The notes under the pieces: generated by a model | Database searches by the model: none | Told to the model about the DNA's origin: nothing | Seen by the model: only the letters and a program-made list of their open reading frames with translations | Made by a program: the position numbers and the translations under genes | Shown: piece after piece, positions 1 to 64,000 of the stretch | How positions within the stretch are numbered: the stretch's first letter is position 1 | Layout: each line of letters begins with the position of its first letter | Virus record (IMG/VR): IMGVR_UViG_3300033148_006964 | Location: 64,001 to 128,000 of that record | DNA: 64,000 bases | From: a virus | Reading direction: 5' to 3' (one strand)

Positions 1-1
1 C

Positions 2-541
2 TCTTCAAGCTCTAACAGTTCTTCAAGCTCTCAAAGCTCTTCAAGCTCTGAGAGTTCTTCAAGTTCTTTAAATAGCTCTTCAAGTTCTAAAAGTTCTTCT
101 AGTTCTTTTAGTTCTTCCAGTTCTCATTCTTCAAGTTCAAGCTCATCTAGCTCTCAGAGTTCTTCAAGTCCATCCAGTTCTCAAAGCTCTTCGAGTTCTT
201 CAAGTCTTTCTAGTTCCTCAAGTTCTCAGAGTTCTTCAAGCTCTCAGAGTTCTTCGAGCTCTTCAAGTCTTTCTAGTTCCTCAAGTTCTTTAAGCTCTGA
301 GAGTTCATCCAGTTCTCAAAGTTCTTCGAGTTCTTCTAGTTTTTCAAGTTCTTCAAGTTCTTCAAGTTCTTCAAGTTCTCAAAGTTCTTCAAGCTCTTCA
401 AGTTTTTCAAGTTCAAGTTCTCAATCTTCTAGTTCTCAGAGTTCTTCCAGTTCAAGTTCTTCAAGTTCTAGTTATTCCAGTTCAAGTTCTTCAAGTTTAA
501 ACTCCTCAAGTTCGTCAAGTTCTTCAAGTTCGAGTAGTTCT
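2..541 (+). repeat. Poly-serine coding tract (~180 codons), degenerate TCTTCAAGT/TCTTCAAGC units
   Basis: Read directly from the sequence; in frame with the downstream CDS. Confidence 0.95.
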
Positions 542-2923
542 GGATTTGATCCTAATGCACCAATTAGGCCAGATCCTCAAGAAGTTATAGACATTGAACC
601 ATGCCAGGAAGACGAAATAGTTACAGAAGGATTTTGGGATTATTTGACTACATTTTGGAATTATCTTGATAATTATAGTCGTGATCTTTTTGAAACATAT
701 TGGGACGGACTTGTTAAAGCTGGTGGTTCAATGGTTAAAAAAGCTACTAGATTTTTTAATGCAACTGCTCCTGAAAATTCCGATACTTGCATTTTAGAGT
801 CTTATTACGATTTACAGGTAGGACCATTATATTCAAAACCTTTAAATTTAGATCCTACTTTAATTGAACCGACATATAACATAGATCCAATAGGGACTTT
901 GATCGTAGAACCTACATATTCAAATAATGAACCTGTTTATAGAGATCTTATAGAGATCTCGGCAGTTGATTATTATGCTATAAGAGAAGTCGGTCTTGAA
1001 TGTTATGTAGTTATTACTGATGATAATAATGAATTACCTGTTAAATATTTTAAAATTAATAATTTACTTTCATCGGAAGAGTCTAATGATAGGGCAGCTT
1101 TTGCAATTGCTAATGAAGATATCAATACAGATGCTACCAGACTATTAGTCGGCAGGATAGGCATAACAAGTATTAGAGCTTCTCTTGATGTAACTGAATA
1201 TACAGTTGAATTTAAATCTGGAACTTTAAAAGTAAATTGGGATAATGTTCATGGAACTCTTATAATAGCTTCTTCAGATACAGATACTATTGATGATATA
1301 ATAAATATCACTCCATCTGGAACTCCATGGGGTACGCTTACAAATATGTCACCAAAAAATAAAGTTCAAGCACCAGTATTTGATACAATAGAATTTGACT
1401 TATTACCAGGTTATTCTCAAGCAGAGCCTGCAAATGATAGGTATTATCCTAAATTAGGCAAAGTATGGCAATGGTATGATGGTTATTCTTCTAACGATGG
1501 AACAATAGGAGATTTAAGCTTTGGAAGATGGATTGATTCTTTTTCAAAATATAAATATATGATAGAAGTAAAAGGAAGTCTGACATATCTTGGTATAAAT
1601 TCTTTTTCAATATATTTAACAACGGGACGCGCTTATGACATTGACAAAGAAGTCTTGAGTTTAGATATATTACAAAATCATATTGTCCCTGGTGATGGAA
1701 CTGTATTTACTAATAATATAGATTTTACTTTTTATAATCATATAGTTGAGTTTAATACTGATCCTTTTGAATCAAATCAAATTAAATTTAATGATTTTTT
1801 ATATGGATATCAGGTTCCTGTTATAGAAAAAAACTTATATGATATGTATGGAACTTTAGTTGGAATATCAGATTGGACAGAATATAATTATAATAATTGG
1901 TCTGGGAAAGCAGCTATTAATGCATTATTAAAATCATTGCAGGAAGTTAGTAATAGTACCGAATACGAAAGAGCTTTAAATGTTTATTATGGACTTCCTA
2001 TTTCACCTGAAGATGGAAATATAGTAGGTTTGTATGAATCTTACGAATATGAAGTAACTGATATCAGTATTAATAAAATTACTTTAAGTATTCCTACAGA
2101 TGGGCTTCCAGATGAAGACGATCTAAGTAAGTTAATACAACCTGGTACATGGCTTATGTGTGAAGGTAAAAAAGAAGTTATAGTCTCTACTATTAATAAT
2201 AGAGAACTTGGCATCATTACATTAGAAGACGCATCTACTTTAGAGGTCGGTGATAAACTTCATATAAAACTTGTAAATAAATATATGATTAAAAGGCTTG
2301 TAGGAGAAAATAAAACTTTAGGAACACCTGGATATATAGATATATACTCATTTGAAGATGAAGGTGGAATAAGTAATTTAATCGATATTACTCAAACTAT
2401 ATCAGATGGTAAAAGATATCCTGAAATCATAGTATATGGTACTAAAGATCTTACCGAGGATTATGATGGAACATATCATATAACAAATGCAACTTTAATT
2501 AATACAACTGGTAATACCAGAGAGATTCAACTTACTGTTTATTTTAAAGACGAAGCTGAAGAACCATTGTATAATGATTATATAGGTTCTAATTCAGGAA
2601 TATTAGATAGTGGATATGTTCATATTTCCTGGCCTACTCATAAGTTTTTATACCTACTTCTTAATAGAGAAAAGTATTTTAAAGCATATATAGACGCTCC
2701 GATAGATACGATTTATAGCACTGGTGATGAAATAGAGAAATATGCTATAATAGCAAGAAACGCATCTATTGTAAATAGCACTATATTTCCTGGTTGGAAT
2801 CAATTTAATTTATTTAGGAAGCAAAATGGTATAAATGTTGAGTCTGATATATTACAATTGATTAGTTCTATGCCTAACGCTGAATTTGGTAAATATTTTC
2901 CAACTGATGCTGTATCTGTTTAA
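2..2923 (+). CDS. Virion structural protein (baseplate-like), 5'-partial, with an N-terminal poly-Ser tract
   Basis: Frame 2 stays open from base 2 through the Ser tract into the ORF-track TTG at 644, so the real gene starts upstream of the window. The baseplate call is an inference from structural-arm context only. Confidence 0.65.
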   Translation, partial: SSSSNSSSSSQSSSSSESSSSSLNSSSSSKSSSSSFSSSSSHSSSSSSSSSQSSSSPSSSQSSSSSSSLSSSSSSQSSSSSQSSSSSSSLSSSSSSLSSESSSSSQSSSSSSSFSSSSSSSSSSSSQSSSSSSSFSSSSSQSSSSQSSSSSSSSSSSYSSSSSSSLNSSSSSSSSSSSSSGFDPNAPIRPDPQEVIDIEPCQEDEIVTEGFWDYLTTFWNYLDNYSRDLFETYWDGLVKAGGSMVKKATRFFNATAPENSDTCILESYYDLQVGPLYSKPLNLDPTLIEPTYNIDPIGTLIVEPTYSNNEPVYRDLIEISAVDYYAIREVGLECYVVITDDNNELPVKYFKINNLLSSEESNDRAAFAIANEDINTDATRLLVGRIGITSIRASLDVTEYTVEFKSGTLKVNWDNVHGTLIIASSDTDTIDDIINITPSGTPWGTLTNMSPKNKVQAPVFDTIEFDLLPGYSQAEPANDRYYPKLGKVWQWYDGYSSNDGTIGDLSFGRWIDSFSKYKYMIEVKGSLTYLGINSFSIYLTTGRAYDIDKEVLSLDILQNHIVPGDGTVFTNNIDFTFYNHIVEFNTDPFESNQIKFNDFLYGYQVPVIEKNLYDMYGTLVGISDWTEYNYNNWSGKAAINALLKSLQEVSNSTEYERALNVYYGLPISPEDGNIVGLYESYEYEVTDISINKITLSIPTDGLPDEDDLSKLIQPGTWLMCEGKKEVIVSTINNRELGIITLEDASTLEVGDKLHIKLVNKYMIKRLVGENKTLGTPGYIDIYSFEDEGGISNLIDITQTISDGKRYPEIIVYGTKDLTEDYDGTYHITNATLINTTGNTREIQLTVYFKDEAEEPLYNDYIGSNSGILDSGYVHISWPTHKFLYLLLNREKYFKAYIDAPIDTIYSTGDEIEKYAIIARNASIVNSTIFPGWNQFNLFRKQNGINVESDILQLISSMPNAEFGKYFPTDAVSV

Positions 2924-2936
2924 AGAGGATTAAAAA

Positions 2937-3326
2937 ATGAAAATACCAGATAGTTTAAGAGCAGCTATGCTTAATGTTATTAAAAATGATATATTAGCCG
3001 GTACAAAAAAAATACAATTTTATGATGATTCTGCCGTAAAGTTAGCTGAATTTGATTTTTTAGCTATAGATACTTTTACTGCTGAACAAACATATCTATT
3101 AATTAAAAGATTAACGACTTCAACTAATTCAGATCTTATAAGCGCCGTAGATACGAGTGGTACTGTAACTAATTTTATAATACCTACAAATGCTTATGGT
3201 AATATAACAGGTACAGTAGGTGCTATCGGTACATCGACCGATATTCAATTTACAAGTACTACTTGGGTCGCTGATGCCGTTATTAGGATTAGTAATATTA
3301 AAATGATTCTTGAACAAGGATCGTGA
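2937..3326 (+). CDS. Hypothetical virion protein
   Basis: 129-aa ORF with an AGAGG RBS in the structural operon. Confidence 0.75.
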   Translation: MKIPDSLRAAMLNVIKNDILAGTKKIQFYDDSAVKLAEFDFLAIDTFTAEQTYLLIKRLTTSTNSDLISAVDTSGTVTNFIIPTNAYGNITGTVGAIGTSTDIQFTSTTWVADAVIRISNIKMILEQGS

Positions 3327-3341
3327 AATTAGGAGTGAATT

Positions 3342-4967
3342 ATGCAAACGTCTGTCAAAACTACTATTTTAGACAACTCTATTAGTGGAGATAAAATTCA
3401 TGGTGGTGAATTAAGTGGAGGTGGAGTAGCGCCAGGTGTTACTGTGCTTGATCTTGACGACAAATCAATTGCTGTTACTGGTGGTTCTGTAGATGCAGTA
3501 GCATTAGGATGGACTTCGGCGTGTGTAAATCCGTTTTTTTCTGGTGGTATATTTCTTAATGATAGCGTTGGGTATGGTGCTTTGTATATACGCTATAATC
3601 TTGTAACTAGCGCTAAAATAGGCCAAAGTCTTGGATATGGGTATTTAGACTTAGGTATGCCTATGGTTGGCACAAGGATTTATCTTGATGCTAATAGCAG
3701 TAATAATAGTTATATAAATGTTAGCAAGTTAATTGTAGGCGGGACCACACAATATCATGCTGATACAAAACTAGATGTTAAAGGTAATTTCGGTGTTGGT
3801 GGAATCATAATGGCTGACGGGCTTAACTTATATGCCGCTACATTTATCAGGCTTTCAAATGCGGCAGAATTTGCCGATCCTTTAAACCCAGGAAGTTATG
3901 TTAATCTTCAAACTTTTTATACTGATTTTATAGCAGTAGAAACCGATATGAACCTTATTGATTCAAATGTACTTACTTCGTTACAGTCTTTTGGAACTAG
4001 TGGAAATCCTATAGATCAACTATCTAAAATGGGAGGTTCTTTAAGTATTCCATTAGCTAATTGGGGATATTTGGCTGGACTGGATCAACCCTTAGCTAAA
4101 GCGTCTAATCCAACATTTGGTGGCAACCAAATCTCTCATGTAGCTCGTATGGCATATACTAGAGGTTATATAGATGGGTTTATAACAAGATCAAGCAGCG
4201 TAAGTACTAAAAGAATAGATATTTATGCTGGAGAATGCGTTTTTGATCTTGGCGGTCAGACTTATGATAAAGGTGTATTAACTGCTATAAAAACAAAAGC
4301 ATGTATTAATGCCGCAGAAACTGGGTGGGAAAATTGGGTAGATGGTTGGTCTAATGGTGGCATGGCAGTGGGTGCTGACGCTATAGCGGAACATAGAACT
4401 GTGCATATCTTTATGTTGTTTAATCCAACAACACAAGCTGTAAACGCTGGATTTGATACAGATGAAACTGGAATTAATCTATGTAATGTGGGGACAGTTG
4501 CGTATGTAGCTGGATACACTAAGTGCAGACGTATAGGCTCGTTTACTATAGCTAATGCTGCTGCACCTTTTGAAGTGCGTCCTTATTATCAAGTTGGTGA
4601 TAAGTTCTTTTTAGCTTCTTCAGAAATGAGTACTCTTATTAATATGACATCGGCCTATACTGGGATTCGCTTAATAGGAGTGCCGATTGTAAGTGGTATT
4701 ATATTAGATTTATATACGTTCCTTTATAACACATTTGGAACTTCTACAGATGCGTCTTTAACTTTTGCTAACAATACTACTTCTCCTAATTATGAGACTG
4801 AATATCCTATATCTGGTTCGCCAAAAGTTGTAGAGTTCGGATTTTCAGTAAAAGTAGGCATTAATAGCTCTGGGCAGTTTGCGGTAAAGCAAAACGCATC
4901 AGCTAGTCCTTTTAACGCAAAATTTACTTTACAATCATGGACAGATTTACGTGGTAAAGATTTATAA
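3342..4967 (+). CDS. Tail fibre/appendage-like protein
   Basis: GGAG RBS; Gly-rich beta segments; region YIDGF...IDIYAGEC...AGFDT...RRIGS resembles phage tail-fibre modules (recalled, not searched). Confidence 0.55.
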   Translation: MQTSVKTTILDNSISGDKIHGGELSGGGVAPGVTVLDLDDKSIAVTGGSVDAVALGWTSACVNPFFSGGIFLNDSVGYGALYIRYNLVTSAKIGQSLGYGYLDLGMPMVGTRIYLDANSSNNSYINVSKLIVGGTTQYHADTKLDVKGNFGVGGIIMADGLNLYAATFIRLSNAAEFADPLNPGSYVNLQTFYTDFIAVETDMNLIDSNVLTSLQSFGTSGNPIDQLSKMGGSLSIPLANWGYLAGLDQPLAKASNPTFGGNQISHVARMAYTRGYIDGFITRSSSVSTKRIDIYAGECVFDLGGQTYDKGVLTAIKTKACINAAETGWENWVDGWSNGGMAVGADAIAEHRTVHIFMLFNPTTQAVNAGFDTDETGINLCNVGTVAYVAGYTKCRRIGSFTIANAAAPFEVRPYYQVGDKFFLASSEMSTLINMTSAYTGIRLIGVPIVSGIILDLYTFLYNTFGTSTDASLTFANNTTSPNYETEYPISGSPKVVEFGFSVKVGINSSGQFAVKQNASASPFNAKFTLQSWTDLRGKDL

Positions 4968-4987
4968 CAAATAATGGAGATTTTTTT

Positions 4988-5548
4988 ATGAAACAACCTC
5001 AAGTAGTAAACTTATTAGACGATACGGTAATTGCCATTAGTGGTGATAGCGTAATTGATGATAGCGATCAGCTTCCTCTTGGATCTGATCATAGTGTAAC
5101 TAATATTACTGTAAAAGTCGCGTTACTTAGTCTTAAATCTGGCGGTTCAATGTCAACTTTAACAAATGTTGCAATGACATATGATGGATTAACTGATTTT
5201 TGGGTTATTCAAATAGCAGATTTAGTAAGTACTTTACCAGGTTTTAGTACAGATAGGATTAAATATACAGGTAAAATTAGCGAACCTTCTGGAACAAATG
5301 ATATGAGAGATTTTAAATTAGAAGAGTTTTCTGTAGATAATGATTCATTTGAAGCGTCTTGGATGAGACTTCCTTATGAGGTAGTAGTAAGTGGTGGACA
5401 AGCATGGATGATCTGGTATGAGGATGGTTATATAGGGGTTGCAGGAAGAGAAAAATATAAAGCTCCTGCATATGAAGGTGGAACTGGGACCACTTATGCT
5501 ACTGATCCAGCCAGGATAACTCATCGTGGCGCTATAGTAGATTACTAA
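4988..5548 (+). CDS. Hypothetical virion protein
   Basis: 186-aa ORF with a GGAG RBS in the structural operon. Confidence 0.75.
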   Translation: MKQPQVVNLLDDTVIAISGDSVIDDSDQLPLGSDHSVTNITVKVALLSLKSGGSMSTLTNVAMTYDGLTDFWVIQIADLVSTLPGFSTDRIKYTGKISEPSGTNDMRDFKLEEFSVDNDSFEASWMRLPYEVVVSGGQAWMIWYEDGYIGVAGREKYKAPAYEGGTGTTYATDPARITHRGAIVDY

Positions 5549-5562
5549 AATAGGATACTTAA

Positions 5563-8500
5563 ATGATTCTAGGGTATACTCATAGTTTAGTTAATCCGGC
5601 AGCTGGAGCTGCAGCCTTTGATTTTGGAACAAAAGCTGTAAGCGAGTATATGGCCTTTTCTGTAGGAACACAATCTACAGACACTAATGGATATTTAAGG
5701 TTGGATCATGACGATTCAATGCCTAATATTAATATAGTAAATAGTGAAATAACTTTTAGTGTCCCTCAAGATAATTATTATGTTGGAATCGGCGATGAAC
5801 TAACTATTACTGACGGTACTACCGTTCAAATAATGTATCTTATCGAAAAAATAACGCCATGGAAGTGGAAAGTAAAAGATAAAAAAGGCTTACCAATAAA
5901 CGATATATCAAGCCTATCTGGATATTATGCAACTGATTTAAATAAAACGTTTAATCATATAAGAAAAGCTGTTGGGACAAATGGAGCTTCTTATAAATTA
6001 GAAACTTCTGATTTAGTAGATAAAGAATTAATACTTAAAATCGTATGTTATGAAATGACAGATACTCGTAATTTTACAATAGATGATAATTGGACTACAA
6101 GCGAAGAATATTATATACATATATTAGTCCCAAATAATACATCAAAAGATTGTAATTCTACGCAACGTCATAATGGAGTGTATGGTGATGGTTTTAAACT
6201 TGTTGTAGGGGCTGCTACTGCAATTGCTAATAATACAGCCGGAACGATAATTGAAGGATTACAGATATATGGATCTGGAGATTATGGAATTAGGCTTAAT
6301 ATAGATGAAGATGTAAAGATTCTTAATAATATTATTCATGGATTTGATCGTGGTATAAGTTCTGAAGTCGCAGAGTCTTCAAGTTCTCATTCTTCAAGTT
6401 CTTTAAATTCTTCAAGTTCCAGTAATTCTAGTTCTAGCTCTTTAAATTCTTCTAGCTCAAGCCTTTCAAGTTCTTCGAGTCCTTCAAGTTCCTCAAGCCT
6501 TTTAAGCTCTTCAAGTTCTTCAAGTTCACCTAGCTCTTCAAGTTCTTCGAGTTCTTCAAATTCTTCAAGTTCTTCAAATTCTTCAAGTTCTTCTGAATCT
6601 TCAAGTTCTTCAAGTTCTTCAAGTTCTTCAAGTTCTTCAAATTCTTCAAGTTCTTCTGAATCTTCGAGTTCTTTAAGTATTTCAAGCTCTTCAAGTTCTT
6701 CTAGCTCTAATTCCCATAGTTCTAGTAGTTCAAGCCCTTCCAGCTCTTCAAACTCTAGTAGCTCGGAATCTTCAAGCTCTTATGAATCAAGTTCCAATAC
6801 TATTATAGCCTGGAATACAATATACGACTGTTTAAATATAGGTATATATATAGGGACGTCTTTGATATATAATAATACAATTCAAAATTGTCCTATTGGA
6901 TATCAAATACATTCTCATAATTCAGAATTAGTTAATAATATAGGACAAGATTGTCTTACTAATGTATTTGATATAGGATCATATACATCTACTCTTGAAA
7001 ATTGTATAAGTGATGATGCGACTGCTATTGGAATTAATTGTTTTATTAATACAACCATATCATTTACAGATAAAACTAATAATAATTTTAAATTAGATAA
7101 TAATTGCAATGTGGCAATAGATAAGGGAAAAGACCTTTCTAATGATTTTGATTATTTATTCAAAGAAGATAATAGCGGAGAGATTCCTGATAACACTTGG
7201 AGCATAGGTTCTTTTCATTATACAAGAAATATAACCTTTTCAGTAGGAGATCTTGCATTAGATTTAAAGAGCGGTGGAAACGCTACTATATCTAATGGGA
7301 TTATTACTTTTTCTGTTCCACAAGTAGACACAGGACTATGCGTAGGTTGTAAAATAACTTTAGCAGCAGTTTCTGAAGATGTCTACCTGGAAGAAAAAAT
7401 AGACACATCTAATTGGAAGGTAAATAATGGAGTTGGAAGCCCTTCTTCCGATCAAGCAGTTCCAAAAGTAGTAAATAGTATAAAATATGCAATAGCAAAT
7501 TTATTAACTGGATTAGAAGATGACGGTTCTGGACACTGTGCTATTATTACACTTACAGGACATTATTATTTATCTTCGTCAGATTTAAAAATACAATTAG
7601 CTTGTGCTGAAGGGGCTTCAGTTGCTACTGTCACGGAAGACCTTCGTACAGATAGAACCAGATATGTTAAAATATTTACACCATATAATACTACAACTCA
7701 ATGCAATGCTACAATGCGACATAGTGGTATTTGGGATGATGATTTATTTAATTCATATCAGATTAGTGTTTCTATGGATAATTTTGTTATTGAAGGACTT
7801 CAAATAGATGGCGCTAGTCCGAGTAGTTATGGGATATATGCAATTGCCGGTAAAGATATTATTATTAAAAATAATATTATAAAAGACGCAGTAATAGCTG
7901 GTATTCGTTTTGATGACAATGATTCTGCAGGTAAAAATGTTATAATAAATAATATTATATATGATAATCAAGGTGATGGCATTAATATTATTCATAATTT
8001 TGGAATTGCAGCTATGGGTACTATGGGAGAACCTAGCGAATTAAGTTCTTCAAGTTCTGAGACATCAGCTCAATCTTCAAGCTCAAGTAGTAGTTCAAAC
8101 TCAAGTAGTAGTTCAAGTTCTTCTATTCTTTCAAGCAGTTCAAGTTCTTCAAGTTCTTCAAATTCCAGTAGTAGTTCAAGCGGTTCAAGTTCTAGTAGTT
8201 CTAGTAATAGTTCAAGTAGTTCTTTAAATTCTTTAAGTTCAAGTAATAGTTCAAGCAGTTCTCTTAATTCATCAAGTTCAAGTAATAGTTCAAGTTCAAG
8301 TAATAGTTCAAGTAGTAATTCCAGTTCATCTAAAAATTCCAGCAGCTCAAGTTCATCTAATAGTTCAAGTTCAGTTAGTTATAATGAATGGAGATTAACT
8401 GCACTGTATAAATCTGCGCTTCCTAACGATTATAGTATAAGTGTTATATCAGGATCGTCACCAGAAATTAATTGGAATTCAAATTCCCTTCAAATAATAT

Positions 8501-11500
8501 CTGATGGAAGAACTCCACAAAGTATTATTGATAACGCTACAGTTAATGGCGAACCATGGGGAACAATAGAAGCTATAGATAATACTACTAATATACAATT
8601 ATTTAGTAGTACTTTATTTAGTGACTTTAATAATTTTCGAGCTGGATCATACGGTTCAATTGATTCTCATTTTTATATATATAATAATACAGTTATTGGA
8701 TGTGATAACGGTATAAATATGGAATCTTTTCCAGAAAGAGCTTATACCAATCATATTGAAGTAAAAAATAATTATTGTGCAGATTCTACAGAATATGATT
8801 ATAAATCTAATTTAGTTAATCCTGCAACAATCAATATAGAATCTTCATGGTCTTCAGATGATACGTTATCAAAAAATTTTAATGGATCTTGGAATGATAT
8901 TAATAAAATTTTAAGATTTAGAGATTTGCCTTTAAAAGATTTTCATATTATACTCGCCGATTCTCTTAGTATGAATAGAGTTTTAAATCTTTCGGCAGAT
9001 ATATACTATAGTTTTGATTTTGATATAGATGATGAGTCCAGGTTATCTAAAAAATGGGATCTAGGAGCTGATAACTATTCCGCATTAAGCGGTAAAGAAG
9101 CTGCATTTTCTATAGGATCTGATTCTACTAATCTTGATGAAAATCCTTCTGGTAGACGGTTTACAGTAAAAGATAGTATAGTAATTTTTAATGAATCTTC
9201 ATTAGGAGATAAGGTCGGAGTTGGTGATAAGATAACATATAATTTTGATTTTTTAAGTTCTTCAAGTTCTTTAAATTCTTCAAGTTCTTCAAGTTCTTCA
9301 AATTCTTCAAGCTCTAATAATTCAGAGTCTTCAAATATTTATAGTTCAAGCAGTTCGCTTTCAAGCAGTTCAAATTCAAGCTCTTCAAGTCTTTCAAGTG
9401 CTTCTAGTTCTTCGAATTCTTCGAGTTCTTCCAGTAATTCTTCAAGTTCTTTAAGTTCTTCAGGATCTTTAAGTTCCTCAAGTTCTGAAAATAGTTCAAG
9501 CTCTGAAAGTTCTTCGAGTCTTGAAAGTTCTGAAAGTTCCAGTAGTGTAGGAACTGGTAGTTTTTATTTAGTAGAAAAAGGTACTGATTATAAATGGAAA
9601 GTTGCTGATAATACAGGTAATGATATTTCAGATATAGACACATTAGCCAATGTAAATCATATTAAAAGGGTAGCCTCCAGTCTTAACTCAGGAATGAATT
9701 TATCCGCTGGTTCCATACAAAATATTATAGGAAGCCAGGATTTAACAGCTGCTTTAATAAATATAGCCAGATTAAGTATTTACTGTTATACTGATACAGG
9801 AGCAGATCTAGGTAATGTTGAAATTAAAAATTGGACTACTGATACAAATCATAAGATAAAAATTGAAGCTCCGTATGATACTTATTCTCAGTGCAATTAC
9901 AGCCAAAAACATGCTGGAATATGGAGTTCTTTAGCTTTTAGAATAGAACCTACTGGAAGCGTAGCCGTAGTAGTAACTAATTCTTATGTATCTATTATAG
10001 GTATGCAGGTAGTACCAAACGACTCTACTGCAGATAACGGTATTATTATAGATGGTGGTTATTCAAATATTATTATAAGAAATAATATTATTAAAGAGGC
10101 TTTTATTGGAATAGCGCACACTACTAATGTAAATAATGCTTTTGTTATCTCTAATACGGTTTACGATACAGATGATCATGGTATAGAAATAAAAAAAGGA
10201 TATGGATTTAATAATACAGTTATTGGTTCGGGAAATATAGGAATTCAAACACCAGCTGCAGCAATTGATTTAATAAATTGTTTAGTTCAAGATTCTACTA
10301 CAACAGATTTTGGTGCGTCTACTTCAATATCTACTTGTATAAGCAGCGATGCAAGCGCTGGTATACTAAATGGATGCAAATCTAATGTAACTGCTGTATT
10401 TGCAGATAAAACTAATAAAGATTTTCATTTAGCTCGATCAGATATACAAGCGTTAGGAATTGGAACAGATTTATCAACTAATTCAAATTATGCTTTTGGA
10501 TACGATATAGATAATGAGCTTATAGACGATCCCTGGGATATAGGGTCTGATTTTAAATCTATTTCAACTATAGATCTATATTTTTCAATAAGTAGAAATT
10601 CTACAGCTGATTTAAAATCTGGAACAACCCCAAAAATAGATATATCAAATGGAATTGCTTATTTTACAGAAGATGGTGAAGAACTGCCTCAAGATGATAT
10701 TGGTTTAGGCGTTGGCAACGTAGTTACCTATGATACTACATTAAAATGTTATTTATATCGTAAGATAACCAGTTCTTCCTGGGAAGTTAGAACTAAATAT
10801 GGAGAAACACCAGACGCAACTGCAGCCCCAGTTGCTTTAAATTCTATAAAACATGTTTTTAATGTAGAAATGCGTTATGTATTAGATTCCAGTGCAAATA
10901 GTTTAAGAGTCTTTTTAGGTGACGCTTCTAACCCATTCGATAATTTATCTGCTGCAAAATATAGAGTATTTATTCCGACTTATCGTAATACTTTTTATAA
11001 TTTATTATCAGTTACTATTTCGGGCTTCACTACTGATCAATATAATTATTTACATGTATTTACTCCGGTTGATATTAATTCATATTGTAATACCTCTCAA
11101 AGGCATCCAGGGCAGTACATATCTTCTGCCACCGCTAGTCAAGCTAGAATAGATGTATCAAGCGGTACTCCTGGTCAGGCTGTTAATATAGCAGATGATT
11201 ATATAAAATTTGAAGGTTTAGAAGTAGTAGGTGGTGCTCCAAATAATGGATTTTTATTAAGTGCAAATTATTGTGTAATTATAAATAATTTAATAGTAGA
11301 TTGTAAAAGAGGGATGGAATTAAGCTCATCCTATAATATTATAATAAATAATATTATTAATAATACGAGCTCTCACGGCATTAATTCTGTTGGTAATAAT
11401 ATTTTTTATAATAATACTGTATATGGATGCACTGTATTTGGCTTTGTCAACCCATCAACTGATACTATTATTAATTGTATTACTCAAGATTGTGGGGCAG

Positions 11501-13677
11501 GTTTTGCTAATAAAACAACTATTGAATCTTGTGTTTCAGAAGACTTAACGGCTGGTAGTAAACGTAATAATTTATCAAGTGTATCTTTAAGTTGGTCTGG
11601 CACTTATCCAGATTTTGAACCAATTAAAACCGATGTGGATGTAAGAGGAAATGCTCAAGTCTTTTTAAATAATGCATATTGGGATTTTTTATTAGATTCT
11701 GTTGGATATATTCGTGGACGCTTATGGGATAGAGGAGCTGTTGAATATAAAACCGTTAAAAAAGTTGTATATGCAGTAGGCACAGACCCTTCAAATTTAA
11801 TAACAAGCGTTGAAACATTACAATGTTCAGTTGCACAAACTGATGGAAGAAGCATTATAACATTTTCTGAAAATCAAATTGATATTAGATTAGGAATAGG
11901 ATGTGTTGTTCAGGTATTAGATCCTTTAGTTTTTCCTGATGGATGTTTATTGCTTGAAAAAATAAGTACAAGTCAATGGTATGTGACCACTTATAAAGGT
12001 GAGATGGTTTCAGTTACAAATGATAAAAATGTGTATTATATTACAAGACCGTTTTCATATTTAAAGTTTGCTTTAACTCAAATCTTTTCATTAGCATACG
12101 GGTATTTAGATGCTACTAATTTAGTAAGCGAAGAGGTTCAGGTAAGTATAGCCTGTTATGATGATTCAAAAAATTATTCCGCTGATATATATAGAGTGGA
12201 TATTCCTGTCATATATTCTGATTGTGATTATTTTTTAAGAATATTTACACCTACTAATGCTAATACAGAATGTAATAAAACACAAAGACATTATGGTAAA
12301 TATTTAGAAACTGGATATAGAATTGATCCAATATACGATACAGTATCTTCATATCAAGATACTATTCGAGGAATAACATGTCATTATTTAGAAATTGAAG
12401 GCTTACAGCTTACGTCTTCATTTGAGCTTTCAGATGGTATAAACTTAACCAGATCTAAAAATATTTATATAAATAGTAATATTATTAAAGGATGTGTAGG
12501 ACATGGAATTAAAATTTTTCCTTCTTCATTACTTTTGAATATTACTAACGATGTTATTGTAAATAATTTAATATATGAGTGTTGGAAAGATGGTATTAAT
12601 TATGGTGCTGATTATTTGGCTTTAGGTGCAATTGCTTATGTTTATAATAATACTATAGTTGATTGTTATCGTGGTATAGTATTAATTAAAGATGATTCGA
12701 TACCTGGCAATTCATTAATAGGTAGAAATAATATATGTCAAAATCCAAATGGTTATGACTATGCTGTAGATTTATTTTCTGCTGGAGGTCAATTTAATTT
12801 ATATAATAATATCAGTATAGATGATTCTCTTGTTAATTATTTAGACTTATTTAATCAACCTGATATTTATATTAATTTTAGAAATAAAACAGAAGAAATT
12901 TTTGATCTTAACAGTACGGATGTAGCTGCTGTTGGAAACGCAACGCCATTGTTTGATGATACAATATCACCGTTTGGTGTTGATATTGCAGGACGTCCAA
13001 GAAGTGAAGATAATTGGGAAATAGGGGCGTTTGAAATAACTGATATAAATTGTGATGAAGCGAATTTAATAATAAATTCAGTTAAACTTGAATCAATAGG
13101 AACATATACAACAGATCCTGTTATTGAAACACTCTACCTTAGAGATGCTGTTGGCGTTGATCCTGATTATAAACCTGGAATAGATCATGGGGTTCAATTT
13201 AAAGCAATATCTGAAATTAATACGTATATTGCGGCAACGCCAGGACAAGACGCTTTTGACCTTATTATATATGTTCAAGGCGGGACTTCTCATGAGGGAA
13301 CTTTTGAATTAGATGATCGTGGAACCCGTACTGTTCTTATAGAAGCAGATCCTGATGATTATTCTTTAGGTATTCCAACTTTAATTTCTCCTGATAGTGA
13401 TGCGTTAATTGATGACGCATCAGTTCAAGATGAGATTACTTTTGAAAATTTAAAACTTAGAAATGTTAATATAGCAGAAGGGGTTGTTGGCACGGTACAA
13501 GACCTTCTCGTTAATAGCACTACAAGTACTACTAATATTATTTTAATTAATTCTATAGCTCAAATAGATGGAAATAAATTAATTAACGGGGCAGACAGAT
13601 GCGATATTGATGTTCTTAATTCTATACTTATATATAGGAATTCTAATAATAGTTCAACGTTGTATTTAACAAATTAA
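5563..13677 (+). CDS. Giant (2704 aa) virion protein with five tandem right-handed beta-helix modules and three poly-Ser tracts
   Basis: Repeated I-x-NN-I-I/NNT rungs; five C-N-x-x-x-[RK]-H-x-G motifs; W-x-x-G/DIG closing motifs. Confidence 0.85.
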   Translation: MILGYTHSLVNPAAGAAAFDFGTKAVSEYMAFSVGTQSTDTNGYLRLDHDDSMPNINIVNSEITFSVPQDNYYVGIGDELTITDGTTVQIMYLIEKITPWKWKVKDKKGLPINDISSLSGYYATDLNKTFNHIRKAVGTNGASYKLETSDLVDKELILKIVCYEMTDTRNFTIDDNWTTSEEYYIHILVPNNTSKDCNSTQRHNGVYGDGFKLVVGAATAIANNTAGTIIEGLQIYGSGDYGIRLNIDEDVKILNNIIHGFDRGISSEVAESSSSHSSSSLNSSSSSNSSSSSLNSSSSSLSSSSSPSSSSSLLSSSSSSSSPSSSSSSSSSNSSSSSNSSSSSESSSSSSSSSSSSSSNSSSSSESSSSLSISSSSSSSSSNSHSSSSSSPSSSSNSSSSESSSSYESSSNTIIAWNTIYDCLNIGIYIGTSLIYNNTIQNCPIGYQIHSHNSELVNNIGQDCLTNVFDIGSYTSTLENCISDDATAIGINCFINTTISFTDKTNNNFKLDNNCNVAIDKGKDLSNDFDYLFKEDNSGEIPDNTWSIGSFHYTRNITFSVGDLALDLKSGGNATISNGIITFSVPQVDTGLCVGCKITLAAVSEDVYLEEKIDTSNWKVNNGVGSPSSDQAVPKVVNSIKYAIANLLTGLEDDGSGHCAIITLTGHYYLSSSDLKIQLACAEGASVATVTEDLRTDRTRYVKIFTPYNTTTQCNATMRHSGIWDDDLFNSYQISVSMDNFVIEGLQIDGASPSSYGIYAIAGKDIIIKNNIIKDAVIAGIRFDDNDSAGKNVIINNIIYDNQGDGINIIHNFGIAAMGTMGEPSELSSSSSETSAQSSSSSSSSNSSSSSSSSILSSSSSSSSSSNSSSSSSGSSSSSSSNSSSSSLNSLSSSNSSSSSLNSSSSSNSSSSSNSSSSNSSSSKNSSSSSSSNSSSSVSYNEWRLTALYKSALPNDYSISVISGSSPEINWNSNSLQIISDGRTPQSIIDNATVNGEPWGTIEAIDNTTNIQLFSSTLFSDFNNFRAGSYGSIDSHFYIYNNTVIGCDNGINMESFPERAYTNHIEVKNNYCADSTEYDYKSNLVNPATINIESSWSSDDTLSKNFNGSWNDINKILRFRDLPLKDFHIILADSLSMNRVLNLSADIYYSFDFDIDDESRLSKKWDLGADNYSALSGKEAAFSIGSDSTNLDENPSGRRFTVKDSIVIFNESSLGDKVGVGDKITYNFDFLSSSSSLNSSSSSSSSNSSSSNNSESSNIYSSSSSLSSSSNSSSSSLSSASSSSNSSSSSSNSSSSLSSSGSLSSSSSENSSSSESSSSLESSESSSSVGTGSFYLVEKGTDYKWKVADNTGNDISDIDTLANVNHIKRVASSLNSGMNLSAGSIQNIIGSQDLTAALINIARLSIYCYTDTGADLGNVEIKNWTTDTNHKIKIEAPYDTYSQCNYSQKHAGIWSSLAFRIEPTGSVAVVVTNSYVSIIGMQVVPNDSTADNGIIIDGGYSNIIIRNNIIKEAFIGIAHTTNVNNAFVISNTVYDTDDHGIEIKKGYGFNNTVIGSGNIGIQTPAAAIDLINCLVQDSTTTDFGASTSISTCISSDASAGILNGCKSNVTAVFADKTNKDFHLARSDIQALGIGTDLSTNSNYAFGYDIDNELIDDPWDIGSDFKSISTIDLYFSISRNSTADLKSGTTPKIDISNGIAYFTEDGEELPQDDIGLGVGNVVTYDTTLKCYLYRKITSSSWEVRTKYGETPDATAAPVALNSIKHVFNVEMRYVLDSSANSLRVFLGDASNPFDNLSAAKYRVFIPTYRNTFYNLLSVTISGFTTDQYNYLHVFTPVDINSYCNTSQRHPGQYISSATASQARIDVSSGTPGQAVNIADDYIKFEGLEVVGGAPNNGFLLSANYCVIINNLIVDCKRGMELSSSYNIIINNIINNTSSHGINSVGNNIFYNNTVYGCTVFGFVNPSTDTIINCITQDCGAGFANKTTIESCVSEDLTAGSKRNNLSSVSLSWSGTYPDFEPIKTDVDVRGNAQVFLNNAYWDFLLDSVGYIRGRLWDRGAVEYKTVKKVVYAVGTDPSNLITSVETLQCSVAQTDGRSIITFSENQIDIRLGIGCVVQVLDPLVFPDGCLLLEKISTSQWYVTTYKGEMVSVTNDKNVYYITRPFSYLKFALTQIFSLAYGYLDATNLVSEEVQVSIACYDDSKNYSADIYRVDIPVIYSDCDYFLRIFTPTNANTECNKTQRHYGKYLETGYRIDPIYDTVSSYQDTIRGITCHYLEIEGLQLTSSFELSDGINLTRSKNIYINSNIIKGCVGHGIKIFPSSLLLNITNDVIVNNLIYECWKDGINYGADYLALGAIAYVYNNTIVDCYRGIVLIKDDSIPGNSLIGRNNICQNPNGYDYAVDLFSAGGQFNLYNNISIDDSLVNYLDLFNQPDIYINFRNKTEEIFDLNSTDVAAVGNATPLFDDTISPFGVDIAGRPRSEDNWEIGAFEITDINCDEANLIINSVKLESIGTYTTDPVIETLYLRDAVGVDPDYKPGIDHGVQFKAISEINTYIAATPGQDAFDLIIYVQGGTSHEGTFELDDRGTRTVLIEADPDDYSLGIPTLISPDSDALIDDASVQDEITFENLKLRNVNIAEGVVGTVQDLLVNSTTSTTNIILINSIAQIDGNKLINGADRCDIDVLNSILIYRNSNNSSTLYLTN
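6376..6795 (+). repeat. Poly-serine tract (~140 codons)
   Basis: Read directly; inserted between beta-helix rungs of repeat 1. Confidence 0.95.
8044..8373 (+). repeat. Poly-serine tract (~110 codons)
   Basis: Read directly; richer in TCAAGT/AGTAGT units; lies in repeat 2. Confidence 0.95.
9256..9546 (+). repeat. Poly-serine tract (~97 codons)
   Basis: Read directly; lies in the N-terminal subdomain of repeat 3. Confidence 0.95.
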
Positions 13678-13702
13678 TTGTAAATTGAAAGTAAATTAAA
13701 AT

Positions 13703-13825
13703 ATGGCTAATTATTATGTAGATTTCAGTTCTGGCAAACCTGGATGCGCCAATATAGTTATCATTAATAAATAGGCTATATTAGATATTATAATAAAGAT
13801 TTGGGATCAGTTGAGTTAAATTAAG
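13703..13825 (+). pseudogene. Rearrangement relic: 23-codon stub (MANYYVDFSSG...) plus a 43-bp copy of the 3' end of CDS 15642-18419
   Basis: 13783-13825 matches 18383-18425 at 40 of 43 positions (DIIIKIWDQLS* vs DIIIEIWDQLS*). Confidence 0.7.
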
Positions 13826-13836
13826 GTGAGATTAAA

Positions 13837-15633
13837 ATGCCAATATCACAAGGAAGTTTTGAAATTGGAATTGATGGTGATTACGATAATTGGTATTTGT
13901 GGGCAGACGCTTTAGATGCTGGTTTAACAGACGATATGTCTGTTACAGCTATTTCTGCGTTCAATTCGCCAACAAGAGCCCAGATAGATACGTTAAATTT
14001 AAACGGCCATACATTAACTATTGATGGTGCAGGATTTTTAACTACAGCAATATCTTCAGATGCTGCAAAAACTTGTATAGAAATTTATAATATAACAGGC
14101 TTAGGAACTGTTAATGTTAAAAATCTTAATATGATAGCTACTTGTGATGCTACAACATCTCCAGATACTTGGTTTGAAGCTCTTCTAACTATTAGTGTTC
14201 TTGGAAATGTTGATCAAATATATAATATTCAAGATTGTAAATTTAATTGCAATAATTATAAAATGATTGGTATTACTATTAATGCAGAACCAACATTTCC
14301 TTATATTAATATTAGTAATGTTATTGCTATTAATAGTAGTGATAGACATGGATTTTATATATACGGGAGTAGTGATAATCTTATTATAGAAAATTGTAAT
14401 GCTATTAATAATGGTGGCAGTAATTTTTACAAGGATCTCGCAGGTACATTTAAAGCATGTATTTTAAGAAATTGCACAGCTTATAATGGTTCAGGTTATG
14501 TTAATTTTAATTTTGGTCATGCTACATTAATTAAATGTGCATCTTCTGACACTTCTGGTTCTGAGACAATTCTTAGAAACAGATCATTTAATAATGATTT
14601 TATTGATGATATTGACTATTTACCTAATGAAACCGGTATATTAATTAATAATGGTGTAAATCCAATTATACCGGGACATACAAAATATTATAACGATGTT
14701 GTAATCGTTAATGGTGAAGTTGATATTGGCGCAAATGGAGTGGATAAAATGAGTTCAAGTTCTAGCTCGTCTGGTGGCATTTTAAGTACTATTAAAAACT
14801 CTATTATTATATCATATAATAATAATGATATTGATTTTTCAATAGGAAGCGCAAGCGATTTAATTAATAATTGTCTTTCTTATAATTATGGTGCTGGAGA
14901 TCTTGATCTGTCTGCAACGAGTAAGATTGATTGTATAGAAAATGAAGGCCCTCAGTTTGTTGAAGTGTCAATTGATGAAAGGCTTTTTAATATTGATCTA
15001 TTAATGAGTTATGATTTTGTCCCAAAGATTACATCTCCAATCGTTAATAATGGTGACAATTCATTTATGAGCGGAATAGATGTTGATATTATTGGTAATA
15101 ATAGAATATATGATAATGGAATAGTAGATATTGGACCGTATGAATTAGAAACTCATAAAAAAATATTTGAACCTAATTCTATACAATCAATATTTCAAGA
15201 TAAACTTACAATTGATTATGCAAATAAAAAATATATTCCTACAAAAGGTGATAAAACTTATAATGATCTATGGTATCAATTTACAAATAATCCGGAAGAC
15301 CGAGAAGATTTTGTAAGAGAATCTAAAATTATTATAGAATTAAAAAATCTTGATAAAGGCTATAAATTATTAACTGATAAACAAAATACAGAAATAGGTT
15401 CTGTAGAAGCATATTTTGATAGTGGTACTTATTCTATTATTATATCAAAATCAAATAATCTATTAGGTAAGGTCTGGAATGATTTATTTTCAGGGAGATA
15501 CGTATTTTATTTTGATGAGTCAGTACATCTATTAAGGATATATTTAAATGATACTTATAGTAAGGGCCTTTCTGGTAATAGGAATCCAATTAAAAATGTG
15601 AAAATTGGCGGTTCGTCTATTGTTAACAAATAG
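13837..15633 (+). CDS. Beta-helix virion protein, possibly a chimera joined at a short Ser tract
   Basis: Two beta-helix halves ending in VDIGA and VDIGPYE, separated by 7 Ser codons at 14752-14772. Confidence 0.75.
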   Translation: MPISQGSFEIGIDGDYDNWYLWADALDAGLTDDMSVTAISAFNSPTRAQIDTLNLNGHTLTIDGAGFLTTAISSDAAKTCIEIYNITGLGTVNVKNLNMIATCDATTSPDTWFEALLTISVLGNVDQIYNIQDCKFNCNNYKMIGITINAEPTFPYINISNVIAINSSDRHGFYIYGSSDNLIIENCNAINNGGSNFYKDLAGTFKACILRNCTAYNGSGYVNFNFGHATLIKCASSDTSGSETILRNRSFNNDFIDDIDYLPNETGILINNGVNPIIPGHTKYYNDVVIVNGEVDIGANGVDKMSSSSSSSGGILSTIKNSIIISYNNNDIDFSIGSASDLINNCLSYNYGAGDLDLSATSKIDCIENEGPQFVEVSIDERLFNIDLLMSYDFVPKITSPIVNNGDNSFMSGIDVDIIGNNRIYDNGIVDIGPYELETHKKIFEPNSIQSIFQDKLTIDYANKKYIPTKGDKTYNDLWYQFTNNPEDREDFVRESKIIIELKNLDKGYKLLTDKQNTEIGSVEAYFDSGTYSIIISKSNNLLGKVWNDLFSGRYVFYFDESVHLLRIYLNDTYSKGLSGNRNPIKNVKIGGSSIVNK

Positions 15634-15641
15634 GTTATTGT

Positions 15642-18419
15642 ATGGATAAATTTATTAATTCAAAAAAAGCTACATACCATCATAAAACTATTTCAGATTT
15701 TTCTAAAACAAATAGTTTTGTTTCTAGTGGATTATCTTATGGATATTCAGCAGAAGAATATTCATGGCTTGCTGATATGCTGTTTAAGCATCGATCTAAT
15801 ACATATACTAATGCACATATAGCTTATATTTCATTTTTTAGTAATAGAGAAATAATGAATCAGGAATATTGGAATGTATCTGGTATTTATGAAGAATATC
15901 CATTTTTAAAATTAAATAGTATTGAAAAAACATCTCCTCATACATTTGAATTATCTTCAAGGCAGTATGCTACAATAGGTCAAAAATCTGTAGAATCTGA
16001 TGTATTAGAATATATAAACGCAACAATGTTAGAAAATTTTGAATGGGGTGCCACAGGTTATGATACAGTTGAATTTAAATCTAATCATGAATATTATAAA
16101 GCTCCAGGATTTAGAGCTTTAGGTTTTAGATTAGATATGGAATACGTTTCAATTCCATATGAAAATCATTATCAATATTTATGGATATGGGATAGAAAAA
16201 CAGGAAGCGGTAGTACTTATAACCCTGAAGTTAGTTTAGATAATTATAGATATAATTTAACCGTTAAACCTTGGTTGGCTGATGCATCAAATATAGATCC
16301 AGATAATGATGCTATAGATATATTAACTGACTGGGATTATTATACCTATGGTAGTAGTATATTACGTATGATAAAATACCAATTAAATGTTAATAATCCT
16401 AAATATATATATTTTGAACCTATGAGCCAAATGGTTAATTATTATAATGATGAAGAACATTATGTATCTAATACATATGTTCCATATTTAGGAATTGTTG
16501 GCATTTATAATAATAGTTGGGAAGAAGTCCTTACTGGACATAATTCTACTTTTTTTCCTCAAGTAATTCAAGATGGTGTACTTGAACCCGCAAAAGTGAT
16601 AACGTCGTGGGAACTCCCTACAAGTGCTATACCTAAATCAAAAATTACATATAATCCAATTAATCATCTTCAAGAAGCAGATGATCAATCCAGGATTATT
16701 TATAGTGTATGCGAACATATGTTTAGTATCTTTGACCCGGCAAGCCCTTCAAGGAATTCTATTTATAAAGTTGTTGGTCTTGATGTAGTTTATGAAGGAA
16801 TAGATATTGATACTGAAAGAAATAGAAAATATTCAGCAACAGTAACAACTGAACCTTATTTTGTTAATAGCCCAATATCTAATGGGGAATTAATAAAATA
16901 TACATTTGTAGATTATAATAATACTCCAGTATCTTTTGATGACCCTGCAGATTTTAAATCAGCACCAGCCATGTATCTTAAAATTAAAGCATCTTCAGCT
17001 TTTATTAAAGAATTGGATAGAATATTATCATTAAAAGAATTTAATACTGATATTATTAATACTTTTGAAATGGAAGCCCCTCAAGATCATTTATCAAATT
17101 TATATAATAGTGGAAGTTCTTATTATAGAGATTTTGGTGGAACCGTTAATAAATTTTTTGAAAGACAAGATGATTGTATTGACAATTTAATTGGTGATAC
17201 TGTTGATGGCAGTAAGGTTGGGGCTGGTAGACACGTTAAATTTTGGGTAGATGGTGTTTCTGATTTAAGCTATAGATATACAGACGATGAAATGAAAATT
17301 AATGGTCTTGGGTATAGATGTAAGACAACTGTTAATTCTAATGGTGAAATACAATCTAGTTATGAAGATTCTTTGTTCTTTTATTGCAATAATTATATTG
17401 CAGAAGATGCCCCATTACCAAGTGGAGCTCCTGTGCCAGTTGAAACTCCTATTGAAATCTTAGATGATAAATCATTATTATCTGATGGTCTTAGATATGA
17501 ATTATTTAGACCACTTCTTAAACTTTCTTGTATCAATGGTTTTATAAAAATAATAGAACGTAATCCTCATTTTGAATTAAAAAGAGCCGCCGATGGTAAG
17601 TATGAAGTAATATATAATATCGAATTTCCATATTGTCCAGGATCATATACAGAAAGATCTACTATGGATTTTTCTGGTTCTGATCCGTATAAACTTGCTC
17701 AAATACTTTATAAAGAAAATTATATTAATTCCGGTTCATGGGAGATTGCAGATGAACGGTGTGAGGATCGCTATGATAAGACAAATGATAGGTATGCACC
17801 TTATGGAGACGATTCTTTTGTATATACTAATGCTTTGTTTGAATATGATACAGTAGAAGATAATGTAACAACAAATTCATTTAAAAAGAATGGAAGAATT
17901 ACTAGTGCTGATGGCAAACTTGGAGAGTTGATATTATATCCTAAATCTTTAATTTATTCTGTAAACAGAGATAAGTTACGTTTACTTAGTCTGATAAAAC
18001 CTAAAGCTAATGGTTATGAAAGATATGGGACTTATATAATCAACCTTGTACCATCGAGCAGCGGTCCTGCTGATATGAAGTTAATATCAATAGCTGATAA
18101 TCAACAATGGAAGTTTGATATAGATAAATTTAGTTCTTATATTGGAAGAGAAGTTCCAACTTATATTTTTGAAATAAACGCATCTACTTTATTTGAAGAT
18201 TATCTAAATTATCAAAAACATTATAGCGGAATACCAAATATGAAACGTTGGTTATATACTAACTTTTCAGGGTATGCGCATATGGTTTCATTGCCTAGCA
18301 TTGAAGAGGCAAATAATATTACATCTGAAGAGATAATTACTTTAGATAAAGTTAATTGGCTTACGTCAAAACAATCTGAATCAGATATTATAATAGAGAT
18401 TTGGGATCAATTAAGTTAA
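15642..18419 (+). CDS. Large hypothetical virion protein (925 aa)
   Basis: Long ORF tightly packed in the structural operon. Confidence 0.75.
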   Translation: MDKFINSKKATYHHKTISDFSKTNSFVSSGLSYGYSAEEYSWLADMLFKHRSNTYTNAHIAYISFFSNREIMNQEYWNVSGIYEEYPFLKLNSIEKTSPHTFELSSRQYATIGQKSVESDVLEYINATMLENFEWGATGYDTVEFKSNHEYYKAPGFRALGFRLDMEYVSIPYENHYQYLWIWDRKTGSGSTYNPEVSLDNYRYNLTVKPWLADASNIDPDNDAIDILTDWDYYTYGSSILRMIKYQLNVNNPKYIYFEPMSQMVNYYNDEEHYVSNTYVPYLGIVGIYNNSWEEVLTGHNSTFFPQVIQDGVLEPAKVITSWELPTSAIPKSKITYNPINHLQEADDQSRIIYSVCEHMFSIFDPASPSRNSIYKVVGLDVVYEGIDIDTERNRKYSATVTTEPYFVNSPISNGELIKYTFVDYNNTPVSFDDPADFKSAPAMYLKIKASSAFIKELDRILSLKEFNTDIINTFEMEAPQDHLSNLYNSGSSYYRDFGGTVNKFFERQDDCIDNLIGDTVDGSKVGAGRHVKFWVDGVSDLSYRYTDDEMKINGLGYRCKTTVNSNGEIQSSYEDSLFFYCNNYIAEDAPLPSGAPVPVETPIEILDDKSLLSDGLRYELFRPLLKLSCINGFIKIIERNPHFELKRAADGKYEVIYNIEFPYCPGSYTERSTMDFSGSDPYKLAQILYKENYINSGSWEIADERCEDRYDKTNDRYAPYGDDSFVYTNALFEYDTVEDNVTTNSFKKNGRITSADGKLGELILYPKSLIYSVNRDKLRLLSLIKPKANGYERYGTYIINLVPSSSGPADMKLISIADNQQWKFDIDKFSSYIGREVPTYIFEINASTLFEDYLNYQKHYSGIPNMKRWLYTNFSGYAHMVSLPSIEEANNITSEEIITLDKVNWLTSKQSESDIIIEIWDQLS

Positions 18420-18465
18420 ATTAAGTTTTTAGTATTTGTATAATAAAAACAGAGGATTAATAAAA

Positions 18466-19386
18466 ATGGATTTAAGTTCTTCAAGTTCCTCAGATTCTTC
18501 CAGTAGTTCTATGGGCAGTTCATATTTACAAGGAAATTGGCGCCCATTTAATGCTACAAGATTTGATAACAATAAAACTTGTGGAAATCTTCTTTTAGAC
18601 GATCTACATGCACGAGAAATATCAGCCCCATTTGAACCAACTAAAATTTTTGAAATAGATGGCGATATAGGAATTTATACGGTCAATCTAGGTACATGGG
18701 ATTTTGAAGGATCTTTTGTTTTTCCTAAAGATCTGAATGTTAAAGAAAGATTTAATGGGATGACAAATAAAGTATTATATGATATTGTTAATAAAAAGAC
18801 ATATCATATAGCTTATTTAGATTATGATTCCAGTGATATATTACAGCCTTTTTTATTAGCATATATATATTTCGACCCAAATGATACTGATAACTTTGAC
18901 GTGTGGGATATCGCTAATATTGCTGGATATGACGTAAACCCTCTTCAAATATTAGATTCTGGATTTAGATTAAGTAAAGATATATTAAATTCTTTTGATT
19001 CTAATAAGCATATTGTAGGTGTAGATGACTGTTCAGTTAAAAGGATGATAGATATTAGAGAGGAAGGTACGTATAGTGATTTATTAAGATATATTGATGA
19101 AAACAGTAAGATTTTCTTTAGAGTAAGGCCTGTAATCGCTAAAAACCTAGCGCCTGCCTCGTATGAAGACCAGGACACATCTTCACTTCAATATATTGGC
19201 GAAGAAGTTTTAGAGTCACCAGTTGATAAATGGGTTAATTATCCATGGAGTGATGATGGCGTTACTTATGAATATGGATTTGAGTGGGGCATTACTAAAT
19301 TAATAAATAGCATTAGAAGATCTATAAGACCTATAGAACTACCAAGAAAGTTTGGTATAACTTATTTTAAGTGTGCATCGAAATAA
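18466..19386 (+). CDS. Hypothetical virion protein with an N-terminal Ser tract
   Basis: ATG at 18466 follows an AGAGG RBS and is preferred over the track TTG at 18436; begins MDLSSSSSSDSSSSS. Confidence 0.7.
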   Translation: MDLSSSSSSDSSSSSMGSSYLQGNWRPFNATRFDNNKTCGNLLLDDLHAREISAPFEPTKIFEIDGDIGIYTVNLGTWDFEGSFVFPKDLNVKERFNGMTNKVLYDIVNKKTYHIAYLDYDSSDILQPFLLAYIYFDPNDTDNFDVWDIANIAGYDVNPLQILDSGFRLSKDILNSFDSNKHIVGVDDCSVKRMIDIREEGTYSDLLRYIDENSKIFFRVRPVIAKNLAPASYEDQDTSSLQYIGEEVLESPVDKWVNYPWSDDGVTYEYGFEWGITKLINSIRRSIRPIELPRKFGITYFKCASK

Positions 19387-19414
19387 TTGCTTATTATAGT
19401 AAAATTATTATATA

Positions 19415-20554
19415 TTGAATTCATGGGGGCTTGTCGCAATGATTTCAAATTTAAGATCTAAATCAATACAAGGGCATATAACAGATAGCGCTGGTAATAT
19501 TTTACGTAATGCCACAATAGTTATTAAAGTAAATACTCCAACTAGTGTAAATGTTGTAGATTCAGCAATTTCAGATGATGATGGATACTTTATTAGCAAA
19601 CCGCTTCCTAATGGAATATACGATATATATGAATCAGGTATAAGAGTGTCACAAGTTATACATACAGCTGATAGAAATTCTATTCAAGTATTTAAAGCTG
19701 ATTCTGATAATTATAATACTACTATAATAGAATCGTTTTCTGATTTAATTGAAAATGATGCGACTAAACAACTTAATAAATTTAAAATGTTTCTTCAAAT
19801 AGAGCCAAATAGTATTGATGTAGCTCAATATGGGAATATTTTTCCATTATATGATGTTGATTTAACACAGTTAGAGAAAGCAAATGAAAGTTATTATGAT
19901 TTATCTCAATTTTTTGGATTTGAATCAGAATCTAGGATTACTATAACCAGATTTGATATAGAATATTATAGTCCATTAACTTCTATCTCTCAGTCTTATA
20001 AAAGAATTAGATGGTCAGGAGTTCCTGGAATAAGAAATAGTAGTGATTCTAAGCTAGTGTTACCGCTGGATTATTTTTCAATTGTAGCTAATCTTTCTAA
20101 GGTTGTACAACCTGTAAGTAATACAGCATTTACAGCTGGAACTATTGTATATGAATATGTTGCTGTTAGCGGTACATTGTTTATATCTCAGGCTGGGCTT
20201 GGCGACAGCGATTATGCTGCTGGGTTTTATCCATACGTTAATATTGGTGATATAGTAAAAGTAGAATTAGATATAGGTGATTGGTATGGTTTAGTTGTTA
20301 GTAAAACTGATGGATCAGGTTCGTTAAAAAAAATAGAATTAAAAAATTGGCTTACAAGTAGAAGTGAATATACGAGCGTAGCACTTTCACCACTTACTGG
20401 TGACGTAGAGAAAATTTCGGCATATAATGGGATGTTTCAAGCGATACCTAATATAGATGAAGAAACAAACGAATTATTTACTGTAGTTGAAAACGTATCG
20501 GCTCAAAATGGAGCAGATGAGCTATATACTTATATTAATGCTCCAATATCTTAA
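19415..20554 (+). CDS. Virion protein with an N-terminal carboxypeptidase-regulatory/Cna-B-like beta-sandwich
   Basis: Pattern G-x-ITDSAG..L.NATI.I...SDDDGYF...LPNG.YDI; true start may be the ATG at 19439. Confidence 0.6.
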   Translation: MNSWGLVAMISNLRSKSIQGHITDSAGNILRNATIVIKVNTPTSVNVVDSAISDDDGYFISKPLPNGIYDIYESGIRVSQVIHTADRNSIQVFKADSDNYNTTIIESFSDLIENDATKQLNKFKMFLQIEPNSIDVAQYGNIFPLYDVDLTQLEKANESYYDLSQFFGFESESRITITRFDIEYYSPLTSISQSYKRIRWSGVPGIRNSSDSKLVLPLDYFSIVANLSKVVQPVSNTAFTAGTIVYEYVAVSGTLFISQAGLGDSDYAAGFYPYVNIGDIVKVELDIGDWYGLVVSKTDGSGSLKKIELKNWLTSRSEYTSVALSPLTGDVEKISAYNGMFQAIPNIDEETNELFTVVENVSAQNGADELYTYINAPIS

Positions 20555-20584
20555 TCATAGCTGGGTGGCTATCTGGGGGTTGTT

Positions 20585-20989
20585 ATGGATGTATCTGGAA
20601 TGAATCAAAAACAAGCAGCAAGTATTGCTGTGGCTTATTTAGTAAAGCATAAAGAAGAAGCTCCGAAAGAAGCACATAAACTTTTAGAAAAGCTTGTTAA
20701 TTATGAAAATGCTGCTAAAAAAACACAAATGGCATTGCGTCAAGCTGAAGAAGCTATAAATCAACTTCAGGTACAAGATGCTAATATTTTTGGATCTATA
20801 TCAACTGTTGTAGAGTTAATAGCAGAAGATCTACCGAAAGATAAAGTTTTAGAATGGTGTGAGAAATATGAAATACCTGCTGGGATGCAGATGCCTTCAA
20901 AAGCTACTAGTGCGCCAAAACAACAGGTTCCTGATATGGCCGGACATACGGCTCAAAGTATAGAACCAAATTTGCAGACTTCTGAATAA
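20585..20989 (+). CDS. Hypothetical coiled-coil protein
   Basis: 134-aa ORF with a GGGGG RBS. Confidence 0.7.
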   Translation: MDVSGMNQKQAASIAVAYLVKHKEEAPKEAHKLLEKLVNYENAAKKTQMALRQAEEAINQLQVQDANIFGSISTVVELIAEDLPKDKVLEWCEKYEIPAGMQMPSKATSAPKQQVPDMAGHTAQSIEPNLQTSE

Positions 20990-21010
20990 GTTTAAATACG
21001 GAGTGTTATT

Positions 21011-21913
21011 ATGAGAAGAGTACAAGTTCGCCATGGTTTAAAACAAAGAATCAATGAGATTATGGGAACTGATTATACTGGAGGGGGACAAACTTCTCCT
21101 CCAGGTATTACCCCTTGGTCTCTCCAGGCGGCTATGATAGAAAATTTAAAACGAATAGTAGCTGGGATCTCTGGTAATGAAAAAGGCGTTCCGATGAATG
21201 GCCTTGTAATAACTGAAGAAGCAGGAAATGCTACTTATATCATTTCTCCAGGATATGGCTTTACAAATAATGGTAATATAGTTGTTATTGATAAAGCTAT
21301 TTCAGGTATATCTTTACCATCATCTGGAAGTGTTGTTAACATTTATGCAAAACATTCATTAGCTTATCTTGATGGTGACGGAGATGTCGCTGGTGGTAAA
21401 AAAACTGGATTTATTGGGCAAGAGGGTGAACAAAACATAGTTGAAGATGATCTTGGTGCCACGTTAGGTTCAGGTATAACTATTGATGATGATGTAATAA
21501 TTCAAGAAGTTGATGATACCCTTTCAGGGACTGATTTAGATAACCACGTATATTTAGGTCAGGTTGCTTTTAGTGGAGGTACTATTGATAGTATCACTCT
21601 TCATAATTTTACTCTTAATAACCTTTTAGTAAATCAAAATTTAGAAGTTAGTGATACTATTACAACTGATAATATTACAGTAACAGACACTATAGCATTA
21701 AAAGATGCTAATATAAGCGGGGCTGTTGCTATGGCCTCTGGATCATCTATGGATTTTAATGGTGGATCAGAATTAAATGTTAATAATTCATCAACTCTTA
21801 ATATAGCTGGAGCCGCAACGGTTAAATCTGGAGGTGTAACAGTATATACAGGAGCTGTTGGTGCTGCTCAAGCTTTTGTTGTAGAAAATGGACTAATTAA
21901 ATCGCTTTCTTAA
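21011..21913 (+). CDS. Hypothetical virion protein
   Basis: 300-aa ORF with a GGAG RBS and a beta-rich C-terminus. Confidence 0.7.
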   Translation: MRRVQVRHGLKQRINEIMGTDYTGGGQTSPPGITPWSLQAAMIENLKRIVAGISGNEKGVPMNGLVITEEAGNATYIISPGYGFTNNGNIVVIDKAISGISLPSSGSVVNIYAKHSLAYLDGDGDVAGGKKTGFIGQEGEQNIVEDDLGATLGSGITIDDDVIIQEVDDTLSGTDLDNHVYLGQVAFSGGTIDSITLHNFTLNNLLVNQNLEVSDTITTDNITVTDTIALKDANISGAVAMASGSSMDFNGGSELNVNNSSTLNIAGAATVKSGGVTVYTGAVGAAQAFVVENGLIKSLS

Positions 21914-21929
21914 TATAGGAGAATAAATT

Positions 21930-22601
21930 ATGCATTATGCATTAAATGGGAAATACCCAATCGAAACTGAAGAACAGGTTAAAACTGCTTCAGATTATTT
22001 TTCAAGATATCTTCAAAGGTTTGCTCCCATGGATAGGGTTGCAGCAGCTACTAACATAGAAAAAAGGGCTACAGTCCTTGATATAAATGTTAATGAAGGA
22101 TGGATTACTAATTATTCGCGTCCATTAAAACCAGAGTCTACTTATTCACCAGATTTCGATGCTAATATTAAGCTTCGTAAAGAGGCGTGTGTTAGGACTA
22201 GTGCTAAAGTTGAAGTAAATGGTAAGATGATAAACGCTACAGAATTACTTAAAAAAGTAGCAATGCAACGAAAAGAACTTCCAGGCATAGCTATGATGAA
22301 ATCTTTACAAGAATTTGATAAACTAGCTAACCTTGAACAGTATTATGATAATGATGTTATCGATCCTGCTATGACGGTGTTTGGTAGTCTTAATAATCCA
22401 AGATTTGATTCTGTTAAAATTGCTAAAGACCTAACTAACTATGATTTGATAGAAGCGTCAAGAGATGTATTAGCTATGGAAAAGATCTCTAATACTTTTG
22501 GAGAAAGGTTTTCGGAAAAGTTTAAAAAAGAACCTATTAAAATAGCGTCAGATTTGGGGCCTCCTGAAAAATCTCTTTTATCAGAAACGATATCTAAATA
22601 G
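21930..22601 (+). CDS. Hypothetical protein (head-morphogenesis cluster)
   Basis: 223-aa ORF with a GGAG RBS; stop overlaps the next start. Confidence 0.75.
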   Translation: MHYALNGKYPIETEEQVKTASDYFSRYLQRFAPMDRVAAATNIEKRATVLDINVNEGWITNYSRPLKPESTYSPDFDANIKLRKEACVRTSAKVEVNGKMINATELLKKVAMQRKELPGIAMMKSLQEFDKLANLEQYYDNDVIDPAMTVFGSLNNPRFDSVKIAKDLTNYDLIEASRDVLAMEKISNTFGERFSEKFKKEPIKIASDLGPPEKSLLSETISK

Positions 22602-23347
22602 TGGCTAAATTATCTGAACAGTTATTAGATGCTCATATGGTTAATGACCATAATGAGATTAATCGTATACAGGAGTTAATTGATACTAAACAATCTAAAT
22701 TAACTTCTAAAAAGAAAACTAATACGGTTAAAATTAATACTGTTCTTAATAATGAAAAGGCATCTGCTTCTAAAGTATATAATTTTTTAAATAAAGCGCT
22801 TGGAAGCGATTGGTGGGAATGGGAAATCGAAACTCTTGAACAAGTCTTATGGATTAAATATGGTGTTGCATTAGAAAGTATTAATAAAGATAAAGTTTTA
22901 GCAATAAGACATGTGTGTAGAAGCGATAATCCATTTGCTGATTGGTATGAATTTAATCAAGTTGCATTGTCATTTAGTGGAAGTATAGCTGATTTTGAAT
23001 ACCTTAAGTCTCCTTCTCCTGGGATGGTTATTAATTGTGTTAAAATTTTAAACCATATCAGACCTGATAGAGAGTCTTTTTTTAGTAATGATGTTATTAA
23101 GTATATATGTATAGTTTTATTAAACCATGGTATATATATTTCACCTCCATCAATAGTAAATATTATTGGTAAAAAAATGAAAGAAATGATATCTACAACA
23201 ACAGCGTTAAAATGGAGTGATATATTGCAGAAATATAAAAAAATTGTTTCTAATCCTAATTTTAAAATTGAAGAAGACGATATGGTTGATATTCAGGCAA
23301 AACGCTTAGTAAATGCTGAAGCGGCCTCTTTGGTTTTTGGTTCGTGA
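22601..23347 (+). CDS. Hypothetical protein
   Basis: GTG start coupled to the upstream TAG; 248 aa. Confidence 0.75.
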   Translation: MAKLSEQLLDAHMVNDHNEINRIQELIDTKQSKLTSKKKTNTVKINTVLNNEKASASKVYNFLNKALGSDWWEWEIETLEQVLWIKYGVALESINKDKVLAIRHVCRSDNPFADWYEFNQVALSFSGSIADFEYLKSPSPGMVINCVKILNHIRPDRESFFSNDVIKYICIVLLNHGIYISPPSIVNIIGKKMKEMISTTTALKWSDILQKYKKIVSNPNFKIEEDDMVDIQAKRLVNAEAASLVFGS

Positions 23348-23410
23348 CTACTCCCATGAATAAATTCATGGGCTTTCTGGTAAGAGGAATCGTAAATTGG
23401 AGTGTGAGAT

Positions 23411-25477
23411 ATGGCTAATGAAGGTCTTTCAGGCTTAACAACCCCTACAGTTGAAAGCGCGTCTAGTTCTGGGCAGTCTTTATTTGTAAGAGGGTCTATT
23501 AAATATGATTCTCCATTTTTAGATATGACCAGTACATTTATTCCCAAGACTATAAAAGGTATATTGAGATTTGTAGCAGCTTATGTCCTTGGTGATGGAC
23601 TTGTAGCTCAATGTATATCAAAATTATCTGAATATCCTATTACAGACTTATTATATAATGATAGTAACCCGTCTCATATAGAAGACGATAAAACTATTGA
23701 TTATTGGAAAAAGTTTTTAGAAAAACAACTTAATATAGTAAGATCATTAAAACAAGCTGGTATGGATTATTATGCTTATGGCAATTCTGTTATATCTATA
23801 AGTTATCCGTTTAAAAGAAGATTAAGATGCCCAAAATGCAAACAAGAACAAGCTATTGAATCTGAGAAAACTTCGTTTAAAGCTTTTAAATTTTATTCAG
23901 AATGTATATCTAAAAAATGTAAATATAAAGGTGAGATGGAAGCTTATGATTTAAACACCAAAGAACTTGATAAATTTAATATTGTACATTGGGATTTAAT
24001 GTGTTTAGATATTAAATATAATAGTATTACTGGAGATCATTTTTATTTTTATTCTCCTCCTATAGATATAGTAACCGCTGTTCGTAGAGGAGATATGGAT
24101 ATTATTAAAACTACAAGGCTTGAAGTTATAAATGCGATAAAAAAACGTAAAAAGCTTAAGATAATGGAAGACAATGTATTTCATCTTAAAAGACCTGCAC
24201 CGCAATATATCATCCCTGCAGAGCGTGGATGGGGAATCCCTGTAATAATGCCGGTTATGAAAGACATTTTTCATAATAAAATTCTTAAAAAAGGCAACGA
24301 AATGATAGCGTTTGATCATATTGTTCCACTAAGAATTCTTTTTCCTAAAGGTACTGGGGATATAAGTCCACATGCTACTGCCAATCTTGGTACATGGAAA
24401 ACTAAGATAGAAGATGAAATAAGAAAATGGAAAGCAGACTCTAACTACATTTCAATTGTACCCCTTCCAGTAGGTATTGAAAATATTAGTGGAGACGCTA
24501 AGATGTTAATGGTAACTCCTGAAATTAAAGTAACTGAAGATAATATTATAATGGGTATAGGTATTATTCCTGAGATCATACGTGGCGGCGCATCATGGTC
24601 TGGTAGTAACGTTTCGTTACGAGTTGTAGAAAATACCTTTTTAAATCATCGTAATGATATGCAGGAAATGATTGATTTTATAATTGAAAACATAGCCAGG
24701 TATTTAGAAAAACCCGCTATAGAAATCACAATGTCTGATTTTAAAATGGCCGATGATCTTCAGAAAAAAGAACTTATGTTAAAAGCATCTGCCGGACCTC
24801 CTTCAGAAGCATTAGTATCTAAACCTACAGTTACTAAAGAACTTGGTTTTGATCCTGATGAAGAATATAAACTTTCTGAAGAAGATCTTCAAAGACGAAT
24901 AGAGATGCGGATTAAAGAAGCAGAAGGATCTGCAGAAGCCCAAGGTTCTGCCACTCTTCTTAATGCTATGTATTCAGCAGACGCTCAAATGGAACAGCAA
25001 AATAGAATGGATATGCATGAGAGGGAGAATCAGTCTAAACGTGATGAATTTACTCAAATGCAGCATGAAGACAATGCTCAACAGGTTACTAAAGAAGTAA
25101 GCGCTTTAAGTGCTCAGCCTGAAAAAATATCTCTTCAAAATCTAATTTTAATATTAACCCGGAGATTTGCAAGACTTTTAAAAATTAATGTGGATGATTT
25201 TAAAATAAGAATGCTCGCCTTAAAAAATAGTATGCCAGCACTTTATAAGGAGATCTTTGATAATTTAAAAGAAATGAACCTAATAGAAGCTGATACATCC
25301 CCTGACCTTCAAGCTGTTCAAAGGTTTACTCCTGGTCAAATACCTTCTCATACTCAAGGAGAAGGTTCTGCCGAACAGCCTCCTACCCCTGCTGAAGCCA
25401 ATGCGGGAGTAGGTACAATAAATGCACCTCTACCAGAGGTAAGTCCTCCCAGATCAGCCGTAAGCTCTTCGGTTTAG
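23411..25477 (+). CDS. Putative portal protein with a Zn-ribbon-like insertion
   Basis: 688 aa; SPFLD...KLSEYPIT and DYYAYGN...S motifs like those recalled from large-phage portal-like proteins; CPKC...CxxxxC insertion; low-complexity C-terminal tail. Confidence 0.55.
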   Translation: MANEGLSGLTTPTVESASSSGQSLFVRGSIKYDSPFLDMTSTFIPKTIKGILRFVAAYVLGDGLVAQCISKLSEYPITDLLYNDSNPSHIEDDKTIDYWKKFLEKQLNIVRSLKQAGMDYYAYGNSVISISYPFKRRLRCPKCKQEQAIESEKTSFKAFKFYSECISKKCKYKGEMEAYDLNTKELDKFNIVHWDLMCLDIKYNSITGDHFYFYSPPIDIVTAVRRGDMDIIKTTRLEVINAIKKRKKLKIMEDNVFHLKRPAPQYIIPAERGWGIPVIMPVMKDIFHNKILKKGNEMIAFDHIVPLRILFPKGTGDISPHATANLGTWKTKIEDEIRKWKADSNYISIVPLPVGIENISGDAKMLMVTPEIKVTEDNIIMGIGIIPEIIRGGASWSGSNVSLRVVENTFLNHRNDMQEMIDFIIENIARYLEKPAIEITMSDFKMADDLQKKELMLKASAGPPSEALVSKPTVTKELGFDPDEEYKLSEEDLQRRIEMRIKEAEGSAEAQGSATLLNAMYSADAQMEQQNRMDMHERENQSKRDEFTQMQHEDNAQQVTKEVSALSAQPEKISLQNLILILTRRFARLLKINVDDFKIRMLALKNSMPALYKEIFDNLKEMNLIEADTSPDLQAVQRFTPGQIPSHTQGEGSAEQPPTPAEANAGVGTINAPLPEVSPPRSAVSSSV

Positions 25478-25575
25478 ACTTCGAGGAAAGCCACCCTAGC
25501 CTTCTACTCGTAGTCTCGCAATATCCAGCTTTTATTTATTTAAAAGTTGGATTTTTGCGTTTGTGCTGATAGCTA

Positions 25576-25603
25576 AAAATAGCGCCCGTTAGGGCGTTAC
25601 TTT
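25576..25603. terminator. Terminator at the convergence of the two genome arms
   Basis: Stem AGCGCCC/GGGCGTT with GTTA loop; A-tract on the left and T-rich bases on the right. Confidence 0.7.
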
Positions 25604-25625
25604 AAGTAATCTGATTTTTTACTAA

Positions 25626-25964
25626 TCAGTTAATGGATTTGCTGCTGTTATTGTGCAACTGTTCTTCAACCGAAACGGTTACGAACGCATCTATAAATTT
25701 TTCAACTTCTTCGCTGGTAAAGGCTCTAGCTTTACCTTCTTTATCAATTATCTGCAAAGTAAGATGCGGCACAATGTTTACAAAAGTCCTTTCTCCAGAC
25801 TTATATAGTATTTCGAACGATCCTTCTTCTTCAATATCTAAGTCTCGTTCTTTTAAGTTTTGATATGAGTATTTAATTTCTGTTACTTCGTTCATAGAAA
25901 TAATATTAATATTAGTTGTTAAAGATTCATTATCCTTTGGCCTTTCTAAAATTTTTATAAACAC
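25626..25964 (-). CDS. Hypothetical protein
   Basis: 112-aa ORF with a GGAGG RBS. Confidence 0.75.
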   Translation of the reverse strand: MFIKILERPKDNESLTTNINIISMNEVTEIKYSYQNLKERDLDIEEEGSFEILYKSGERTFVNIVPHLTLQIIDKEGKARAFTSEEVEKFIDAFVTVSVEEQLHNNSSKSIN

Positions 25965-25987
25965 CTTGCCTCCAAATAGATTAAGGT

Positions 25988-26014
25988 AAAAGAGGGAATT
26001 ATTAATTCCCTCTT
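25988..26014 (-). terminator. Intrinsic terminator closing the Ubl operon
   Basis: Perfect stem AAGAGGGAATTA/TAATTCCCTCTT followed by Ts on the - strand. Confidence 0.75.
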
Positions 26015-26032
26015 AAATATAGCAATTAAAGA

Positions 26033-26509
26033 TTAAAGATTGCCCTTTGTTTTTTCTGAAAAAATCAACCTCATATTTCCATCATCATCTGGTCGTGTTA
26101 ATTCGGTTGAACCAGGAATACTCCCGCCACCTGTCGCAAGGCGATATTCATAAATTGGATCACCATTTTCTTTAAAAAATTCACTTCTTTGTTCGGAAGG
26201 AAGTTGATCAAGAAGTTGATTTATTGTGATGCCGTCTTCAACTGGAAGAGTAACATTAGCACCATTTCCAAATCTTATAATTGTAACATCCCATGGAACA
26301 TTACCTTTAGTCGGTTCTGCGATAAAAACACGCATTCCATCAGTAAGAATTTTATCAAGAGAAGCTGGAGATTGTCCTACAGTTACACATCCTTCAACAA
26401 ACTTTTCTTCAGCACGTTCTAAAAGATGTTTTATAGTAGCATCTTCATTAGTTTCAAAAGAAAACTCTCTATTAGCAGTACCCATTTTAATTAAAGTTAC
26501 ATCTAGCAT
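26033..26509 (-). CDS. Tandem ubiquitin-like (beta-grasp) protein with two domains, each ending TKGN
   Basis: Internal duplication (LDVTLIKMG..TIKHLL..TKGN / WDVTIIRFG..TINQLL..TKGNL); adjacent to E1 and JAB genes. Confidence 0.75.
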   Translation of the reverse strand: MLDVTLIKMGTANREFSFETNEDATIKHLLERAEEKFVEGCVTVGQSPASLDKILTDGMRVFIAEPTKGNVPWDVTIIRFGNGANVTLPVEDGITINQLLDQLPSEQRSEFFKENGDPIYEYRLATGGGSIPGSTELTRPDDDGNMRLIFSEKTKGNL

Positions 26510-26540
26510 TTTAATATCCTTCTAAAATATTGTATAGAAT

Positions 26541-27311
26541 TTAAGATGTACACGTCTCCCGCATTGCCATTACGGGCTCTTCATTAAATTTTTTTAAATA
26601 AAAAGATTCTGGATACAATGAAAATTGAACTTCATTCCATAAATGAAGTCCTATTTCATCATCGTTTCGTAGATTATCATTACCATAATGACAATTAAAA
26701 TGTTGTATAATTCTACCTGCTGCAATGCTTGCAATAAACATTACTGTAGTAATTATAGATTCACTTGCTCCACATAACGATGTTTCTGCTTCCTCATCTG
26801 TATATAAAGTTTGCATCCATTGTTCTACTTCGTCTCGTGAATGAGGATTAAATGCGTAAATCCGACCATTTCGCAACCCCATTCTGGTTTCAATTACAAG
26901 ATCCGTATTAAACGAACGCTTTATACATTTTTCAAATATTTCTTTTCTACTGGACATAGTATCTGTTAATAGCATCACATAATTTGATTTTACTGATTCT
27001 TGATCAGTAACCATCTCATTATGAGCTTCAATTTTAAATCCACATTTTCTTAAAATAATTTCTTTAAGAGCTTCGACTTTTGGCATGCCGACATGTGATT
27101 GCTCATATATTTGATTTGCTAAATTATGTTCAGCTACTATATCTCCATCGAATACTTTTAAAACACCCTGTTTTAATGGAGTGTTCCCCCATCCAAACTG
27201 AGCCAGCATTGAAGCGATATAACTTCCAGTAGCACCAACCCCAACCAGTGAAATTGTTTTTTTCCCAATATCAGTTGGATTAAGCAATTTTTGTTGTCTA
27301 GTGTAATCCAA
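26541..27311 (-). CDS. ThiF/E1-like ubiquitin-like activating enzyme
   Basis: GVGATG, DGDIVAEHNLANQ and PKVEAL motifs; candidate catalytic Cys in SLCG; likely TTG start at 27311, 1 nt after the JAB stop, with a GGAG RBS. Confidence 0.9.
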   Translation of the reverse strand: MDYTRQQKLLNPTDIGKKTISLVGVGATGSYIASMLAQFGWGNTPLKQGVLKVFDGDIVAEHNLANQIYEQSHVGMPKVEALKEIILRKCGFKIEAHNEMVTDQESVKSNYVMLLTDTMSSRKEIFEKCIKRSFNTDLVIETRMGLRNGRIYAFNPHSRDEVEQWMQTLYTDEEAETSLCGASESIITTVMFIASIAAGRIIQHFNCHYGNDNLRNDDEIGLHLWNEVQFSLYPESFYLKKFNEEPVMAMRETCTS

Positions 27312-27312
27312 T

Positions 27313-28161
27313 TTAAAATCTCCTGTTATTGATATCGTGAACCATTTCATCTAATTCATAATCTTCTAACATTATCTTATTAAGCTTTTCATTTCTTATT
27401 TTAAACAAGTCTTCTTGATAATTTAAAAGATTATTTTTATATTTCCCATTTTTTTTACTATATGACTTATAATTTGTAAAATCTTCTTCGGGGAGATTTA
27501 TTTTTTTAAGTTCTTTAACTTTTTTCTTAATATTATTAGTTTTAATAACTTTTTCAATCTTTTGTATTTTTTTAGCTGTATCAATATTATCGGTAGATAG
27601 TATTAACGCAACATCTTTAAGCTTTGTTTCTTCAGAGTTTTGTAATAGTCCGTCTTCTTCAACCGTCCATTTTACGTTATCAAACTTAATTTGTTGATTA
27701 TAATCAAAAAACGATACAGACATTATTTCTTTTTTATTACATATACCTCTTAAAAAATAAGTTTTTCTTCGATTCATTTTTTCAATTGCTTCGTCTTCAT
27801 CTTGTTGAGACGGACTGACCCCCATAGTATGGTGAGAATGCCCCCAGAATCTAACTTTTCCAATATCATCTTCTCTATTACGATTAATTAACCAAACCCC
27901 CATATCAGATTCACCTTCAGTGGATATTTCACATGTACCACCATTAGCTTCTGAATGTTTAGGATAAAAAATCTCTCTTATAAAATATGTATCATTACCA
28001 CGTTCATCTACGATTCCAAAAAAACCAACTTCATCTGAATGAACGTCAACTAATGCTTCTATCCATTTGATAGCAGAGCTTGCAAAAATTATCTTTGGCG
28101 CTTCTTTTTTTTCTGGCTTTAAAATTGTATAGGTTGTAGCTTCATTTTTTTCGAATTTCAA
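27313..28161 (-). CDS. JAB/MPN+ metallo-isopeptidase
   Basis: EVG...E and WGHSHH.MGVSPS.QD (JAMM H-x-H-x7-S-x2-D pattern). Confidence 0.9.
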   Translation of the reverse strand: MKFEKNEATTYTILKPEKKEAPKIIFASSAIKWIEALVDVHSDEVGFFGIVDERGNDTYFIREIFYPKHSEANGGTCEISTEGESDMGVWLINRNREDDIGKVRFWGHSHHTMGVSPSQQDEDEAIEKMNRRKTYFLRGICNKKEIMSVSFFDYNQQIKFDNVKWTVEEDGLLQNSEETKLKDVALILSTDNIDTAKKIQKIEKVIKTNNIKKKVKELKKINLPEEDFTNYKSYSKKNGKYKNNLLNYQEDLFKIRNEKLNKIMLEDYELDEMVHDINNRRF

Positions 28162-29261
28162 TCTTCACCCCCTACAATTGGCCAATTTTTTGCATTTCTA
28201 CCCCACTCATCTCCTAAATTTGGAGTTGTTACAAACCTGGTAAGTATATCCGTTAACATAAATAAATCTACATTAACAAAAGATTCAAATACACATTCCC
28301 AAGCAGATCCATAACAAGGAGTACCGCTTAAACAAACATGCGGACATTGAAATCCACCATCTGAATTATTAACTAAATATTCTCTTGTAAGATTTCTAAT
28401 TATAATAGGATTAGATGTATTAGCTTCTCCAAATAAAGTTTTTAATAAAACCCTAAACTCAATACGACCAATAAGTCTATTATTACCATCTATAGCATTT
28501 ACAGTCTGAAGATCTTTTGTTCTTATAATAAGATATCTTTTAGTAAATAATACATCATCAATTTTATTAGAATCATCTTCTATAAGCTCCTTAGCTTGTT
28601 CGATAATTTTTTTAATAAAAGGATGGTTTTCAATTGGAGTTCGAAGAACATCTATTTTATTTTTTAATTCTATTAAAATAGACATTTTTTTACTAAATAC
28701 ATTAACCTGTTCTTTTAATACCTTAGCTCTACTTGCAAGATCAGAGTTCATGCCTTCTGCTATGACTTCGGGTGCGTCATTTATATTTACAGTATTAAGA
28801 TTTTCATTAAACTTTTCAATCTTAGACCCTGAATCCTGGACATCTCTAAAGCTAAAATCATCTTCATCATAAGAATCATCTTCCACAGGCATTGCAGCAA
28901 GTATTGGTGGCTCTTGATCCGGTGGAATATCTTCTGGCGGTGCTTCGAGCGGTCCATCTGTAATTACCTGTTCTTCTAACGTCTCCGCTTGTGCTTCTGG
29001 TGCCGGACATTCATTAAGCTCTTGAACAATAGGTTCATGCAATTTACACGTAATTATATCTCCTGATATATCGTTTGTAATATGACACCCTCGTATTGTT
29101 GCGTCTTCAGTTATTAATTCAACTACCCTATCAGAGGATTGGTCTGCAACTTCTAATTCAAAAATACCATCTGATTCGTGAGATTTTAATATATAATCAA
29201 AAATCTCTTCATCAATATAATTAAGAGAGAAGTTTACAGCCGCATCTATTCTAATTTTCAT
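28158..29261 (-). CDS. Prokaryotic E2-like protein with an acidic N-terminal extension
   Basis: C-terminal CPHV..SG.PCYG motif resembling the Prok-E2 HPH...C-x-G signature. Confidence 0.6.
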   Translation of the reverse strand: MKIRIDAAVNFSLNYIDEEIFDYILKSHESDGIFELEVADQSSDRVVELITEDATIRGCHITNDISGDIITCKLHEPIVQELNECPAPEAQAETLEEQVITDGPLEAPPEDIPPDQEPPILAAMPVEDDSYDEDDFSFRDVQDSGSKIEKFNENLNTVNINDAPEVIAEGMNSDLASRAKVLKEQVNVFSKKMSILIELKNKIDVLRTPIENHPFIKKIIEQAKELIEDDSNKIDDVLFTKRYLIIRTKDLQTVNAIDGNNRLIGRIEFRVLLKTLFGEANTSNPIIIRNLTREYLVNNSDGGFQCPHVCLSGTPCYGSAWECVFESFVNVDLFMLTDILTRFVTTPNLGDEWGRNAKNWPIVGGED

Positions 29262-29281
29262 AAAAATTTTTTCCTTCCAAT

Positions 29282-31180
29282 TTAAGAATGAAGCGGAATC
29301 GCATCCGCTAAAATATTATCAAATTTTTTTTCTGCCTCAGATATTTTATTGAGGATCTTATTAATATCTTTATTTCTATCAGCATTGTTCGCTACTTCTT
29401 CACTTACTTCAGGCCACCTATCTATATAAGCTCCTGCAGCATCATCAGTGTTAGCTGTTTGCAAAAAAAGCATCAATTGAAAAATTATTTCATACAGATC
29501 TCTTCGTATGTAAGAATCGGCCATACTTTTTACTAAATTACCAAGACACATATGTCCATCTGAAAAAATATGTGGTGCTTGCATTTCTGTTTCAAGAGCC
29601 TCTATTTGATGTTTAGTGTTATAAATACGAATAGTGTTATTTTCATCATACCTTTCATCTAACATTCCAATTTTTATATGAAAAGTACCAATATCATGCC
29701 AACAGTTAGATCTATTATCTTGAGCATATAAATTATGAGTATATACATTAATTTTTCCATCTTTTATATTAATAGAACTTACTTCGTCAAGAGCTATGGT
29801 TTCGTTATAGTTATATAAAGCTTTTTCTTTTTCTTTTTTTTTCATATCAACTTCATCGAATGCGTCAATTTGATTCATATACTTCATCATCATCTTACCG
29901 CTTTCCATAGCTTTATTAAAATGCATTTCATAATCTTGTTTAGATTTTTCTTTTAATGTAGTAATCTCTTTCAAGATGCTTATGGCATTTTTAACTGAAA
30001 AATTTACATATTCCTCCTTATTCATTTGAGCTATATTATTATAATAGCCTAAATCAATCTTAAAAAGATCTTCATATTTAATATCATTATTAATTCTTCT
30101 TACAAATTCTTTAAATATTAACGATGAAGACTCATTTTCTCCAAAATAAACCATAGGATATAAAAATGTAATAAAGCATCTATCCTTAAGTGCCCATATA
30201 ACATTTGTAATAAAATCTTTAAAAATAAAATCAAATTTAGCATACGGTGAATTGGATTCATTTTTTAATATTTCTTCTATATCATTATATTTTTCAGTCT
30301 CTCTAAGCTCTTGAATTTCAGAATTTATTTCAGAAGAATGTAATACATGTAAATTTTTAATTGTATGACCAAAACATAATGCTTTACACCCAGGAGGCAC
30401 TTCTTTAAATTTAGAATTATCATACGGAACAAGAGATATTATTAACGTATGCTTTTCTATTTCTTTTAAATTAAATTCATTACTATCAAACAATGTTTTA
30501 AAATTATAAACTCCATTTGTAAGGAAAATAATATTTTTATTAGTTTTTTTTACTAAATTTACTACTTCCTTTTCTTGCGGGACATCACCAGTGCCGTATA
30601 TTATTACTTTACGATTTATTTTTTTTATTTCATCGTTACGTATAATAACCTGTGGACTTGCAAAATTTTCTGTAAACTTTACAAAAAATAAATCTATTTC
30701 TTTTTTTAATGGGTCTTCAAAAGTTGGTTGTTCTTCTTCATTTAATACCGCAGGAGTTGTATTAATTATATCACCTATTATATCCTCTTCTGAATCTTTA
30801 TGTTCATCATCAACAAAAAGATTTAATACAAAATCTTTAAAATCTGAAAGATCAAATCTGTTCGTTCCAATACCAAGATCTTTAATATTACGATATTGAT
30901 CGGTATTCTTTGTAGCTTCAGATGTTAATGCGTCTAATACATCGTCATCGGCATAATATTTATGTAACAATATCATCATTCCATTAATATTTGAAGCATA
31001 GTGCGTTGGACTAAGCACAGATAGATCATCTGACGCTACAAAATAATTAAGGATAATATCACTTATTTCATTAAAATCTTTTTCATTAATAGCAGCGGCT
31101 TCTCCACCATTATTCAATGCATATGGAATAAAATCAATATCAAGGAATTCTGCTAACCATTTTTCTATAAATCCATACAT
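29282..31180 (-). CDS. Second prokaryotic E2-like protein with a long N-terminal region and coiled coil
   Basis: C-terminal APHIFSDGHMCLGN motif. Confidence 0.65.
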   Translation of the reverse strand: MYGFIEKWLAEFLDIDFIPYALNNGGEAAAINEKDFNEISDIILNYFVASDDLSVLSPTHYASNINGMMILLHKYYADDDVLDALTSEATKNTDQYRNIKDLGIGTNRFDLSDFKDFVLNLFVDDEHKDSEEDIIGDIINTTPAVLNEEEQPTFEDPLKKEIDLFFVKFTENFASPQVIIRNDEIKKINRKVIIYGTGDVPQEKEVVNLVKKTNKNIIFLTNGVYNFKTLFDSNEFNLKEIEKHTLIISLVPYDNSKFKEVPPGCKALCFGHTIKNLHVLHSSEINSEIQELRETEKYNDIEEILKNESNSPYAKFDFIFKDFITNVIWALKDRCFITFLYPMVYFGENESSSLIFKEFVRRINNDIKYEDLFKIDLGYYNNIAQMNKEEYVNFSVKNAISILKEITTLKEKSKQDYEMHFNKAMESGKMMMKYMNQIDAFDEVDMKKKEKEKALYNYNETIALDEVSSINIKDGKINVYTHNLYAQDNRSNCWHDIGTFHIKIGMLDERYDENNTIRIYNTKHQIEALETEMQAPHIFSDGHMCLGNLVKSMADSYIRRDLYEIIFQLMLFLQTANTDDAAGAYIDRWPEVSEEVANNADRNKDINKILNKISEAEKKFDNILADAIPLHS

Positions 31181-31242
31181 AATAATGCACTCCTATTTAA
31201 ATAAAGGTTTAAAATTTTATGATAAATATTTCTATCATTGTA

Positions 31243-31271
31243 GTTATTACAGAAAAATGATTTGAATAACT
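31243..31271 (-). promoter_or_regulatory. Phage promoter P1 (AGTTAT-N17-AATAAC, extended TG) upstream of the Ubl operon
   Basis: One of seven copies with identical 17-nt spacing. Confidence 0.6.
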
Positions 31272-31272
31272 A

Positions 31273-31611
31273 TTAAACTGCATGATGAGCGCTTTTAATA
31301 GTTTCTTTTTCCATATTAAGTTTTTGTTTTATCGCTATCCACTCAGCCCATGAAAAACAAACCATAGCTTTTGTACCACATGAATTAAGTTTTTTAATTC
31401 TTAAAATTTGTAATCTAGAGGCTTTACCATTAAATCTTTTAGTTTCTATAAAAACTCCGCCAGTTAAAGCTGTTGAAAAGAATATATCTGGAAAGCCGTT
31501 ATCACTTGCTCTCATAATCTTAGTACATGTGCAATATTTTCCTAATGATCTTAAATCATTTAATATTTTTGTTTGGAGGTCTGATTCTTTTTCCATATTG
31601 TTGTAATCCAT
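31273..31611 (-). CDS. VRR-NUC domain nuclease
   Basis: ESDLQ..I...PDI...FIETK...S.LQ motifs. Confidence 0.85.
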   Translation of the reverse strand: MDYNNMEKESDLQTKILNDLRSLGKYCTCTKIMRASDNGFPDIFFSTALTGGVFIETKRFNGKASRLQILRIKKLNSCGTKAMVCFSWAEWIAIKQKLNMEKETIKSAHHAV

Positions 31612-31690
31612 TTAATTAATTTAACTATATATGTGTAAGATGCATATTTTCCATTTCTAAGTCTTGGTTGATATTTATTTTTAAAGCTAT

Positions 31691-32014
31691 TCATTTTTTT
31701 CCTCTAAATTTTTGCGTAATACGACGTACTGTTGTGACTGATATTTTTAATCTTCTAGCTATTTCAAAACCTGTTAATCCTTGTTTGTTTAATTCTATAA
31801 TTTTTTTATTTCTTTGTTTTTTATTATTCGCAAGCGGTATAATACCTAATTCTTTTCTAACTCTATATACAGCTTGTCTGGTTACTCCAAGAATATCACC
31901 AATAGCTTTATCTGTACGATAAAGTGATTGCATTCTTTTTATATACATCGGTGTAACGATTCCAACTGTACCTAATTTCATGACAGCATCTCCTTCAATA
32001 AAAACTACCCACAT
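31691..32014 (-). CDS. Double helix-turn-helix DNA-binding protein
   Basis: DKAIGDILGVTRQAVYRVR and GFEIARRLKISVTTVRR; true start probably 31981. Confidence 0.75.
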   Translation of the reverse strand: MWVVFIEGDAVMKLGTVGIVTPMYIKRMQSLYRTDKAIGDILGVTRQAVYRVRKELGIIPLANNKKQRNKKIIELNKQGLTGFEIARRLKISVTTVRRITQKFRGKK

Positions 32015-32055
32015 TAAAATGTGGGTAGTGAATTTATTTGTAAAGCAAATTAAAA

Positions 32056-32367
32056 TTAACTCATATTTTTTAAATCTGAATTTTCTTTCTTTAACTGTTT
32101 AATTTCTTTAACTAAATCAGTCGGTGTAGGTTTTCTTAATTCGTCTTTTGTAATTAATTCATGATTACCTTTAATCGCTCCACAGCATACATCTTCAGGG
32201 CTTATTTTTCCATCTTTTATAAGATCACTTAAAGCGATACTTACTTTTGGAGATTCTGTATTTGTACTAATTAATTTAACTCCTTCACCATCCTTGATAA
32301 TAAAAGTTAGTAATCTTCCTTTTCCTCTTGTGTTTTTTACAGGTTCTTCTGAGTTACCATGTCCCAT
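32056..32367 (-). CDS. Hypothetical protein
   Basis: 103-aa ORF with a GGAG RBS. Confidence 0.65.
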   Translation of the reverse strand: MGHGNSEEPVKNTRGKGRLLTFIIKDGEGVKLISTNTESPKVSIALSDLIKDGKISPEDVCCGAIKGNHELITKDELRKPTPTDLVKEIKQLKKENSDLKNMS

Positions 32368-32413
32368 TGTGTTACTCCTTCAATAAAGTTAAAAAAAATC
32401 CTATTATAGGATG

Positions 32414-32668
32414 TTAATTCTTTTTTCTTGCCCAACTTATTATAAGTTTGCGAGACCTAATGTTTAAATCGTTATTATTTTCAATTGCATTTATAGCATC
32501 CTGATCTTCAGCCATTGTAACAAAACCAAACCCTTTAGATTTTTTGGTTTCCTTGTCCTTAACAATAAAAGCCTCTTCTACAGATCCAACATTAGTTTCA
32601 AAAACTTCTTTTAATTCATTCGCAGTAGTATCATAAGGAATGTTTCCTATGTATAACTTTTTTGCCAT
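32414..32668 (-). CDS. RRM RNA-binding protein
   Basis: RNP2 LYIGNI and RNP1 KGFGFVTM; start at 32668 (MAKKLY) after an AAGGA RBS. Confidence 0.92.
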   Translation of the reverse strand: MAKKLYIGNIPYDTTANELKEVFETNVGSVEEAFIVKDKETKKSKGFGFVTMAEDQDAINAIENNNDLNIRSRKLIISWARKKN

Positions 32669-32810
32669 GTTTTTACATCCTTTAAATGAAGAGAAAGAAA
32701 AAGAGAGAGAAATTAAAACCTCTCCCTCTTCTTCTAACAGCAAATGGCCAATTAAGACCAATTAGTACTTTTAAATAAAAAAAAATATGTTATTTATTTC
32801 ATTCAATATA

Positions 32811-32839
32811 GTTATATCATAAACATAGTAAAAATAACA
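32811..32839 (-). promoter_or_regulatory. Phage promoter P2 (TGTTAT-N17-TATAAC)
   Basis: Repeated motif with an extended TG. Confidence 0.7.
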
Positions 32840-32856
32840 TATATTTTTTATTTTTA

Positions 32857-33468
32857 TTAAAGAAAACTTTTACTAACTCCATCAACAAGAGACCTTAATG
32901 TTCCAGGGACATATGCATTTTTACCATATGCTATTAACCTTTTAGCTGTCTTACAACCTTCGGGTGAAGTTGCTTTTTTAGCTAAAAGTTTTATGCAAAA
33001 ATTCATATCATCCGCTTCTCCAGCTGATAACGACATACGCGGTATAATAAAATTAGCAGCATCTTTACTTTTCATAGCCGACCTTTTAATATACCCCATT
33101 TCAATAGCGCCAAGAATACGATCAAACTCTTTAGGATTTTTATTAAATCTTTTCTTCATACGATTAATGACTCTTGGATTTATTCTAAATTCCAATGTTT
33201 TATCTTTTAATCGTTCGTTATAACGTTTTTCTTTATCTTTATTTGAAGTACCTTTGGCAATATACTTCATATCCTTCATAGTTAGAACTGAATCTGAAGG
33301 ATCACTATAAAAATATTCTACTCTTGCATAATCTTTTTGGATTAATTTTGTTATGTAGAATTTAGAATAACGGTTTGGATAAAGACTAACGAGCTTGGCG
33401 TATTCTTCAACTAGTTTATAAGGCATTCTTTCTCTTTTTAAACTAGAATCTTTTTTTTTAATCTGCAT
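32857..33468 (-). CDS. Hypothetical basic protein
   Basis: 203-aa ORF with a GGAG RBS. Confidence 0.7.
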   Translation of the reverse strand: MQIKKKDSSLKRERMPYKLVEEYAKLVSLYPNRYSKFYITKLIQKDYARVEYFYSDPSDSVLTMKDMKYIAKGTSNKDKEKRYNERLKDKTLEFRINPRVINRMKKRFNKNPKEFDRILGAIEMGYIKRSAMKSKDAANFIIPRMSLSAGEADDMNFCIKLLAKKATSPEGCKTAKRLIAYGKNAYVPGTLRSLVDGVSKSFL

Positions 33469-33476
33469 ATTTGCTC

Positions 33477-33953
33477 CTATCTGTTTAATGCTCCATTTAA
33501 ATAAGTGGTGATATCAAAAAGAGACGCCTTTATAGCAACAATATCATTGCTGGTTTTATTAAAGTTAGCATTATTTTCATCAATACTAGCTTTTATATTT
33601 TCAAAATCAGGCATCATAGGGATGATATCATCCTTCTTATTAAGCTTTGTTCCGGCAACTTTTTTTGGCCGAATTTTATTACGGTCTTTTCCTCTCCAAT
33701 ATTCACGATTATACATTGCAATTTGTTTTGCTGTATCTATAGTAGGTTTTACGGTATTCCATACATAACGATCGTTAACCTTTTTAACGATATTATGTTT
33801 AATAAGAATTGTGCCCTTTATATTATTAAGACCTTTAACAAATTTAGTTGTTGAACTAATCTTGTTAGCTGTCAACAACTTTACTAAACCTTTAAGTTGA
33901 GTTAATAATTCTTTTATTTTTTCAGGCTGGAAAGGCTTTTCTTTTGTAGTCAT
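33477..33953 (-). CDS. Hypothetical protein
   Basis: 158-aa ORF with an AGGAG RBS. Confidence 0.7.
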   Translation of the reverse strand: MTTKEKPFQPEKIKELLTQLKGLVKLLTANKISSTTKFVKGLNNIKGTILIKHNIVKKVNDRYVWNTVKPTIDTAKQIAMYNREYWRGKDRNKIRPKKVAGTKLNKKDDIIPMMPDFENIKASIDENNANFNKTSNDIVAIKASLFDITTYLNGALNR

Positions 33954-33974
33954 AATATGACTCCTTTTTTTAAT

Positions 33975-34010
33975 AAAAAAAGCAAGCTAGTAAATACTAA
34001 CTTGCTTTTT
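33975..34010. terminator. Bidirectional-type terminator
   Basis: AAAAAAGCAAG/CTTGCTTTTT stem with flanking A and T tracts. Confidence 0.7.
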
Positions 34011-34028
34011 AGTTCTTAGATTAATAAA

Positions 34029-35831
34029 TTATTTTTGTTTGGTTAAAATCTTATCCATTTCTTTTGGACCCTTTTGTAGTACCCTGGCTAACTGTGAAAG
34101 ACTTATTGAAAGATCTTCTTTTAATATTAAAGCTTTAAGAATTATCTCATCAATAGTTTTACTTAATATTAAATCTATTATAGTAACCTTTTCTTTCTGC
34201 CCCTTTCTATGTTGCCTACTTTCGGACTGATCTCTTTCTCTCCAAGAGTAAGAATTGTTAAAATATATTTGATAATTTGAAAAATGTATGTTTAAACCAA
34301 CGCCCATCTTAGACGGGTTAGCTATCATATACGGAATATTTGGATTTTTAAATTTTTCGACTTGATCAAAAGCATCTTGAGTTTTATAACAAGTTAAAAA
34401 CTTATTAGCTCCAAACGCAAACGTAAAAGCCTTTGATAAAAGATCTATAGAATGAATATAACTACTCCATATTATCACTTTACGATTGCTTGGAATATTA
34501 TTTAAAACTTGTATTAATAATTTTATTTTTGGGTTTTCATTTAAAGTGATAATATTTGTATCATTTTTTTTACGCCCTTCATTGTCAACTTTTATACGAG
34601 TGTTCATATAAAATCCGCATGCGATCTGACGTAATTTACCTGCTAAAACTAACGCATTTTTTGCTATTAGTTCGTCTTCGCATGATCTATCACAATTTTC
34701 TTTTTTATTGCAATGATCACACATATTTTTTACAATACCTACTAAATCATCCTTCATTTCATTATAAAGTTTTGCCTGCCCCGGAGCCATATCACATTCA
34801 TACCGTTGATATATTATAGGAGGAAGGTCAAGACATTCTTCTTTTTTAAATGCTACCGATGCATTGCCTATAATTTTTTGTACTAACATTTCTGAACCAG
34901 GATTAGGAACCCAGATATATCCGTCAGGATCTACAGTGCGCATCGTTTGCCTTCTAAACTCATCAAACTTAGCATATGGCACAGTATCTGGCCCCATAAA
35001 TCTAAATGGCATATAAAATGACATCATATTATTAGCATGTAGTGTGCCGGTAACTATATATTTAAATCTACTATTTTCAAATTGTTTAATAATAGATTTT
35101 GTTTGTCTTGATCGTGGTGAACCTATTCTATGAGCTTCATCAAGTATTACTAAGTCAAAATATTTATCATTTATCATCTCTACTACACTAAACATAGATT
35201 CGTAATTAGCAATATAAATATCATAATCAATATTTTTACTTTTAATTTTATAAGTTTTATTTAATATATTATTTGATTGAACCTTTTTATTAAGAATTAC
35301 ACATTTTAAATGTGGAATTTGAATTTTAGCTTCAGCTAATATGTTTTTCTTTAAAGGAGATAGTGTTACAATAAGAGCTCTTTTAACTTTTCCTTGCTGT
35401 ATTTTTTTATCAATAGCCCATAAGTATGGCCCCGTTTTGCATGTTCCAGGATCAGCTAATATAGCTGCGATATTACAATTAGTCATAATATTATACATAA
35501 CAACTTGATGATCTAAAATTTTATCATACACACCTTTATAATCATAATTAAAATTATTAGGTTTCTTATAATCGTTTCTACATTTAATAATAGTAGCTTT
35601 ACGAGTTTTAATATTTTTAATAATATTCATTACAAGTTCTTTAACACCTTCGCCCCACTCAATGCCATATTTAGAATATCTAAATATTTTAGGGCCAGAT
35701 TTGAATGGAATTAAGATTTGATTAAGTCTATAAACCTTACTCCCATCCATCCTGGCTTGCATGTCCTCTAATAATTTTTTATCAGTACATGAGATTAACA
35801 ACCTTTTATCATCTGCAATTTTTATTCTCAT
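34029..35831 (-). CDS. SNF2-like superfamily 2 helicase
   Basis: ADPGTCKT, ILDEAHRI, TGT, GVGLN and QSESRQHRKGQ motifs. Confidence 0.9.
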   Translation of the reverse strand: MRIKIADDKRLLISCTDKKLLEDMQARMDGSKVYRLNQILIPFKSGPKIFRYSKYGIEWGEGVKELVMNIIKNIKTRKATIIKCRNDYKKPNNFNYDYKGVYDKILDHQVVMYNIMTNCNIAAILADPGTCKTGPYLWAIDKKIQQGKVKRALIVTLSPLKKNILAEAKIQIPHLKCVILNKKVQSNNILNKTYKIKSKNIDYDIYIANYESMFSVVEMINDKYFDLVILDEAHRIGSPRSRQTKSIIKQFENSRFKYIVTGTLHANNMMSFYMPFRFMGPDTVPYAKFDEFRRQTMRTVDPDGYIWVPNPGSEMLVQKIIGNASVAFKKEECLDLPPIIYQRYECDMAPGQAKLYNEMKDDLVGIVKNMCDHCNKKENCDRSCEDELIAKNALVLAGKLRQIACGFYMNTRIKVDNEGRKKNDTNIITLNENPKIKLLIQVLNNIPSNRKVIIWSSYIHSIDLLSKAFTFAFGANKFLTCYKTQDAFDQVEKFKNPNIPYMIANPSKMGVGLNIHFSNYQIYFNNSYSWRERDQSESRQHRKGQKEKVTIIDLILSKTIDEIILKALILKEDLSISLSQLARVLQKGPKEMDKILTKQK

Positions 35832-35834
35832 AAG

Positions 35835-36317
35835 CTACACCCAATTGAAGAAACCAGTTTTTAAATGATTATTTTCTACTATACCTACAAATTGTAGGGT
35901 TTTATCTATACTCCATCTTTTAATATCAACAGTAAATCTATATTCTGTGCCTCCATTACTATTTTTAGATGGTTCTGCTTTAAATTCTCCATTTTTTCTT
36001 GCGTTTGCTAATAAAGTTATTATAAATGATTTCATATTAGATGCTAAAAGTAATGATTCGCTTGGAGCATCTTCTTTAAAAACATCTTTATAAATAATGC
36101 TATATTCAAGAGCTAGTTTTTCTAACCGTTCATTAATTTGTTTAAAAGCATGAGCGGTAAACTCTATACCAAACCCTCCATCACTTTCTGGTGATACTAA
36201 ATTTTCTTTAAAATCTGCTATAAGTCTTTTTTTATTATGCAGTTCTATTTCTAAAGAAGCAATCCTGCTTATAGCTTCTGCATATTGAATATATAAATCT
36301 TCTAGTTCTATCATCAT
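35835..36317 (-). CDS. Hypothetical protein
   Basis: 160-aa ORF coupled to its neighbours. Confidence 0.7.
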   Translation of the reverse strand: MMIELEDLYIQYAEAISRIASLEIELHNKKRLIADFKENLVSPESDGGFGIEFTAHAFKQINERLEKLALEYSIIYKDVFKEDAPSESLLLASNMKSFIITLLANARKNGEFKAEPSKNSNGGTEYRFTVDIKRWSIDKTLQFVGIVENNHLKTGFFNWV

Positions 36318-37021
36318 TGCTCCTCGAAAATAATAATTTCGTAGTCATATTCTTCACTTTTTAAGGTTCCGATATATTTATAATTAATAATAAGCTTTTG
36401 TCTACAACTAAGAAAATCAATTACCCCTTTTACAGGATGTGTCCTTACTCCATTTGGCATTTTTTCAAGTGAAAAAATAAATTTTGATGAATTTGCTTTT
36501 GGTGCTATATATGCATATAAAAATCCTTCTTCTACTACTAGATTATTAACTAAACCAAACGAAAGAGTAATGTTATTTATTTTTTTATCTAAATGTTTAT
36601 TTAAATAAGATTTAGGTATAACACATCTTCCGCTTAAAGTAAAATACGGTACTTGTAATTCAGATATTTTTTTAGTATGTATTTTAATTGGTAAAGAAAA
36701 ATCAAGTGGTTTTATTTTAAAAAGCTCATTTTTATTTAAGCTGATTCTATCAATATAATATTTTATTCGTTTTCCAACATAAGGTATTAAACATTGTGGG
36801 GTTCTTATTTTAACGCTTTTATTAATATTAATTTTAGACCATTTTCGGCCCAATGTTTCAAGCATTGAATTATCCGGTCTGTAAACACAGATACACGCAG
36901 AATCTTCTTGCTCTAATTCTACGTTAAATCTTAAGTAGCTTATTTTTAATAATAATATTTTTTCAATAATTTCTTGATCATATATTGTAAAATAGTGACT
37001 TTTAATTTTACATTCTTCCAT
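36314..37021 (-). CDS. Hypothetical protein
   Basis: 235-aa ORF with a GGAGG RBS. Confidence 0.7.
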   Translation of the reverse strand: MEECKIKSHYFTIYDQEIIEKILLLKISYLRFNVELEQEDSACICVYRPDNSMLETLGRKWSKININKSVKIRTPQCLIPYVGKRIKYYIDRISLNKNELFKIKPLDFSLPIKIHTKKISELQVPYFTLSGRCVIPKSYLNKHLDKKINNITLSFGLVNNLVVEEGFLYAYIAPKANSSKFIFSLEKMPNGVRTHPVKGVIDFLSCRQKLIINYKYIGTLKSEEYDYEIIIFEEQ

Positions 37022-37049
37022 ATTTCCTCCGTAATTATAAAGAGGGGCG

Positions 37050-37178
37050 CTAACGTTTAAAACGGCGCCCCACTTTTTTAATTAGTTTACAAGCCAACTT
37101 GATAGCTTCATCTATTACAATTGAATACGTACATATAAAAGCAGATCTATAGGCCGTGTAAAATAATATAGATCGCAT
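37050..37178 (-). CDS. Small 42-aa ORF missed by the track (MRSILFYTAY...)
   Basis: GGGGAG RBS; its 3' end overlaps a GC-rich hairpin. Confidence 0.45.
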   Translation of the reverse strand: MRSILFYTAYRSAFICTYSIVIDEAIKLACKLIKKVGRRFKR

Positions 37179-37233
37179 AAACTCCCCTTTAATAGGCAAC
37201 ATTGCCTCGGGAGATAATATTGCTAATATAGAG

Positions 37234-39348
37234 TTATGCGTTTAAGAAATTACCTTTTTCAATCTCTTCTTTAGTAAAAGCATCGAACTTACCCTTCCTT
37301 TTAATTTTTGAAATTAAATCTAATTCTTCATTAGTTAATTCCATTTTTTTCCATTCTAATAAAGATTTCATTGAACTTTGTGAAATTGAAAAAAAAGCCA
37401 TTAATTCTCTTATATCAACTTTCTTTTTTAATAAAAGGGTAGCCGCTTTTGAAGAATCGAATTCACGAGATTCAGCAATGTAAAAATCAAGCGCAGCATG
37501 TTCATCTATTGAAATGCGATCAGAACAATTCTTAACAAATTTTTTACAAAGACTGGTTAATCTACTATTTTCAGCTTTATTAGCTTCAATTCTTTTCCAT
37601 GCAGCTTGGCAATCCTCAATATCACTTATTATAAACTTATAAGGATCATCGATATTGTTAATAAAGTTTTTATTAAATAACGGGCATCTTCCGTCCTCAC
37701 CTATATGACAATAATGACAATATTCATTTCTTATTGGTTGGAAAGCTGTACCGTCATCTTTTAACATTTCTTTTTCAATTTTTTGTATTGAATCGTCTAT
37801 CCATTTAAGAGCTCTTTCTTTTGCAGCTTCTACATTTGGGACTTCATATTCAACAGTTTTTCCGTATCTTATGTAATTAATACGTAAGATTATTTTATTG
37901 TATTTATTGTCACCAAGAAGTTTACTTACTAACAATAAATATACAAGCATTTGCATATCTTCCTGAAGTTGGCGTTGTGTCAACATAGTTCTGGACGACT
38001 TATAATCGGTAATTATTACATAATCACCATAATAATCTATTACATCAACTATGCCTCTAAAAAAAGTTTTATTAGAATAGAAGTCTTTTAATCTATTCCA
38101 ATCTTTATCAAATGCTAATTTCATTTCAGTTACATTTACATCGCCTGGAGTAAGCGAAAAATCATGAGTCTTAGCAAATTTATACATAATTACTTTAACA
38201 TCATTAATAATATCAGTATCTATACATTTAAATAAATTTAAAGCATCCTGTATTATAAAATCATATGATTCATAATCAGGCATAGATGGGATCTCGTATG
38301 AATCATGTTTTATATCTTGATCCATCTTATATGTCATATCAGCTAAACCTTTGGTATTTTCAAAGATTTTTTTTATTTCTTTTGGATTATCATATAAAAA
38401 TATTCCAAAATCTTTATTATTAATATCTTTTAAAGGTTTATTAAAATCATTAGAAAGTTCTTTTAAAACTTCAGCGTTTATAGATAATTTTCTTGAATTC
38501 GCAAAAGAAACAAACTTATTAGCAAATAATTCACGATTACACCACTTGCCTGCCCATTCTGCTATTTTATGACAAATTGATCCTGTGGTTAAATAATTTA
38601 TTTGTGGCTGTTTAATCTTTTTAATATATTGCATATACCATTTGAACGGACATTGATTAAATAAATTTATTCTTGAAAACGAATAAGCTTGAGTAGTAAA
38701 CATCTTTCTATCATTTTCATCAGGAATTATTCCCATACTTTTAAAATCACTACTTGATACCATTTGAACATTTTCTTTATCTTTTGAAATCATCATATTA
38801 GTAGTATTAGCCTGTGCAAAAAGAGGAGTTTCTTCATGGCGTTCTTTTTCTTTTGCTTCATTTGCCTTCATTTTTACAAATAACTCTATTGTTTTTTCAG
38901 TATCATATTCAGCACCATGAGATTTAGAGTCGTCCCATTTAATTCCATTTTTTTTACAAGCTGCTTTTAAATTATTTCTACCACGACTTTTTTTACGGCA
39001 CATAACTAATGTATCTTCAATATATTTTGGTTTTATTTTTAAAAATCCAAGATCAAATTTAATTATATTGTGACCAACAAGAGTTCTTTGATTAATAAAC
39101 TTTGCCACTTTCTGATGTACACCGTCTTTAAGATAACTTGGTTCATCTTTTACCATTTCATAAGTAATACCATGAATTTCAGTTACTTTATGAGGTATAT
39201 ATCCAGCAATAGGTCTGCATCTTTGAACTATTCTTTCTCCACAATTTCCATCTAAATCAAATTCTATTGCAGTTACTTCTACAATTTCATCTAATTCAGA
39301 TTGAAGTCCTGTTGTTTCTGTATCTGCAGCTACATAAGGATATCTCAT
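37234..39348 (-). CDS. DnaQ-like DEDDh exonuclease fused to a PD-(D/E)XK (AddB/Cas4-like) nuclease
   Basis: DTETTG, GHN...FD and H.A..D motifs; then SFSR...QCPFKW, GIVDVI...ITDYKS, Q...Y and CHYC...C. Confidence 0.85.
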   Translation of the reverse strand: MRYPYVAADTETTGLQSELDEIVEVTAIEFDLDGNCGERIVQRCRPIAGYIPHKVTEIHGITYEMVKDEPSYLKDGVHQKVAKFINQRTLVGHNIIKFDLGFLKIKPKYIEDTLVMCRKKSRGRNNLKAACKKNGIKWDDSKSHGAEYDTEKTIELFVKMKANEAKEKERHEETPLFAQANTTNMMISKDKENVQMVSSSDFKSMGIIPDENDRKMFTTQAYSFSRINLFNQCPFKWYMQYIKKIKQPQINYLTTGSICHKIAEWAGKWCNRELFANKFVSFANSRKLSINAEVLKELSNDFNKPLKDINNKDFGIFLYDNPKEIKKIFENTKGLADMTYKMDQDIKHDSYEIPSMPDYESYDFIIQDALNLFKCIDTDIINDVKVIMYKFAKTHDFSLTPGDVNVTEMKLAFDKDWNRLKDFYSNKTFFRGIVDVIDYYGDYVIITDYKSSRTMLTQRQLQEDMQMLVYLLLVSKLLGDNKYNKIILRINYIRYGKTVEYEVPNVEAAKERALKWIDDSIQKIEKEMLKDDGTAFQPIRNEYCHYCHIGEDGRCPLFNKNFINNIDDPYKFIISDIEDCQAAWKRIEANKAENSRLTSLCKKFVKNCSDRISIDEHAALDFYIAESREFDSSKAATLLLKKKVDIRELMAFFSISQSSMKSLLEWKKMELTNEELDLISKIKRKGKFDAFTKEEIEKGNFLNA

Positions 39349-39779
39349 TAAAACTCTCCTTCTTTCATATCATTTATAAAGCTTTGAATTTTATCATTTA
39401 AAACTACACATGCCTTAACATCATCAATAGATTTACTAGAACTTATTAGTTTAGACACTCCTGCTAACATAATCACCATTTCCAATTTATTAAAATCAGC
39501 TTTCACATTTGTAACTTCATTCCTTATTGAAACGCCATAACTTTTTTCTATTGAATTTTCAAGTTCTATCACTCTTTCATGAAAATTATTTTTTTCACTA
39601 CTGAGATTAGCGATTTGATTAAAATATTTATCTATAATATTAGTTTTTTGTTTAATTGTTTTGCACAAATCGTTAACATGCTCTTCCTTTTTTTTATTTA
39701 ATAAAATTAATCGTATGCAACTAGCTATAAGATAAATCAAAATTACTATGCTAAAAATTAAAATTAAATTATAAGGCAT
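39348..39779 (-). CDS. Hypothetical protein with an N-terminal transmembrane helix
   Basis: Hydrophobic N-terminus followed by a coiled coil. Confidence 0.7.
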   Translation of the reverse strand: MPYNLILIFSIVILIYLIASCIRLILLNKKKEEHVNDLCKTIKQKTNIIDKYFNQIANLSSEKNNFHERVIELENSIEKSYGVSIRNEVTNVKADFNKLEMVIMLAGVSKLISSSKSIDDVKACVVLNDKIQSFINDMKEGEF

Positions 39780-39790
39780 CTTGTCCCCTT

Positions 39791-40048
39791 TTATTTTAGA
39801 CTATCAAGATAAAAGTTATTTTTTTTTATCTTTTTATTTTTTGTTTTTACACTTATTGTATCGTTATGTTTTATATCTTGAAATGTCTTTAAAATCATAC
39901 TTATAACTACTCCATCAGAATTTTTAGGTTCCCCTAACCATTCAGTGCTATTTTGTAAAAAATCTTTTAAATCAATTTCTTCATTAACTTTTATAACTAA
40001 ATGAAAATTTGCAGATATATTTAAAGTTTTACTTTTTTTATGTGACAC
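39791..40048 (-). CDS. Hypothetical protein
   Basis: GTG start with a GGAGGG RBS. Confidence 0.6.
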   Translation of the reverse strand: MSHKKSKTLNISANFHLVIKVNEEIDLKDFLQNSTEWLGEPKNSDGVVISMILKTFQDIKHNDTISVKTKNKKIKKNNFYLDSLK

Positions 40049-40068
40049 TTTGTCCCTCCATATTATAA

Positions 40069-40715
40069 TGATATGGGCGTGAATTTACGCCCATATCAAC
40101 CACAACTCGATAGATACATAAATAATTCTTGTAAAAGTTCGGTGCTAGTGTCGAAAATATTATTGTGCGATCTTTTTTGAGCGCAAAATATTTTCGACAA
40201 CAGGCGCAAGAACTATTACAATTATTATGTTATGCATTAATACTAATGCATACATTTGGTGAAACACCAAACAAAATACTTGTGGAAAAATATAACTAAA
40301 GATAGAGAATTCCGAATAGGTAAATCAGGTTCTTCTCTAGGAGCTTCATCCATTGGCTGAGGAGATGTTTTTCCTCTTCATTTGCGATCGATAAAATCGA
40401 AGCAAATGAAGAAGGTCCAACATCTACTAAGACTCCTGGATGAGCTCACTAGGAAGTACCGGCCAATTTACCGTCCAGTTAAAACATGCAATGCTGATGA
40501 AACATCAGCTAACATTCTTATATTATGCTCCACTTTAACAAACACAACTAAAATTGATATATGATAAAACCCAATGTTACAACGGTCCAGCTCCGTCAAT
40601 ACCGACGGGCTGGAAGCCGGCAAGGTATTGCGGGCGCGGACCTTGTAACGTTTGGATTTTTACAGATCCAATTATTTTGCAATATTCTTGTCGAAACAAC
40701 AAGTTAATTCTTGTG
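40069..40715. ncRNA. Candidate large structured ncRNA (alternatively a replication origin)
   Basis: At least eight hairpins or rods in about 650 nt of non-coding DNA; family not recognised; strand unresolved. Confidence 0.5.
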
Positions 40716-40719
40716 TTCT

Positions 40720-41826
40720 TTAGCTTTTAGCGTCATCCCCTTCTTCATCTAACAGAGCATTACTTGCTTCTAGTTTTACATCATTTCCAATATTTTTATC
40801 GGAATCTTCTGTAACTTCAGCTTCGTCAGAGTTGCTATCTGCTTCACTTGGAAAGTTTATAGCTAATTCTTTTTGATCATCAAGTTCCATAGGAACTGGA
40901 GTGTCAAGATCTGCGTTATCACCAACAGATTCTATTAATTTTGCACCAGCGTTAACTAACATGTTAACTTCGCCTTGAGCACCTGGTAGTAGAGCACTTT
41001 TACTTTTCTTTAAAAAGCCTCTTTTAATTGGTTCCATTATCATCGCGGTAAATTTAGGAGATGGTTTTAAATCTGTAATAAAAACGTCTTTACCACCAGA
41101 TTTTACCTTTTTATGTATAAGCATAAATTCTGCACCAAACAACCCTTCAAATGGAATGCTTTTATCAGCCTCTTGCTGTTTAACGGCATGGGCCGCACAT
41201 GTTAATGACCACAATTGATTTAACGCTGATTCTATGCCCATTATAGTATTAATAGATCTTGTTTCAAATCTATATGGGTTTGGATTTAAGTCAATTGATG
41301 GAAAACATTTTAACAATCCTACATGTTTGCATTTACCAGCTTTAAAATCTGGGCATTCTTTATATGGGCATCCAGTATTACCGTTAAATTCTCTAGTAAC
41401 CCATTTGCGCTTACCATCTGGATCAAATTCTAAAAATTTTGCCGGAGTATTTTCTCCATAACTTTTACAAAGAAGTCCTTCTGTTTTGGAATACATAGAT
41501 AATGAACTTTCCCACATCTCTTCAATAGTCTTGTATAAACTAACTACCTGAAGACATCTTGGAGATTTAGATCCATTATTATGTTTTTCTAATGCCTCTT
41601 GAACATCTTTATTTAATACCCATTCTTTTACTGCTTCTGGTGTTTGAGCAGTTCCAACTCTTTTGGTTTTTGTTATTTCTACTAACATTCTAAAAAATCC
41701 TGCTGCTACTGGATGGTTCGTGTTATTAGAACCTTCCCCAGCAGCAAAACCTGCACTTATTTTACCACGATATTTAGTAATTTGATTTATAATACCATCT
41801 TTATCGTGCGTAAGTCCCTTTATCAA
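40720..41826 (-). CDS. Recombination directionality factor (gp3)-like protein
   Basis: GKISAG...FF, LLCKSYG, CPYKEC...CK and F.TRSINT motifs recalled from this family; acidic tail. Confidence 0.5.
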   Translation of the reverse strand: MIKGLTHDKDGIINQITKYRGKISAGFAAGEGSNNTNHPVAAGFFRMLVEITKTKRVGTAQTPEAVKEWVLNKDVQEALEKHNNGSKSPRCLQVVSLYKTIEEMWESSLSMYSKTEGLLCKSYGENTPAKFLEFDPDGKRKWVTREFNGNTGCPYKECPDFKAGKCKHVGLLKCFPSIDLNPNPYRFETRSINTIMGIESALNQLWSLTCAAHAVKQQEADKSIPFEGLFGAEFMLIHKKVKSGGKDVFITDLKPSPKFTAMIMEPIKRGFLKKSKSALLPGAQGEVNMLVNAGAKLIESVGDNADLDTPVPMELDDQKELAINFPSEADSNSDEAEVTEDSDKNIGNDVKLEASNALLDEEGDDAKS

Positions 41827-41852
41827 CTAAAACCTCCTTAATTGGTTTAAAA

Positions 41853-42608
41853 TTAATAATCCGGAGTTCCATCTTCCTCCATATGTGAAACATCAATTAC
41901 AGTTGACGCCATATCACTTGCTGCATCTTCTTCATTAGCGGCGTTATTAGCAACAGCGTCTTCTGTAGGTTGAACTACTTCAGAGTTTTCTTCTGATTTT
42001 TCAACTATATATGATACACTTTTATCGCCAGGCATTGCTTTAGATAGGCTTTTAATCTGATATTGCGATTTTCCTTCATATAAAGTTTCATCAATGACAG
42101 CCATAACTTCTTGATTCATTTTGTGCTCTTTTACAAGCTCAAACTTATCATCAACTTCTTTGTATTCTGTTACTAAGTGATCTTCAACCCAACCAATATT
42201 ACCAACATCAATTGAATCAAGACCAGTAAGAGCTACTAATTGAGGCTTCATAAGCCTTACTGTGTTTCCAACCTTTTCTTTCGTAGCGCCTTTTGCTGGA
42301 GTTAAAACAATATTATGAAACACTGTTGATCCAGCTGAAACTAAATCAGTTCCATCTACAACTGCTAAAGATAATTGCAACATCAAAGCTTTTGTCTTTT
42401 TAGCAATAGTTAATTTTGGAAACATATCCATCTCTTTAGTATCTTTATTACGCCACGCAAAAGATCTGGCTTTTACACGATATCGCCCAGGAACCTCTAT
42501 TTTTTGTGGAGTTCCTTCTGAACTTGCTTGATCAGTGGTAGTTCTGATCTCTTTTCTGTCTTCCTCGGTAAGACTGTCAAAATGGTCTCTAATTGTACCA
42601 TCAATCAT
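41853..42608 (-). CDS. Putative ssDNA-binding protein (DUF669-like)
   Basis: PGRYRVK N-terminal motif, acidic C-terminal tail, position beside the primase-helicase. Confidence 0.5.
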   Translation of the reverse strand: MIDGTIRDHFDSLTEEDRKEIRTTTDQASSEGTPQKIEVPGRYRVKARSFAWRNKDTKEMDMFPKLTIAKKTKALMLQLSLAVVDGTDLVSAGSTVFHNIVLTPAKGATKEKVGNTVRLMKPQLVALTGLDSIDVGNIGWVEDHLVTEYKEVDDKFELVKEHKMNQEVMAVIDETLYEGKSQYQIKSLSKAMPGDKSVSYIVEKSEENSEVVQPTEDAVANNAANEEDAASDMASTVIDVSHMEEDGTPDY

Positions 42609-42676
42609 AATACTCCCTTGTTAAGTTAAAAGATTGCTACTATTATTGTTATTACAAGTTATCCCTCTAAATCACA

Positions 42677-43273
42677 TCAAAAAGGCAGGTCACCTTCAGC
42701 AATATATTCGGAAGGCTCTTCATCACACAATACAATAGTTTCATGCTGTGAAATCTCATCTTTTGTATCTATAGCCGTTTGACCTAACCTTTCAAAATCT
42801 ATATCTATAATTTGAATAGGATATGGATAATTTTTTTGCCACATTCCAAACTCTATACGAACAGGCTCCATTGTAACACCTATTGGTTTAGGATCAAATA
42901 TAGCTAATTTATTTATAATATCTTCAGGGACTTTTGGTAACAAAGTCATATTTTTTATTTCTTTATCTGTTGGACTTAACATTCTTAACATATACTGTAT
43001 AAACCAATCATGCTTTTTTCTTTCTATTTGAAAAACTCCATGCAATAATAGATATTTTCTTAATGCTGGAACTTGTTTAAAAATAGAATCTAAAATTAAT
43101 TCTCTTTTAGAATCAAAATTATGAATTGCTAAAAGAAAAACTTCAAATTGATCAGATAGATTTTTATATTCTTTACACCATCCAATTTCGATAAAAAAGT
43201 CACATAACGATTTAAGTTCATTCATTTTCCATTTACTTATACTAACTTGCGTTCCGCTTCTCAAGCTTGCCAT
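42677..43273 (-). CDS. Hypothetical protein
   Basis: ATG at 43273 with a GAGG RBS is preferred to the longer overlapping track start. Confidence 0.6.
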   Translation of the reverse strand: MASLRSGTQVSISKWKMNELKSLCDFFIEIGWCKEYKNLSDQFEVFLLAIHNFDSKRELILDSIFKQVPALRKYLLLHGVFQIERKKHDWFIQYMLRMLSPTDKEIKNMTLLPKVPEDIINKLAIFDPKPIGVTMEPVRIEFGMWQKNYPYPIQIIDIDFERLGQTAIDTKDEISQHETIVLCDEEPSEYIAEGDLPF

Positions 43274-46200
43274 CGCCCTCGCTAAGTATTTTTGCAGTTT
43301 CAATGATCTTAAGATGAGGTTCACTCGCTGTAAGTTCGAGGATATCAGATTGTTCGGCATTATCTCCCTCCTTCAATCTTTTTTCTAGCCAATTATTAAA
43401 CATTTTAGTCTTTTTATATCGACCATGTTTTGTACGTACAATACAATTCCTCGTGATTAAAGTACTTATTAATTTTTGAGATGCGTCACCTATAAACATA
43501 TCATTTGATTTAATTTCATCTGAATTAGCATTTACCATATATATAGTTCTATCTGCAACTCTACATAAATAGTCAATAAATACTTGCTTAATCCCACCAT
43601 CCGTAAGGTCTTCATCTTTAAATAGAATATCTATATTTATATATTTCAAAATATTCATCATAAATCTCATATCACCTAATGTTTCTGCTTTGCGTTTCAT
43701 TACAGAATAACTATCTAATTTCATATTAGGATGACAATATAATTCATTTAAAAATTCAACTATATAAGCTACATGCTCTTTTGTAACACTTACCTTATCC
43801 CAATCATTTGGCATATGAGAGTATAAAAGAGTAGCTAAAGACACCGACAATCTAACAAGTTTAGCTCGCATTTCTTGATTAATAAGTTCTGTTGATGAAT
43901 GAAATTTTTTAAGTAATTTTATATGAGCTTCATTAATATACTCTTCAAGACCTTCTTCAAAAATAAAATCTTCAGGTTTTCTGGAGTATGCCCACATAAT
44001 AAGATGTCTACATTGAAATTCAGTAAACTCAGTTGCTATAGGTTTATAAGAAGACGCAAAATCATTACTAGAAATATCATCTCTTCTAACTACAAAACCA
44101 AGATCAAATCTAGATAAAACCTCACTCTTATAACACAAGTCTTTTAAAAAATTAATACCATAACTATATCCTTCTTCTGTATCATCATGCATTACACGTT
44201 TGTTAGATAACATAATTTTCCTGGTACGTGCAGGTGACTTTCCAGATACAATTTTATTTATTTCAGCTATTCCACTTGATCTCATAGGAGTTAAATCATT
44301 AAGTTGATTTATGCTCAGATTCGCAAGTTCGTCTATAGTTAAAAGGCCGCCATCATTCATAGGTATTTTTCCCCATTTAATGGCATTTTGATTCATAAAT
44401 TTAACTATGCCTCCTAACAATCCAGTTCGTGCTACAGCATCAGAACAATCAACCTTTTCACCTATCTTATAATGATTATGGAAAAAATCAGCTACCAACG
44501 TCTTGCCGCAACGTGAGTCTCCAGCCACAATCGACTCTACCCATCCTCTAGTTACATTTGGAAGTAACCTTTTATTTCTAATTTCAATTGGAGAAAAGAA
44601 TGTTAAATCAAGCATCGCTATAAGTTCTCGACGCCCATCCAGCCCAATAGCGTTTCCAAACGCTTCATATCTTTTATATAAATGCTTTTTTATTGACTCA
44701 CCTTTAGCTGGCCTGAACACTTGAAACAGATCATGCGTTTTTTGATCCATTTGAAATTTTTCAATAGATGTAGCAATAGGTTCTGCTTCATCTAAAAACA
44801 ATACTACATATTGTCCATTCCAGGCGGTAGTTTGAATACCTTTAAAAATATAAGATTTATTTGGATACAAATCCTGTTCACCAATCATATAAGCATGAAT
44901 ATTAATATCAGATATTCCTGTTTTTTGAATATTTGTTTTCTTAAACTCAAATTCTTCAACATCTCTTGCAAGTTCAACATGAGATATTTTTTGTGGATTA
45001 AAATTTACTAATTTTACAAAAGGACAAGTCTTTGGTATTCTTAATAATTTTTTTTGCTGAGTATCCATATCTCTTGCTGGCGTCTCAATCATACCAAGAA
45101 TATCGTGTTCACTAAGCTCTATCATGTGAGGATTTTTTGTAACCGTTGGGTGAGTTCCTGCTCTAACAAAATTAAATACTACAGGTTGTTTTGCATCAAA
45201 TTCAGGCATACATGATAATACGCAATTACTACAACTTCTACGTCTTTCATTTTCATAATCTAATAAATTACATGTAGCTTTACATTTAGTCCAGTAAAAA
45301 TAAGATCTACTATCAAAATTAGAAACAGAAGCTATAAGTTCTAATTTTATATTACCATTTGGAGAATAATATTTTGCAGTTCTAGCCTCTTGAAGAGTAA
45401 CTTTACAATTTTTACAATCTTTTCTAGAAAAATCTTCTGTATATACAGGAGTGTCTTTAATTAATTGTAAATATCTACTTAGCGCTTGACTTTCATCAAA
45501 ACCATTTTTTTTCATAAAATCAGTAAAATCTGTTTCTTTTCTTTTTTGTTTTCCATTTACTTCTTTCATTAATTCTGGATCTAATCCATATTTATTAATA
45601 TCAGACTTATCAAGATCAATTATTTTAATTTGCTTAGCAAATGGATATAAAGAGTGAGCTAATTTTAAAGCACCATCTCTTCCAGCTTTATCTGAATCAA
45701 AACAAATAACAAAATCTTTATTACCAAATAAAGCTTGGCATTCTTTTTTGCTAAACATTTTTAAAATATTAGTAATAGACTTAGATCCCATTGTTACCGC
45801 ACCATCAATGCCAAACGCTAAAGCACAATAAGCATCAGGTTCACCTTCAAAAAATGTTATATGAGAAGCCATTAAACTACCTATAGGGGTAGCCTTCATA
45901 TCACGCCCTCTATGCTTATGCACCCATTTATAGGCTTGATTTGTATTCCATGGATCATATGATTTAAGATTAACTAGATCGCCATTACCATCTATAATAG
46001 GAAAAACAATTCTACGACGTTCATCAAGACCTATTTGATATTTATTAATCAAATCTATAGTAATATTTCTGGTGTTGTTTAAATACAACAACCGATCTTC
46101 ATCTTTAAGGAGTCTTTTAACACATACATCTAACTCTGACATTGGAGACGTGTTCATTTTTTTTACTAGATCTGCTAATTCTGATGGTAGTATGTAAGGT

Positions 46201-46658
46201 TTTCCTGTTTTTTGATAGTATTCGCTTTGAATAGAATCGTATAATTTTTGTATATTTTCACAATCATCTTCAAAGTTTGGATCATCTTTATTTGTTGGAA
46301 TGTCTTTAAATGTATTTTGAAGATTACAAAAATCAATAACGAAATCAGTATAATGTTCTCCGTATTCTCCACCCTTAAGATAATCACTCCAGTATGACTG
46401 GAAATTACCAGATATGCCGCAAGTGAAACATTGCCACTTGCCTGTATTATTATCAACTGATAATGAAGGGAAAGTATCAACTCCATCATTGTGGCCACCA
46501 GTATTCCAACAGTAAAAATTCCCGTCTCCCTTTTGTCGCCACCCCAACCTTTGATATACACTATGGAATTGATTTTCCATTGCTATTTGAGCTGCTGCGA
46601 ATAATGATTTTAGAGCGTCTTTTTTTACATGATACTTTCTAGTACTTTTGTTATTCAT
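43242..46658 (-). CDS. Primase (CHC2 Zn finger + TOPRIM) fused to an MCM-family helicase
   Basis: C...H.D..PS...CFTCG; FEGEPD and FDSDKAG; GDSRCGKT; GKIPMNDGGLLTIDE; SRFDL arginine finger. Confidence 0.85.
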   Translation of the reverse strand: MNNKSTRKYHVKKDALKSLFAAAQIAMENQFHSVYQRLGWRQKGDGNFYCWNTGGHNDGVDTFPSLSVDNNTGKWQCFTCGISGNFQSYWSDYLKGGEYGEHYTDFVIDFCNLQNTFKDIPTNKDDPNFEDDCENIQKLYDSIQSEYYQKTGKPYILPSELADLVKKMNTSPMSELDVCVKRLLKDEDRLLYLNNTRNITIDLINKYQIGLDERRRIVFPIIDGNGDLVNLKSYDPWNTNQAYKWVHKHRGRDMKATPIGSLMASHITFFEGEPDAYCALAFGIDGAVTMGSKSITNILKMFSKKECQALFGNKDFVICFDSDKAGRDGALKLAHSLYPFAKQIKIIDLDKSDINKYGLDPELMKEVNGKQKRKETDFTDFMKKNGFDESQALSRYLQLIKDTPVYTEDFSRKDCKNCKVTLQEARTAKYYSPNGNIKLELIASVSNFDSRSYFYWTKCKATCNLLDYENERRRSCSNCVLSCMPEFDAKQPVVFNFVRAGTHPTVTKNPHMIELSEHDILGMIETPARDMDTQQKKLLRIPKTCPFVKLVNFNPQKISHVELARDVEEFEFKKTNIQKTGISDINIHAYMIGEQDLYPNKSYIFKGIQTTAWNGQYVVLFLDEAEPIATSIEKFQMDQKTHDLFQVFRPAKGESIKKHLYKRYEAFGNAIGLDGRRELIAMLDLTFFSPIEIRNKRLLPNVTRGWVESIVAGDSRCGKTLVADFFHNHYKIGEKVDCSDAVARTGLLGGIVKFMNQNAIKWGKIPMNDGGLLTIDELANLSINQLNDLTPMRSSGIAEINKIVSGKSPARTRKIMLSNKRVMHDDTEEGYSYGINFLKDLCYKSEVLSRFDLGFVVRRDDISSNDFASSYKPIATEFTEFQCRHLIMWAYSRKPEDFIFEEGLEEYINEAHIKLLKKFHSSTELINQEMRAKLVRLSVSLATLLYSHMPNDWDKVSVTKEHVAYIVEFLNELYCHPNMKLDSYSVMKRKAETLGDMRFMMNILKYINIDILFKDEDLTDGGIKQVFIDYLCRVADRTIYMVNANSDEIKSNDMFIGDASQKLISTLITRNCIVRTKHGRYKKTKMFNNWLEKRLKEGDNAEQSDILELTASEPHLKIIETAKILSEGDGKLEKRNAS

Positions 46659-46708
46659 ACGACTGCCTTCCTGAAAAAAAATATCCTTATATAAAATAAG
46701 GATATTAA

Positions 46709-47038
46709 TTATAAAATATTACTTAATAAATCTTCATTATTATTATCGGTCTCGTAATTGTCTTGATCGTCATCTGAGGTTATATCATTAAGATTTGGAG
46801 TTATATCTGGTAACTTTTTTTTAGATTCTTCACTTTCAGGGATTAGCATTGCATAACTTTTCATTGGTCTACACATTATATTTTTAGTATTTTTTCTTTC
46901 TATTGCCAACACCAATACAACTACTTTTTCTATTTTTATTGCGATTTCACAAGCTCCTGCAAAACCAGCAGCTTCATGCAGTTCGCATTGAACCCCATTA
47001 GAGAGTTCGATTTTAAATAACATTGTATCTGCCGCCAT
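46709..47038 (-). CDS. Hypothetical protein
   Basis: 109-aa ORF with an acidic tail. Confidence 0.65.
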   Translation of the reverse strand: MAADTMLFKIELSNGVQCELHEAAGFAGACEIAIKIEKVVVLVLAIERKNTKNIMCRPMKSYAMLIPESEESKKKLPDITPNLNDITSDDDQDNYETDNNNEDLLSNIL

Positions 47039-47243
47039 AATTGTCTTGCCTTCTTTGAAGATGTATTAAATATAGCATTAATTTATGATTATTTCAATCA
47101 CAATATGTAGGATGTTTTTACCGTTTGTAAATAAAAAAGTATTTTAATTACTACTTATTTAACATGTTTAAACACAACGCAATGTACATAGCTACATTTT
47201 ATGTCTAACATATGGTACCACTATATATAGATATTTTTATTTT

Positions 47244-47477
47244 TTATTTTTTAAGGGATTCTAAACTTTTTTTAGCACTTTCTTTTACTATATTTAAAAA
47301 TTCTTCTTTTAAAGAGCCATTACTGAATATTATATCAGATGGGTCTAATATGTAAAGCTTTGTTGCTAAAATAATATTAAGCCTTGAAGAGTCTTTGTTA
47401 GCATTTATTAATTTATTCATTTGTTCTCTGAGTGAATTATTTTGTCTTAATAGCTCACGTCTTGATATTTTGTTCAT
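47244..47477 (-). CDS. Hypothetical protein
   Basis: 77-aa ORF with an AGGA RBS. Confidence 0.6.
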   Translation of the reverse strand: MNKISRRELLRQNNSLREQMNKLINANKDSSRLNIILATKLYILDPSDIIFSNGSLKEEFLNIVKESAKKSLESLKK

Positions 47478-47494
47478 AAAACATTTCCTTTTTG

Positions 47495-48025
47495 TTAATC
47501 AACTTGAATTCCTTTTAAATCAAACTTATCTATCATAGTTAATAGAGCTTCAGCGTTTCCTTTTGCATCATCTACTGGGTTATGAGTATGTTTAGTTTTT
47601 CTAAGATGTTTAAAATTTTTCCTCATATTGCCAACAAGTCCTTTATAAAGGTCTCCTATATTTCTTGACGAATGACCAAACGGATCGTAACCAAGATGCT
47701 CTATAAAATAATAATGTGTGAACATCCAATCAAAACCATTATTGTCTGAATAATAAATAGGACGACCATTACTATTTTTTTGTATCCAACTATTGAATTC
47801 AGACATAGCTTTTAAAGCATTACAAGGGTAAAGCATTGTTTCAGCTCTTGTAGTTCCGATTGACTTTAAAGCTTCTGTTAACCAATTGTTAGTTTGAGGT
47901 ATTATTTTTCTATGAAAAGTTACATCTAATTCACCATGCTTTAATAATACAGCTCCAATTTCTATCATGTTATAAATTCCAGGCACTGGGCCGTCTGCTT
48001 CTATATCGATTATAAAATCACTCAT
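47495..48025 (-). CDS. DEDDh 3'-5' exoribonuclease (Rv2179c-like)
   Basis: IDIEADGP, NNGFD and HNPVDDA motifs; start at MSDFII (48025). Confidence 0.85.
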   Translation of the reverse strand: MSDFIIDIEADGPVPGIYNMIEIGAVLLKHGELDVTFHRKIIPQTNNWLTEALKSIGTTRAETMLYPCNALKAMSEFNSWIQKNSNGRPIYYSDNNGFDWMFTHYYFIEHLGYDPFGHSSRNIGDLYKGLVGNMRKNFKHLRKTKHTHNPVDDAKGNAEALLTMIDKFDLKGIQVD

Positions 48026-48044
48026 CTCACCCCACTTTAAAAAA

Positions 48045-48377
48045 TTAATAATTAAAATGTTGTCTAATTTCTTCCTCAGTTTTTTTAGTTTTATTAAAAA
48101 ATTTTCCACATTCAACGCATACAAATATATCATCTAATTCAGTCAATCCATGTAACCCATCTGAACTATCTGGACATTCATCATTTGCCATAACGTTTTC
48201 AACAGATATATCAAATACACTATCAATTTTTGGCTCAAGTTTATTCAATGTTTTAGATATTAATTCAGATACAATTACCCAATCTTTTTTGCTAGCTGAT
48301 ATAGGTGCTGTAATTTGAATAAATGGTGTATCTATTTTTACTATATCTTCTATAAGTTTTTTATTAAAATATTCCAT
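48045..48377 (-). CDS. Hypothetical protein with a Cys/His Zn-binding motif
   Basis: CPDSSDGLH...CVECG. Confidence 0.6.
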   Translation of the reverse strand: MEYFNKKLIEDIVKIDTPFIQITAPISASKKDWVIVSELISKTLNKLEPKIDSVFDISVENVMANDECPDSSDGLHGLTELDDIFVCVECGKFFNKTKKTEEEIRQHFNY

Positions 48378-48403
48378 TTTTATAATATTCCTTTTTTTTA
48401 GAT

Positions 48404-48439
48404 AAAAAAAAGACCTGTCATAATAACATGACAGGTCTG
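48404..48439 (-). terminator. Intrinsic terminator
   Basis: AGACCTGTCAT/ATGACAGGTCT stem with a T-tract on the - strand. Confidence 0.8.
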
Positions 48440-48458
48440 CATAGGAAGTCGAGGTTTC

Positions 48459-48584
48459 CTACTTTGCTTCTTTTTTTGTTGTCTTTTTTGTTGTTCTGTT
48501 TTTTAGCTTTCCACCAAAAAACATCCCTGCTGCACCAGCTGCTGCTGTGACTACATATGAGCCAATTTTTATTGCGAGTGCCAT
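48459..48584 (-). CDS. 41-aa membrane peptide missed by the track (MALAIKIGSYVVTAAAGAAGMFFGGKLKNR...)
   Basis: AAGGAGG RBS; lies between promoter P3 and a terminator. Confidence 0.65.
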   Translation of the reverse strand: MALAIKIGSYVVTAAAGAAGMFFGGKLKNRTTKKTTKKEAK

Positions 48585-48635
48585 AAAGGCCTCCTTTTTA
48601 AAGAAATATGATATCTACACTTCTATTCCATTATA

Positions 48636-48664
48636 GTTATACCACGTTTTTGTTAAAAATAACA
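48636..48664 (-). promoter_or_regulatory. Phage promoter P3 (TGTTAT-N17-TATAAC)
   Basis: Repeated motif. Confidence 0.7.
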
Positions 48665-48671
48665 AAAAATC

Positions 48672-48857
48672 TTATGCTTTAACTACCACGCCATCTTTTA
48701 ACAAATATCCTGGAAAATTAGTGTTTAAAACACCCTCTTTAGCGCTTTTTAAAAGAGCCTTATGAGCTCTTTTAACCTTTTCTTTGTTAGCGGATCTTGC
48801 AGCTAATTTTAAATCTTTGTGCTTCTTTAAATTTTCTCTCCACACATTGTCTGGCAT
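48672..48857 (-). CDS. Hypothetical basic protein
   Basis: 61-aa ORF with an AAGGA RBS. Confidence 0.6.
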   Translation of the reverse strand: MPDNVWRENLKKHKDLKLAARSANKEKVKRAHKALLKSAKEGVLNTNFPGYLLKDGVVVKA

Positions 48858-48870
48858 AATGATTTTCCTT

Positions 48871-49122
48871 TCAATCTTTAAGAATGCTATCCATTTTTAT
48901 ATATTCTTTTTTAATAAACTCTTTGATGATATCAAAGTCAATCACCTCAGAATACCCACTTTTAACTTTAATGAGCAAACCCCCTGTTGTATACGATTCA
49001 ATACTATAAGAAACTTTATGAGGTATTACTTTGTATTTAACATACCCATATATCTCCTCTTGTTTTATATGAAAATTTTTAATTAATGTTATTTTATGCA
49101 TCTTATCTCCCTTTTCACTCAA
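48871..49122 (-). CDS. Hypothetical protein
   Basis: 83-aa ORF; probable start at MHKITL. Confidence 0.55.
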   Translation of the reverse strand: MSEKGDKMHKITLIKNFHIKQEEIYGYVKYKVIPHKVSYSIESYTTGGLLIKVKSGYSEVIDFDIIKEFIKKEYIKMDSILKD

Positions 49123-49531
49123 ACATATCGATTTGTTGAATTATTTGTCGAGGCTTCACGTTTAAAGTCTTATGGCCAAGCTCAGTTATCATTTCACCTG
49201 TATAACTAAATATCCATTCTTGAATAAATTGCCGGTGGCATGGCCTTCCTATCTTTTCATAACAACATAAAACACAATCTTTGTATTTTTTAAGAATAGT
49301 TTCAGGGTTAAGGCCTAGAAGTATAAGATTAGCAACATAAGATGCCTGATAACTTTCAACGTTAATTATATTAAGCTTAAATCTATCTAATAACTCTGAG
49401 TTTGGAGCCAACTCCGACGCCGTACTGTGGCGCCACCATTTAGGTGTCTTTGCTGCTATAGAAAACAGTTTAAGCTTTCCTGATTGAACTAATGGATGCC
49501 TTGTTGCTCTACTAAAATATGATACTTTCAT
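49115..49531 (-). CDS. DUF488-like protein
   Basis: SIA.KTPKW...ELAP and LCCYEK...CHR motifs. Confidence 0.65.
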   Translation of the reverse strand: MKVSYFSRATRHPLVQSGKLKLFSIAAKTPKWWRHSTASELAPNSELLDRFKLNIINVESYQASYVANLILLGLNPETILKKYKDCVLCCYEKIGRPCHRQFIQEWIFSYTGEMITELGHKTLNVKPRQIIQQIDMFE

Positions 49532-49570
49532 AGTATTCTCCTGGTATAAATAATTATATTTACTATCATA

Positions 49571-49599
49571 GTTATACCAGATTTTTGTTTTTAATAACT
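49571..49599 (-). promoter_or_regulatory. Phage promoter P4 (AGTTAT-N17-TATAAC)
   Basis: Repeated motif. Confidence 0.65.
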
Positions 49600-49781
49600 G
49601 TTTTTTTTATAAAATTAAATAAATCTTCAAATATAGTCGATATCATTAAAATAATTAATAAAATCCCCATAGATATGCATGCTATTATTACACACATTCC
49701 AATGTAACCATATTCTATTATTTTTTTTAAAAAAGATTGAATTGATTTTATGGCTTTATTTTTATTATTTGTCATTAACAC
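49572..49781 (-). CDS. Small membrane protein
   Basis: One long hydrophobic segment; GGAG RBS. Confidence 0.55.
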   Translation of the reverse strand: MLMTNNKNKAIKSIQSFLKKIIEYGYIGMCVIIACISMGILLIILMISTIFEDLFNFIKKTVIKNKNLV

Positions 49782-49790
49782 TCCTTTTCT

Positions 49791-50969
49791 TTATTGTAAA
49801 AGTTTTTTTAAATATTGAAGATAACTATCGTTTTCACACATACATTTACCAGGAGAATCACTGATCTTAGCCACAGGCCTTCCATTGACCTCTACAAGCT
49901 TATATACGTTCTGTAGAGGTATTATACCAACATCATTGGTAAGGTTAGTGCCGATGCCGAAAGAACACTTTATTTTTCCTTTACAATAATCAGCGATCTC
50001 TATTGCTTTTGGGATAGTAAGGCCATCTGAGAATACAATAGTTTTTCCAAGCGGGTTTACTTTTAAAGACTTGTAAGACTTAATAATCTTTTTAGCAAAA
50101 GTAATTGGGTTTCCCGAATCGTGTCGAACGCCATCGTATACTCTTAAAAAGTATGGCTTAGAATCTTTAAGGAATTTATCAACCCCAAGTGTATCTGATA
50201 ACGCAATAGATAATTGACTCCCATAAAAATTACGCCAAATATCAAGTGCTTTTCGTTGAGAATCAAGAGGGTGACGAAACGCTTGATAATAGCAAACAAA
50301 TTCATGAGCGAAAGTGCCTACTGGTGTTAAATTAAAATCCATAGCAAGCTTAACATTGCTGGTTCCAGTAAAAATTTCTGACGGAAAAATTCCAGAAAGA
50401 TTCTTAATAACAGTTCTATGCCATTTTCTAGTAAACGCTCTTCTTGTGCCAAAATCTACAAATTTGAATTCATTATTTTCAGTGTAATCTACTATAAGCC
50501 TCATTTTTTCATTTAGCCTCTCCATACCAGTTTTACGCTCTACAGAGTAGTCGTAATGTTTATTATTATGAAGTGAGTATACTTCATGTACTATTTGAAG
50601 AAGATATATTTCCCACATCATAACTTGTAAGATTGGCCCTTCAGCCCATATTTCGAGACGTCCAAGATCATTACTAATATGAAGATATTGTTTATCAAGT
50701 TGGAATGTCTCAAGATAATTCAAGTATTCAGAGCAGAAGAATGATAAGTTTCTTAGATAATTAATTTCCTTTTTAGTGAACCTTAAATTACACAAGTTTA
50801 TTAATCTTTTATCAACTTCATCTTTACACTTATATAAATTTCTAGTTTCTTTAGATTCATTTTCATTTCTACATTTAAACCTGTATTTAGCTATGCTATC
50901 AGAATCTTGATAAAAAAATATCTGCTGCATAGTAAACTTGTACAGGTCATTATATAATAAACTTTGCAT
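49791..50969 (-). CDS. pncB: Nicotinate phosphoribosyltransferase
   Basis: DLYKFTM, DFGTRR, GTSNV, GTFAHE, RHDSG, FSDGL, FGIGT and KISD motifs. Confidence 0.93.
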   Translation of the reverse strand: MQSLLYNDLYKFTMQQIFFYQDSDSIAKYRFKCRNENESKETRNLYKCKDEVDKRLINLCNLRFTKKEINYLRNLSFFCSEYLNYLETFQLDKQYLHISNDLGRLEIWAEGPILQVMMWEIYLLQIVHEVYSLHNNKHYDYSVERKTGMERLNEKMRLIVDYTENNEFKFVDFGTRRAFTRKWHRTVIKNLSGIFPSEIFTGTSNVKLAMDFNLTPVGTFAHEFVCYYQAFRHPLDSQRKALDIWRNFYGSQLSIALSDTLGVDKFLKDSKPYFLRVYDGVRHDSGNPITFAKKIIKSYKSLKVNPLGKTIVFSDGLTIPKAIEIADYCKGKIKCSFGIGTNLTNDVGIIPLQNVYKLVEVNGRPVAKISDSPGKCMCENDSYLQYLKKLLQ

Positions 50970-50981
50970 AATATTTTCTCC

Positions 50982-51617
50982 TTATAGATCACAAACGAGA
51001 TCTGTTTTTATTATAGATGCACCCATCTTGTTCATTTCTTTAATGGCAGTTTCATGGTTGTCTTCATTGCTAATAAATATTCCCGCCGTTGCGTCTTCAA
51101 CAACATAAACCTTATCTAAGATATGTCCCATTTCGTTAATTAAACCCTTGACTGCTGCTATAACACAAAAATTTGTAGCCACGCCAGAAACGACAACGCT
51201 GTCTATGCTATTAAGCACAAGTATTTTTGTAAGGTTGTCTGGTTGTCCAAGCTCTTTGTCCCATATGTCACACGTTGCCTTTTCAAAAATATAATTGCAA
51301 ACAGGTTCTACTATAAAGTTTGAAAGTTCACTTCCTAACTTACTTTTTATACAGTTACAAAAAACCATATTTGTTTCTGGAATTTTCTTATGCCCATCTG
51401 TATTAGCCATACAATGCGGAGGGAACCTATTAAACTCCGGGTCGTCATCTTTATGAGTGTCAACAGTAGCAACGATAGGAATTGAGTGATTGCAGCAATG
51501 AAAGGTTAAATCTCTAAGGTTTTTCTTAATATTTTTTGCGCCCGGAACGTACAATGCTCCATCCTCATTCATAAAATCATTTTGTGTATCAATGTCAAGA
51601 AATAAAAAGTTACCCAT
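50982..51617 (-). CDS. pncA: Nicotinamidase (isochorismatase fold)
   Basis: DTQNDF, DTH, FPPHC, K and GVATNFCV motifs. Confidence 0.9.
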   Translation of the reverse strand: MGNFLFLDIDTQNDFMNEDGALYVPGAKNIKKNLRDLTFHCCNHSIPIVATVDTHKDDDPEFNRFPPHCMANTDGHKKIPETNMVFCNCIKSKLGSELSNFIVEPVCNYIFEKATCDIWDKELGQPDNLTKILVLNSIDSVVVSGVATNFCVIAAVKGLINEMGHILDKVYVVEDATAGIFISNEDNHETAIKEMNKMGASIIKTDLVCDL

Positions 51618-51654
51618 AATAATTCCTTTACTTTAAAAATTAAGATTGTTTATT

Positions 51655-51966
51655 TTATAGTTTATGTAGACGGCCATGACAGCCGTTTAGCCCACATTTC
51701 CTGTGGATATTTTCTTCAGGAAGAAAAAAGGCAGAATGACATCTGCCACACGTTAATACACATGATCTTGTACTATTCGTATCTTTTTCTTCCTCACATT
51801 TATCTTTGTTTAAATTGTTTTCAATGCGGGCTACGGCATTACTGGCACCCCCTTCAATAAAACATCCTTTGCGTATAGCTGTTTCTGCAGCAGTAGTTAA
51901 TAATGCTGGCGCATATGTCATAGGTGCATTTTCTATCGCTTCTTTGATCTCTTCAAATTTAAGCAT
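51655..51966 (-). CDS. Hypothetical protein with a C-terminal Zn finger
   Basis: CGRC...C...C; GGAG RBS. Confidence 0.65.
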   Translation of the reverse strand: MLKFEEIKEAIENAPMTYAPALLTTAAETAIRKGCFIEGGASNAVARIENNLNKDKCEEEKDTNSTRSCVLTCGRCHSAFFLPEENIHRKCGLNGCHGRLHKL

Positions 51967-52033
51967 TTGTACTCCTTTATGATATTTTTAAATAGTTTTG
52001 TTGTAGTTAAATATAGAAATATTCTACACTATA

Positions 52034-52062
52034 GTAATATCAGATTATATGTGATAATAACG
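52034..52062 (-). promoter_or_regulatory. Phage promoter P5 (CGTTAT-N17-TATTAC) upstream of the pncA-pncB unit
   Basis: Repeated motif with an extended TG. Confidence 0.6.
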
Positions 52063-52109
52063 CCTATAGCTAAAAAAGCAAATCATTTTATAGATTTGCT
52101 TATTTTTAT

Positions 52110-52526
52110 TTAGTTTCCCATATATTCTGGACTACTTATAATTGTAATGCATTCTTTTACAAAAGCACTTATTATTAATGCACTTGAAGTTATAAGACAA
52201 ACCTCCTTTAAATTCTTTCTATTTTTATGATCTTCTATCTGACACATAAAAGATCGTTGTTCATGGACCGACATATGTCTTTCGGGAAATACAAACAGTA
52301 AACTTCCTTCAAGAGATTGTTCTTGTTTACCGAAAATATCTGATATTATAGCTCCACCTACATCACAAATATAGTCAAACCTTTCGTCTCTTGGTGGTAT
52401 ATTTCTAGAAATAATTACTTTACAATCAAACCCCAAGTCCATTTTTTCAGTAGCTATACTAATGTCTTCTTCAGTACGATCAAACCAAATATTGAAGATT
52501 TGATCTAATGTTTTTATTGTAGCCAT
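52110..52526 (-). CDS. Hypothetical protein
   Basis: 138-aa ORF with an AGGA RBS. Confidence 0.65.
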   Translation of the reverse strand: MATIKTLDQIFNIWFDRTEEDISIATEKMDLGFDCKVIISRNIPPRDERFDYICDVGGAIISDIFGKQEQSLEGSLLFVFPERHMSVHEQRSFMCQIEDHKNRKNLKEVCLITSSALIISAFVKECITIISSPEYMGN

Positions 52527-52560
52527 AATTGTCCTTTCTTTTTATATTTCTTTTTTTTTA

Positions 52561-52761
52561 TTATGGTTCCTTTACACTTAGTTGATGTCTATGACATTCA
52601 TCAAACATTTTCTCGACGAAATTTAATTCACTGAATATTTGTCCAGCAACAAATTCATTATTAATCCCAATTGTCAGATCTATTTTATATTCATTTATGG
52701 CCTTTTTAACTTTGTTGTACTCACGCATTTTCCGTTTTACTTTTCTTTGCGTTGTTAACAT
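52561..52761 (-). CDS. Hypothetical protein
   Basis: 66-aa ORF. Confidence 0.55.
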   Translation of the reverse strand: MLTTQRKVKRKMREYNKVKKAINEYKIDLTIGINNEFVAGQIFSELNFVEKMFDECHRHQLSVKEP

Positions 52762-53564
52762 GGTCCGCTATCCTTTATTAAATTTAATAATTTGTGCAAT
52801 TCAATAAGCTTCGGTACTTCTTTTTCAAAAGTCTCAATAGAAATACTATTAGGCCCATCACATTTTGCATTATCAGGGTCAGGATGAACCTCAAAAAATA
52901 GTCCATTAACATTTTGACATATTGCAGCTTTAGCTAATGGAACCGCTAATTCTCTTTTACCGGATGAACACCCATTAGCACTTCCAGGACTTTGTACACT
53001 ATGAGTAGCATCAAATATAACAGGTACACCTATTTTCTTTAATTCATGAACGCCAGCAAAGTCAACTACAAGACGATTGTACCCAAAGAATGTACCTCTT
53101 TCAGTAAGCATACATCGATTACTATTAGCTTTAAAAATTGCATACTTCATATTTTCAGGTGACATAAAATTACCCTTTTTTATATTTATAGGTAAACCAG
53201 TTTCCCCGGCGGCTGCAAGTAAATCTGTTTGACGGCAAAGAAAAGCAGGTATTTGAAGAACGTCAACTACTTTTGAAATTATACTAGCTTCATTTGGAAT
53301 ATGAATATCCGTTAATATTGGAAGCCCAAATTTACTTTTGATTTTTTCGAGTATATTTAATCCTTTTAAAATACCAGGTCCTCTAAATGAATCTACAGAT
53401 GTACGATTAGCCTTATCATATGACGCTTTAAATATTATTTTTATATTATTTTTTAATGAAATGTCTACTAATCTTTCAGCAACCTTAAAACATAAACTTT
53501 TAGATTCTATAACACAAGGTCCTGCAATAAAAAACAATGAATCATTAAACAAAATTACCTCCAT
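52755..53564 (-). CDS. kdsA: 3-deoxy-D-manno-octulosonate 8-phosphate synthase (metal-dependent type)
   Basis: AGPCVIES, KASYDKANRTS, QIPAFLCRQT, ERG..FGY, DATHSVQ and EVHPDP..A.CD motifs; start probably MEVILF (53564). Confidence 0.95.
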   Translation of the reverse strand: MEVILFNDSLFFIAGPCVIESKSLCFKVAERLVDISLKNNIKIIFKASYDKANRTSVDSFRGPGILKGLNILEKIKSKFGLPILTDIHIPNEASIISKVVDVLQIPAFLCRQTDLLAAAGETGLPINIKKGNFMSPENMKYAIFKANSNRCMLTERGTFFGYNRLVVDFAGVHELKKIGVPVIFDATHSVQSPGSANGCSSGKRELAVPLAKAAICQNVNGLFFEVHPDPDNAKCDGPNSISIETFEKEVPKLIELHKLLNLIKDSGPC

Positions 53565-53689
53565 TTGATTAATAAAAAAGATGGATAGAGAAAAGGAATC
53601 AAAAATATAGGGAAAAGAAAAAAAACTATATTTCATCTAAAAATCTCTATCCATGGTTTAATTATATTTTTAAATTAAAAAAACTTATT

Positions 53690-54073
53690 TTATTTATTAA
53701 AACATTTCTTATATTTTTTTGAAACAGTATAAGCTTCTTGTAAAAATTTTACTCCAGCTACACTTTCTGGATCGCTACCTGAACTGTAACTACCAGGTTC
53801 TTTATGTTCATTTGATAGTTTAACAAGTTTTTTAAAATAAGAATGTAGAATTTTATTTTCTTTCAACAAATCCTCAGTTGAAATCTCAAAATCTACTATT
53901 ACTCCCGACAACTTGTACACATTTTTCCATGTACCACCGCAGTCGTAGCATTCAATACATTCAATAGCAACTCCATCGTCCTGTACTTCGATCTTAGATA
54001 GCGTGTTGATATTCTTGCTTTGACAGAATAGACAGATATTACCTTCTGATTTAAGATATTTTTCTTCATTCAT
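53690..54073 (-). CDS. Zn-ribbon protein (paralogue of 62981-63427)
   Basis: CLFCQS.NI...CYDCG...VYKL. Confidence 0.7.
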   Translation of the reverse strand: MNEEKYLKSEGNICLFCQSKNINTLSKIEVQDDGVAIECIECYDCGGTWKNVYKLSGVIVDFEISTEDLLKENKILHSYFKKLVKLSNEHKEPGSYSSGSDPESVAGVKFLQEAYTVSKKYKKCFNK

Positions 54074-54174
54074 TTTTATTTAACGCTCCTTATTTAAACA
54101 TTTGATTTTAAACTAACAACCGCAAAGATAGGTTAAATATTTTTGGCACCGCAGACGTTTAAAATTCTTATTTT

Positions 54175-54405
54175 TCAACGATTTCTATAACTACAGTATT
54201 TCCCCTTTGTCATAAATCGTAATGCAAAACGAAGTCCCCATTTTTCTAACATCCATGCGTACCATATTCCAACATCAATTATAATAAACGCACTATACTG
54301 CATAATGCAAGCTAAAGGTGATTTTGGCTCTGTTATGAACGCAAGAAGCATATGAATAAAAAAAGCTGCCAATAACGCGATGCACATACCATTTTTATTT
54401 ACCAT
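54175..54405 (-). CDS. Small membrane protein
   Basis: Two hydrophobic segments. Confidence 0.6.
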   Translation of the reverse strand: MVNKNGMCIALLAAFFIHMLLAFITEPKSPLACIMQYSAFIIIDVGIWYAWMLEKWGLRFALRFMTKGKYCSYRNR

Positions 54406-54600
54406 AACATTTTTCCTTTTAAGTTAAATTTTTTTGCCACAATTTACACGCCTCGCTTCATCATTACAACATTTTATACATTCATCTTCGTCTTTTGTGT
54501 GTACTTTATTTTTAAAATGTATTATATGATTAGTAGGTCTTTTGCATTTATCACACCATTCCCATATTATATTACTCATAATTACTCCTTTCATGTTTTA

Positions 54601-54822
54601 TTATTGTTTTCGCCATTCATGCAATCGGCACATCCAACATCCACAACTTTTATTTGGGGTTTTACCACAGCTACTTGATGAACTTGGGCCACTACCAGTT
54701 GGATACCTTTTATCATATTCTTTCCAATATTCTTGAATTGTATATTTAGATGTTTTATTATCAGAACTCATGTTTATTTTTCCTTTCAACAAAATTGTTA
54801 TCTTAAATATAATAGTGGACAC
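54601..54822 (-). CDS. Small Cys-rich protein
   Basis: CGCWMC motif; probable start at MSSDNK. Confidence 0.55.
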   Translation of the reverse strand: MSTIIFKITILLKGKINMSSDNKTSKYTIQEYWKEYDKRYPTGSGPSSSSSCGKTPNKSCGCWMCRLHEWRKQ

Positions 54823-54929
54823 CTGACTTATCTACGCAGAAGGGCTTAGATTATACTCCCGTTTCAGAGTCCGGCTTTACTGTTTGCCGAAAAAATCGAC
54901 CCGTAGTTGATCATTAGTCAAGTGTCCAC
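54815..54929 (-). ncRNA. Candidate 115-nt multibranch structured RNA or leader
   Basis: 14-bp closing stem with a U-G wobble on the - strand, nested CUACG/CGUAG and GGGU/GCCC helices, and two hairpins. Confidence 0.55.
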
Positions 54930-54954
54930 GTTTTTTTCTCCATTTAATTTTATT

Positions 54955-54997
54955 AAAAAAAATGGGGAGAGCAAATAAGTATTTACTCTCCCCCCAT
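54955..54997 (-). terminator. Intrinsic terminator
   Basis: GGGGAGAG stem followed by 8 Ts on the - strand. Confidence 0.8.
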
Positions 54998-55042
54998 CAT
55001 CACACACATGTCCACGTCTCGTGGCATAACAAATCTACTATA

Positions 55043-55071
55043 ATTATATCATATTAAATATGATAATAACA
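55043..55071 (-). promoter_or_regulatory. Phage promoter P6 (TGTTAT-N17-TATAAT)
   Basis: Repeated motif. Confidence 0.7.
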
Positions 55072-55265
55072 GAATAACTTTTTTTATTGATATAACTAAA
55101 TCGATACTCTGCGGTGAAGAGAGAGTAGAAGCAGAGCAAAGGATACGTCGAGTTATTTAAAACGACGATCGGGCGTTTTAAATAATAAAGACCCGCCATA
55201 CTAAAAGTAAAAGAGCCGATGAAACACCGGCCCATGTTTTGTTCTTATATCAACGTTATTTAAAT

Positions 55266-55637
55266 TTATTGTCGTGGATTATATTTCTCACGATAAGTCA
55301 ATGATTCGTTTTCCATATGATACTCATGATACATTTTCCAAACGTTACTATTAACGCTCTTGAGTCTAATAGTCTTAACATCACCTCCCAGGAATACTGG
55401 ATGATCAGTTTGATCAAGAAATAACCAACCATCACTACCTTCACAACTTTGTACAATAGCATTTGAAAGCTTATATACATCTACTATAACGCCACCGCTT
55501 TGGCTTATCACAATGTACGGTGCTTTCGAAGAAAATAACACACCACCTCGTGCATCAGCGCTATCCCAAAACTTTGCACAACCAACAAACAATAATAATA
55601 AAGATAAAACAAACAACAATACAAATAAGCGTTTCAT
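55266..55637 (-). CDS. Putative lipoprotein
   Basis: Signal peptide ending in lipobox FVGC. Confidence 0.75.
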   Translation of the reverse strand: MKRLFVLLFVLSLLLLFVGCAKFWDSADARGGVLFSSKAPYIVISQSGGVIVDVYKLSNAIVQSCEGSDGWLFLDQTDHPVFLGGDVKTIRLKSVNSNVWKMYHEYHMENESLTYREKYNPRQ

Positions 55638-55698
55638 AAAATGCTCCTTTTTAATATTTAAAAATTTTATTTAGTTTTATATCAAAATCTAAAAAATC

Positions 55699-55965
55699 TT
55701 ACATTGTAGGAAGTTTCGAAGAACTAGAAGAAGCGGAACTAGTTGATGAATTTGTACCAAAAATATAACCACAAAGATCAATTTTTTTTATAGCAACTAA
55801 TTCTAACATTTGTTTTCCATCGTCATCGTTGCAAAAATAAGGAACTGCTTTTCCAAGATTTTTGTGGACAAACATTCCTAAATTAAAAATATCTTGGTTG
55901 GATTCGGGGGTAAATCCTACACAATCGTCTGCAATAATTTCGTCTGGCCTAGTTGATAATTTCAT
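55699..55965 (-). CDS. Hypothetical protein
   Basis: 88-aa ORF with a GAGGAG RBS and a short Ser-rich tail. Confidence 0.65.
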   Translation of the reverse strand: MKLSTRPDEIIADDCVGFTPESNQDIFNLGMFVHKNLGKAVPYFCNDDDGKQMLELVAIKKIDLCGYIFGTNSSTSSASSSSSKLPTM

Positions 55966-55999
55966 ACTTCTCTCCTCGAATATTGTTTAAAGTTAAAAA

Positions 56000-56075
56000 C
56001 AGGGGTATCTGGATTCGAACCAGAGAAAATGCCAGCACCAAAAACTGGTGTGTTGAGCCGCTTCACCATACCCCT
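56000..56075 (-). tRNA. tRNA-Gln (UUG), CCA not encoded
   Basis: Acceptor AGGGGTA/TACCCCT; anticodon arm CCAGT-TTTTGGT-GCTGG; T-arm TCTGG-TTCGAAT-CCAGA. Confidence 0.9.
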
Positions 56076-56117
56076 TTAAATATTTTTATATTATGATACG
56101 GCTGATTGATAGATATA

Positions 56118-56399
56118 CTACGCTTTCTCTTTTGTTATATACCAATAGGGTTCTTTTAGAGGATTGTCAATCTGTAAATAACTATATTTGGTTAAGTGTT
56201 CAGCTGCTTCAACAAATGTTTTCCCAAGCCTTATCATCATTCCATCGGAATTAATTTGTGTGAGATATATTATTCTATCTGAGTTCCCAAATTTTCCTTC
56301 AGCGTCGTCACCACTATCCCAAGATATAATTGATACTACATTTTTACATTTTATAAACATGCCGGATTTTATATCCGATGGTTCAAAAATATGTTTCAT
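56118..56399 (-). CDS. Hypothetical protein
   Basis: 93-aa ORF with an AGGA RBS. Confidence 0.6.
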   Translation of the reverse strand: MKHIFEPSDIKSGMFIKCKNVVSIISWDSGDDAEGKFGNSDRIIYLTQINSDGMMIRLGKTFVEAAEHLTKYSYLQIDNPLKEPYWYITKEKA

Positions 56400-56439
56400 A
56401 ATATTTCCTTATTAAAGTTTTAATTAAATTTAAAATTTA

Positions 56440-56643
56440 CTACCATCCTATTGATTTTGATATTTCTAGTGTCATACCACCCTTTTCTTCAAATCTTTTT
56501 ACAAAATGATCATATAAGCCTACGTTTGACATATCAAAATAAGGATGCCCAGATGGAGCAAATCTGTGAAGACTGGCTAGTTCTGTTTGGCTTAATTTAT
56601 CTATTTCTTCTTTTTTAGTTTGTATTTCCTTTTTTGTCAACAT
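56440..56643 (-). CDS. Hypothetical protein
   Basis: 67-aa ORF with an AGGAG RBS. Confidence 0.65.
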   Translation of the reverse strand: MLTKKEIQTKKEEIDKLSQTELASLHRFAPSGHPYFDMSNVGLYDHFVKRFEEKGGMTLEISKSIGW

Positions 56644-56664
56644 ATTTTCTCCTTAAATTATTAT

Positions 56665-57408
56665 TCACTCGTATAAATAATGAGTTTCAAGATACTGCTG
56701 AAATGTTATATTAAAATACAAAGGAAGTGTCATTGCTATTTCATCCATGTGGGCATGTTCTACTTTAAGTGGTATACGTTCAGCGTTTTCATAATGATCA
56801 TAATAAAGACCATTAACCTGATCTGGAGTTATTATCTTATTAACAACACCATATTCATTAGGCACACCAGCTAATAACCCTTTAAATCCTTTAGTCCTTT
56901 GAACAATATTAAATACATGGTCTATACTATTAGGAAGAGTTAATCTGCGCTCTTTTTTACCATTAATCTTATATTTCTTAGATACACTTCTTCTATGAAA
57001 ATAAGTAGCATATCCATCAATAAAAATAGCTAAACTAATATTTAGCCTTAGTTTCTTTTTTAACATTCTTAAAGAATCTATTACTCCAAAACTTTTAGCT
57101 ATTAAAATTATATTAGCATCAAGATCAAGCATTATTAATTTATTATATATTTCACGTTCAGTTCTTTTCCCAATACATCCTCTTGCGAAGATAAAATCAA
57201 TTTTTGATGGATCTGCACATCCACACATATTAACAGCACGAAGAGATTCATAAAATAAACAGCTATGGGTTTTCTCTCTATTAGTGACATTAGATGTAAA
57301 GTGAACATTATATTTGCTTAACATATTATCTATTGGAAATTTATTTTCAGTGATCCACTCAGAACTTCTATTGTTACCTAATATGGTTATCATAATAGTT
57401 TTTTTCAA
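56665..57408 (-). CDS. Alpha/beta-hydrolase-like protein
   Basis: LIAKSFGV nucleophile-elbow-like motif, IFIDG and a distal His; TTG start at 57408 inferred from the duplicated RBS/start. Confidence 0.5.
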   Translation of the reverse strand: MKKTIMITILGNNRSSEWITENKFPIDNMLSKYNVHFTSNVTNREKTHSCLFYESLRAVNMCGCADPSKIDFIFARGCIGKRTEREIYNKLIMLDLDANIILIAKSFGVIDSLRMLKKKLRLNISLAIFIDGYATYFHRRSVSKKYKINGKKERRLTLPNSIDHVFNIVQRTKGFKGLLAGVPNEYGVVNKIITPDQVNGLYYDHYENAERIPLKVEHAHMDEIAMTLPLYFNITFQQYLETHYLYE

Positions 57409-57435
57409 TTTATTTCTCACCTTTCTGTATTTGTT

Positions 57436-57819
57436 AAGCATTGTAGATACCTATGTCAATATCATATTATTTTTTGCCCAAAATTTCGATATTCTGTTTT
57501 AAAAGGAAATGTTGAAACCAGCTTAAAAGAAATATTGGTAGATGTTGCAAACAGGTATGAATATGAAATAATACAGATGGAAGTGATGTCAGACCATATT
57601 CATATATTTGTTGGGGCCAAACCGACGGTTGCTTCGATAGATATAGTAAGAGTTTTTAAAAGTATCACTGCTATTGAATTGTTCAAGAAATACCCAAAGT
57701 TAAAATCTTTTTATGGTAAATGTGGCTCTCTTTGGTCGGTAGGAAAATTCATATCAACTATTGGTAACGTTTCTGCTAAGACAATCAAAAAATATATTGC
57801 AGAGCAAAAGGGAAAATAA
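57436..57819 (+). pseudogene. tnpA: 5'-truncated Y1 transposase
   Basis: KHCRYLCQYHIIFCPKFR, DHIHIF (HUH) and KKYI motifs are in frame, but there is no ATG/GTG/TTG between the in-frame stop at 57379 and 57535. Confidence 0.8.
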
Positions 57820-57822
57820 AAT

Positions 57823-58983
57823 ATGTTGATACAAAGAGGCTACAAGTACAGAATTTTCCCGACTAAAGAGCAAGAAGAATCGTTGTTTCAATGTGGTGGT
57901 AATGCCAGATTTTTATGGAATTATGTTCTTAAAACAAATCAGGATTATTATAAAGAAACTGGTAAATTTAAGTTTTATTATGAATTAGCTATTTCATTAC
58001 CAACGCTCAAAGAAGAGTACCCCTTCCTTAAAGAATCATTTTCACAATCTTTACAAATGGTTTTACGGCAATTTGATAAAGCGTTAAAAGATTCCTTTAA
58101 AAAAGAAAAAGGATTTCCATCTTTTAAGAAGAAAATGTTGTTGAATGATAGTTTCTCCTGTCCACAAAAATGGCGATTGGGAAAAGGGTTTGTTTTCATA
58201 CCTAAAGTTGGAGAGATAAAATGGGCGAAACATAGGTCTATGAAAGGTAAACCTAAATCAATCACAATTTCACAAGATGGTAACAAATGGTATTGTTCTG
58301 TTTTGTGTGAATACAACATATCAGAACAAGAAAAAAGATATAATAATGTTGTCGGTTGTGATGTTGGTTTGAAAAATTTTGCCACGCTATCTGATAGTAT
58401 TATAATAAGTAATCCCAAGCATACTAAAAAGTATGAAAATAAGTTAGCAAAAGAACAGAGGAAATTGAATAGAAAACAAAAAGAAAGTAAAAACAGATTC
58501 AAACAAAGACTTAAGGTTAGAAAAATTCAAAACAAAATAAAAGATACTCGTAAAGATTTTCTTCATAAAACATCTAATTTAATAACCAAGAGTTATGATG
58601 GAATTGTGGTAGAGGATTTGAATATAAAAGAGATGATGAAAAATCATTATCTCGCTAAAGCAATCGGAGATGTTTCATGGTCAGAGTTTAATAGACAACT
58701 TGAATACAAATGCAGATGGAATTTTAAGCATTATATCAAAATTGGTAGATTTGAACCGACAAGTAAGATGTGCTCAAATTGTGGTTGTATCCAAGAAATG
58801 TCTTTGAATAAAAGGATATTTAATTGTTCTGATTGCGGAGTATCAATAGATAGAGATTTAAATGCATCTTTAAATATTAGAAATATAGGATTAAGTACCG
58901 TAGGGCATACGGGAAATTACGCTTGTGGAGATAGTTCGTCGGAATTGTCGTTGAGGCAAGAAAAAGAATGCTTAGTAAACTAA
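57823..58983 (+). CDS. tnpB: RNA-guided endonuclease TnpB
   Basis: RuvC GCDVG, VEDL and DRDLNA motifs; CSNC/CSDC Zn finger; N-terminal YKYRIFP. Confidence 0.95.
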   Translation: MLIQRGYKYRIFPTKEQEESLFQCGGNARFLWNYVLKTNQDYYKETGKFKFYYELAISLPTLKEEYPFLKESFSQSLQMVLRQFDKALKDSFKKEKGFPSFKKKMLLNDSFSCPQKWRLGKGFVFIPKVGEIKWAKHRSMKGKPKSITISQDGNKWYCSVLCEYNISEQEKRYNNVVGCDVGLKNFATLSDSIIISNPKHTKKYENKLAKEQRKLNRKQKESKNRFKQRLKVRKIQNKIKDTRKDFLHKTSNLITKSYDGIVVEDLNIKEMMKNHYLAKAIGDVSWSEFNRQLEYKCRWNFKHYIKIGRFEPTSKMCSNCGCIQEMSLNKRIFNCSDCGVSIDRDLNASLNIRNIGLSTVGHTGNYACGDSSSELSLRQEKECLVN

Positions 58984-59057
58984 GCAGAAGCCACGGGGCT
59001 TGCCCTGTGGAGTGTCACTATAATAGTTTTTTTCAATTAGCTCCTACCTTTCTATAT

Positions 59058-59204
59058 TTATTTAAGCGTGCGCATATCTTTTGAAAACATTTCACGAAGG
59101 CCTTTTAGTTCTTGAACTCCGCATTCTAAACAATAAACTTCATTGCCTATTCCATAGTGGCCTTCATTTTTTTTAATTTTTCTTTTACATTTTTTGCATA
59201 TCAT
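59058..59204 (-). CDS. 48-aa Zn-finger protein missed by the track (MICKKCKRK...YCLECG...)
   Basis: Two CxxC motifs; AGGT RBS. Confidence 0.6.
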   Translation of the reverse strand: MICKKCKRKIKKNEGHYGIGNEVYCLECGVQELKGLREMFSKDMRTLK

Positions 59205-59224
59205 AATAATACCTTTTTTAAAAG

Positions 59225-59605
59225 TTATTTTTTGCTTGTGTCTTCTGTGCCACGCGCTTTACATTTTAGAGGACGATGATTAAGCCAATGTATTGCTTCT
59301 TCAATCTTAGTGATGGCTATTGCATTTTCACGACAAGAAAAGTTACCATTTTGAAAATGCTGAAGACGATCAATTACAATTGCAAGAAGATCTTCCTGAT
59401 AGCAACCATTTGTTTCAAATTCTTTAACGTGGCTTTCATGGAAAGATATCTTGGCAAACTCATCGCCTTCTCCCATTGTTGTACCTTCTGGTTGAGTCGG
59501 TCTTATTTCATATTTATGGCAAGCACCACTCGCGCCAGGTTCGTCTAAACAAACTATTTGTGTAGATTTTTGAGTTCCAATTTTTAATACTCTCATTTTT
59601 ACCAC
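59225..59605 (-). CDS. tad1: Tad1-like anti-defence sponge protein (divergent)
   Basis: NG..QEDLLAIVIDRLQHFQ...FSCRENAIAITKIEEA..WL..R....RG.E.T matches the recalled Tad1 family signature. Confidence 0.8.
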   Translation of the reverse strand: MVKMRVLKIGTQKSTQIVCLDEPGASGACHKYEIRPTQPEGTTMGEGDEFAKISFHESHVKEFETNGCYQEDLLAIVIDRLQHFQNGNFSCRENAIAITKIEEAIHWLNHRPLKCKARGTEDTSKK

Positions 59606-59853
59606 CTTTGTTATAAAATTTAAAAAATAAAACTTATAAATGAATTTCCTTAAACCGTTTCAAAAATTTAATATCTCCATATTTTATCAAAAATAGTTGA
59701 AATTAATTTAAAATGAGGAGAGCATATATAGCATCCATCGTTTTCTCCACAAGTACACTTTTCTCCAAATAATATAAACATAACAAAGGAGTTAAAACAA
59801 ATTTTAAGTTTTCGTATCATTTTTTTTACCTCATTTTATATAAAATTAATGTT

Positions 59854-59884
59854 AAAAAAAAGGCCGACCTTTAAGACGTCGGCC
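59854..59884 (-). terminator. Intrinsic terminator
   Basis: GGCCGAC/GTCGGCC stem followed by 8 Ts on the - strand. Confidence 0.85.
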
Positions 59885-59888
59885 CAAT

Positions 59889-60173
59889 AGCTGTAACTAA
59901 AATTGAAGGTTAAAGTGTTTGAAAAGAGGCAATAGTAAAATTTTGTAGTTCATTTCCCCGCAGGAAATGAGAATTTTACTAAGGCCGGTTTCACACACGA
60001 ATAACCTATCATGTTATCACCACCATCTGTCGAAACAACAGACAATATAACTTACAGCTTAAAAGTACAAACAGGAGGAGTCCAACGGACTAGTGGTTTG
60101 CGTCCCACAAAGTATAGATAATAGGTTCCTATTTGAACATTCCCTATTATATACCTAGACCATCCTCCTGTTT
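59889..60173 (-). ncRNA. Candidate two-domain structured RNA (~290 nt)
   Basis: AAACAGGAGG/CCTCCTGTTT and AGCTGTAA/TTACAGCT long-range stems enclose several hairpins; ends at a terminator. Confidence 0.55.
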
Positions 60174-60175
60174 TG

Positions 60176-60409
60176 TTATTTAAAATTTTGTAATGTAATT
60201 ATAGTTGGCAATGTTTTTTTATTGTTTATACATTCTGCCAAATAGATCTCAGCCTTTATAAAAGATCTGACTTCTTTTAATCTTTCTTTAGGTACACCCC
60301 TAACAATAATTGTAAAATCGTCCTCAATTGTTATTATATCGTTTTTTGTATATTCAAAATCAGGAAACTGAGCTTTTAACATATCAATATATTTGTCTAA
60401 ATCATCCAT
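60176..60409 (-). CDS. Hypothetical protein
   Basis: 77-aa ORF with an AGGA RBS. Confidence 0.65.
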   Translation of the reverse strand: MDDLDKYIDMLKAQFPDFEYTKNDIITIEDDFTIIVRGVPKERLKEVRSFIKAEIYLAECINNKKTLPTIITLQNFK

Positions 60410-60421
60410 ATCTTTTCCTTA

Positions 60422-61093
60422 TCAATTCTCAGCTACTACTCCTTTATAAATGTAAATAAGACGTTTATACTCTTTCATAACTGATGTTTTATAATTTCCT
60501 ATATAGTTTTTAGTTTTTTCATTTACTTTTATATTTTTTTTATAATCAGGACCTCCCAAATATCTCCTAACGGCATGGGTAATTTTTGCTTGATGCGTAG
60601 TTTCATTACTAACAACATATCCATCTGAAAAATAAGATAATCCTATTACTAAGTTTAATAAATCATTCCAAAGAGTTTCGTTTTCTACATATTTAATATC
60701 AAGTTTTTTACATACCTCTTCAGCCGTACCTTCTAATATTTGAGCAATTCCTTTAGCTCCTCCTTCTGATTTTAATGTTGTTCTAAAATTAGATTCAATC
60801 CTTATAAGAGCGGCGTATACTTCCCAATCTACTCCCGTTGATTCTGCAAAATCATAAAATATTACACTATAGTATTTACCTTCCCAATGGGATAAACCAT
60901 AGGCAATGTGTAAAGTCTTTTCCATATTAATAATGGTCCGATCCTTTAGCTGATATTCTTTTATCAGTTCTTTACTAATTGCAAGATCAGTCTTAAGTGA
61001 TTTGTATCTTAACGTATAAATTTGATGAAATGCTATCATTCCAATAAAACTTATAAGTATAAAATGCGTTATAAATATTAAAAATTTTCTCAT
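60422..61093 (-). CDS. Membrane-anchored lytic transglycosylase (SLT domain)
   Basis: N-terminal TM helix; ALIRIESNF (catalytic Glu), GAKGIAQI and YLGG motifs. Confidence 0.85.
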   Translation of the reverse strand: MRKFLIFITHFILISFIGMIAFHQIYTLRYKSLKTDLAISKELIKEYQLKDRTIINMEKTLHIAYGLSHWEGKYYSVIFYDFAESTGVDWEVYAALIRIESNFRTTLKSEGGAKGIAQILEGTAEEVCKKLDIKYVENETLWNDLLNLVIGLSYFSDGYVVSNETTHQAKITHAVRRYLGGPDYKKNIKVNEKTKNYIGNYKTSVMKEYKRLIYIYKGVVAEN

Positions 61094-61108
61094 ATATATT
61101 CCTTAATT

Positions 61109-61402
61109 TTATATTATTGAAACATCTATTAATTTTTTATCGACATTTAAACTTTCAAGTAAGACAACTATATTTCTTATGGTTTTACAATCAATAAATA
61201 TCTCTGTATTAATATCGATTTCAAAGTTATCTTCTATTTCCATAAAAAGTTCTATCTGATCAAGAGAATCAATACCAAGGTCAGATTCAAGATGACTGTC
61301 CATAATTATTTTTTCTTTTTTAATGGACAGTCTCTCAGATATTATATCAACTAGCTTTAACATTATTTTCTCTTGGTAACTTAAGCTTATTCCAGACATC
61401 AT
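61109..61402 (-). CDS. acpP: Acyl carrier protein
   Basis: DLGIDSLDQIELFMEIEDNFEI with the phosphopantetheine-accepting DSL serine. Confidence 0.88.
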   Translation of the reverse strand: MMSGISLSYQEKIMLKLVDIISERLSIKKEKIIMDSHLESDLGIDSLDQIELFMEIEDNFEIDINTEIFIDCKTIRNIVVLLESLNVDKKLIDVSII

Positions 61403-61724
61403 CTTCTAAAAAAGCGACTCTTGATTCGCCAATATTATCACCGAATATTTCCTTAGCTGCCTTTTCTTTTATAAGCGCCCATCCCCCTGTACGATATGGA
61501 CTATCTTTATTTGTTCCATTTCTTACTGATATAAAGATAACCCCTTGTTTCATATATTCCTTGCATTTGTCACATGGTTCATAATCAAAAACACATTTTC
61601 TTGGAGCCTCTTCATCATTCTTTAAATGACCAAGTAATAGAACTTCTTTTTTGTCTTCTCCACAAAAAAAACATTTAGGTATAACTGGGTTAAGTCCATG
61701 TTTTTTACTTATTCTTAATGACAT
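61347..61724 (-). CDS. Hypothetical protein with paired CxxC motifs
   Basis: CFFCG...CDKC; probable start at MSLRISKK. Confidence 0.7.
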   Translation of the reverse strand: MSLRISKKHGLNPVIPKCFFCGEDKKEVLLLGHLKNDEEAPRKCVFDYEPCDKCKEYMKQGVIFISVRNGTNKDSPYRTGGWALIKEKAAKEIFGDNIGESRVAFLEDDVWNKLKLPRENNVKAS

Positions 61725-62029
61725 ACTATTCCCCACCCCCAACTTAAAAAGGTACTTATAGTTTTCTTATTACCACCAGTAATCGGTTTATGTTTAATAA
61801 TCATATAACCATTTTCCGTTGCTAATTTACAAAATCTTTTAAAATGAGATTTACTTTTCCATATTGGAAGATCTTTAGTGAGACAAATTTCTAAGTGTCC
61901 TTTTTTAGCATTTACTCTAACGCTATGATCAATATACTTTAAAAACGTTTGATATTCTGCTTCTGTAATTCCAATATCTTTACTTTCAGCAGTATTTGAT
62001 ATTTCTCTTGCTATTTTAGCTGTTATCAT
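61715..62029 (-). CDS. Hypothetical protein
   Basis: 104-aa ORF with an AGAGGA RBS. Confidence 0.65.
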   Translation of the reverse strand: MITAKIAREISNTAESKDIGITEAEYQTFLKYIDHSVRVNAKKGHLEICLTKDLPIWKSKSHFKRFCKLATENGYMIIKHKPITGGNKKTISTFLSWGWGIVCH

Positions 62030-62074
62030 ATTGTATCCTCTGTTATAAATAAAAAAGCTGATAAAATATCAGCT

Positions 62075-62197
62075 TTAAATTTCTACGCCATTCCATAGAT
62101 CATCAAGAAAACATTCTGAAATTTCCTGCATAGCTTTCTCATCATTGATTTCTTGCTGTTCCGGGGCGTGGATTCTTGGATTGTACCCTATTCCCAT
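62075..62197 (-). CDS. 40-aa acidic protein missed by the track (MGIGYNPRIHAPEQQEINDEKAMQEISECFLDDLWNGVEI)
   Basis: AGGAGG RBS; lies between promoter P7 and a terminator hairpin at 62050-62075. Confidence 0.7.
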   Translation of the reverse strand: MGIGYNPRIHAPEQQEINDEKAMQEISECFLDDLWNGVEI

Positions 62198-62235
62198 TTT
62201 TGTTTCCTCCTTAAAATATTAATATTTTCAATATA

Positions 62236-62264
62236 GTTATACCATATTATTAAAATAAATAACA
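62236..62264 (-). promoter_or_regulatory. Phage promoter P7 (TGTTAT-N17-TATAAC)
   Basis: Repeated motif. Confidence 0.7.
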
Positions 62265-62267
62265 ATG

Positions 62268-62708
62268 CTAAAAATTGCCATCGGCGACTTGTAAACAACA
62301 TATTCCAAGCCCACGCCACTTTTGTACCATTATTTTTCTATCTTCCAAAACTAAAGCAATTTCATCAAATTCTATTCCAGCATCTTCTAATAATTCTGGT
62401 TTAACTATAGTATCATGTCTCACGTCTTTATCTTTTCTTAAAAGAACACGATAAGCTGGGTATACATTATTTTGCCATAACCATTCTATAGTTTTTCTTC
62501 TAGTTGATTCTCTTCTAGTAGAACAAATAATAATAGTATATTCTGCAGCTAACAATCTAACAAGATCTATAATCACCTGTACAGGTTCGTCTTCGTCACA
62601 AGTATCATAAAAGGCATCCCAATTTTTAGGTTTTTCAGTGATATATTTAAGTCTTGGCCCAATCTTACTTAATGTACCGTCAATGTCAACTACTACATAT
62701 TTTTTCAT
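62268..62708 (-). CDS. HAD phosphatase (polynucleotide kinase 3'-phosphatase-like)
   Basis: VDIDGTL, STRRE, R...D.RHD..VK and LEDR motifs. Confidence 0.85.
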   Translation of the reverse strand: MKKYVVVDIDGTLSKIGPRLKYITEKPKNWDAFYDTCDEDEPVQVIIDLVRLLAAEYTIIICSTRRESTRRKTIEWLWQNNVYPAYRVLLRKDKDVRHDTIVKPELLEDAGIEFDEIALVLEDRKIMVQKWRGLGICCLQVADGNF

Positions 62709-62716
62709 GATTCTTT

Positions 62717-62959
62717 TTATCCCCTTTGTTCAGCTATAGCATCACGTAATAATTTTTGAAACTCTTTAAAAACTTTATTCTTATTAAAACTTACTAAATT
62801 AATATTAGAAGAAGTTTCATAGGTTGTATGTTTTGCTTTACATTTTTGACAGGATCTGCGTCTTCGTATATATAACCCATCGGGATGAGATCTTGAATCT
62901 ATTACTTCCGATATACGGTGGCCACATTCTGGACACTTTATTCCTTCTGCTTTTTCCAT
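62717..62959 (-). CDS. NrdR-like Zn-ribbon protein lacking the ATP-cone
   Basis: CPECG...VIDSR...IRRRRSC..C...HTTYE, then only a short tail. Confidence 0.8.
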   Translation of the reverse strand: MEKAEGIKCPECGHRISEVIDSRSHPDGLYIRRRRSCQKCKAKHTTYETSSNINLVSFNKNKVFKEFQKLLRDAIAEQRG

Positions 62960-62980
62960 AATATTTTCCTTTTAAGTTTC

Positions 62981-63427
62981 TTATGTTTTGTTACGTTCTT
63001 TTATAAGATCTCTCATTTCATTTATAATGGGCATCCTCTTCGTGTCTTCCAATAAAACGAGCTTAAAGTCTTCTTCCGATATACCTGCATCTAAAATATT
63101 TACAGCAGCTATATGAGCTGCAGAGGAAATGCTATATGCCTCTTTAACAATTTCATCGGTTCTTTTTTGTACTGAGCTCCTATTTTCATTTAAAGCCTTC
63201 TTCATATCTTCGGAGTTTTCAGGATAATACATACCAGGCTCAATTATTTTAACGTCAACCATTTTATATATTTCAATATATTCTGAACCACAATCATAAC
63301 AACGTACTTCTTCTGATGCATTACCACTACTATCAGCAAGCACTTTTTCACCAGTACTAGTAATATTGTTTGATCCACATATAAAACAAGTCATAGGATC
63401 TTTAATCTGTTCTCTTTTTGATTTCAT
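62981..63427 (-). CDS. Zn-ribbon protein (paralogue of 53690-54073)
   Basis: CFICGS.NI...CYDCG...IYKM. Confidence 0.7.
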   Translation of the reverse strand: MKSKREQIKDPMTCFICGSNNITSTGEKVLADSSGNASEEVRCYDCGSEYIEIYKMVDVKIIEPGMYYPENSEDMKKALNENRSSVQKRTDEIVKEAYSISSAAHIAAVNILDAGISEEDFKLVLLEDTKRMPIINEMRDLIKERNKT

Positions 63428-63443
63428 TTTTTTTGTCTCCGTT

Positions 63444-63794
63444 TTAATCTGTTTGCTTTAATGCTTCATTACATAAAAGCCTTATCCCTGAAAGCTTATC
63501 TGCGATAACACATTCTTTGCATGTTAATACATCGATTATTTGCATTGCTAATAAATGATGCGGTGCAGCCATTTCTTCAAAATTTGTTTCTGCAAGTTTT
63601 TTTTTAATGATTTTTTTAACGTAATCACGAACTTCATAATCTGATGGAAACACTACTTCATTGCTCCAAAGATGTATATCTTTTCCATTATCATCAAATA
63701 CCTTTTCTCGTCCACAATCATTATTTACTTTTAATAAAAGATTATCATCTTTATCATAAAATAATTTTCCTATTTCAACTTCTTCAAATTTCAT
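63444..63794 (-). CDS. Hypothetical protein
   Basis: 116-aa ORF with an AAGGA RBS. Confidence 0.65.
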   Translation of the reverse strand: MKFEEVEIGKLFYDKDDNLLLKVNNDCGREKVFDDNGKDIHLWSNEVVFPSDYEVRDYVKKIIKKKLAETNFEEMAAPHHLLAMQIIDVLTCKECVIADKLSGIRLLCNEALKQTD

Positions 63795-64000
63795 ATAAAA
63801 TCCTTTTTAAAAGATAGATGTAGATATAGTGACTTCACAAAACTATATCTACATCCTGGTCATTGCAACTACAATTGACATACAGACAAATATTTTAAAA
63901 TTACAGCGGGGAGGGTGCAAAAGCTGCTCGGTTAATAGCTTTCTTATTAACCGGCGCGTTGTACCTCCCCTAGGTAGTTTTTAAATATTATGCTGTGGTA

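Follow-up and report, generated by a model that had tools for sequence, protein, structure and literature searches.

Organization of the locus

The window, i.e., the whole stretch of 64,000 nucleotides that was analysed, is part of a complete virus record of 181 kb. Between positions 26033 and 31180 it contains five tightly spaced genes, all on the minus strand. From the 5′ end of the operon, these encode two E2-like proteins (A and B), a JAB protein, an E1 and a tandem ubiquitin-like protein (di-Ubl). Gene A (29282-31180) specifies 632 aa with a C-terminal UBC/E2-like domain, assigned from a fold model and a conserved motif. Gene B (28158-29261) specifies 367 aa, and its C-terminal E2-like domain was assigned from homology to the C-terminus of A and from the conserved motif. 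The third gene (27313-28161, 282 aa, TTG start) carries the motif of JAMM/JAB (MPN+) metalloproteases. The fourth (26541-27311, 256 aa, probable TTG start) matches Pfam ThiF and would encode a single-domain ThiF/E1-like adenylating enzyme. The fifth (26033-26509, 158 aa) encodes the Ubl, identified by an AlphaFold (AF2) model, Foldseek searches and a conserved K-G-N. An earlier note on this DNA had described five co-oriented, tightly spaced genes, and all five reading frames are indeed real.

Genes A and B are separated by 20 nt; B and the JAB gene overlap by 4 nt (ATTGA), with the TTG start of the latter overlapping the stop of the former; the JAB and E1 genes lie 1 nt apart, and those for E1 and Ubl 31 nt apart. 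Starts and stops that overlap or abut in this manner suggest translational coupling within the operon. The E1 reading frame had been listed with an ATG start at 27350 (26541-27350, 269 aa). The TTG at 27311, directly after the JAB stop, is located 8 nt after AGGAG and yields the MDYxRQ N-terminus found in all orthologues. This TTG is most likely the start, giving 256 aa, and the ATG is probably not.

A hairpin on the minus strand follows the Ubl gene at 25988-26014. Its 11-bp stem and the subsequent UUUU have a folding energy of -13.5 kcal/mol and a z-score of -3.39, not equalled by any shuffled sequence. The terminator that the earlier note had placed here thus stands, as a terminator or attenuator predicted from folding. 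Beyond it, also on the minus strand, is a small open reading frame (25626-25964, 112 aa) with a GTG start and a GGAGG ribosome-binding site, followed on its 3′ side by a second, G+C-rich terminator (25583-25596). A small reading frame occupies this position in 9/9 of the contigs first fetched; its sequence, however, is not kept, with a mean column identity of only 33% and the start Met as the sole invariant residue. On these alignments, its membership of the cassette is doubtful.

Upstream of the operon, between a VRR-NUC gene and gene A, the minus-strand segment 31243-31270 is a perfect palindrome, GTTATT-N16-AATAAC. The window has eight occurrences of this pattern, where 0.87 would be expected. 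The earlier note had read positions 31243-31271 as a promoter. As a sigma-70 promoter this finds little support: a scan of the window returned 39 sites against 35 expected, i.e., not above chance, and the site overlapping the palindrome (31266-31237) is weak, scoring 9/12. The enrichment of the palindrome nevertheless suggests a promoter- or operator-like element, for which there are no functional data. The same class of promoter had also been reported upstream of the pncA-pncB unit of this phage; the unit itself was confirmed as real, but the shared promoter was not reproduced. The cassette as a whole forms the last part of the replication gene block, outside any variable island.

Folds and conserved motifs of the five proteins

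In protein A, approximately 450 N-terminal residues of unknown fold are followed by a helical stretch and then by the E2-like domain (residues ~455-600; window 29381-29818). Protein B has a variable and acidic N-terminal half, again a helical stretch, and an E2-like domain at residues ~228-364 (window 28170-28580). BLASTP shows the C-terminal domains of A and B to be homologous (3e-8). Their common motif is H537-x7-C545-x-G547 in A (APHIFSDGHMCLG) and C306-x-H308-x7-C316-x-G318 in B (CPHVCLSGTPCYG). Across 17 homologues of A, residues H495, D496, P536, H537, G542, C545 and G547 are invariant, and a joint alignment of A and B has invariant T, G, N, H, C, G, F, D, G and P columns common to both. 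Among representatives of the size of B, 69/69 retain His, Cys and Gly, and His and Cys are present in 149/149 unfused domains, taken from representatives with pairwise identities below 50%. Losses of His or Cys are confined to the second domain of proteins in which two E2-like domains are fused; there, His is lost in 5/7, Gly in 7/7 and Cys in 2/7, and the first domain of every fused protein retains all three.

The AF2 model of the E2-like domain of A (pLDDT 90.6, pTM 0.85) has the order H-E-E-E-E-loop-H-H. It therefore meets the criterion for a UBC fold, namely an N-terminal helix, a four-stranded antiparallel sheet, an active-site loop and C-terminal helices, and the H-x7-C-x-G motif is located between the last strands and the helix 93-104 of the model. 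In a Foldseek search of the PDB the best 50 matches are all UBC E2 enzymes, with probabilities up to 0.99 and an E-value of 8e-3 at best. VIA, a structure search independent of Foldseek, gave E2, UEV or RWD proteins in ~40 of the 50 best rows. Its best match has Z 7.9 across 113 residues (rmsd 3.1); UbcH10 and UBE2S are at Z 7.3-7.9 (110-114 residues aligned, rmsd 3.1-3.7), and the RWD domains of Knl1 are level with these true E2 enzymes, at Z 7.0-7.6. Bacterial CdnG-E2, Cap2 and BubB are also among the VIA matches, BubB and Cap2 at Z 5.3-5.4. These scores are middling in absolute terms; it is the consistency of the hit list, together with the conservation of His and Cys, that supports a UBC/E2-like fold for the modelled C-terminal domain of A and for its homologue in B. 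The proposal that this operon encodes two E2 proteins is in this sense upheld.

The JAB protein contains a complete JAMM motif, E...HxHx7SxxD, in which E44, H108-S-H110, S118 and D121 are invariant. At least 303 homologues were found, and the motif is present in 120/120 of them, with a spacer of x7-8 in 116/120 and x6 in 4/120. Its match to Pfam Prok-JAB (PF14464) is weak, at 13.5-14.8 bits relative to a cut-off of 25, and covers the motif only; it is, though, the only such match in the 181-kb genome. The protein has an Atlas feature score of 0.95 to a JAB cluster, 23% of whose members carry Prok-JAB. The reading of this gene as a JAMM/JAB metalloprotease is thus supported by its motif, and the activity is inferred.

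The E1 protein matches Pfam ThiF (PF00899) over residues 27-225, at 2.8e-20 and 72.9 bits, well above the cut-off of 28.1. R18, G37-x-G39-x-x-G42, D68, K91, D130, R135 and a loop cysteine, C193, are invariant, which agrees with the ThiF/E1 protein and candidate catalytic Cys recognized in the earlier note. With a Rossmann GxGxxG, an Arg finger and an Mg-binding Asp as well as a score above the cut-off, the protein satisfies the criteria for ThiF/E1 adenylating enzymes. The Arg of the NLxRQ motif is replaced by an invariant Asn79. The protein lacks CxxC zinc motifs, and neither a separate Cys domain nor a rhodanese domain was found in it.

The Ubl consists of two beta-grasp units, residues 1-70 and 71-157, each ending in K-G-N and similar to one another (E 2e-4). 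The AF2 model (pLDDT 87.5) has the beta-beta-alpha-beta-beta pattern twice, and in Foldseek it matches linear di-ubiquitin, FAT10 and ISG15 with E-values of 2.6e-6 to 1e-4 and probability 1.0. These data support a tandem modifier-like protein with a conserved Gly, at the level of a model, as had been read from the sequence. KGN is invariant at both repeat ends in 34-36 homologues; at the tail, Gly is followed by Asn and then by 0-15 variable residues, and 16/36 proteins end exactly in KGN. Because the residue after Gly is an invariant Asn, and 16/36 homologues end there, the reactive end could be Asn rather than Gly. In type II Bil systems, the universally conserved Gly of the Ubl is followed by up to nine unconserved residues, which are trimmed by BilC (PMC10557695). 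Pfam ThiS is matched by 3/36 homologues, and one source names its copy sulfur carrier protein ThiS.

Sequence profiles (Pfam, NCBIfam, PADLOC, PDB) yielded nothing significant for the A, B, JAB or Ubl of the cassette. Genes A and B have no Pfam, NCBIfam or PADLOC match at E ≤ 0.1; gene A has no PHROG match, and the profile of the joint alignment no match among PDB sequences. For E1, the best NCBIfam matches are ThiF models, all below their cut-offs. PADLOC returned only E1-E2 (CBASS Cap2) models, matched to the ThiF core, and none for the other four proteins. Of the families in which profile searches might have placed these proteins, ThiF was thus confirmed above cut-off, Prok-JAB remained below its own, and no E2 family (UQ_con, Prok-E2_A-E) was matched.

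Distribution and comparison with known systems

The order E2-E2-JAB-E1-diUbl is intact in 9/9, 16/16 and 14/14 loci, i.e., in all 39 related loci among the fetched contigs that have enough sequence; the virus does own the whole set, as the earlier note had it. This synteny holds even where the neighbouring 688-aa protein is only 48% identical and E1 only 54%. The E2-like domain family has 2168 representatives. A distant, divergent contig follows the same scheme: its two E2-like domains are fused, and it has a JAB protein with a PDZ domain, ThiF and a di-Ubl whose near-identical, head-to-tail repeats end in KGNG. Because the order is intact and the representatives are so many, the cassette looks like a core module, rather than an accessory one, of a large uncultured phage clade with genomes of ~150-210 kb. 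Among 50,697 deposited phage genomes there was no homologue of the E2-like protein and only one marginal match to JAB. No paper was found on a phage system of this layout, consistent with the earlier note, which knew of no characterised one.

The closest relatives of E1 among deposited phages are in two cultured Bacteroidota phages, crAss001 and Flavobacterium phage FpV4 (28% identity; 5e-14 and 2e-10). In both, the gene immediately upstream of E1 has HxHx7SxxD at the same position, ~residue 108-112, so that crAss001 gp77-gp76 and FpV4 gp51-gp50 resemble the JAB-ThiF pair of the cassette. These pairs are also in a replication module, by a primase, a UDG and a PD-(D/E)XK nuclease, and carry no annotation beyond 'thiamine biosynthesis protein' and 'metalloprotease'. 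Profiles detected no E2-like domain or di-Ubl at either locus, nor is there an H-x-C-x-G motif. Separately, Foldseek against BFVD gave hints of E2-like folds in proteins of 370-540 aa from crAss-like and other uncharacterised phages, for which no link to the crAss001 and FpV4 loci was found.

The BilABCD system is similar in that a single operon supplies Ubl, E2, JAB and E1 activities without an E3, in that its Ubl may comprise two or three beta-grasp domains in tandem, and in that its E2 Cys has a conserved His nearby (10.1101/2023.09.04.556158; PMC10557695). However, Bil is encoded by the host and the cassette by a phage; the single small E2 of Bil contrasts with two E2-like paralogues with N-terminal extensions of 230-450 residues. 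The phage His precedes the Cys by 8 residues, as in an HPN motif, whereas in BilB it follows (Cys 138, His 151), and the phage Ubl has an invariant Asn after Gly and an internal KGN site between the repeats. The E1 is a single ThiF domain of 256-269 aa, rather than the IAD-AAD-CYS architecture of BilD (PMC11601596). The cassette does not qualify as BilABCD, given this E1 architecture, its location in a virus record and the absence of a PADLOC match for A, B, JAB or Ubl.

Bub (6E/DUF6527) and type II CBASS Cap2/Cap3 likewise comprise bacterial conjugation machinery with E1 and E2, and in part JAB. Bub relies on oxyesters formed at a catalytic Ser in E2 and a Tyr in E1, and on a serine protease of the DUF6527 family (PMC11601596); the cassette is not of this type, as its invariant E2-like residue is Cys, not Ser, and DUF6527 is not matched. 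Cap2, in which E2 and E1 are fused, conjugates a CD-NTase; in the phage the E1 and E2-like genes are separate and neither operon nor flanks contain a nucleotidyltransferase, so that Cap2/Cap3 was also rejected. The comparison with PRTRC cassettes made in the earlier note fails on scores, since TIGR03736 reached 39.1 bits relative to a cut-off of 144.75 and no other PRTRC model was matched. Structurally, the best matches are eukaryotic: linear di-ubiquitin, FAT10 and ISG15 for the Ubl, and UBE2S, UbcH10, UBE2E1 and Ubc13 for the E2-like domain, while the head-to-tail repeats of the divergent variant resemble polyubiquitin. The identity, though, is only 10-18%, the Ubl ends in KGN instead of GG, the E1 is minimal, and both an E3 and a proteasome context are lacking. 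The cascade would work like Bil-type bacterial systems, its chemistry being inferred, while standing outside Bil, PRTRC, CBASS and Bub.

A proposed cascade and its alternatives

We consider it probable, if well short of certain, that the cassette is a virus-encoded cascade for Ubl activation and transfer, and part of the core genes of a large phage clade. The folds, catalytic motifs, conservation, operon structure and synteny across the clade are observed; there is no biochemical evidence, so the chemistry, the cleavage site and the targets are inferred or unassigned. In this cascade, JAB would trim the 158-aa precursor at its two invariant Lys-Gly-Asn sites, exposing a C-terminal Gly and probably also separating the beta-grasp units, as with polyubiquitin. 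The E1, a single ThiF-type domain that presumably forms a homodimer as MoeB and ThiF do, would adenylate the Ubl C-terminus and then hold the tag as a thioester on C193. The tag would move to the invariant Cys of one or both E2-like domains (C545 in A, C316 in B), where the His eight residues before it may act like the HPN motif. A and B may work as a pair and, because no E3 is present, their large and unrelated N-terminal regions would choose the target; JAB could also reverse the mark.

A further-reaching version is possible but tentative, and we lean against it: the clade may depend on its own Ubl system in a required infection step, with JAB cutting a polyubiquitin-style precursor into mono-Ubls and A and B acting as an obligate pair, either a heterodimer or an E2-to-E2 relay in place of an E3, to attach them to phage or host proteins. 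If true, a complete ubiquitin-type cascade would be shown at work in a prokaryotic virus for the first time, and an E2-E2 pair of this type would be new.

An unlikely, but not negligible, alternative is that the same cascade is an accessory weapon of counter-defence, in which host immunity proteins are tagged and inactivated, or JAB and the E2-like proteins reverse conjugation by the host's Bil or CBASS or compete with it. Such tagging machinery has so far been characterised in bacteria only as anti-phage defence, all characterised bacterial relatives (Bil and type II CBASS) acting in phage-host conflict (PMC10557695; 10.1101/2023.09.04.556158). The phage also carries the NAD-salvage genes pncA and pncB, read as an investment in conflict functions. 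Accessory anti-defence genes, however, are usually patchy, whereas this cassette is complete, and unchanged in order and place, in all related contigs whose sequence suffices, and closes a replication gene block rather than residing in a variable island; nor does sequence similarity to Bil or Cap2/Cap3 models extend beyond the ThiF core. The roles put forward in the earlier note (tagging of host immunity proteins, competition with Bil, exclusion of co-infecting phages) are speculative, and conservation across the clade argues more for a core infection function. We regard as improbable a sulfur-carrier pathway, i.e., a ThiS/MoaD-type carrier adenylated by ThiF and converted into a thiocarboxylate with which tRNA, DNA or a cofactor would be thiolated, JAB playing the part of Mec+ in the CysO pathway by freeing the carrier. 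The sub-threshold ThiF models, the three ThiS matches and the database name of the crAss001 and FpV4 homologues of E1 point that way, and sulfur-assimilation operons with JAB, E1 and ThiS/MoaD are known (PMC1779556). Yet such systems use no E2-like proteins (PMC10557695), of which the cassette has two, each with invariant His and Cys. The Ubl is tandem with ubiquitin/ISG15-like folds, rather than a single beta-grasp ending in GG, and E1 lacks a rhodanese domain. No sulfurtransferase was detected, nor any cysteine desulfurase, ThiG/ThiH or MoaE in the cassette or the Pfam-called flanking genes, so that the cassette falls outside the definition of a ThiS/MoaD system, with its partner sulfurtransferase or synthase and no E2.

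The chemistry, rather than the cascade, could also be unconventional, with E1 acting on the C-terminal Asn or the E2-like proteins tagging a lipid, sugar or nucleic acid. The microcin C precursor ends in an Asn on which the E1-like MccB acts, and Atg3 attaches its tag to phosphatidylethanolamine. The invariant Asn, the last residue in 16/36 homologues, the atypical E1 active site with Asn79 and the location within a replication gene block are compatible with this idea, to which we give little credence: the repeats of the divergent variant end in KGNG, so there the Asn is not terminal, the JAB peptidase fits trimming, and Ubls normally have a conserved Gly and, after it, a tail that can be removed, for which Bil is a direct precedent (PMC10557695). 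Lastly, A and B may not be enzymes at all, their UBC/RWD-like domains merely binding Ubl in what would be an E2-less Ubl-E1-JAB operon like archaeal SAMP/UbaA. RWD domains do score as well as true E2 enzymes, residues are lost from the second domain of fused variants, and a paper of 2006 had already pointed to inactive E2-like domains in operons of this sort (PMC1779556). This reading too seems very unlikely, however, as the unfused clade to which the window belongs keeps His, Cys and Gly without exception in both paralogues, even among representatives less than 50% identical, and so does the first domain of every fused protein.

Organization of the cassette and its flanking signals

The cassette lies in a virus record of 180,926 bp, rated complete by CheckV, of which the window covers bases 64001-128000. 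It consists of five minus-strand ORFs in head-to-tail order (26033-31180). In order of transcription, these encode A (29282-31180, 632 aa) and B (28158-29261, 367 aa), each with a C-terminal E2-like domain; JAB (27313-28161, 282 aa), a predicted metalloprotease; E1 (26541-27311, 256 aa from a TTG start), which is ThiF-like; and di-Ubl (26033-26509, 158 aa), a putative tandem tag protein. The gap between A and B is 20 nt, the stop codon of B and the start codon of JAB overlap in ATTGA, and E1 and di-Ubl are separated by 31 nt. One nucleotide after the JAB stop is a TTG preceded by AGGAG. We placed the start of E1 at this TTG (27311) rather than at ATG 27350, because it yields the MDYxRQ N-terminus common to all E1 orthologues.

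A hairpin with a U-run follows di-Ubl on the minus strand (25988-26014; 11-bp stem, -13.5 kcal/mol, z -3.4). Beyond it are a small, poorly conserved ORF and then a stronger terminator; this ORF was considered as a further cassette member and dropped, its position being kept in relatives but not its sequence. Upstream of A is a perfect palindrome, GTTATT-N16-AATAAC (31243-31270). The corresponding class, GTTAT[TA]-N16-[TA]ATAAC, has 8 matches in the window versus 0.87 expected, including 32811-32838, 48636-48663, 49571-49598 and 62236-62263. Of these matches, 31243 and 32811 were checked, and both fall in intergenic DNA upstream of minus-strand genes. The class could be one of phage promoters or operators; generic sigma-70 sites are not enriched in the window, and no Rfam family was found in the cassette region. 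The earlier note had placed the cassette and pncA-pncB under a common promoter class, which is not borne out: the region directly upstream of pncA-pncB contains no copy of the palindrome. These adjacent genes form a NAD-salvage pair (49791-51617, minus strand), namely pncB, a NAPRTase (Pfam, 4.6e-61), and pncA, an isochorismatase-family, nicotinamidase-like gene. Just upstream of the cassette are minus-strand genes for an RRM-domain protein (32414-32761; Pfam, 1.6e-19) and an HTH protein (31691-32014), which occupy the same place in related contigs too.

Features of the encoded proteins

The earlier note had read from the sequence a ThiF/E1 with a candidate catalytic Cys, a JAMM protease, a tandem beta-grasp protein and two E2 proteins with PH...C-x-G motifs, and each of these assignments is supported by the searches described here. 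E1 matches Pfam ThiF at 72.9 bits (cut-off 28.1). Seven orthologues share invariant R18 (the Arg finger), GxGxxG, D68, K91, D130, R135 and C193, the last in an S-x-C-G-A-S loop. The protein is a single domain, and CxxC zinc motifs are absent. NCBIfam and PADLOC models (ThiF, MoeB, PRTRC ThiF, Cap2) match only its Rossmann core, and none comes near its cut-off.

In JAB, the motif E44 + H108-x-H110-x7-S118-x-x-D121 is invariant among orthologues, and the JAMM motif is complete in 120 of 120 homologues, with a spacer one residue shorter in 4. Although no significant match was obtained for JAB in Pfam, NCBIfam, PHROGs or PADLOC, Pfam Prok-JAB does register on the motif alone (13.5 bits), the only such match in the six frames of the 181-kb genome. 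In a language-model atlas, the N-terminal 175 residues adjoin a cluster named JAB domain-containing protein (score 0.95), 23% of whose members carry Prok-JAB. A sequence-profile search of the PDB with the JAB profile gave no meaningful matches. There are at least 303 JAB homologues, on contigs of up to 208 kb.

For di-Ubl, searches of Pfam, NCBIfam, PHROGs and PADLOC returned nothing significant. Its two halves resemble one another (E 2e-4), and AlphaFold, given 34 homologues, predicts two beta-beta-alpha-beta-beta units (pLDDT 87.5). Foldseek matches this model to linear di-ubiquitin, FAT10 and ISG15 (E 2.6e-6 to 1e-4, prob 1.0). Each repeat ends in an invariant Lys-Gly-Asn. This KGN is the exact C-terminus in 16 of the 36 homologues; the others carry 1-15 further, unconserved residues.

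A and B likewise match nothing significantly in Pfam, NCBIfam, PHROGs or PADLOC. They are homologous to each other over their C-terminal ~140 residues (3e-8), and when the two domains from seven phages are aligned together, ten columns are invariant, including H-x7-C-x-G (C545 in A, C316 in B). The AlphaFold model built on this alignment (pLDDT 90.6, pTM 0.85) follows the order helix, strands, loop, helices. Compared with the PDB by Foldseek, its first 50 matches are all UBC-family E2 enzymes (best E 8e-3, prob up to 0.99, TM ~0.5). VIA-align, which is independent of Foldseek and was run over 48,161 representative chains, places UbcH10 (Z 7.3), UBE2E1 (7.2) and many other E2 enzymes at the top. 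Bacterial CdnG-E2, Cap2 and BubB score lower (Z 5.3-5.6), and among the Foldseek candidates UBE2S reaches Z 7.9, with 113 residues at 3.1 A. By the tool's own warning these Z values are not decisive alone. Given so uniform a list of matches, and with a conserved His and Cys placed where the sheet gives way to the next helix, an E2-like fold is the only reasonable reading of the modeled C-terminal domains.

Sequence-profile searches of the PDB with the E2-domain and full-length A profiles gave no meaningful matches, and Pfam, run on 18 homologues of A, returned only isolated matches scattered among them. For the N-terminus of A, the atlas returned no usable feature match, and the atlas's own model is poor (pLDDT 0.46), with TM values all < 0.4. 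In B-type domains, a further invariant Cys stands two positions ahead of the His (C-x-H-x7-C-x-G, B residues 306-318), which is absent from A-type domains; this Cys might help to bind a metal or serve as a second thiol.

Conservation across a phage clade

Nine metagenome contigs retrieved with protein A all encode A-B-JAB-ThiF-Ubl in the same order. On one side is a replication block (RNase T/PD-(D/E)XK protein, SNF2 helicase, RRM, HTH and VRR-NUC proteins), and on the other, in 6 of the 9, a convergent gene of 685-701 aa. A single-sequence E1 scan of viral contigs had no matches, but an alignment-based one did find loci; the 16 more obtained via E1 all have the full set. The 688-aa protein adjoining the cassette, itself without a Pfam, NCBIfam or PHROG match, led to 22 loci with identities down to 48%. 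The cassette is present in 14 of the 14 that reach far enough, two being interrupted by the contig end; in one further genome it falls outside the fetched flank, and loci L027 and L037 are the same contig.

A divergent variant on an NCBI metagenome contig (L012:347-7195) encodes proteins of 786 and 654 aa, the latter with two E2-like domains, as well as a JAB+PDZ fusion, ThiF and di-Ubl. The second domain of its 654-aa protein lacks the His and Gly, and its di-Ubl has two near-identical repeats, each ending in VKGNG. The idea of one E2 per distinct Ubl was dropped, since this variant has near-identical Ubl repeats yet two E2 domains.

In a survey of 185,579 prokaryotic species, each represented by one genome, there were only three close matches, with complete or partial cassettes, on GTDB MAG contigs (L014, L015 and L016) binned to Chitinophagales, Thermoplasmatales and Methanobacteriota. 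One of these contigs, at 168 kb, is as long as an entire phage genome. Most likely all three are misbinned phage DNA and provide no evidence on the host; with bins in unrelated phyla, host inference from GTDB failed. From the synteny across loci and the near-absence from prokaryotic genomes, we therefore conclude that the cassette is a phage module and part of the core of its clade. This clade is poorly charted, because eight large plus-strand proteins (block 3342-23347) have no PHROG match. No match to A was obtained by tblastn in 50,697 phage records, and JAB had one marginal match in deposited phage records.

Proposed function and relation to known systems

Like Bil, the cassette combines a Ubl, an E2, a JAB and an E1 with no E3. 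Unlike Bil, its E1 lacks the IAD-AAD-CYS architecture of the Bil E1 (PMC11601596), its E2-like proteins number two and have long extensions, the defence-system models give no match, and the owner is a virus; because of these differences, it is not a member of Bil. Membership in Type II CBASS, Bub or PRTRC was also rejected, each failing on defining features; the PRTRC comparison of the earlier note fails on scores. A possible link to the phage's retron RT was dropped, the RT being ~88 kb away. The end of di-Ubl, a Gly and then a variable tail, is like that of Type II BilA, in which a universal Gly precedes as many as nine unconserved residues and the JAB BilC removes these (PMC10557695). Because of this match, we propose by analogy that JAB would trim the di-Ubl precursor after the Gly. 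The invariant internal KGN and the near-identical KGNG-ending repeats of the divergent variant suggest that the precursor may also be cut into monomers, as polyubiquitin is; this step is inferred.

That the virus owns the whole cascade, as earlier claimed, holds for the full five-gene set, which is clade-wide; it does not extend to chemistry, targets or timing, none of which is demonstrated. We consider it reasonably probable that the genes form a true activation-and-transfer cascade ending in protein conjugation. As the cassette is conserved across the clade, its part in infection would more probably be a core one than that of an accessory directed at host defences. Other readings must be weighed against the same proteins. 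Pfam ThiS matches three di-Ubl homologues, and di-Ubl might be a sulfur carrier, which seems improbable to us. Unconventional chemistry at the Asn of the di-Ubl KGN end, or a non-protein target, is equally improbable. In this clade, residue 79 of E1 is an invariant Asn (HNLANQ) where the NLxRQ signature has Arg, a substitution atypical for an adenylating E1.

Least probable is that the E2-like proteins are non-catalytic binders. RWD domains do score like E2 enzymes in VIA-align. The E2-like profile, however, collects 2168 representatives at E <= 1e-3 and 981 at <= 1e-10 (clusters at 50% identity), and among 163 domains in the best 156 proteins the Cys is kept in 161 and the His in 158. All losses are in the second domain of seven fused two-E2 proteins, the first being intact in every one. 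This pattern argues that A and B are paralogues selected, as far as can be judged without biochemical data, as enzymes in the window's clade; a fusion with one decaying partner suggests that both domains may work as a pair.

All cases of prokaryotic Ubl conjugation characterised so far (Bil, Type II CBASS) are bacterial anti-phage weapons, and Bub is predicted to be another. The cassette would invert these roles, with the full kit in a virus and retained throughout a whole clade of great diversity. Should the cascade prove active, the questions are whether the phage tags its own or host proteins, whether two E2-like enzymes can stand in for an E3, and whether the tandem Ubl is processed as polyubiquitin is; a minimal single-domain E1 alongside UBC-like E2 enzymes would also bear on the origin of the eukaryotic cascade. 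A full-text literature search turned up no publication describing a Ubl cascade encoded by a phage, and the only phage Ub-like domains treated in a 2006 survey are those of tail-assembly protein I, paired with the JAB of protein K (PMC1779556).

Foldseek against BFVD hints at E2-like folds among uncharacterised proteins from uncultured phages, crAss-like ones included. Among deposited phages, only E1 has relatives, in Flavobacterium phage FpV4, crAss-like Bacteroides phages and some jumbo phages. At the FpV4 and crAss001 loci, E2-like, JAB and Ubl profiles do not match, and JAB is seen by motif only: the gene just upstream of ThiF has a JAMM motif (HSHNNMATFFSGTD) at residue 108-112, which is also where the motif stands in the window's JAB. 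Because of this adjacency, crAss001 (gp77-gp76, L054:4265-6663) and FpV4 (gp51-gp50, L001:4692-6624), both cultured phages of Bacteroidota, are inferred to carry at least a JAB-E1 pair. The pair lies in the replication module, its sole annotations being 'metalloprotease' and 'thiamine biosynthesis protein', and these two phages may offer tractable relatives of the cassette.

Follow-up and report, generated by a model that had tools for sequence, protein, structure and literature searches.

The gene at positions 26033–26509 (minus strand) of this phage DNA probably encodes a poly-ubiquitin-like precursor: two ubiquitin-like (Ubl) units, head to tail, each closed by its own Lys-Gly-Asn (K-G-N) tail, within a ubiquitin-like conjugation cassette that the phage itself carries. 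We consider this the best explanation of the fold and tails of the protein, the conservation and co-variation of those tails, the conserved order of the cassette and the intact catalytic motifs of the neighbouring JAB peptidase and E1, each of which is documented below. No description of the K-G-N poly-Ubl family was found in the literature searched. The window, the whole 64-kb (64,000-nucleotide) stretch analysed here, is part of a virus record of 180,926 bp with 31.7% G+C.

Results

Two ubiquitin-fold units, each closed by K-G-N

Translation of the minus strand gives a 158-aa protein in which T-K-G-N occurs at residues 67–70 (...FIAEPTKGN(70)VPWD...) and again at residues 154–157, next to the C-terminus (...FSEKTKGNL*), confirming what a sequence-only reading of this DNA had claimed, that both Ubl domains end in T-K-G-N. 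The gene is made up as follows.

26033–26509, minus strand: poly-Ubl gene, 158 aa, comprising unit A, unit B, the cap residue Leu158 and the stop codon (open reading frame and translation)
26300–26509, minus strand: unit A (residues 1–70), with T-K-G-N at its end (SAMP2 profile match; AlphaFold2 model)
26300–26308, minus strand: internal K68-G69-N70 tail, candidate internal processing site (conserved in homologues; coil in the AlphaFold2 model)
26039–26299, minus strand: unit B (residues 71–157), a longer beta-grasp with an insert and T-K-G-N at its end (AlphaFold2 model; profile homology to unit A)
26039–26047, minus strand: terminal K155-G156-N157 tail, followed by Leu158 (26036–26038) and the stop codon (conserved in homologues)

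When the protein was shuffled 200,000 times, 0.2% of the shuffles had the C-terminal 4-mer again at any position, and 0.015% had it no more than 9 positions from the domain boundary.

AlphaFold2, run with an alignment of 47 homologues, returned a model (mean pLDDT 91, pTM 0.58) of two beta-beta-alpha-beta-beta units, residues 2–63 and 73–152, connected by a 9-residue coil at 64–72 (pLDDT about 76 over residues 61–70). Unit A has strands at 2–8, 14–18, 42–44 and 60–63 and a helix at 26–32; unit B has strands at 73–79, 86–90, 120–124 and 146–152 and helices at 96–101 and 105–108. High local confidence together with a modest pTM fits a predicted arrangement in which the units take no fixed orientation to one another. 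The top Foldseek matches of the model in the PDB were linear di-ubiquitin, ISG15, FAT10 and a polyubiquitin fragment (E 2e-6 to 1e-4), and the two Ubl domains read from the sequence are accordingly recovered as tandem ubiquitin-fold units with one tail each.

Outside the motif the two domains had been described as divergent. Pairwise this stood, no similarity between units A and B being found by BLASTP, but it did not extend to their family profiles, which are homologous and align over their full length with K-G-N set over K-G-N (hhalign probability 97.3%, E 2.6e-11); since this alignment runs end to end, the units derive from an old tandem duplication. The unit A family profile matches chains of archaeal SAMP2 in the PDB (E 3.4e-4 to 2.5e-3), and a homologue with three units, P0064, scores above the Pfam cut-offs for Ub-RnfH (35.5 vs 23.7 bits) and ThiS (28.6 vs 22.5 bits); the window protein alone has no Pfam match. 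By sequence profile, the family would thus be placed in the ThiS/MoaD/SAMP superfamily of beta-grasp Ubls. The C-terminal Gly-Gly of that superfamily is absent, the tail in 57 homologues being K-G-N plus 0–25 residues.

The two tails are conserved and vary together

Exhaustive searching of 1.84 billion cluster representatives with phmmer returned 71 matches, 57 of them poly-Ubl family proteins of 93–227 aa. An internal motif unconserved in homologues would have spoken against the sequence-only reading, but the motif is clearly conserved: internal sites have K in 55/55, G in 54/55 and N in 54/55 cases, and terminal sites K in 57/57, G in 55/57 and N in 56/57. Across the 47 aligned two-unit homologues, which are 24–59% identical to the window protein, the only invariant or near-invariant columns are K68 G69 N70, G81, G93 and K155 G156 N157. 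Departures from the motif include two that are paired, P0033 having K-A-N and P0040 K-G-S at internal and terminal sites alike, each gene lying within an intact five-gene cassette; two other members have R-G-N, and one V-G-N, at the internal site. Joint change at both sites has a rough chance of ~6e-4 under independent variation, and alteration of the motif at both sites together is as expected if a single enzyme reads both tails. At the level of sequence, these comparisons support the view that selection acts on the internal tail as strongly as on the terminal one and that the two co-vary.

No matches to the poly-Ubl were obtained by tblastn in 50,697 cultured or deposited phage records, and a search of viral contigs for related loci with close poly-Ubl alignment yielded no confirmed locus. 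Neither a word-based search for shorter forms nor the exhaustive phmmer search found a stand-alone single-unit gene of the K-G-N family, the one-unit proteins from the latter (P0004, P0028 and P0058) all being truncated or uncertain; split single-unit forms would have been the simplest support for a precursor had any turned up. A genome-wide check for further open reading frames ending in K-G-N gave nothing convincing.

Lipoprotein-like proteins of 800–4400 aa (P0005, P0037, P0042 and others) also match the Ubl, over its residues of about 60–145, the matching stretch being repeated up to 34 times (summed E 2.7e-33). K-G-N is absent from them, one has a SprB repeat match, and they look like lipoprotein or surface repeat proteins; they were rejected as family members and treated as summed weak repeat matches. 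Such matches may indeed be weak beta-rich-repeat similarities added together, or may reflect a true distant beta-grasp repeat.

Where the predicted cut falls

To our knowledge, every characterised E1-activated Ubl has Gly as its C-terminus, and JAMM enzymes cut after the terminal Gly of the Ubl. Known Ubl precursors have their conserved residues on the non-prime side, leaving the cap free to vary. In the K-G-N family the position after Asn is highly variable, at internal and terminal sites alike: the terminal Asn is followed by no residue in 12 homologues, by one in 27, by 2–5 in 15 and by 18–25 in three. The exact C-terminus is K-G-N in 12/57 homologues and K-G or G-G in 0/57. Between a scissile bond at Gly|Asn, with Gly as the mature end, and one at Asn|x, with Asn as the mature end, we lean slightly towards Gly.

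Were the JAB instead to cut the same precursor after Asn70 and Asn157, the E1 would have to activate a C-terminal Asn, possibly via a succinimide as in MccB. The tail counts suit such a cut, with no member ending in K-G, 12/57 ending in K-G-N and a variable residue beyond Asn, which is the usual prime-side picture; Asn is, moreover, as invariant as Lys and Gly. Two HMM alignments with SAMP2 (...KGG) divide on the point, one setting the terminal Gly of SAMP2 on Asn70 and the other on Gly69. The substrate of MccB, the microcin C peptide, ends in Asn, and an invariant residue on the prime side, as Asn would be if the cut fell after Gly, is unusual for Ubl-processing peptidases. MccB, a relative of E1, acts on a peptide C-terminus (PMC11118369). 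Against activation of Asn, protein C of PRTRC, the cassette type closest to this one, ends in ...KG or has variable residues beyond that Gly, and the K-G-S variant, found in an intact cassette, speaks against a strictly Asn-dependent chemistry; the Gly end of characterised E1-activated Ubls, a matter of general knowledge, weighs on the same side. Overall we regard a cut after Asn as doubtful. A fuller scheme along these lines, a phage analogue of polyubiquitin in which the JAMM peptidase cuts out two Ubls ending in K-G-N, the E1 activates the C-terminal Asn and one E2-like protein per Ubl serves distinct virion or host targets, appears distinctly improbable. For the preferred precursor reading itself, the invariant prime-side Asn counts against it, as does the absence of single-unit genes.

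Unit number varies and repeated units are recoded

Most members of the family have the arrangement A-B. Five have three units, with K-G-N closing each; P0055 and P0064 are A-B-B, P0006 is A-A-B, and the variation in copy number falls at K-G-N boundaries. The two A units of P0006 are 72% identical and two units of P0074 are 94% identical. In P0055 (locus L014), units 2 and 3 are identical at 73/73 residues, and their DNA differs at 31/219 bases, all of these differences being synonymous; the repeated units of P0064 (locus L004) agree at 72/74 residues (97%), and their DNA differs at 24/222 bases, 22/24 of them synonymously. Gene conversion homogenises DNA too; protein identity despite synonymous divergence of the DNA therefore indicates selection for identical products rather than gene conversion. 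Eukaryotic polyubiquitin genes have the same pattern of protein-identical, synonymously diverged units. Units encoding the same protein are absent from the window gene and come from relatives only (L014 and L004).

The three units of P0071 (loci L012 and L013) are 56–64% identical to one another. Its locus has no ThiF gene in the available 2.8 kb, and a 398-aa gene without a family comes next; the context may be different, or the contig may simply be short.

These observations bear on whether the protein is cut between its units at all. It could act whole, as a di-Ubl modifier of the ISG15, FAT10 or BilA type in which trimming and activation are confined to the C-terminal tail and the protein is conjugated as a whole, the internal K-G-N being kept for docking on E1, E2 or JAB or for the shape of the linker. 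ISG15 and FAT10 match the predicted fold as well as linear di-ubiquitin does, A and B remain distinct unit types across the family, type I Bil Ubls consist of two beta-grasp domains, and Bub and Bil Ubls have one to three; the sections of PMC11601603 consulted make no mention of inter-domain cleavage in Bub or Bil Ubls. A linker role would, however, leave several things unexplained: an internal motif as invariant as the activated terminal one, the paired changes to K-A-N/K-A-N and K-G-S/K-G-S, and extra units that are protein-identical despite 22–31 synonymous changes. The N-terminal domains of ISG15 and FAT10, as far as we know, have not kept the Gly-Gly tail. Identical units are hard to reconcile with different structural contexts within a single uncut protein, and we judge the uncut form, with its retained internal motif, unlikely.

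The cassette around the gene

The poly-Ubl gene is the last of five minus-strand genes lying close together, listed here with the likely terminator.

29282–31180, minus strand: long E2-like protein, 632 aa, with a C-terminal domain as in the 367-aa protein and an unrelated N-terminal part of ~470 aa
28158–29261, minus strand: short E2-like protein, 367 aa, acidic and rich in Pro in its N-terminal part and with P-H-x4-G-x2-C-x-G in its C-terminal domain
27313–28161, minus strand: JAB/JAMM peptidase, 282 aa, with a catalytic domain at about residues 1–170 and then a Lys-rich tail (JAMM motif)
26541–27350, minus strand: ThiF-type E1, 269 aa, a single adenylation domain (PF00899, 72.9 bits)
25990–26014, minus strand: 11-bp hairpin then UUUUACCUU, a likely terminator, 20 nt past the Ubl stop codon

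An intact JAMM peptidase adjoins the gene, together with the E1. The JAMM motif, read directly, is H108-S-H110...S118...D121 (H-S-H-x7-S-x2-D) with an upstream E-V-G-F, and is unchanged in four homologues; the score against Pfam Prok-JAB is 13.5 bits, under the cut-off of 25. Its predicted active site is thus of the JAB/JAMM type. The E1 exceeds the PF00899 cut-off (72.9 vs 28.1 bits), its ThiF domain covering residues 27–225, and G-x-G-x-x-G, D130, R135 and Cys193 (in SLCGAS) are invariant among six phage homologues and one PRTRC ThiF; the Pfam match and the nucleotide-binding and catalytic Asp motifs together identify it as a ThiF/E1 adenylyltransferase. Homologues begin at residues aligned to position 14, and the E1 start may for this reason be a later Met.

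The 367-aa and 632-aa proteins have matching C-terminal domains (BLASTP 3e-8), in which a His, a Gly, a Cys and a Gly are invariant in five sequences. AlphaFold2 modelled the domain at pLDDT 69 with a disordered active-site loop. With this mediocre model, Foldseek found no match below E 0.98, and a structural search against representatives (VIA) gave a best Z of 5.0 and a list consisting mostly of RWD, UEV and UBC folds, including CdnG-E2, the CBASS E2 (Z 4.5), BubB (3.4) and Cap2 (3.4). The Atlas lead from the domain to Prok-E2_D was weak, and a word-based search returned only the query itself. Both proteins are likely E2s, as far as a model of this quality can indicate.

The order E2-like, E2-like, JAB, E1, Ubl recurs in L001–L004, L011, L014 and further metagenome contigs, whose Ubls are 24–59% identical; contigs carrying three-unit Ubl genes break off ahead of the first E2-like gene or within it, or are short. 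The long E2-like gene keeps its position in L001 and two further contigs. Adjoining the cassette on the opposite strand is a portal protein gene (23411–25477), whose product shows ~28% identity to the portal annotated in Salmonella phage Arash and to proteins of ~187-kb Vibrio phages. Related contigs that are long enough likewise have a portal-sized gene on the other strand and VRR-NUC, HTH and RRM genes upstream, as in the window.

Those upstream genes in the window, all on the minus strand, encode a VRR-NUC nuclease (31273–31611; PF08774, E 5.6e-6), a small HTH-like protein (31691–32014) and a protein with an RNP-type K-G-F-G-F-V motif (32414–32761). A distant metagenome contig has the run RRM_1, HTH, VRR_NUC, E2-like, E2-like, JAB, ThiF, Ubl, and for this reason the conserved block may exceed five genes. 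At the other end, the terminator hairpin has an RNA folding energy of -13.5 kcal/mol (z -3.4 vs shuffles), and a simple terminator scan did not list it at 25990–26014. A 112-aa open reading frame (25626–25964, minus strand) lies directly downstream, its place being taken in related contigs by unrelated-looking small open reading frames of 57–136 aa. Within the cassette, the JAB gene starts within the last 4 bases of the 367-aa E2-like gene (28158–28161), and the JAB and E1 genes overlap by 38 bases (27313–27350), the E1 start lying within the JAB 3′ end; both overlaps suggest translational coupling.

The protein might instead be no modifier at all but a ThiS/MoaD-like pair of sulfur carriers, or a virion-assembly scaffold of the kind proposed for tail assembly protein I of lambda together with the JAB in its protein K; a Ubl that acts with a JAB in phage tail assembly was described by Iyer et al. 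2006 (PMC1779556). Such a role would suit both the closeness of the unit profile to ThiS and SAMP families and the adjoining portal and virion genes, but the cassettes always include the two E2-like proteins with their invariant Cys, and no gene for sulfur transfer or a cofactor was seen nearby; we consider it very unlikely.

Relation to known systems

Like polyubiquitin (UBB, UBC and yeast UBI4), the phage gene has ubiquitin-fold units head to tail without a spacer domain, a full activation tail on each unit, a short cap after the last and a variable copy number, and its relatives share the protein-identical units whose DNA has diverged only synonymously. On sequence and model, the architecture, head-to-tail units each with an activation tail of its own, is of the polyubiquitin type. 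It differs in that the tail is K-G-N instead of G-G, processing would fall to a JAMM metallopeptidase whose own gene lies alongside, the carrier is a phage, and similarity to ubiquitin is at the level of fold only. The comparison with eukaryotic head-to-tail polyubiquitin drawn in the sequence-only reading therefore survives in part: each unit has its own tail, but units A and B of the window are different proteins.

The PRTRC system of plasmids and ICEs (Prok_Ub PF14454/TIGR03738, Prok-E2_D, DUF2016+Prok-JAB and PRTRC ThiF) shares all four activities with the phage cassette, and its E1 is likewise 269 aa long; among plasmid proteins, those that match the phage E1 best carry the annotation PRTRC ThiF (24–28% identity). 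Its Ubl ends in ...[T/A/D]-K-G with optional extra residues, including ...KGNHA, and is a single unit, unlike the two-unit phage Ubl. The statement that PRTRC protein C ends in TKG holds for the PRTRC_C/Prok_Ub profiles of NCBIfam and Pfam, which end in ...T-K-G, but some members have residues after the Gly, real ones ending in KG*, KGNHA*, KGCHA* or TKG plus 57 aa. The last is PRTRC_C from an Azonexus hydrophilus plasmid (L007:3920–4294), 124 aa long, in which residue 67 is the last of a Prok_Ub domain ending in ...GTKG and 57 residues follow; it would have to be processed by protein A, the PRTRC JAB. Ralstonia and Cupriavidus copies have three residues past the Gly (NHA, CHA). Among PRTRC models in NCBIfam and Pfam, only PRTRC_ThiF was matched, its 39.1 bits lying far below the cut-off of 144.75; the phage Ubl, JAB and E2-like proteins had no matches to the PRTRC_A, B and C models, and no ParB, PRTRC_E or PRTRC_F was seen in the window. 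Alignment by hhalign of units A and B with four PRTRC_C proteins, and of the E2-like alignment with PRTRC_B, was not significant. With cut-offs unmatched and the hhalign results insignificant, PRTRC membership was rejected and the cassette is not filed under that name.

Bil (BilABCD) and Bub operons, like the phage cassette, combine Ubl, E2, JAB and E1. Bub supplies a precedent for processing, its JAB domain cutting a Ubl–E2 fusion (BubAB) directly after a conserved Gly (PMC11601596). Bil and Bub are host antiphage defence operons, whereas the K-G-N cassette is phage-borne; the phage family has a K-G-N tail on every unit, co-varying tails and protein-identical extra units, while the passages on Bil and Bub consulted contain no description of inter-domain tails and cleavage. 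The phage E1 also differs from that of Bil in being short (269 aa, one ThiF domain). PADLOC gave no matches for the Ubl, JAB or E2-like proteins, a null result that is weak evidence with PADLOC-DB version 2023, and the E1 matched only the generic E1 part of CBASS E1-E2 models. As no computed score supports it, membership of Bil or Bub was rejected.

By sequence profile the closest solved structure is SAMP2 (E 3.4e-4), an archaeal protein modifier of the ThiS family that depends on a ThiF-type E1 for its activation and on a JAMM peptidase for its removal; we know of no E2 for it. Its end, ...R-V-K-V-L-R-L-I-K-G-G, aligns with phage ...R-V-F-I-x-x-x-x-K-G-N. Unlike the two-unit phage Ubl, SAMP2 is a single unit, ends in Gly-Gly and is cellular rather than viral.

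Discussion

In the poly-Ubl precursor that we favour, two homologous but distinct beta-grasp units each carry a complete K-G-N activation tail. The JAMM peptidase encoded next door would recognise both tails and cut between the units as well as at the C-terminal cap, releasing two different Ubls; an archaeal Rpn11 processes a Ub precursor (PMC6043591). The released Ubls would then be adenylated by the ThiF-type E1, probably linked to its Cys193 as a thioester, and transferred to the conserved Cys in each E2-like protein; the long, unrelated N-terminal parts of these two proteins would choose the targets. Because the cassette sits beside portal and virion genes, virion or host-defence proteins are candidate targets.

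Polyubiquitin genes are considered a eukaryotic speciality, and bacterial ubiquitin-like cascades (CBASS Cap2/Cap3, Bil and Bub) have so far been studied as host anti-phage defences. The large phages of the K-G-N family carry an entire Ubl conjugation kit of their own, and their tag gene bears the marks of a poly-precursor: a tail on each unit, tails that co-vary, a variable number of units, and identical units that have been recoded. If the predicted cleavage is true, viruses of bacteria would either have invented the polyubiquitin strategy independently or possess an ancient relative of it, and K-G-N would be a new tail motif through which a JAMM peptidase and an E1 recognise a Ubl. It would also raise the question of what the phage tags, whether its own virion parts near the portal or the defence proteins of its host.
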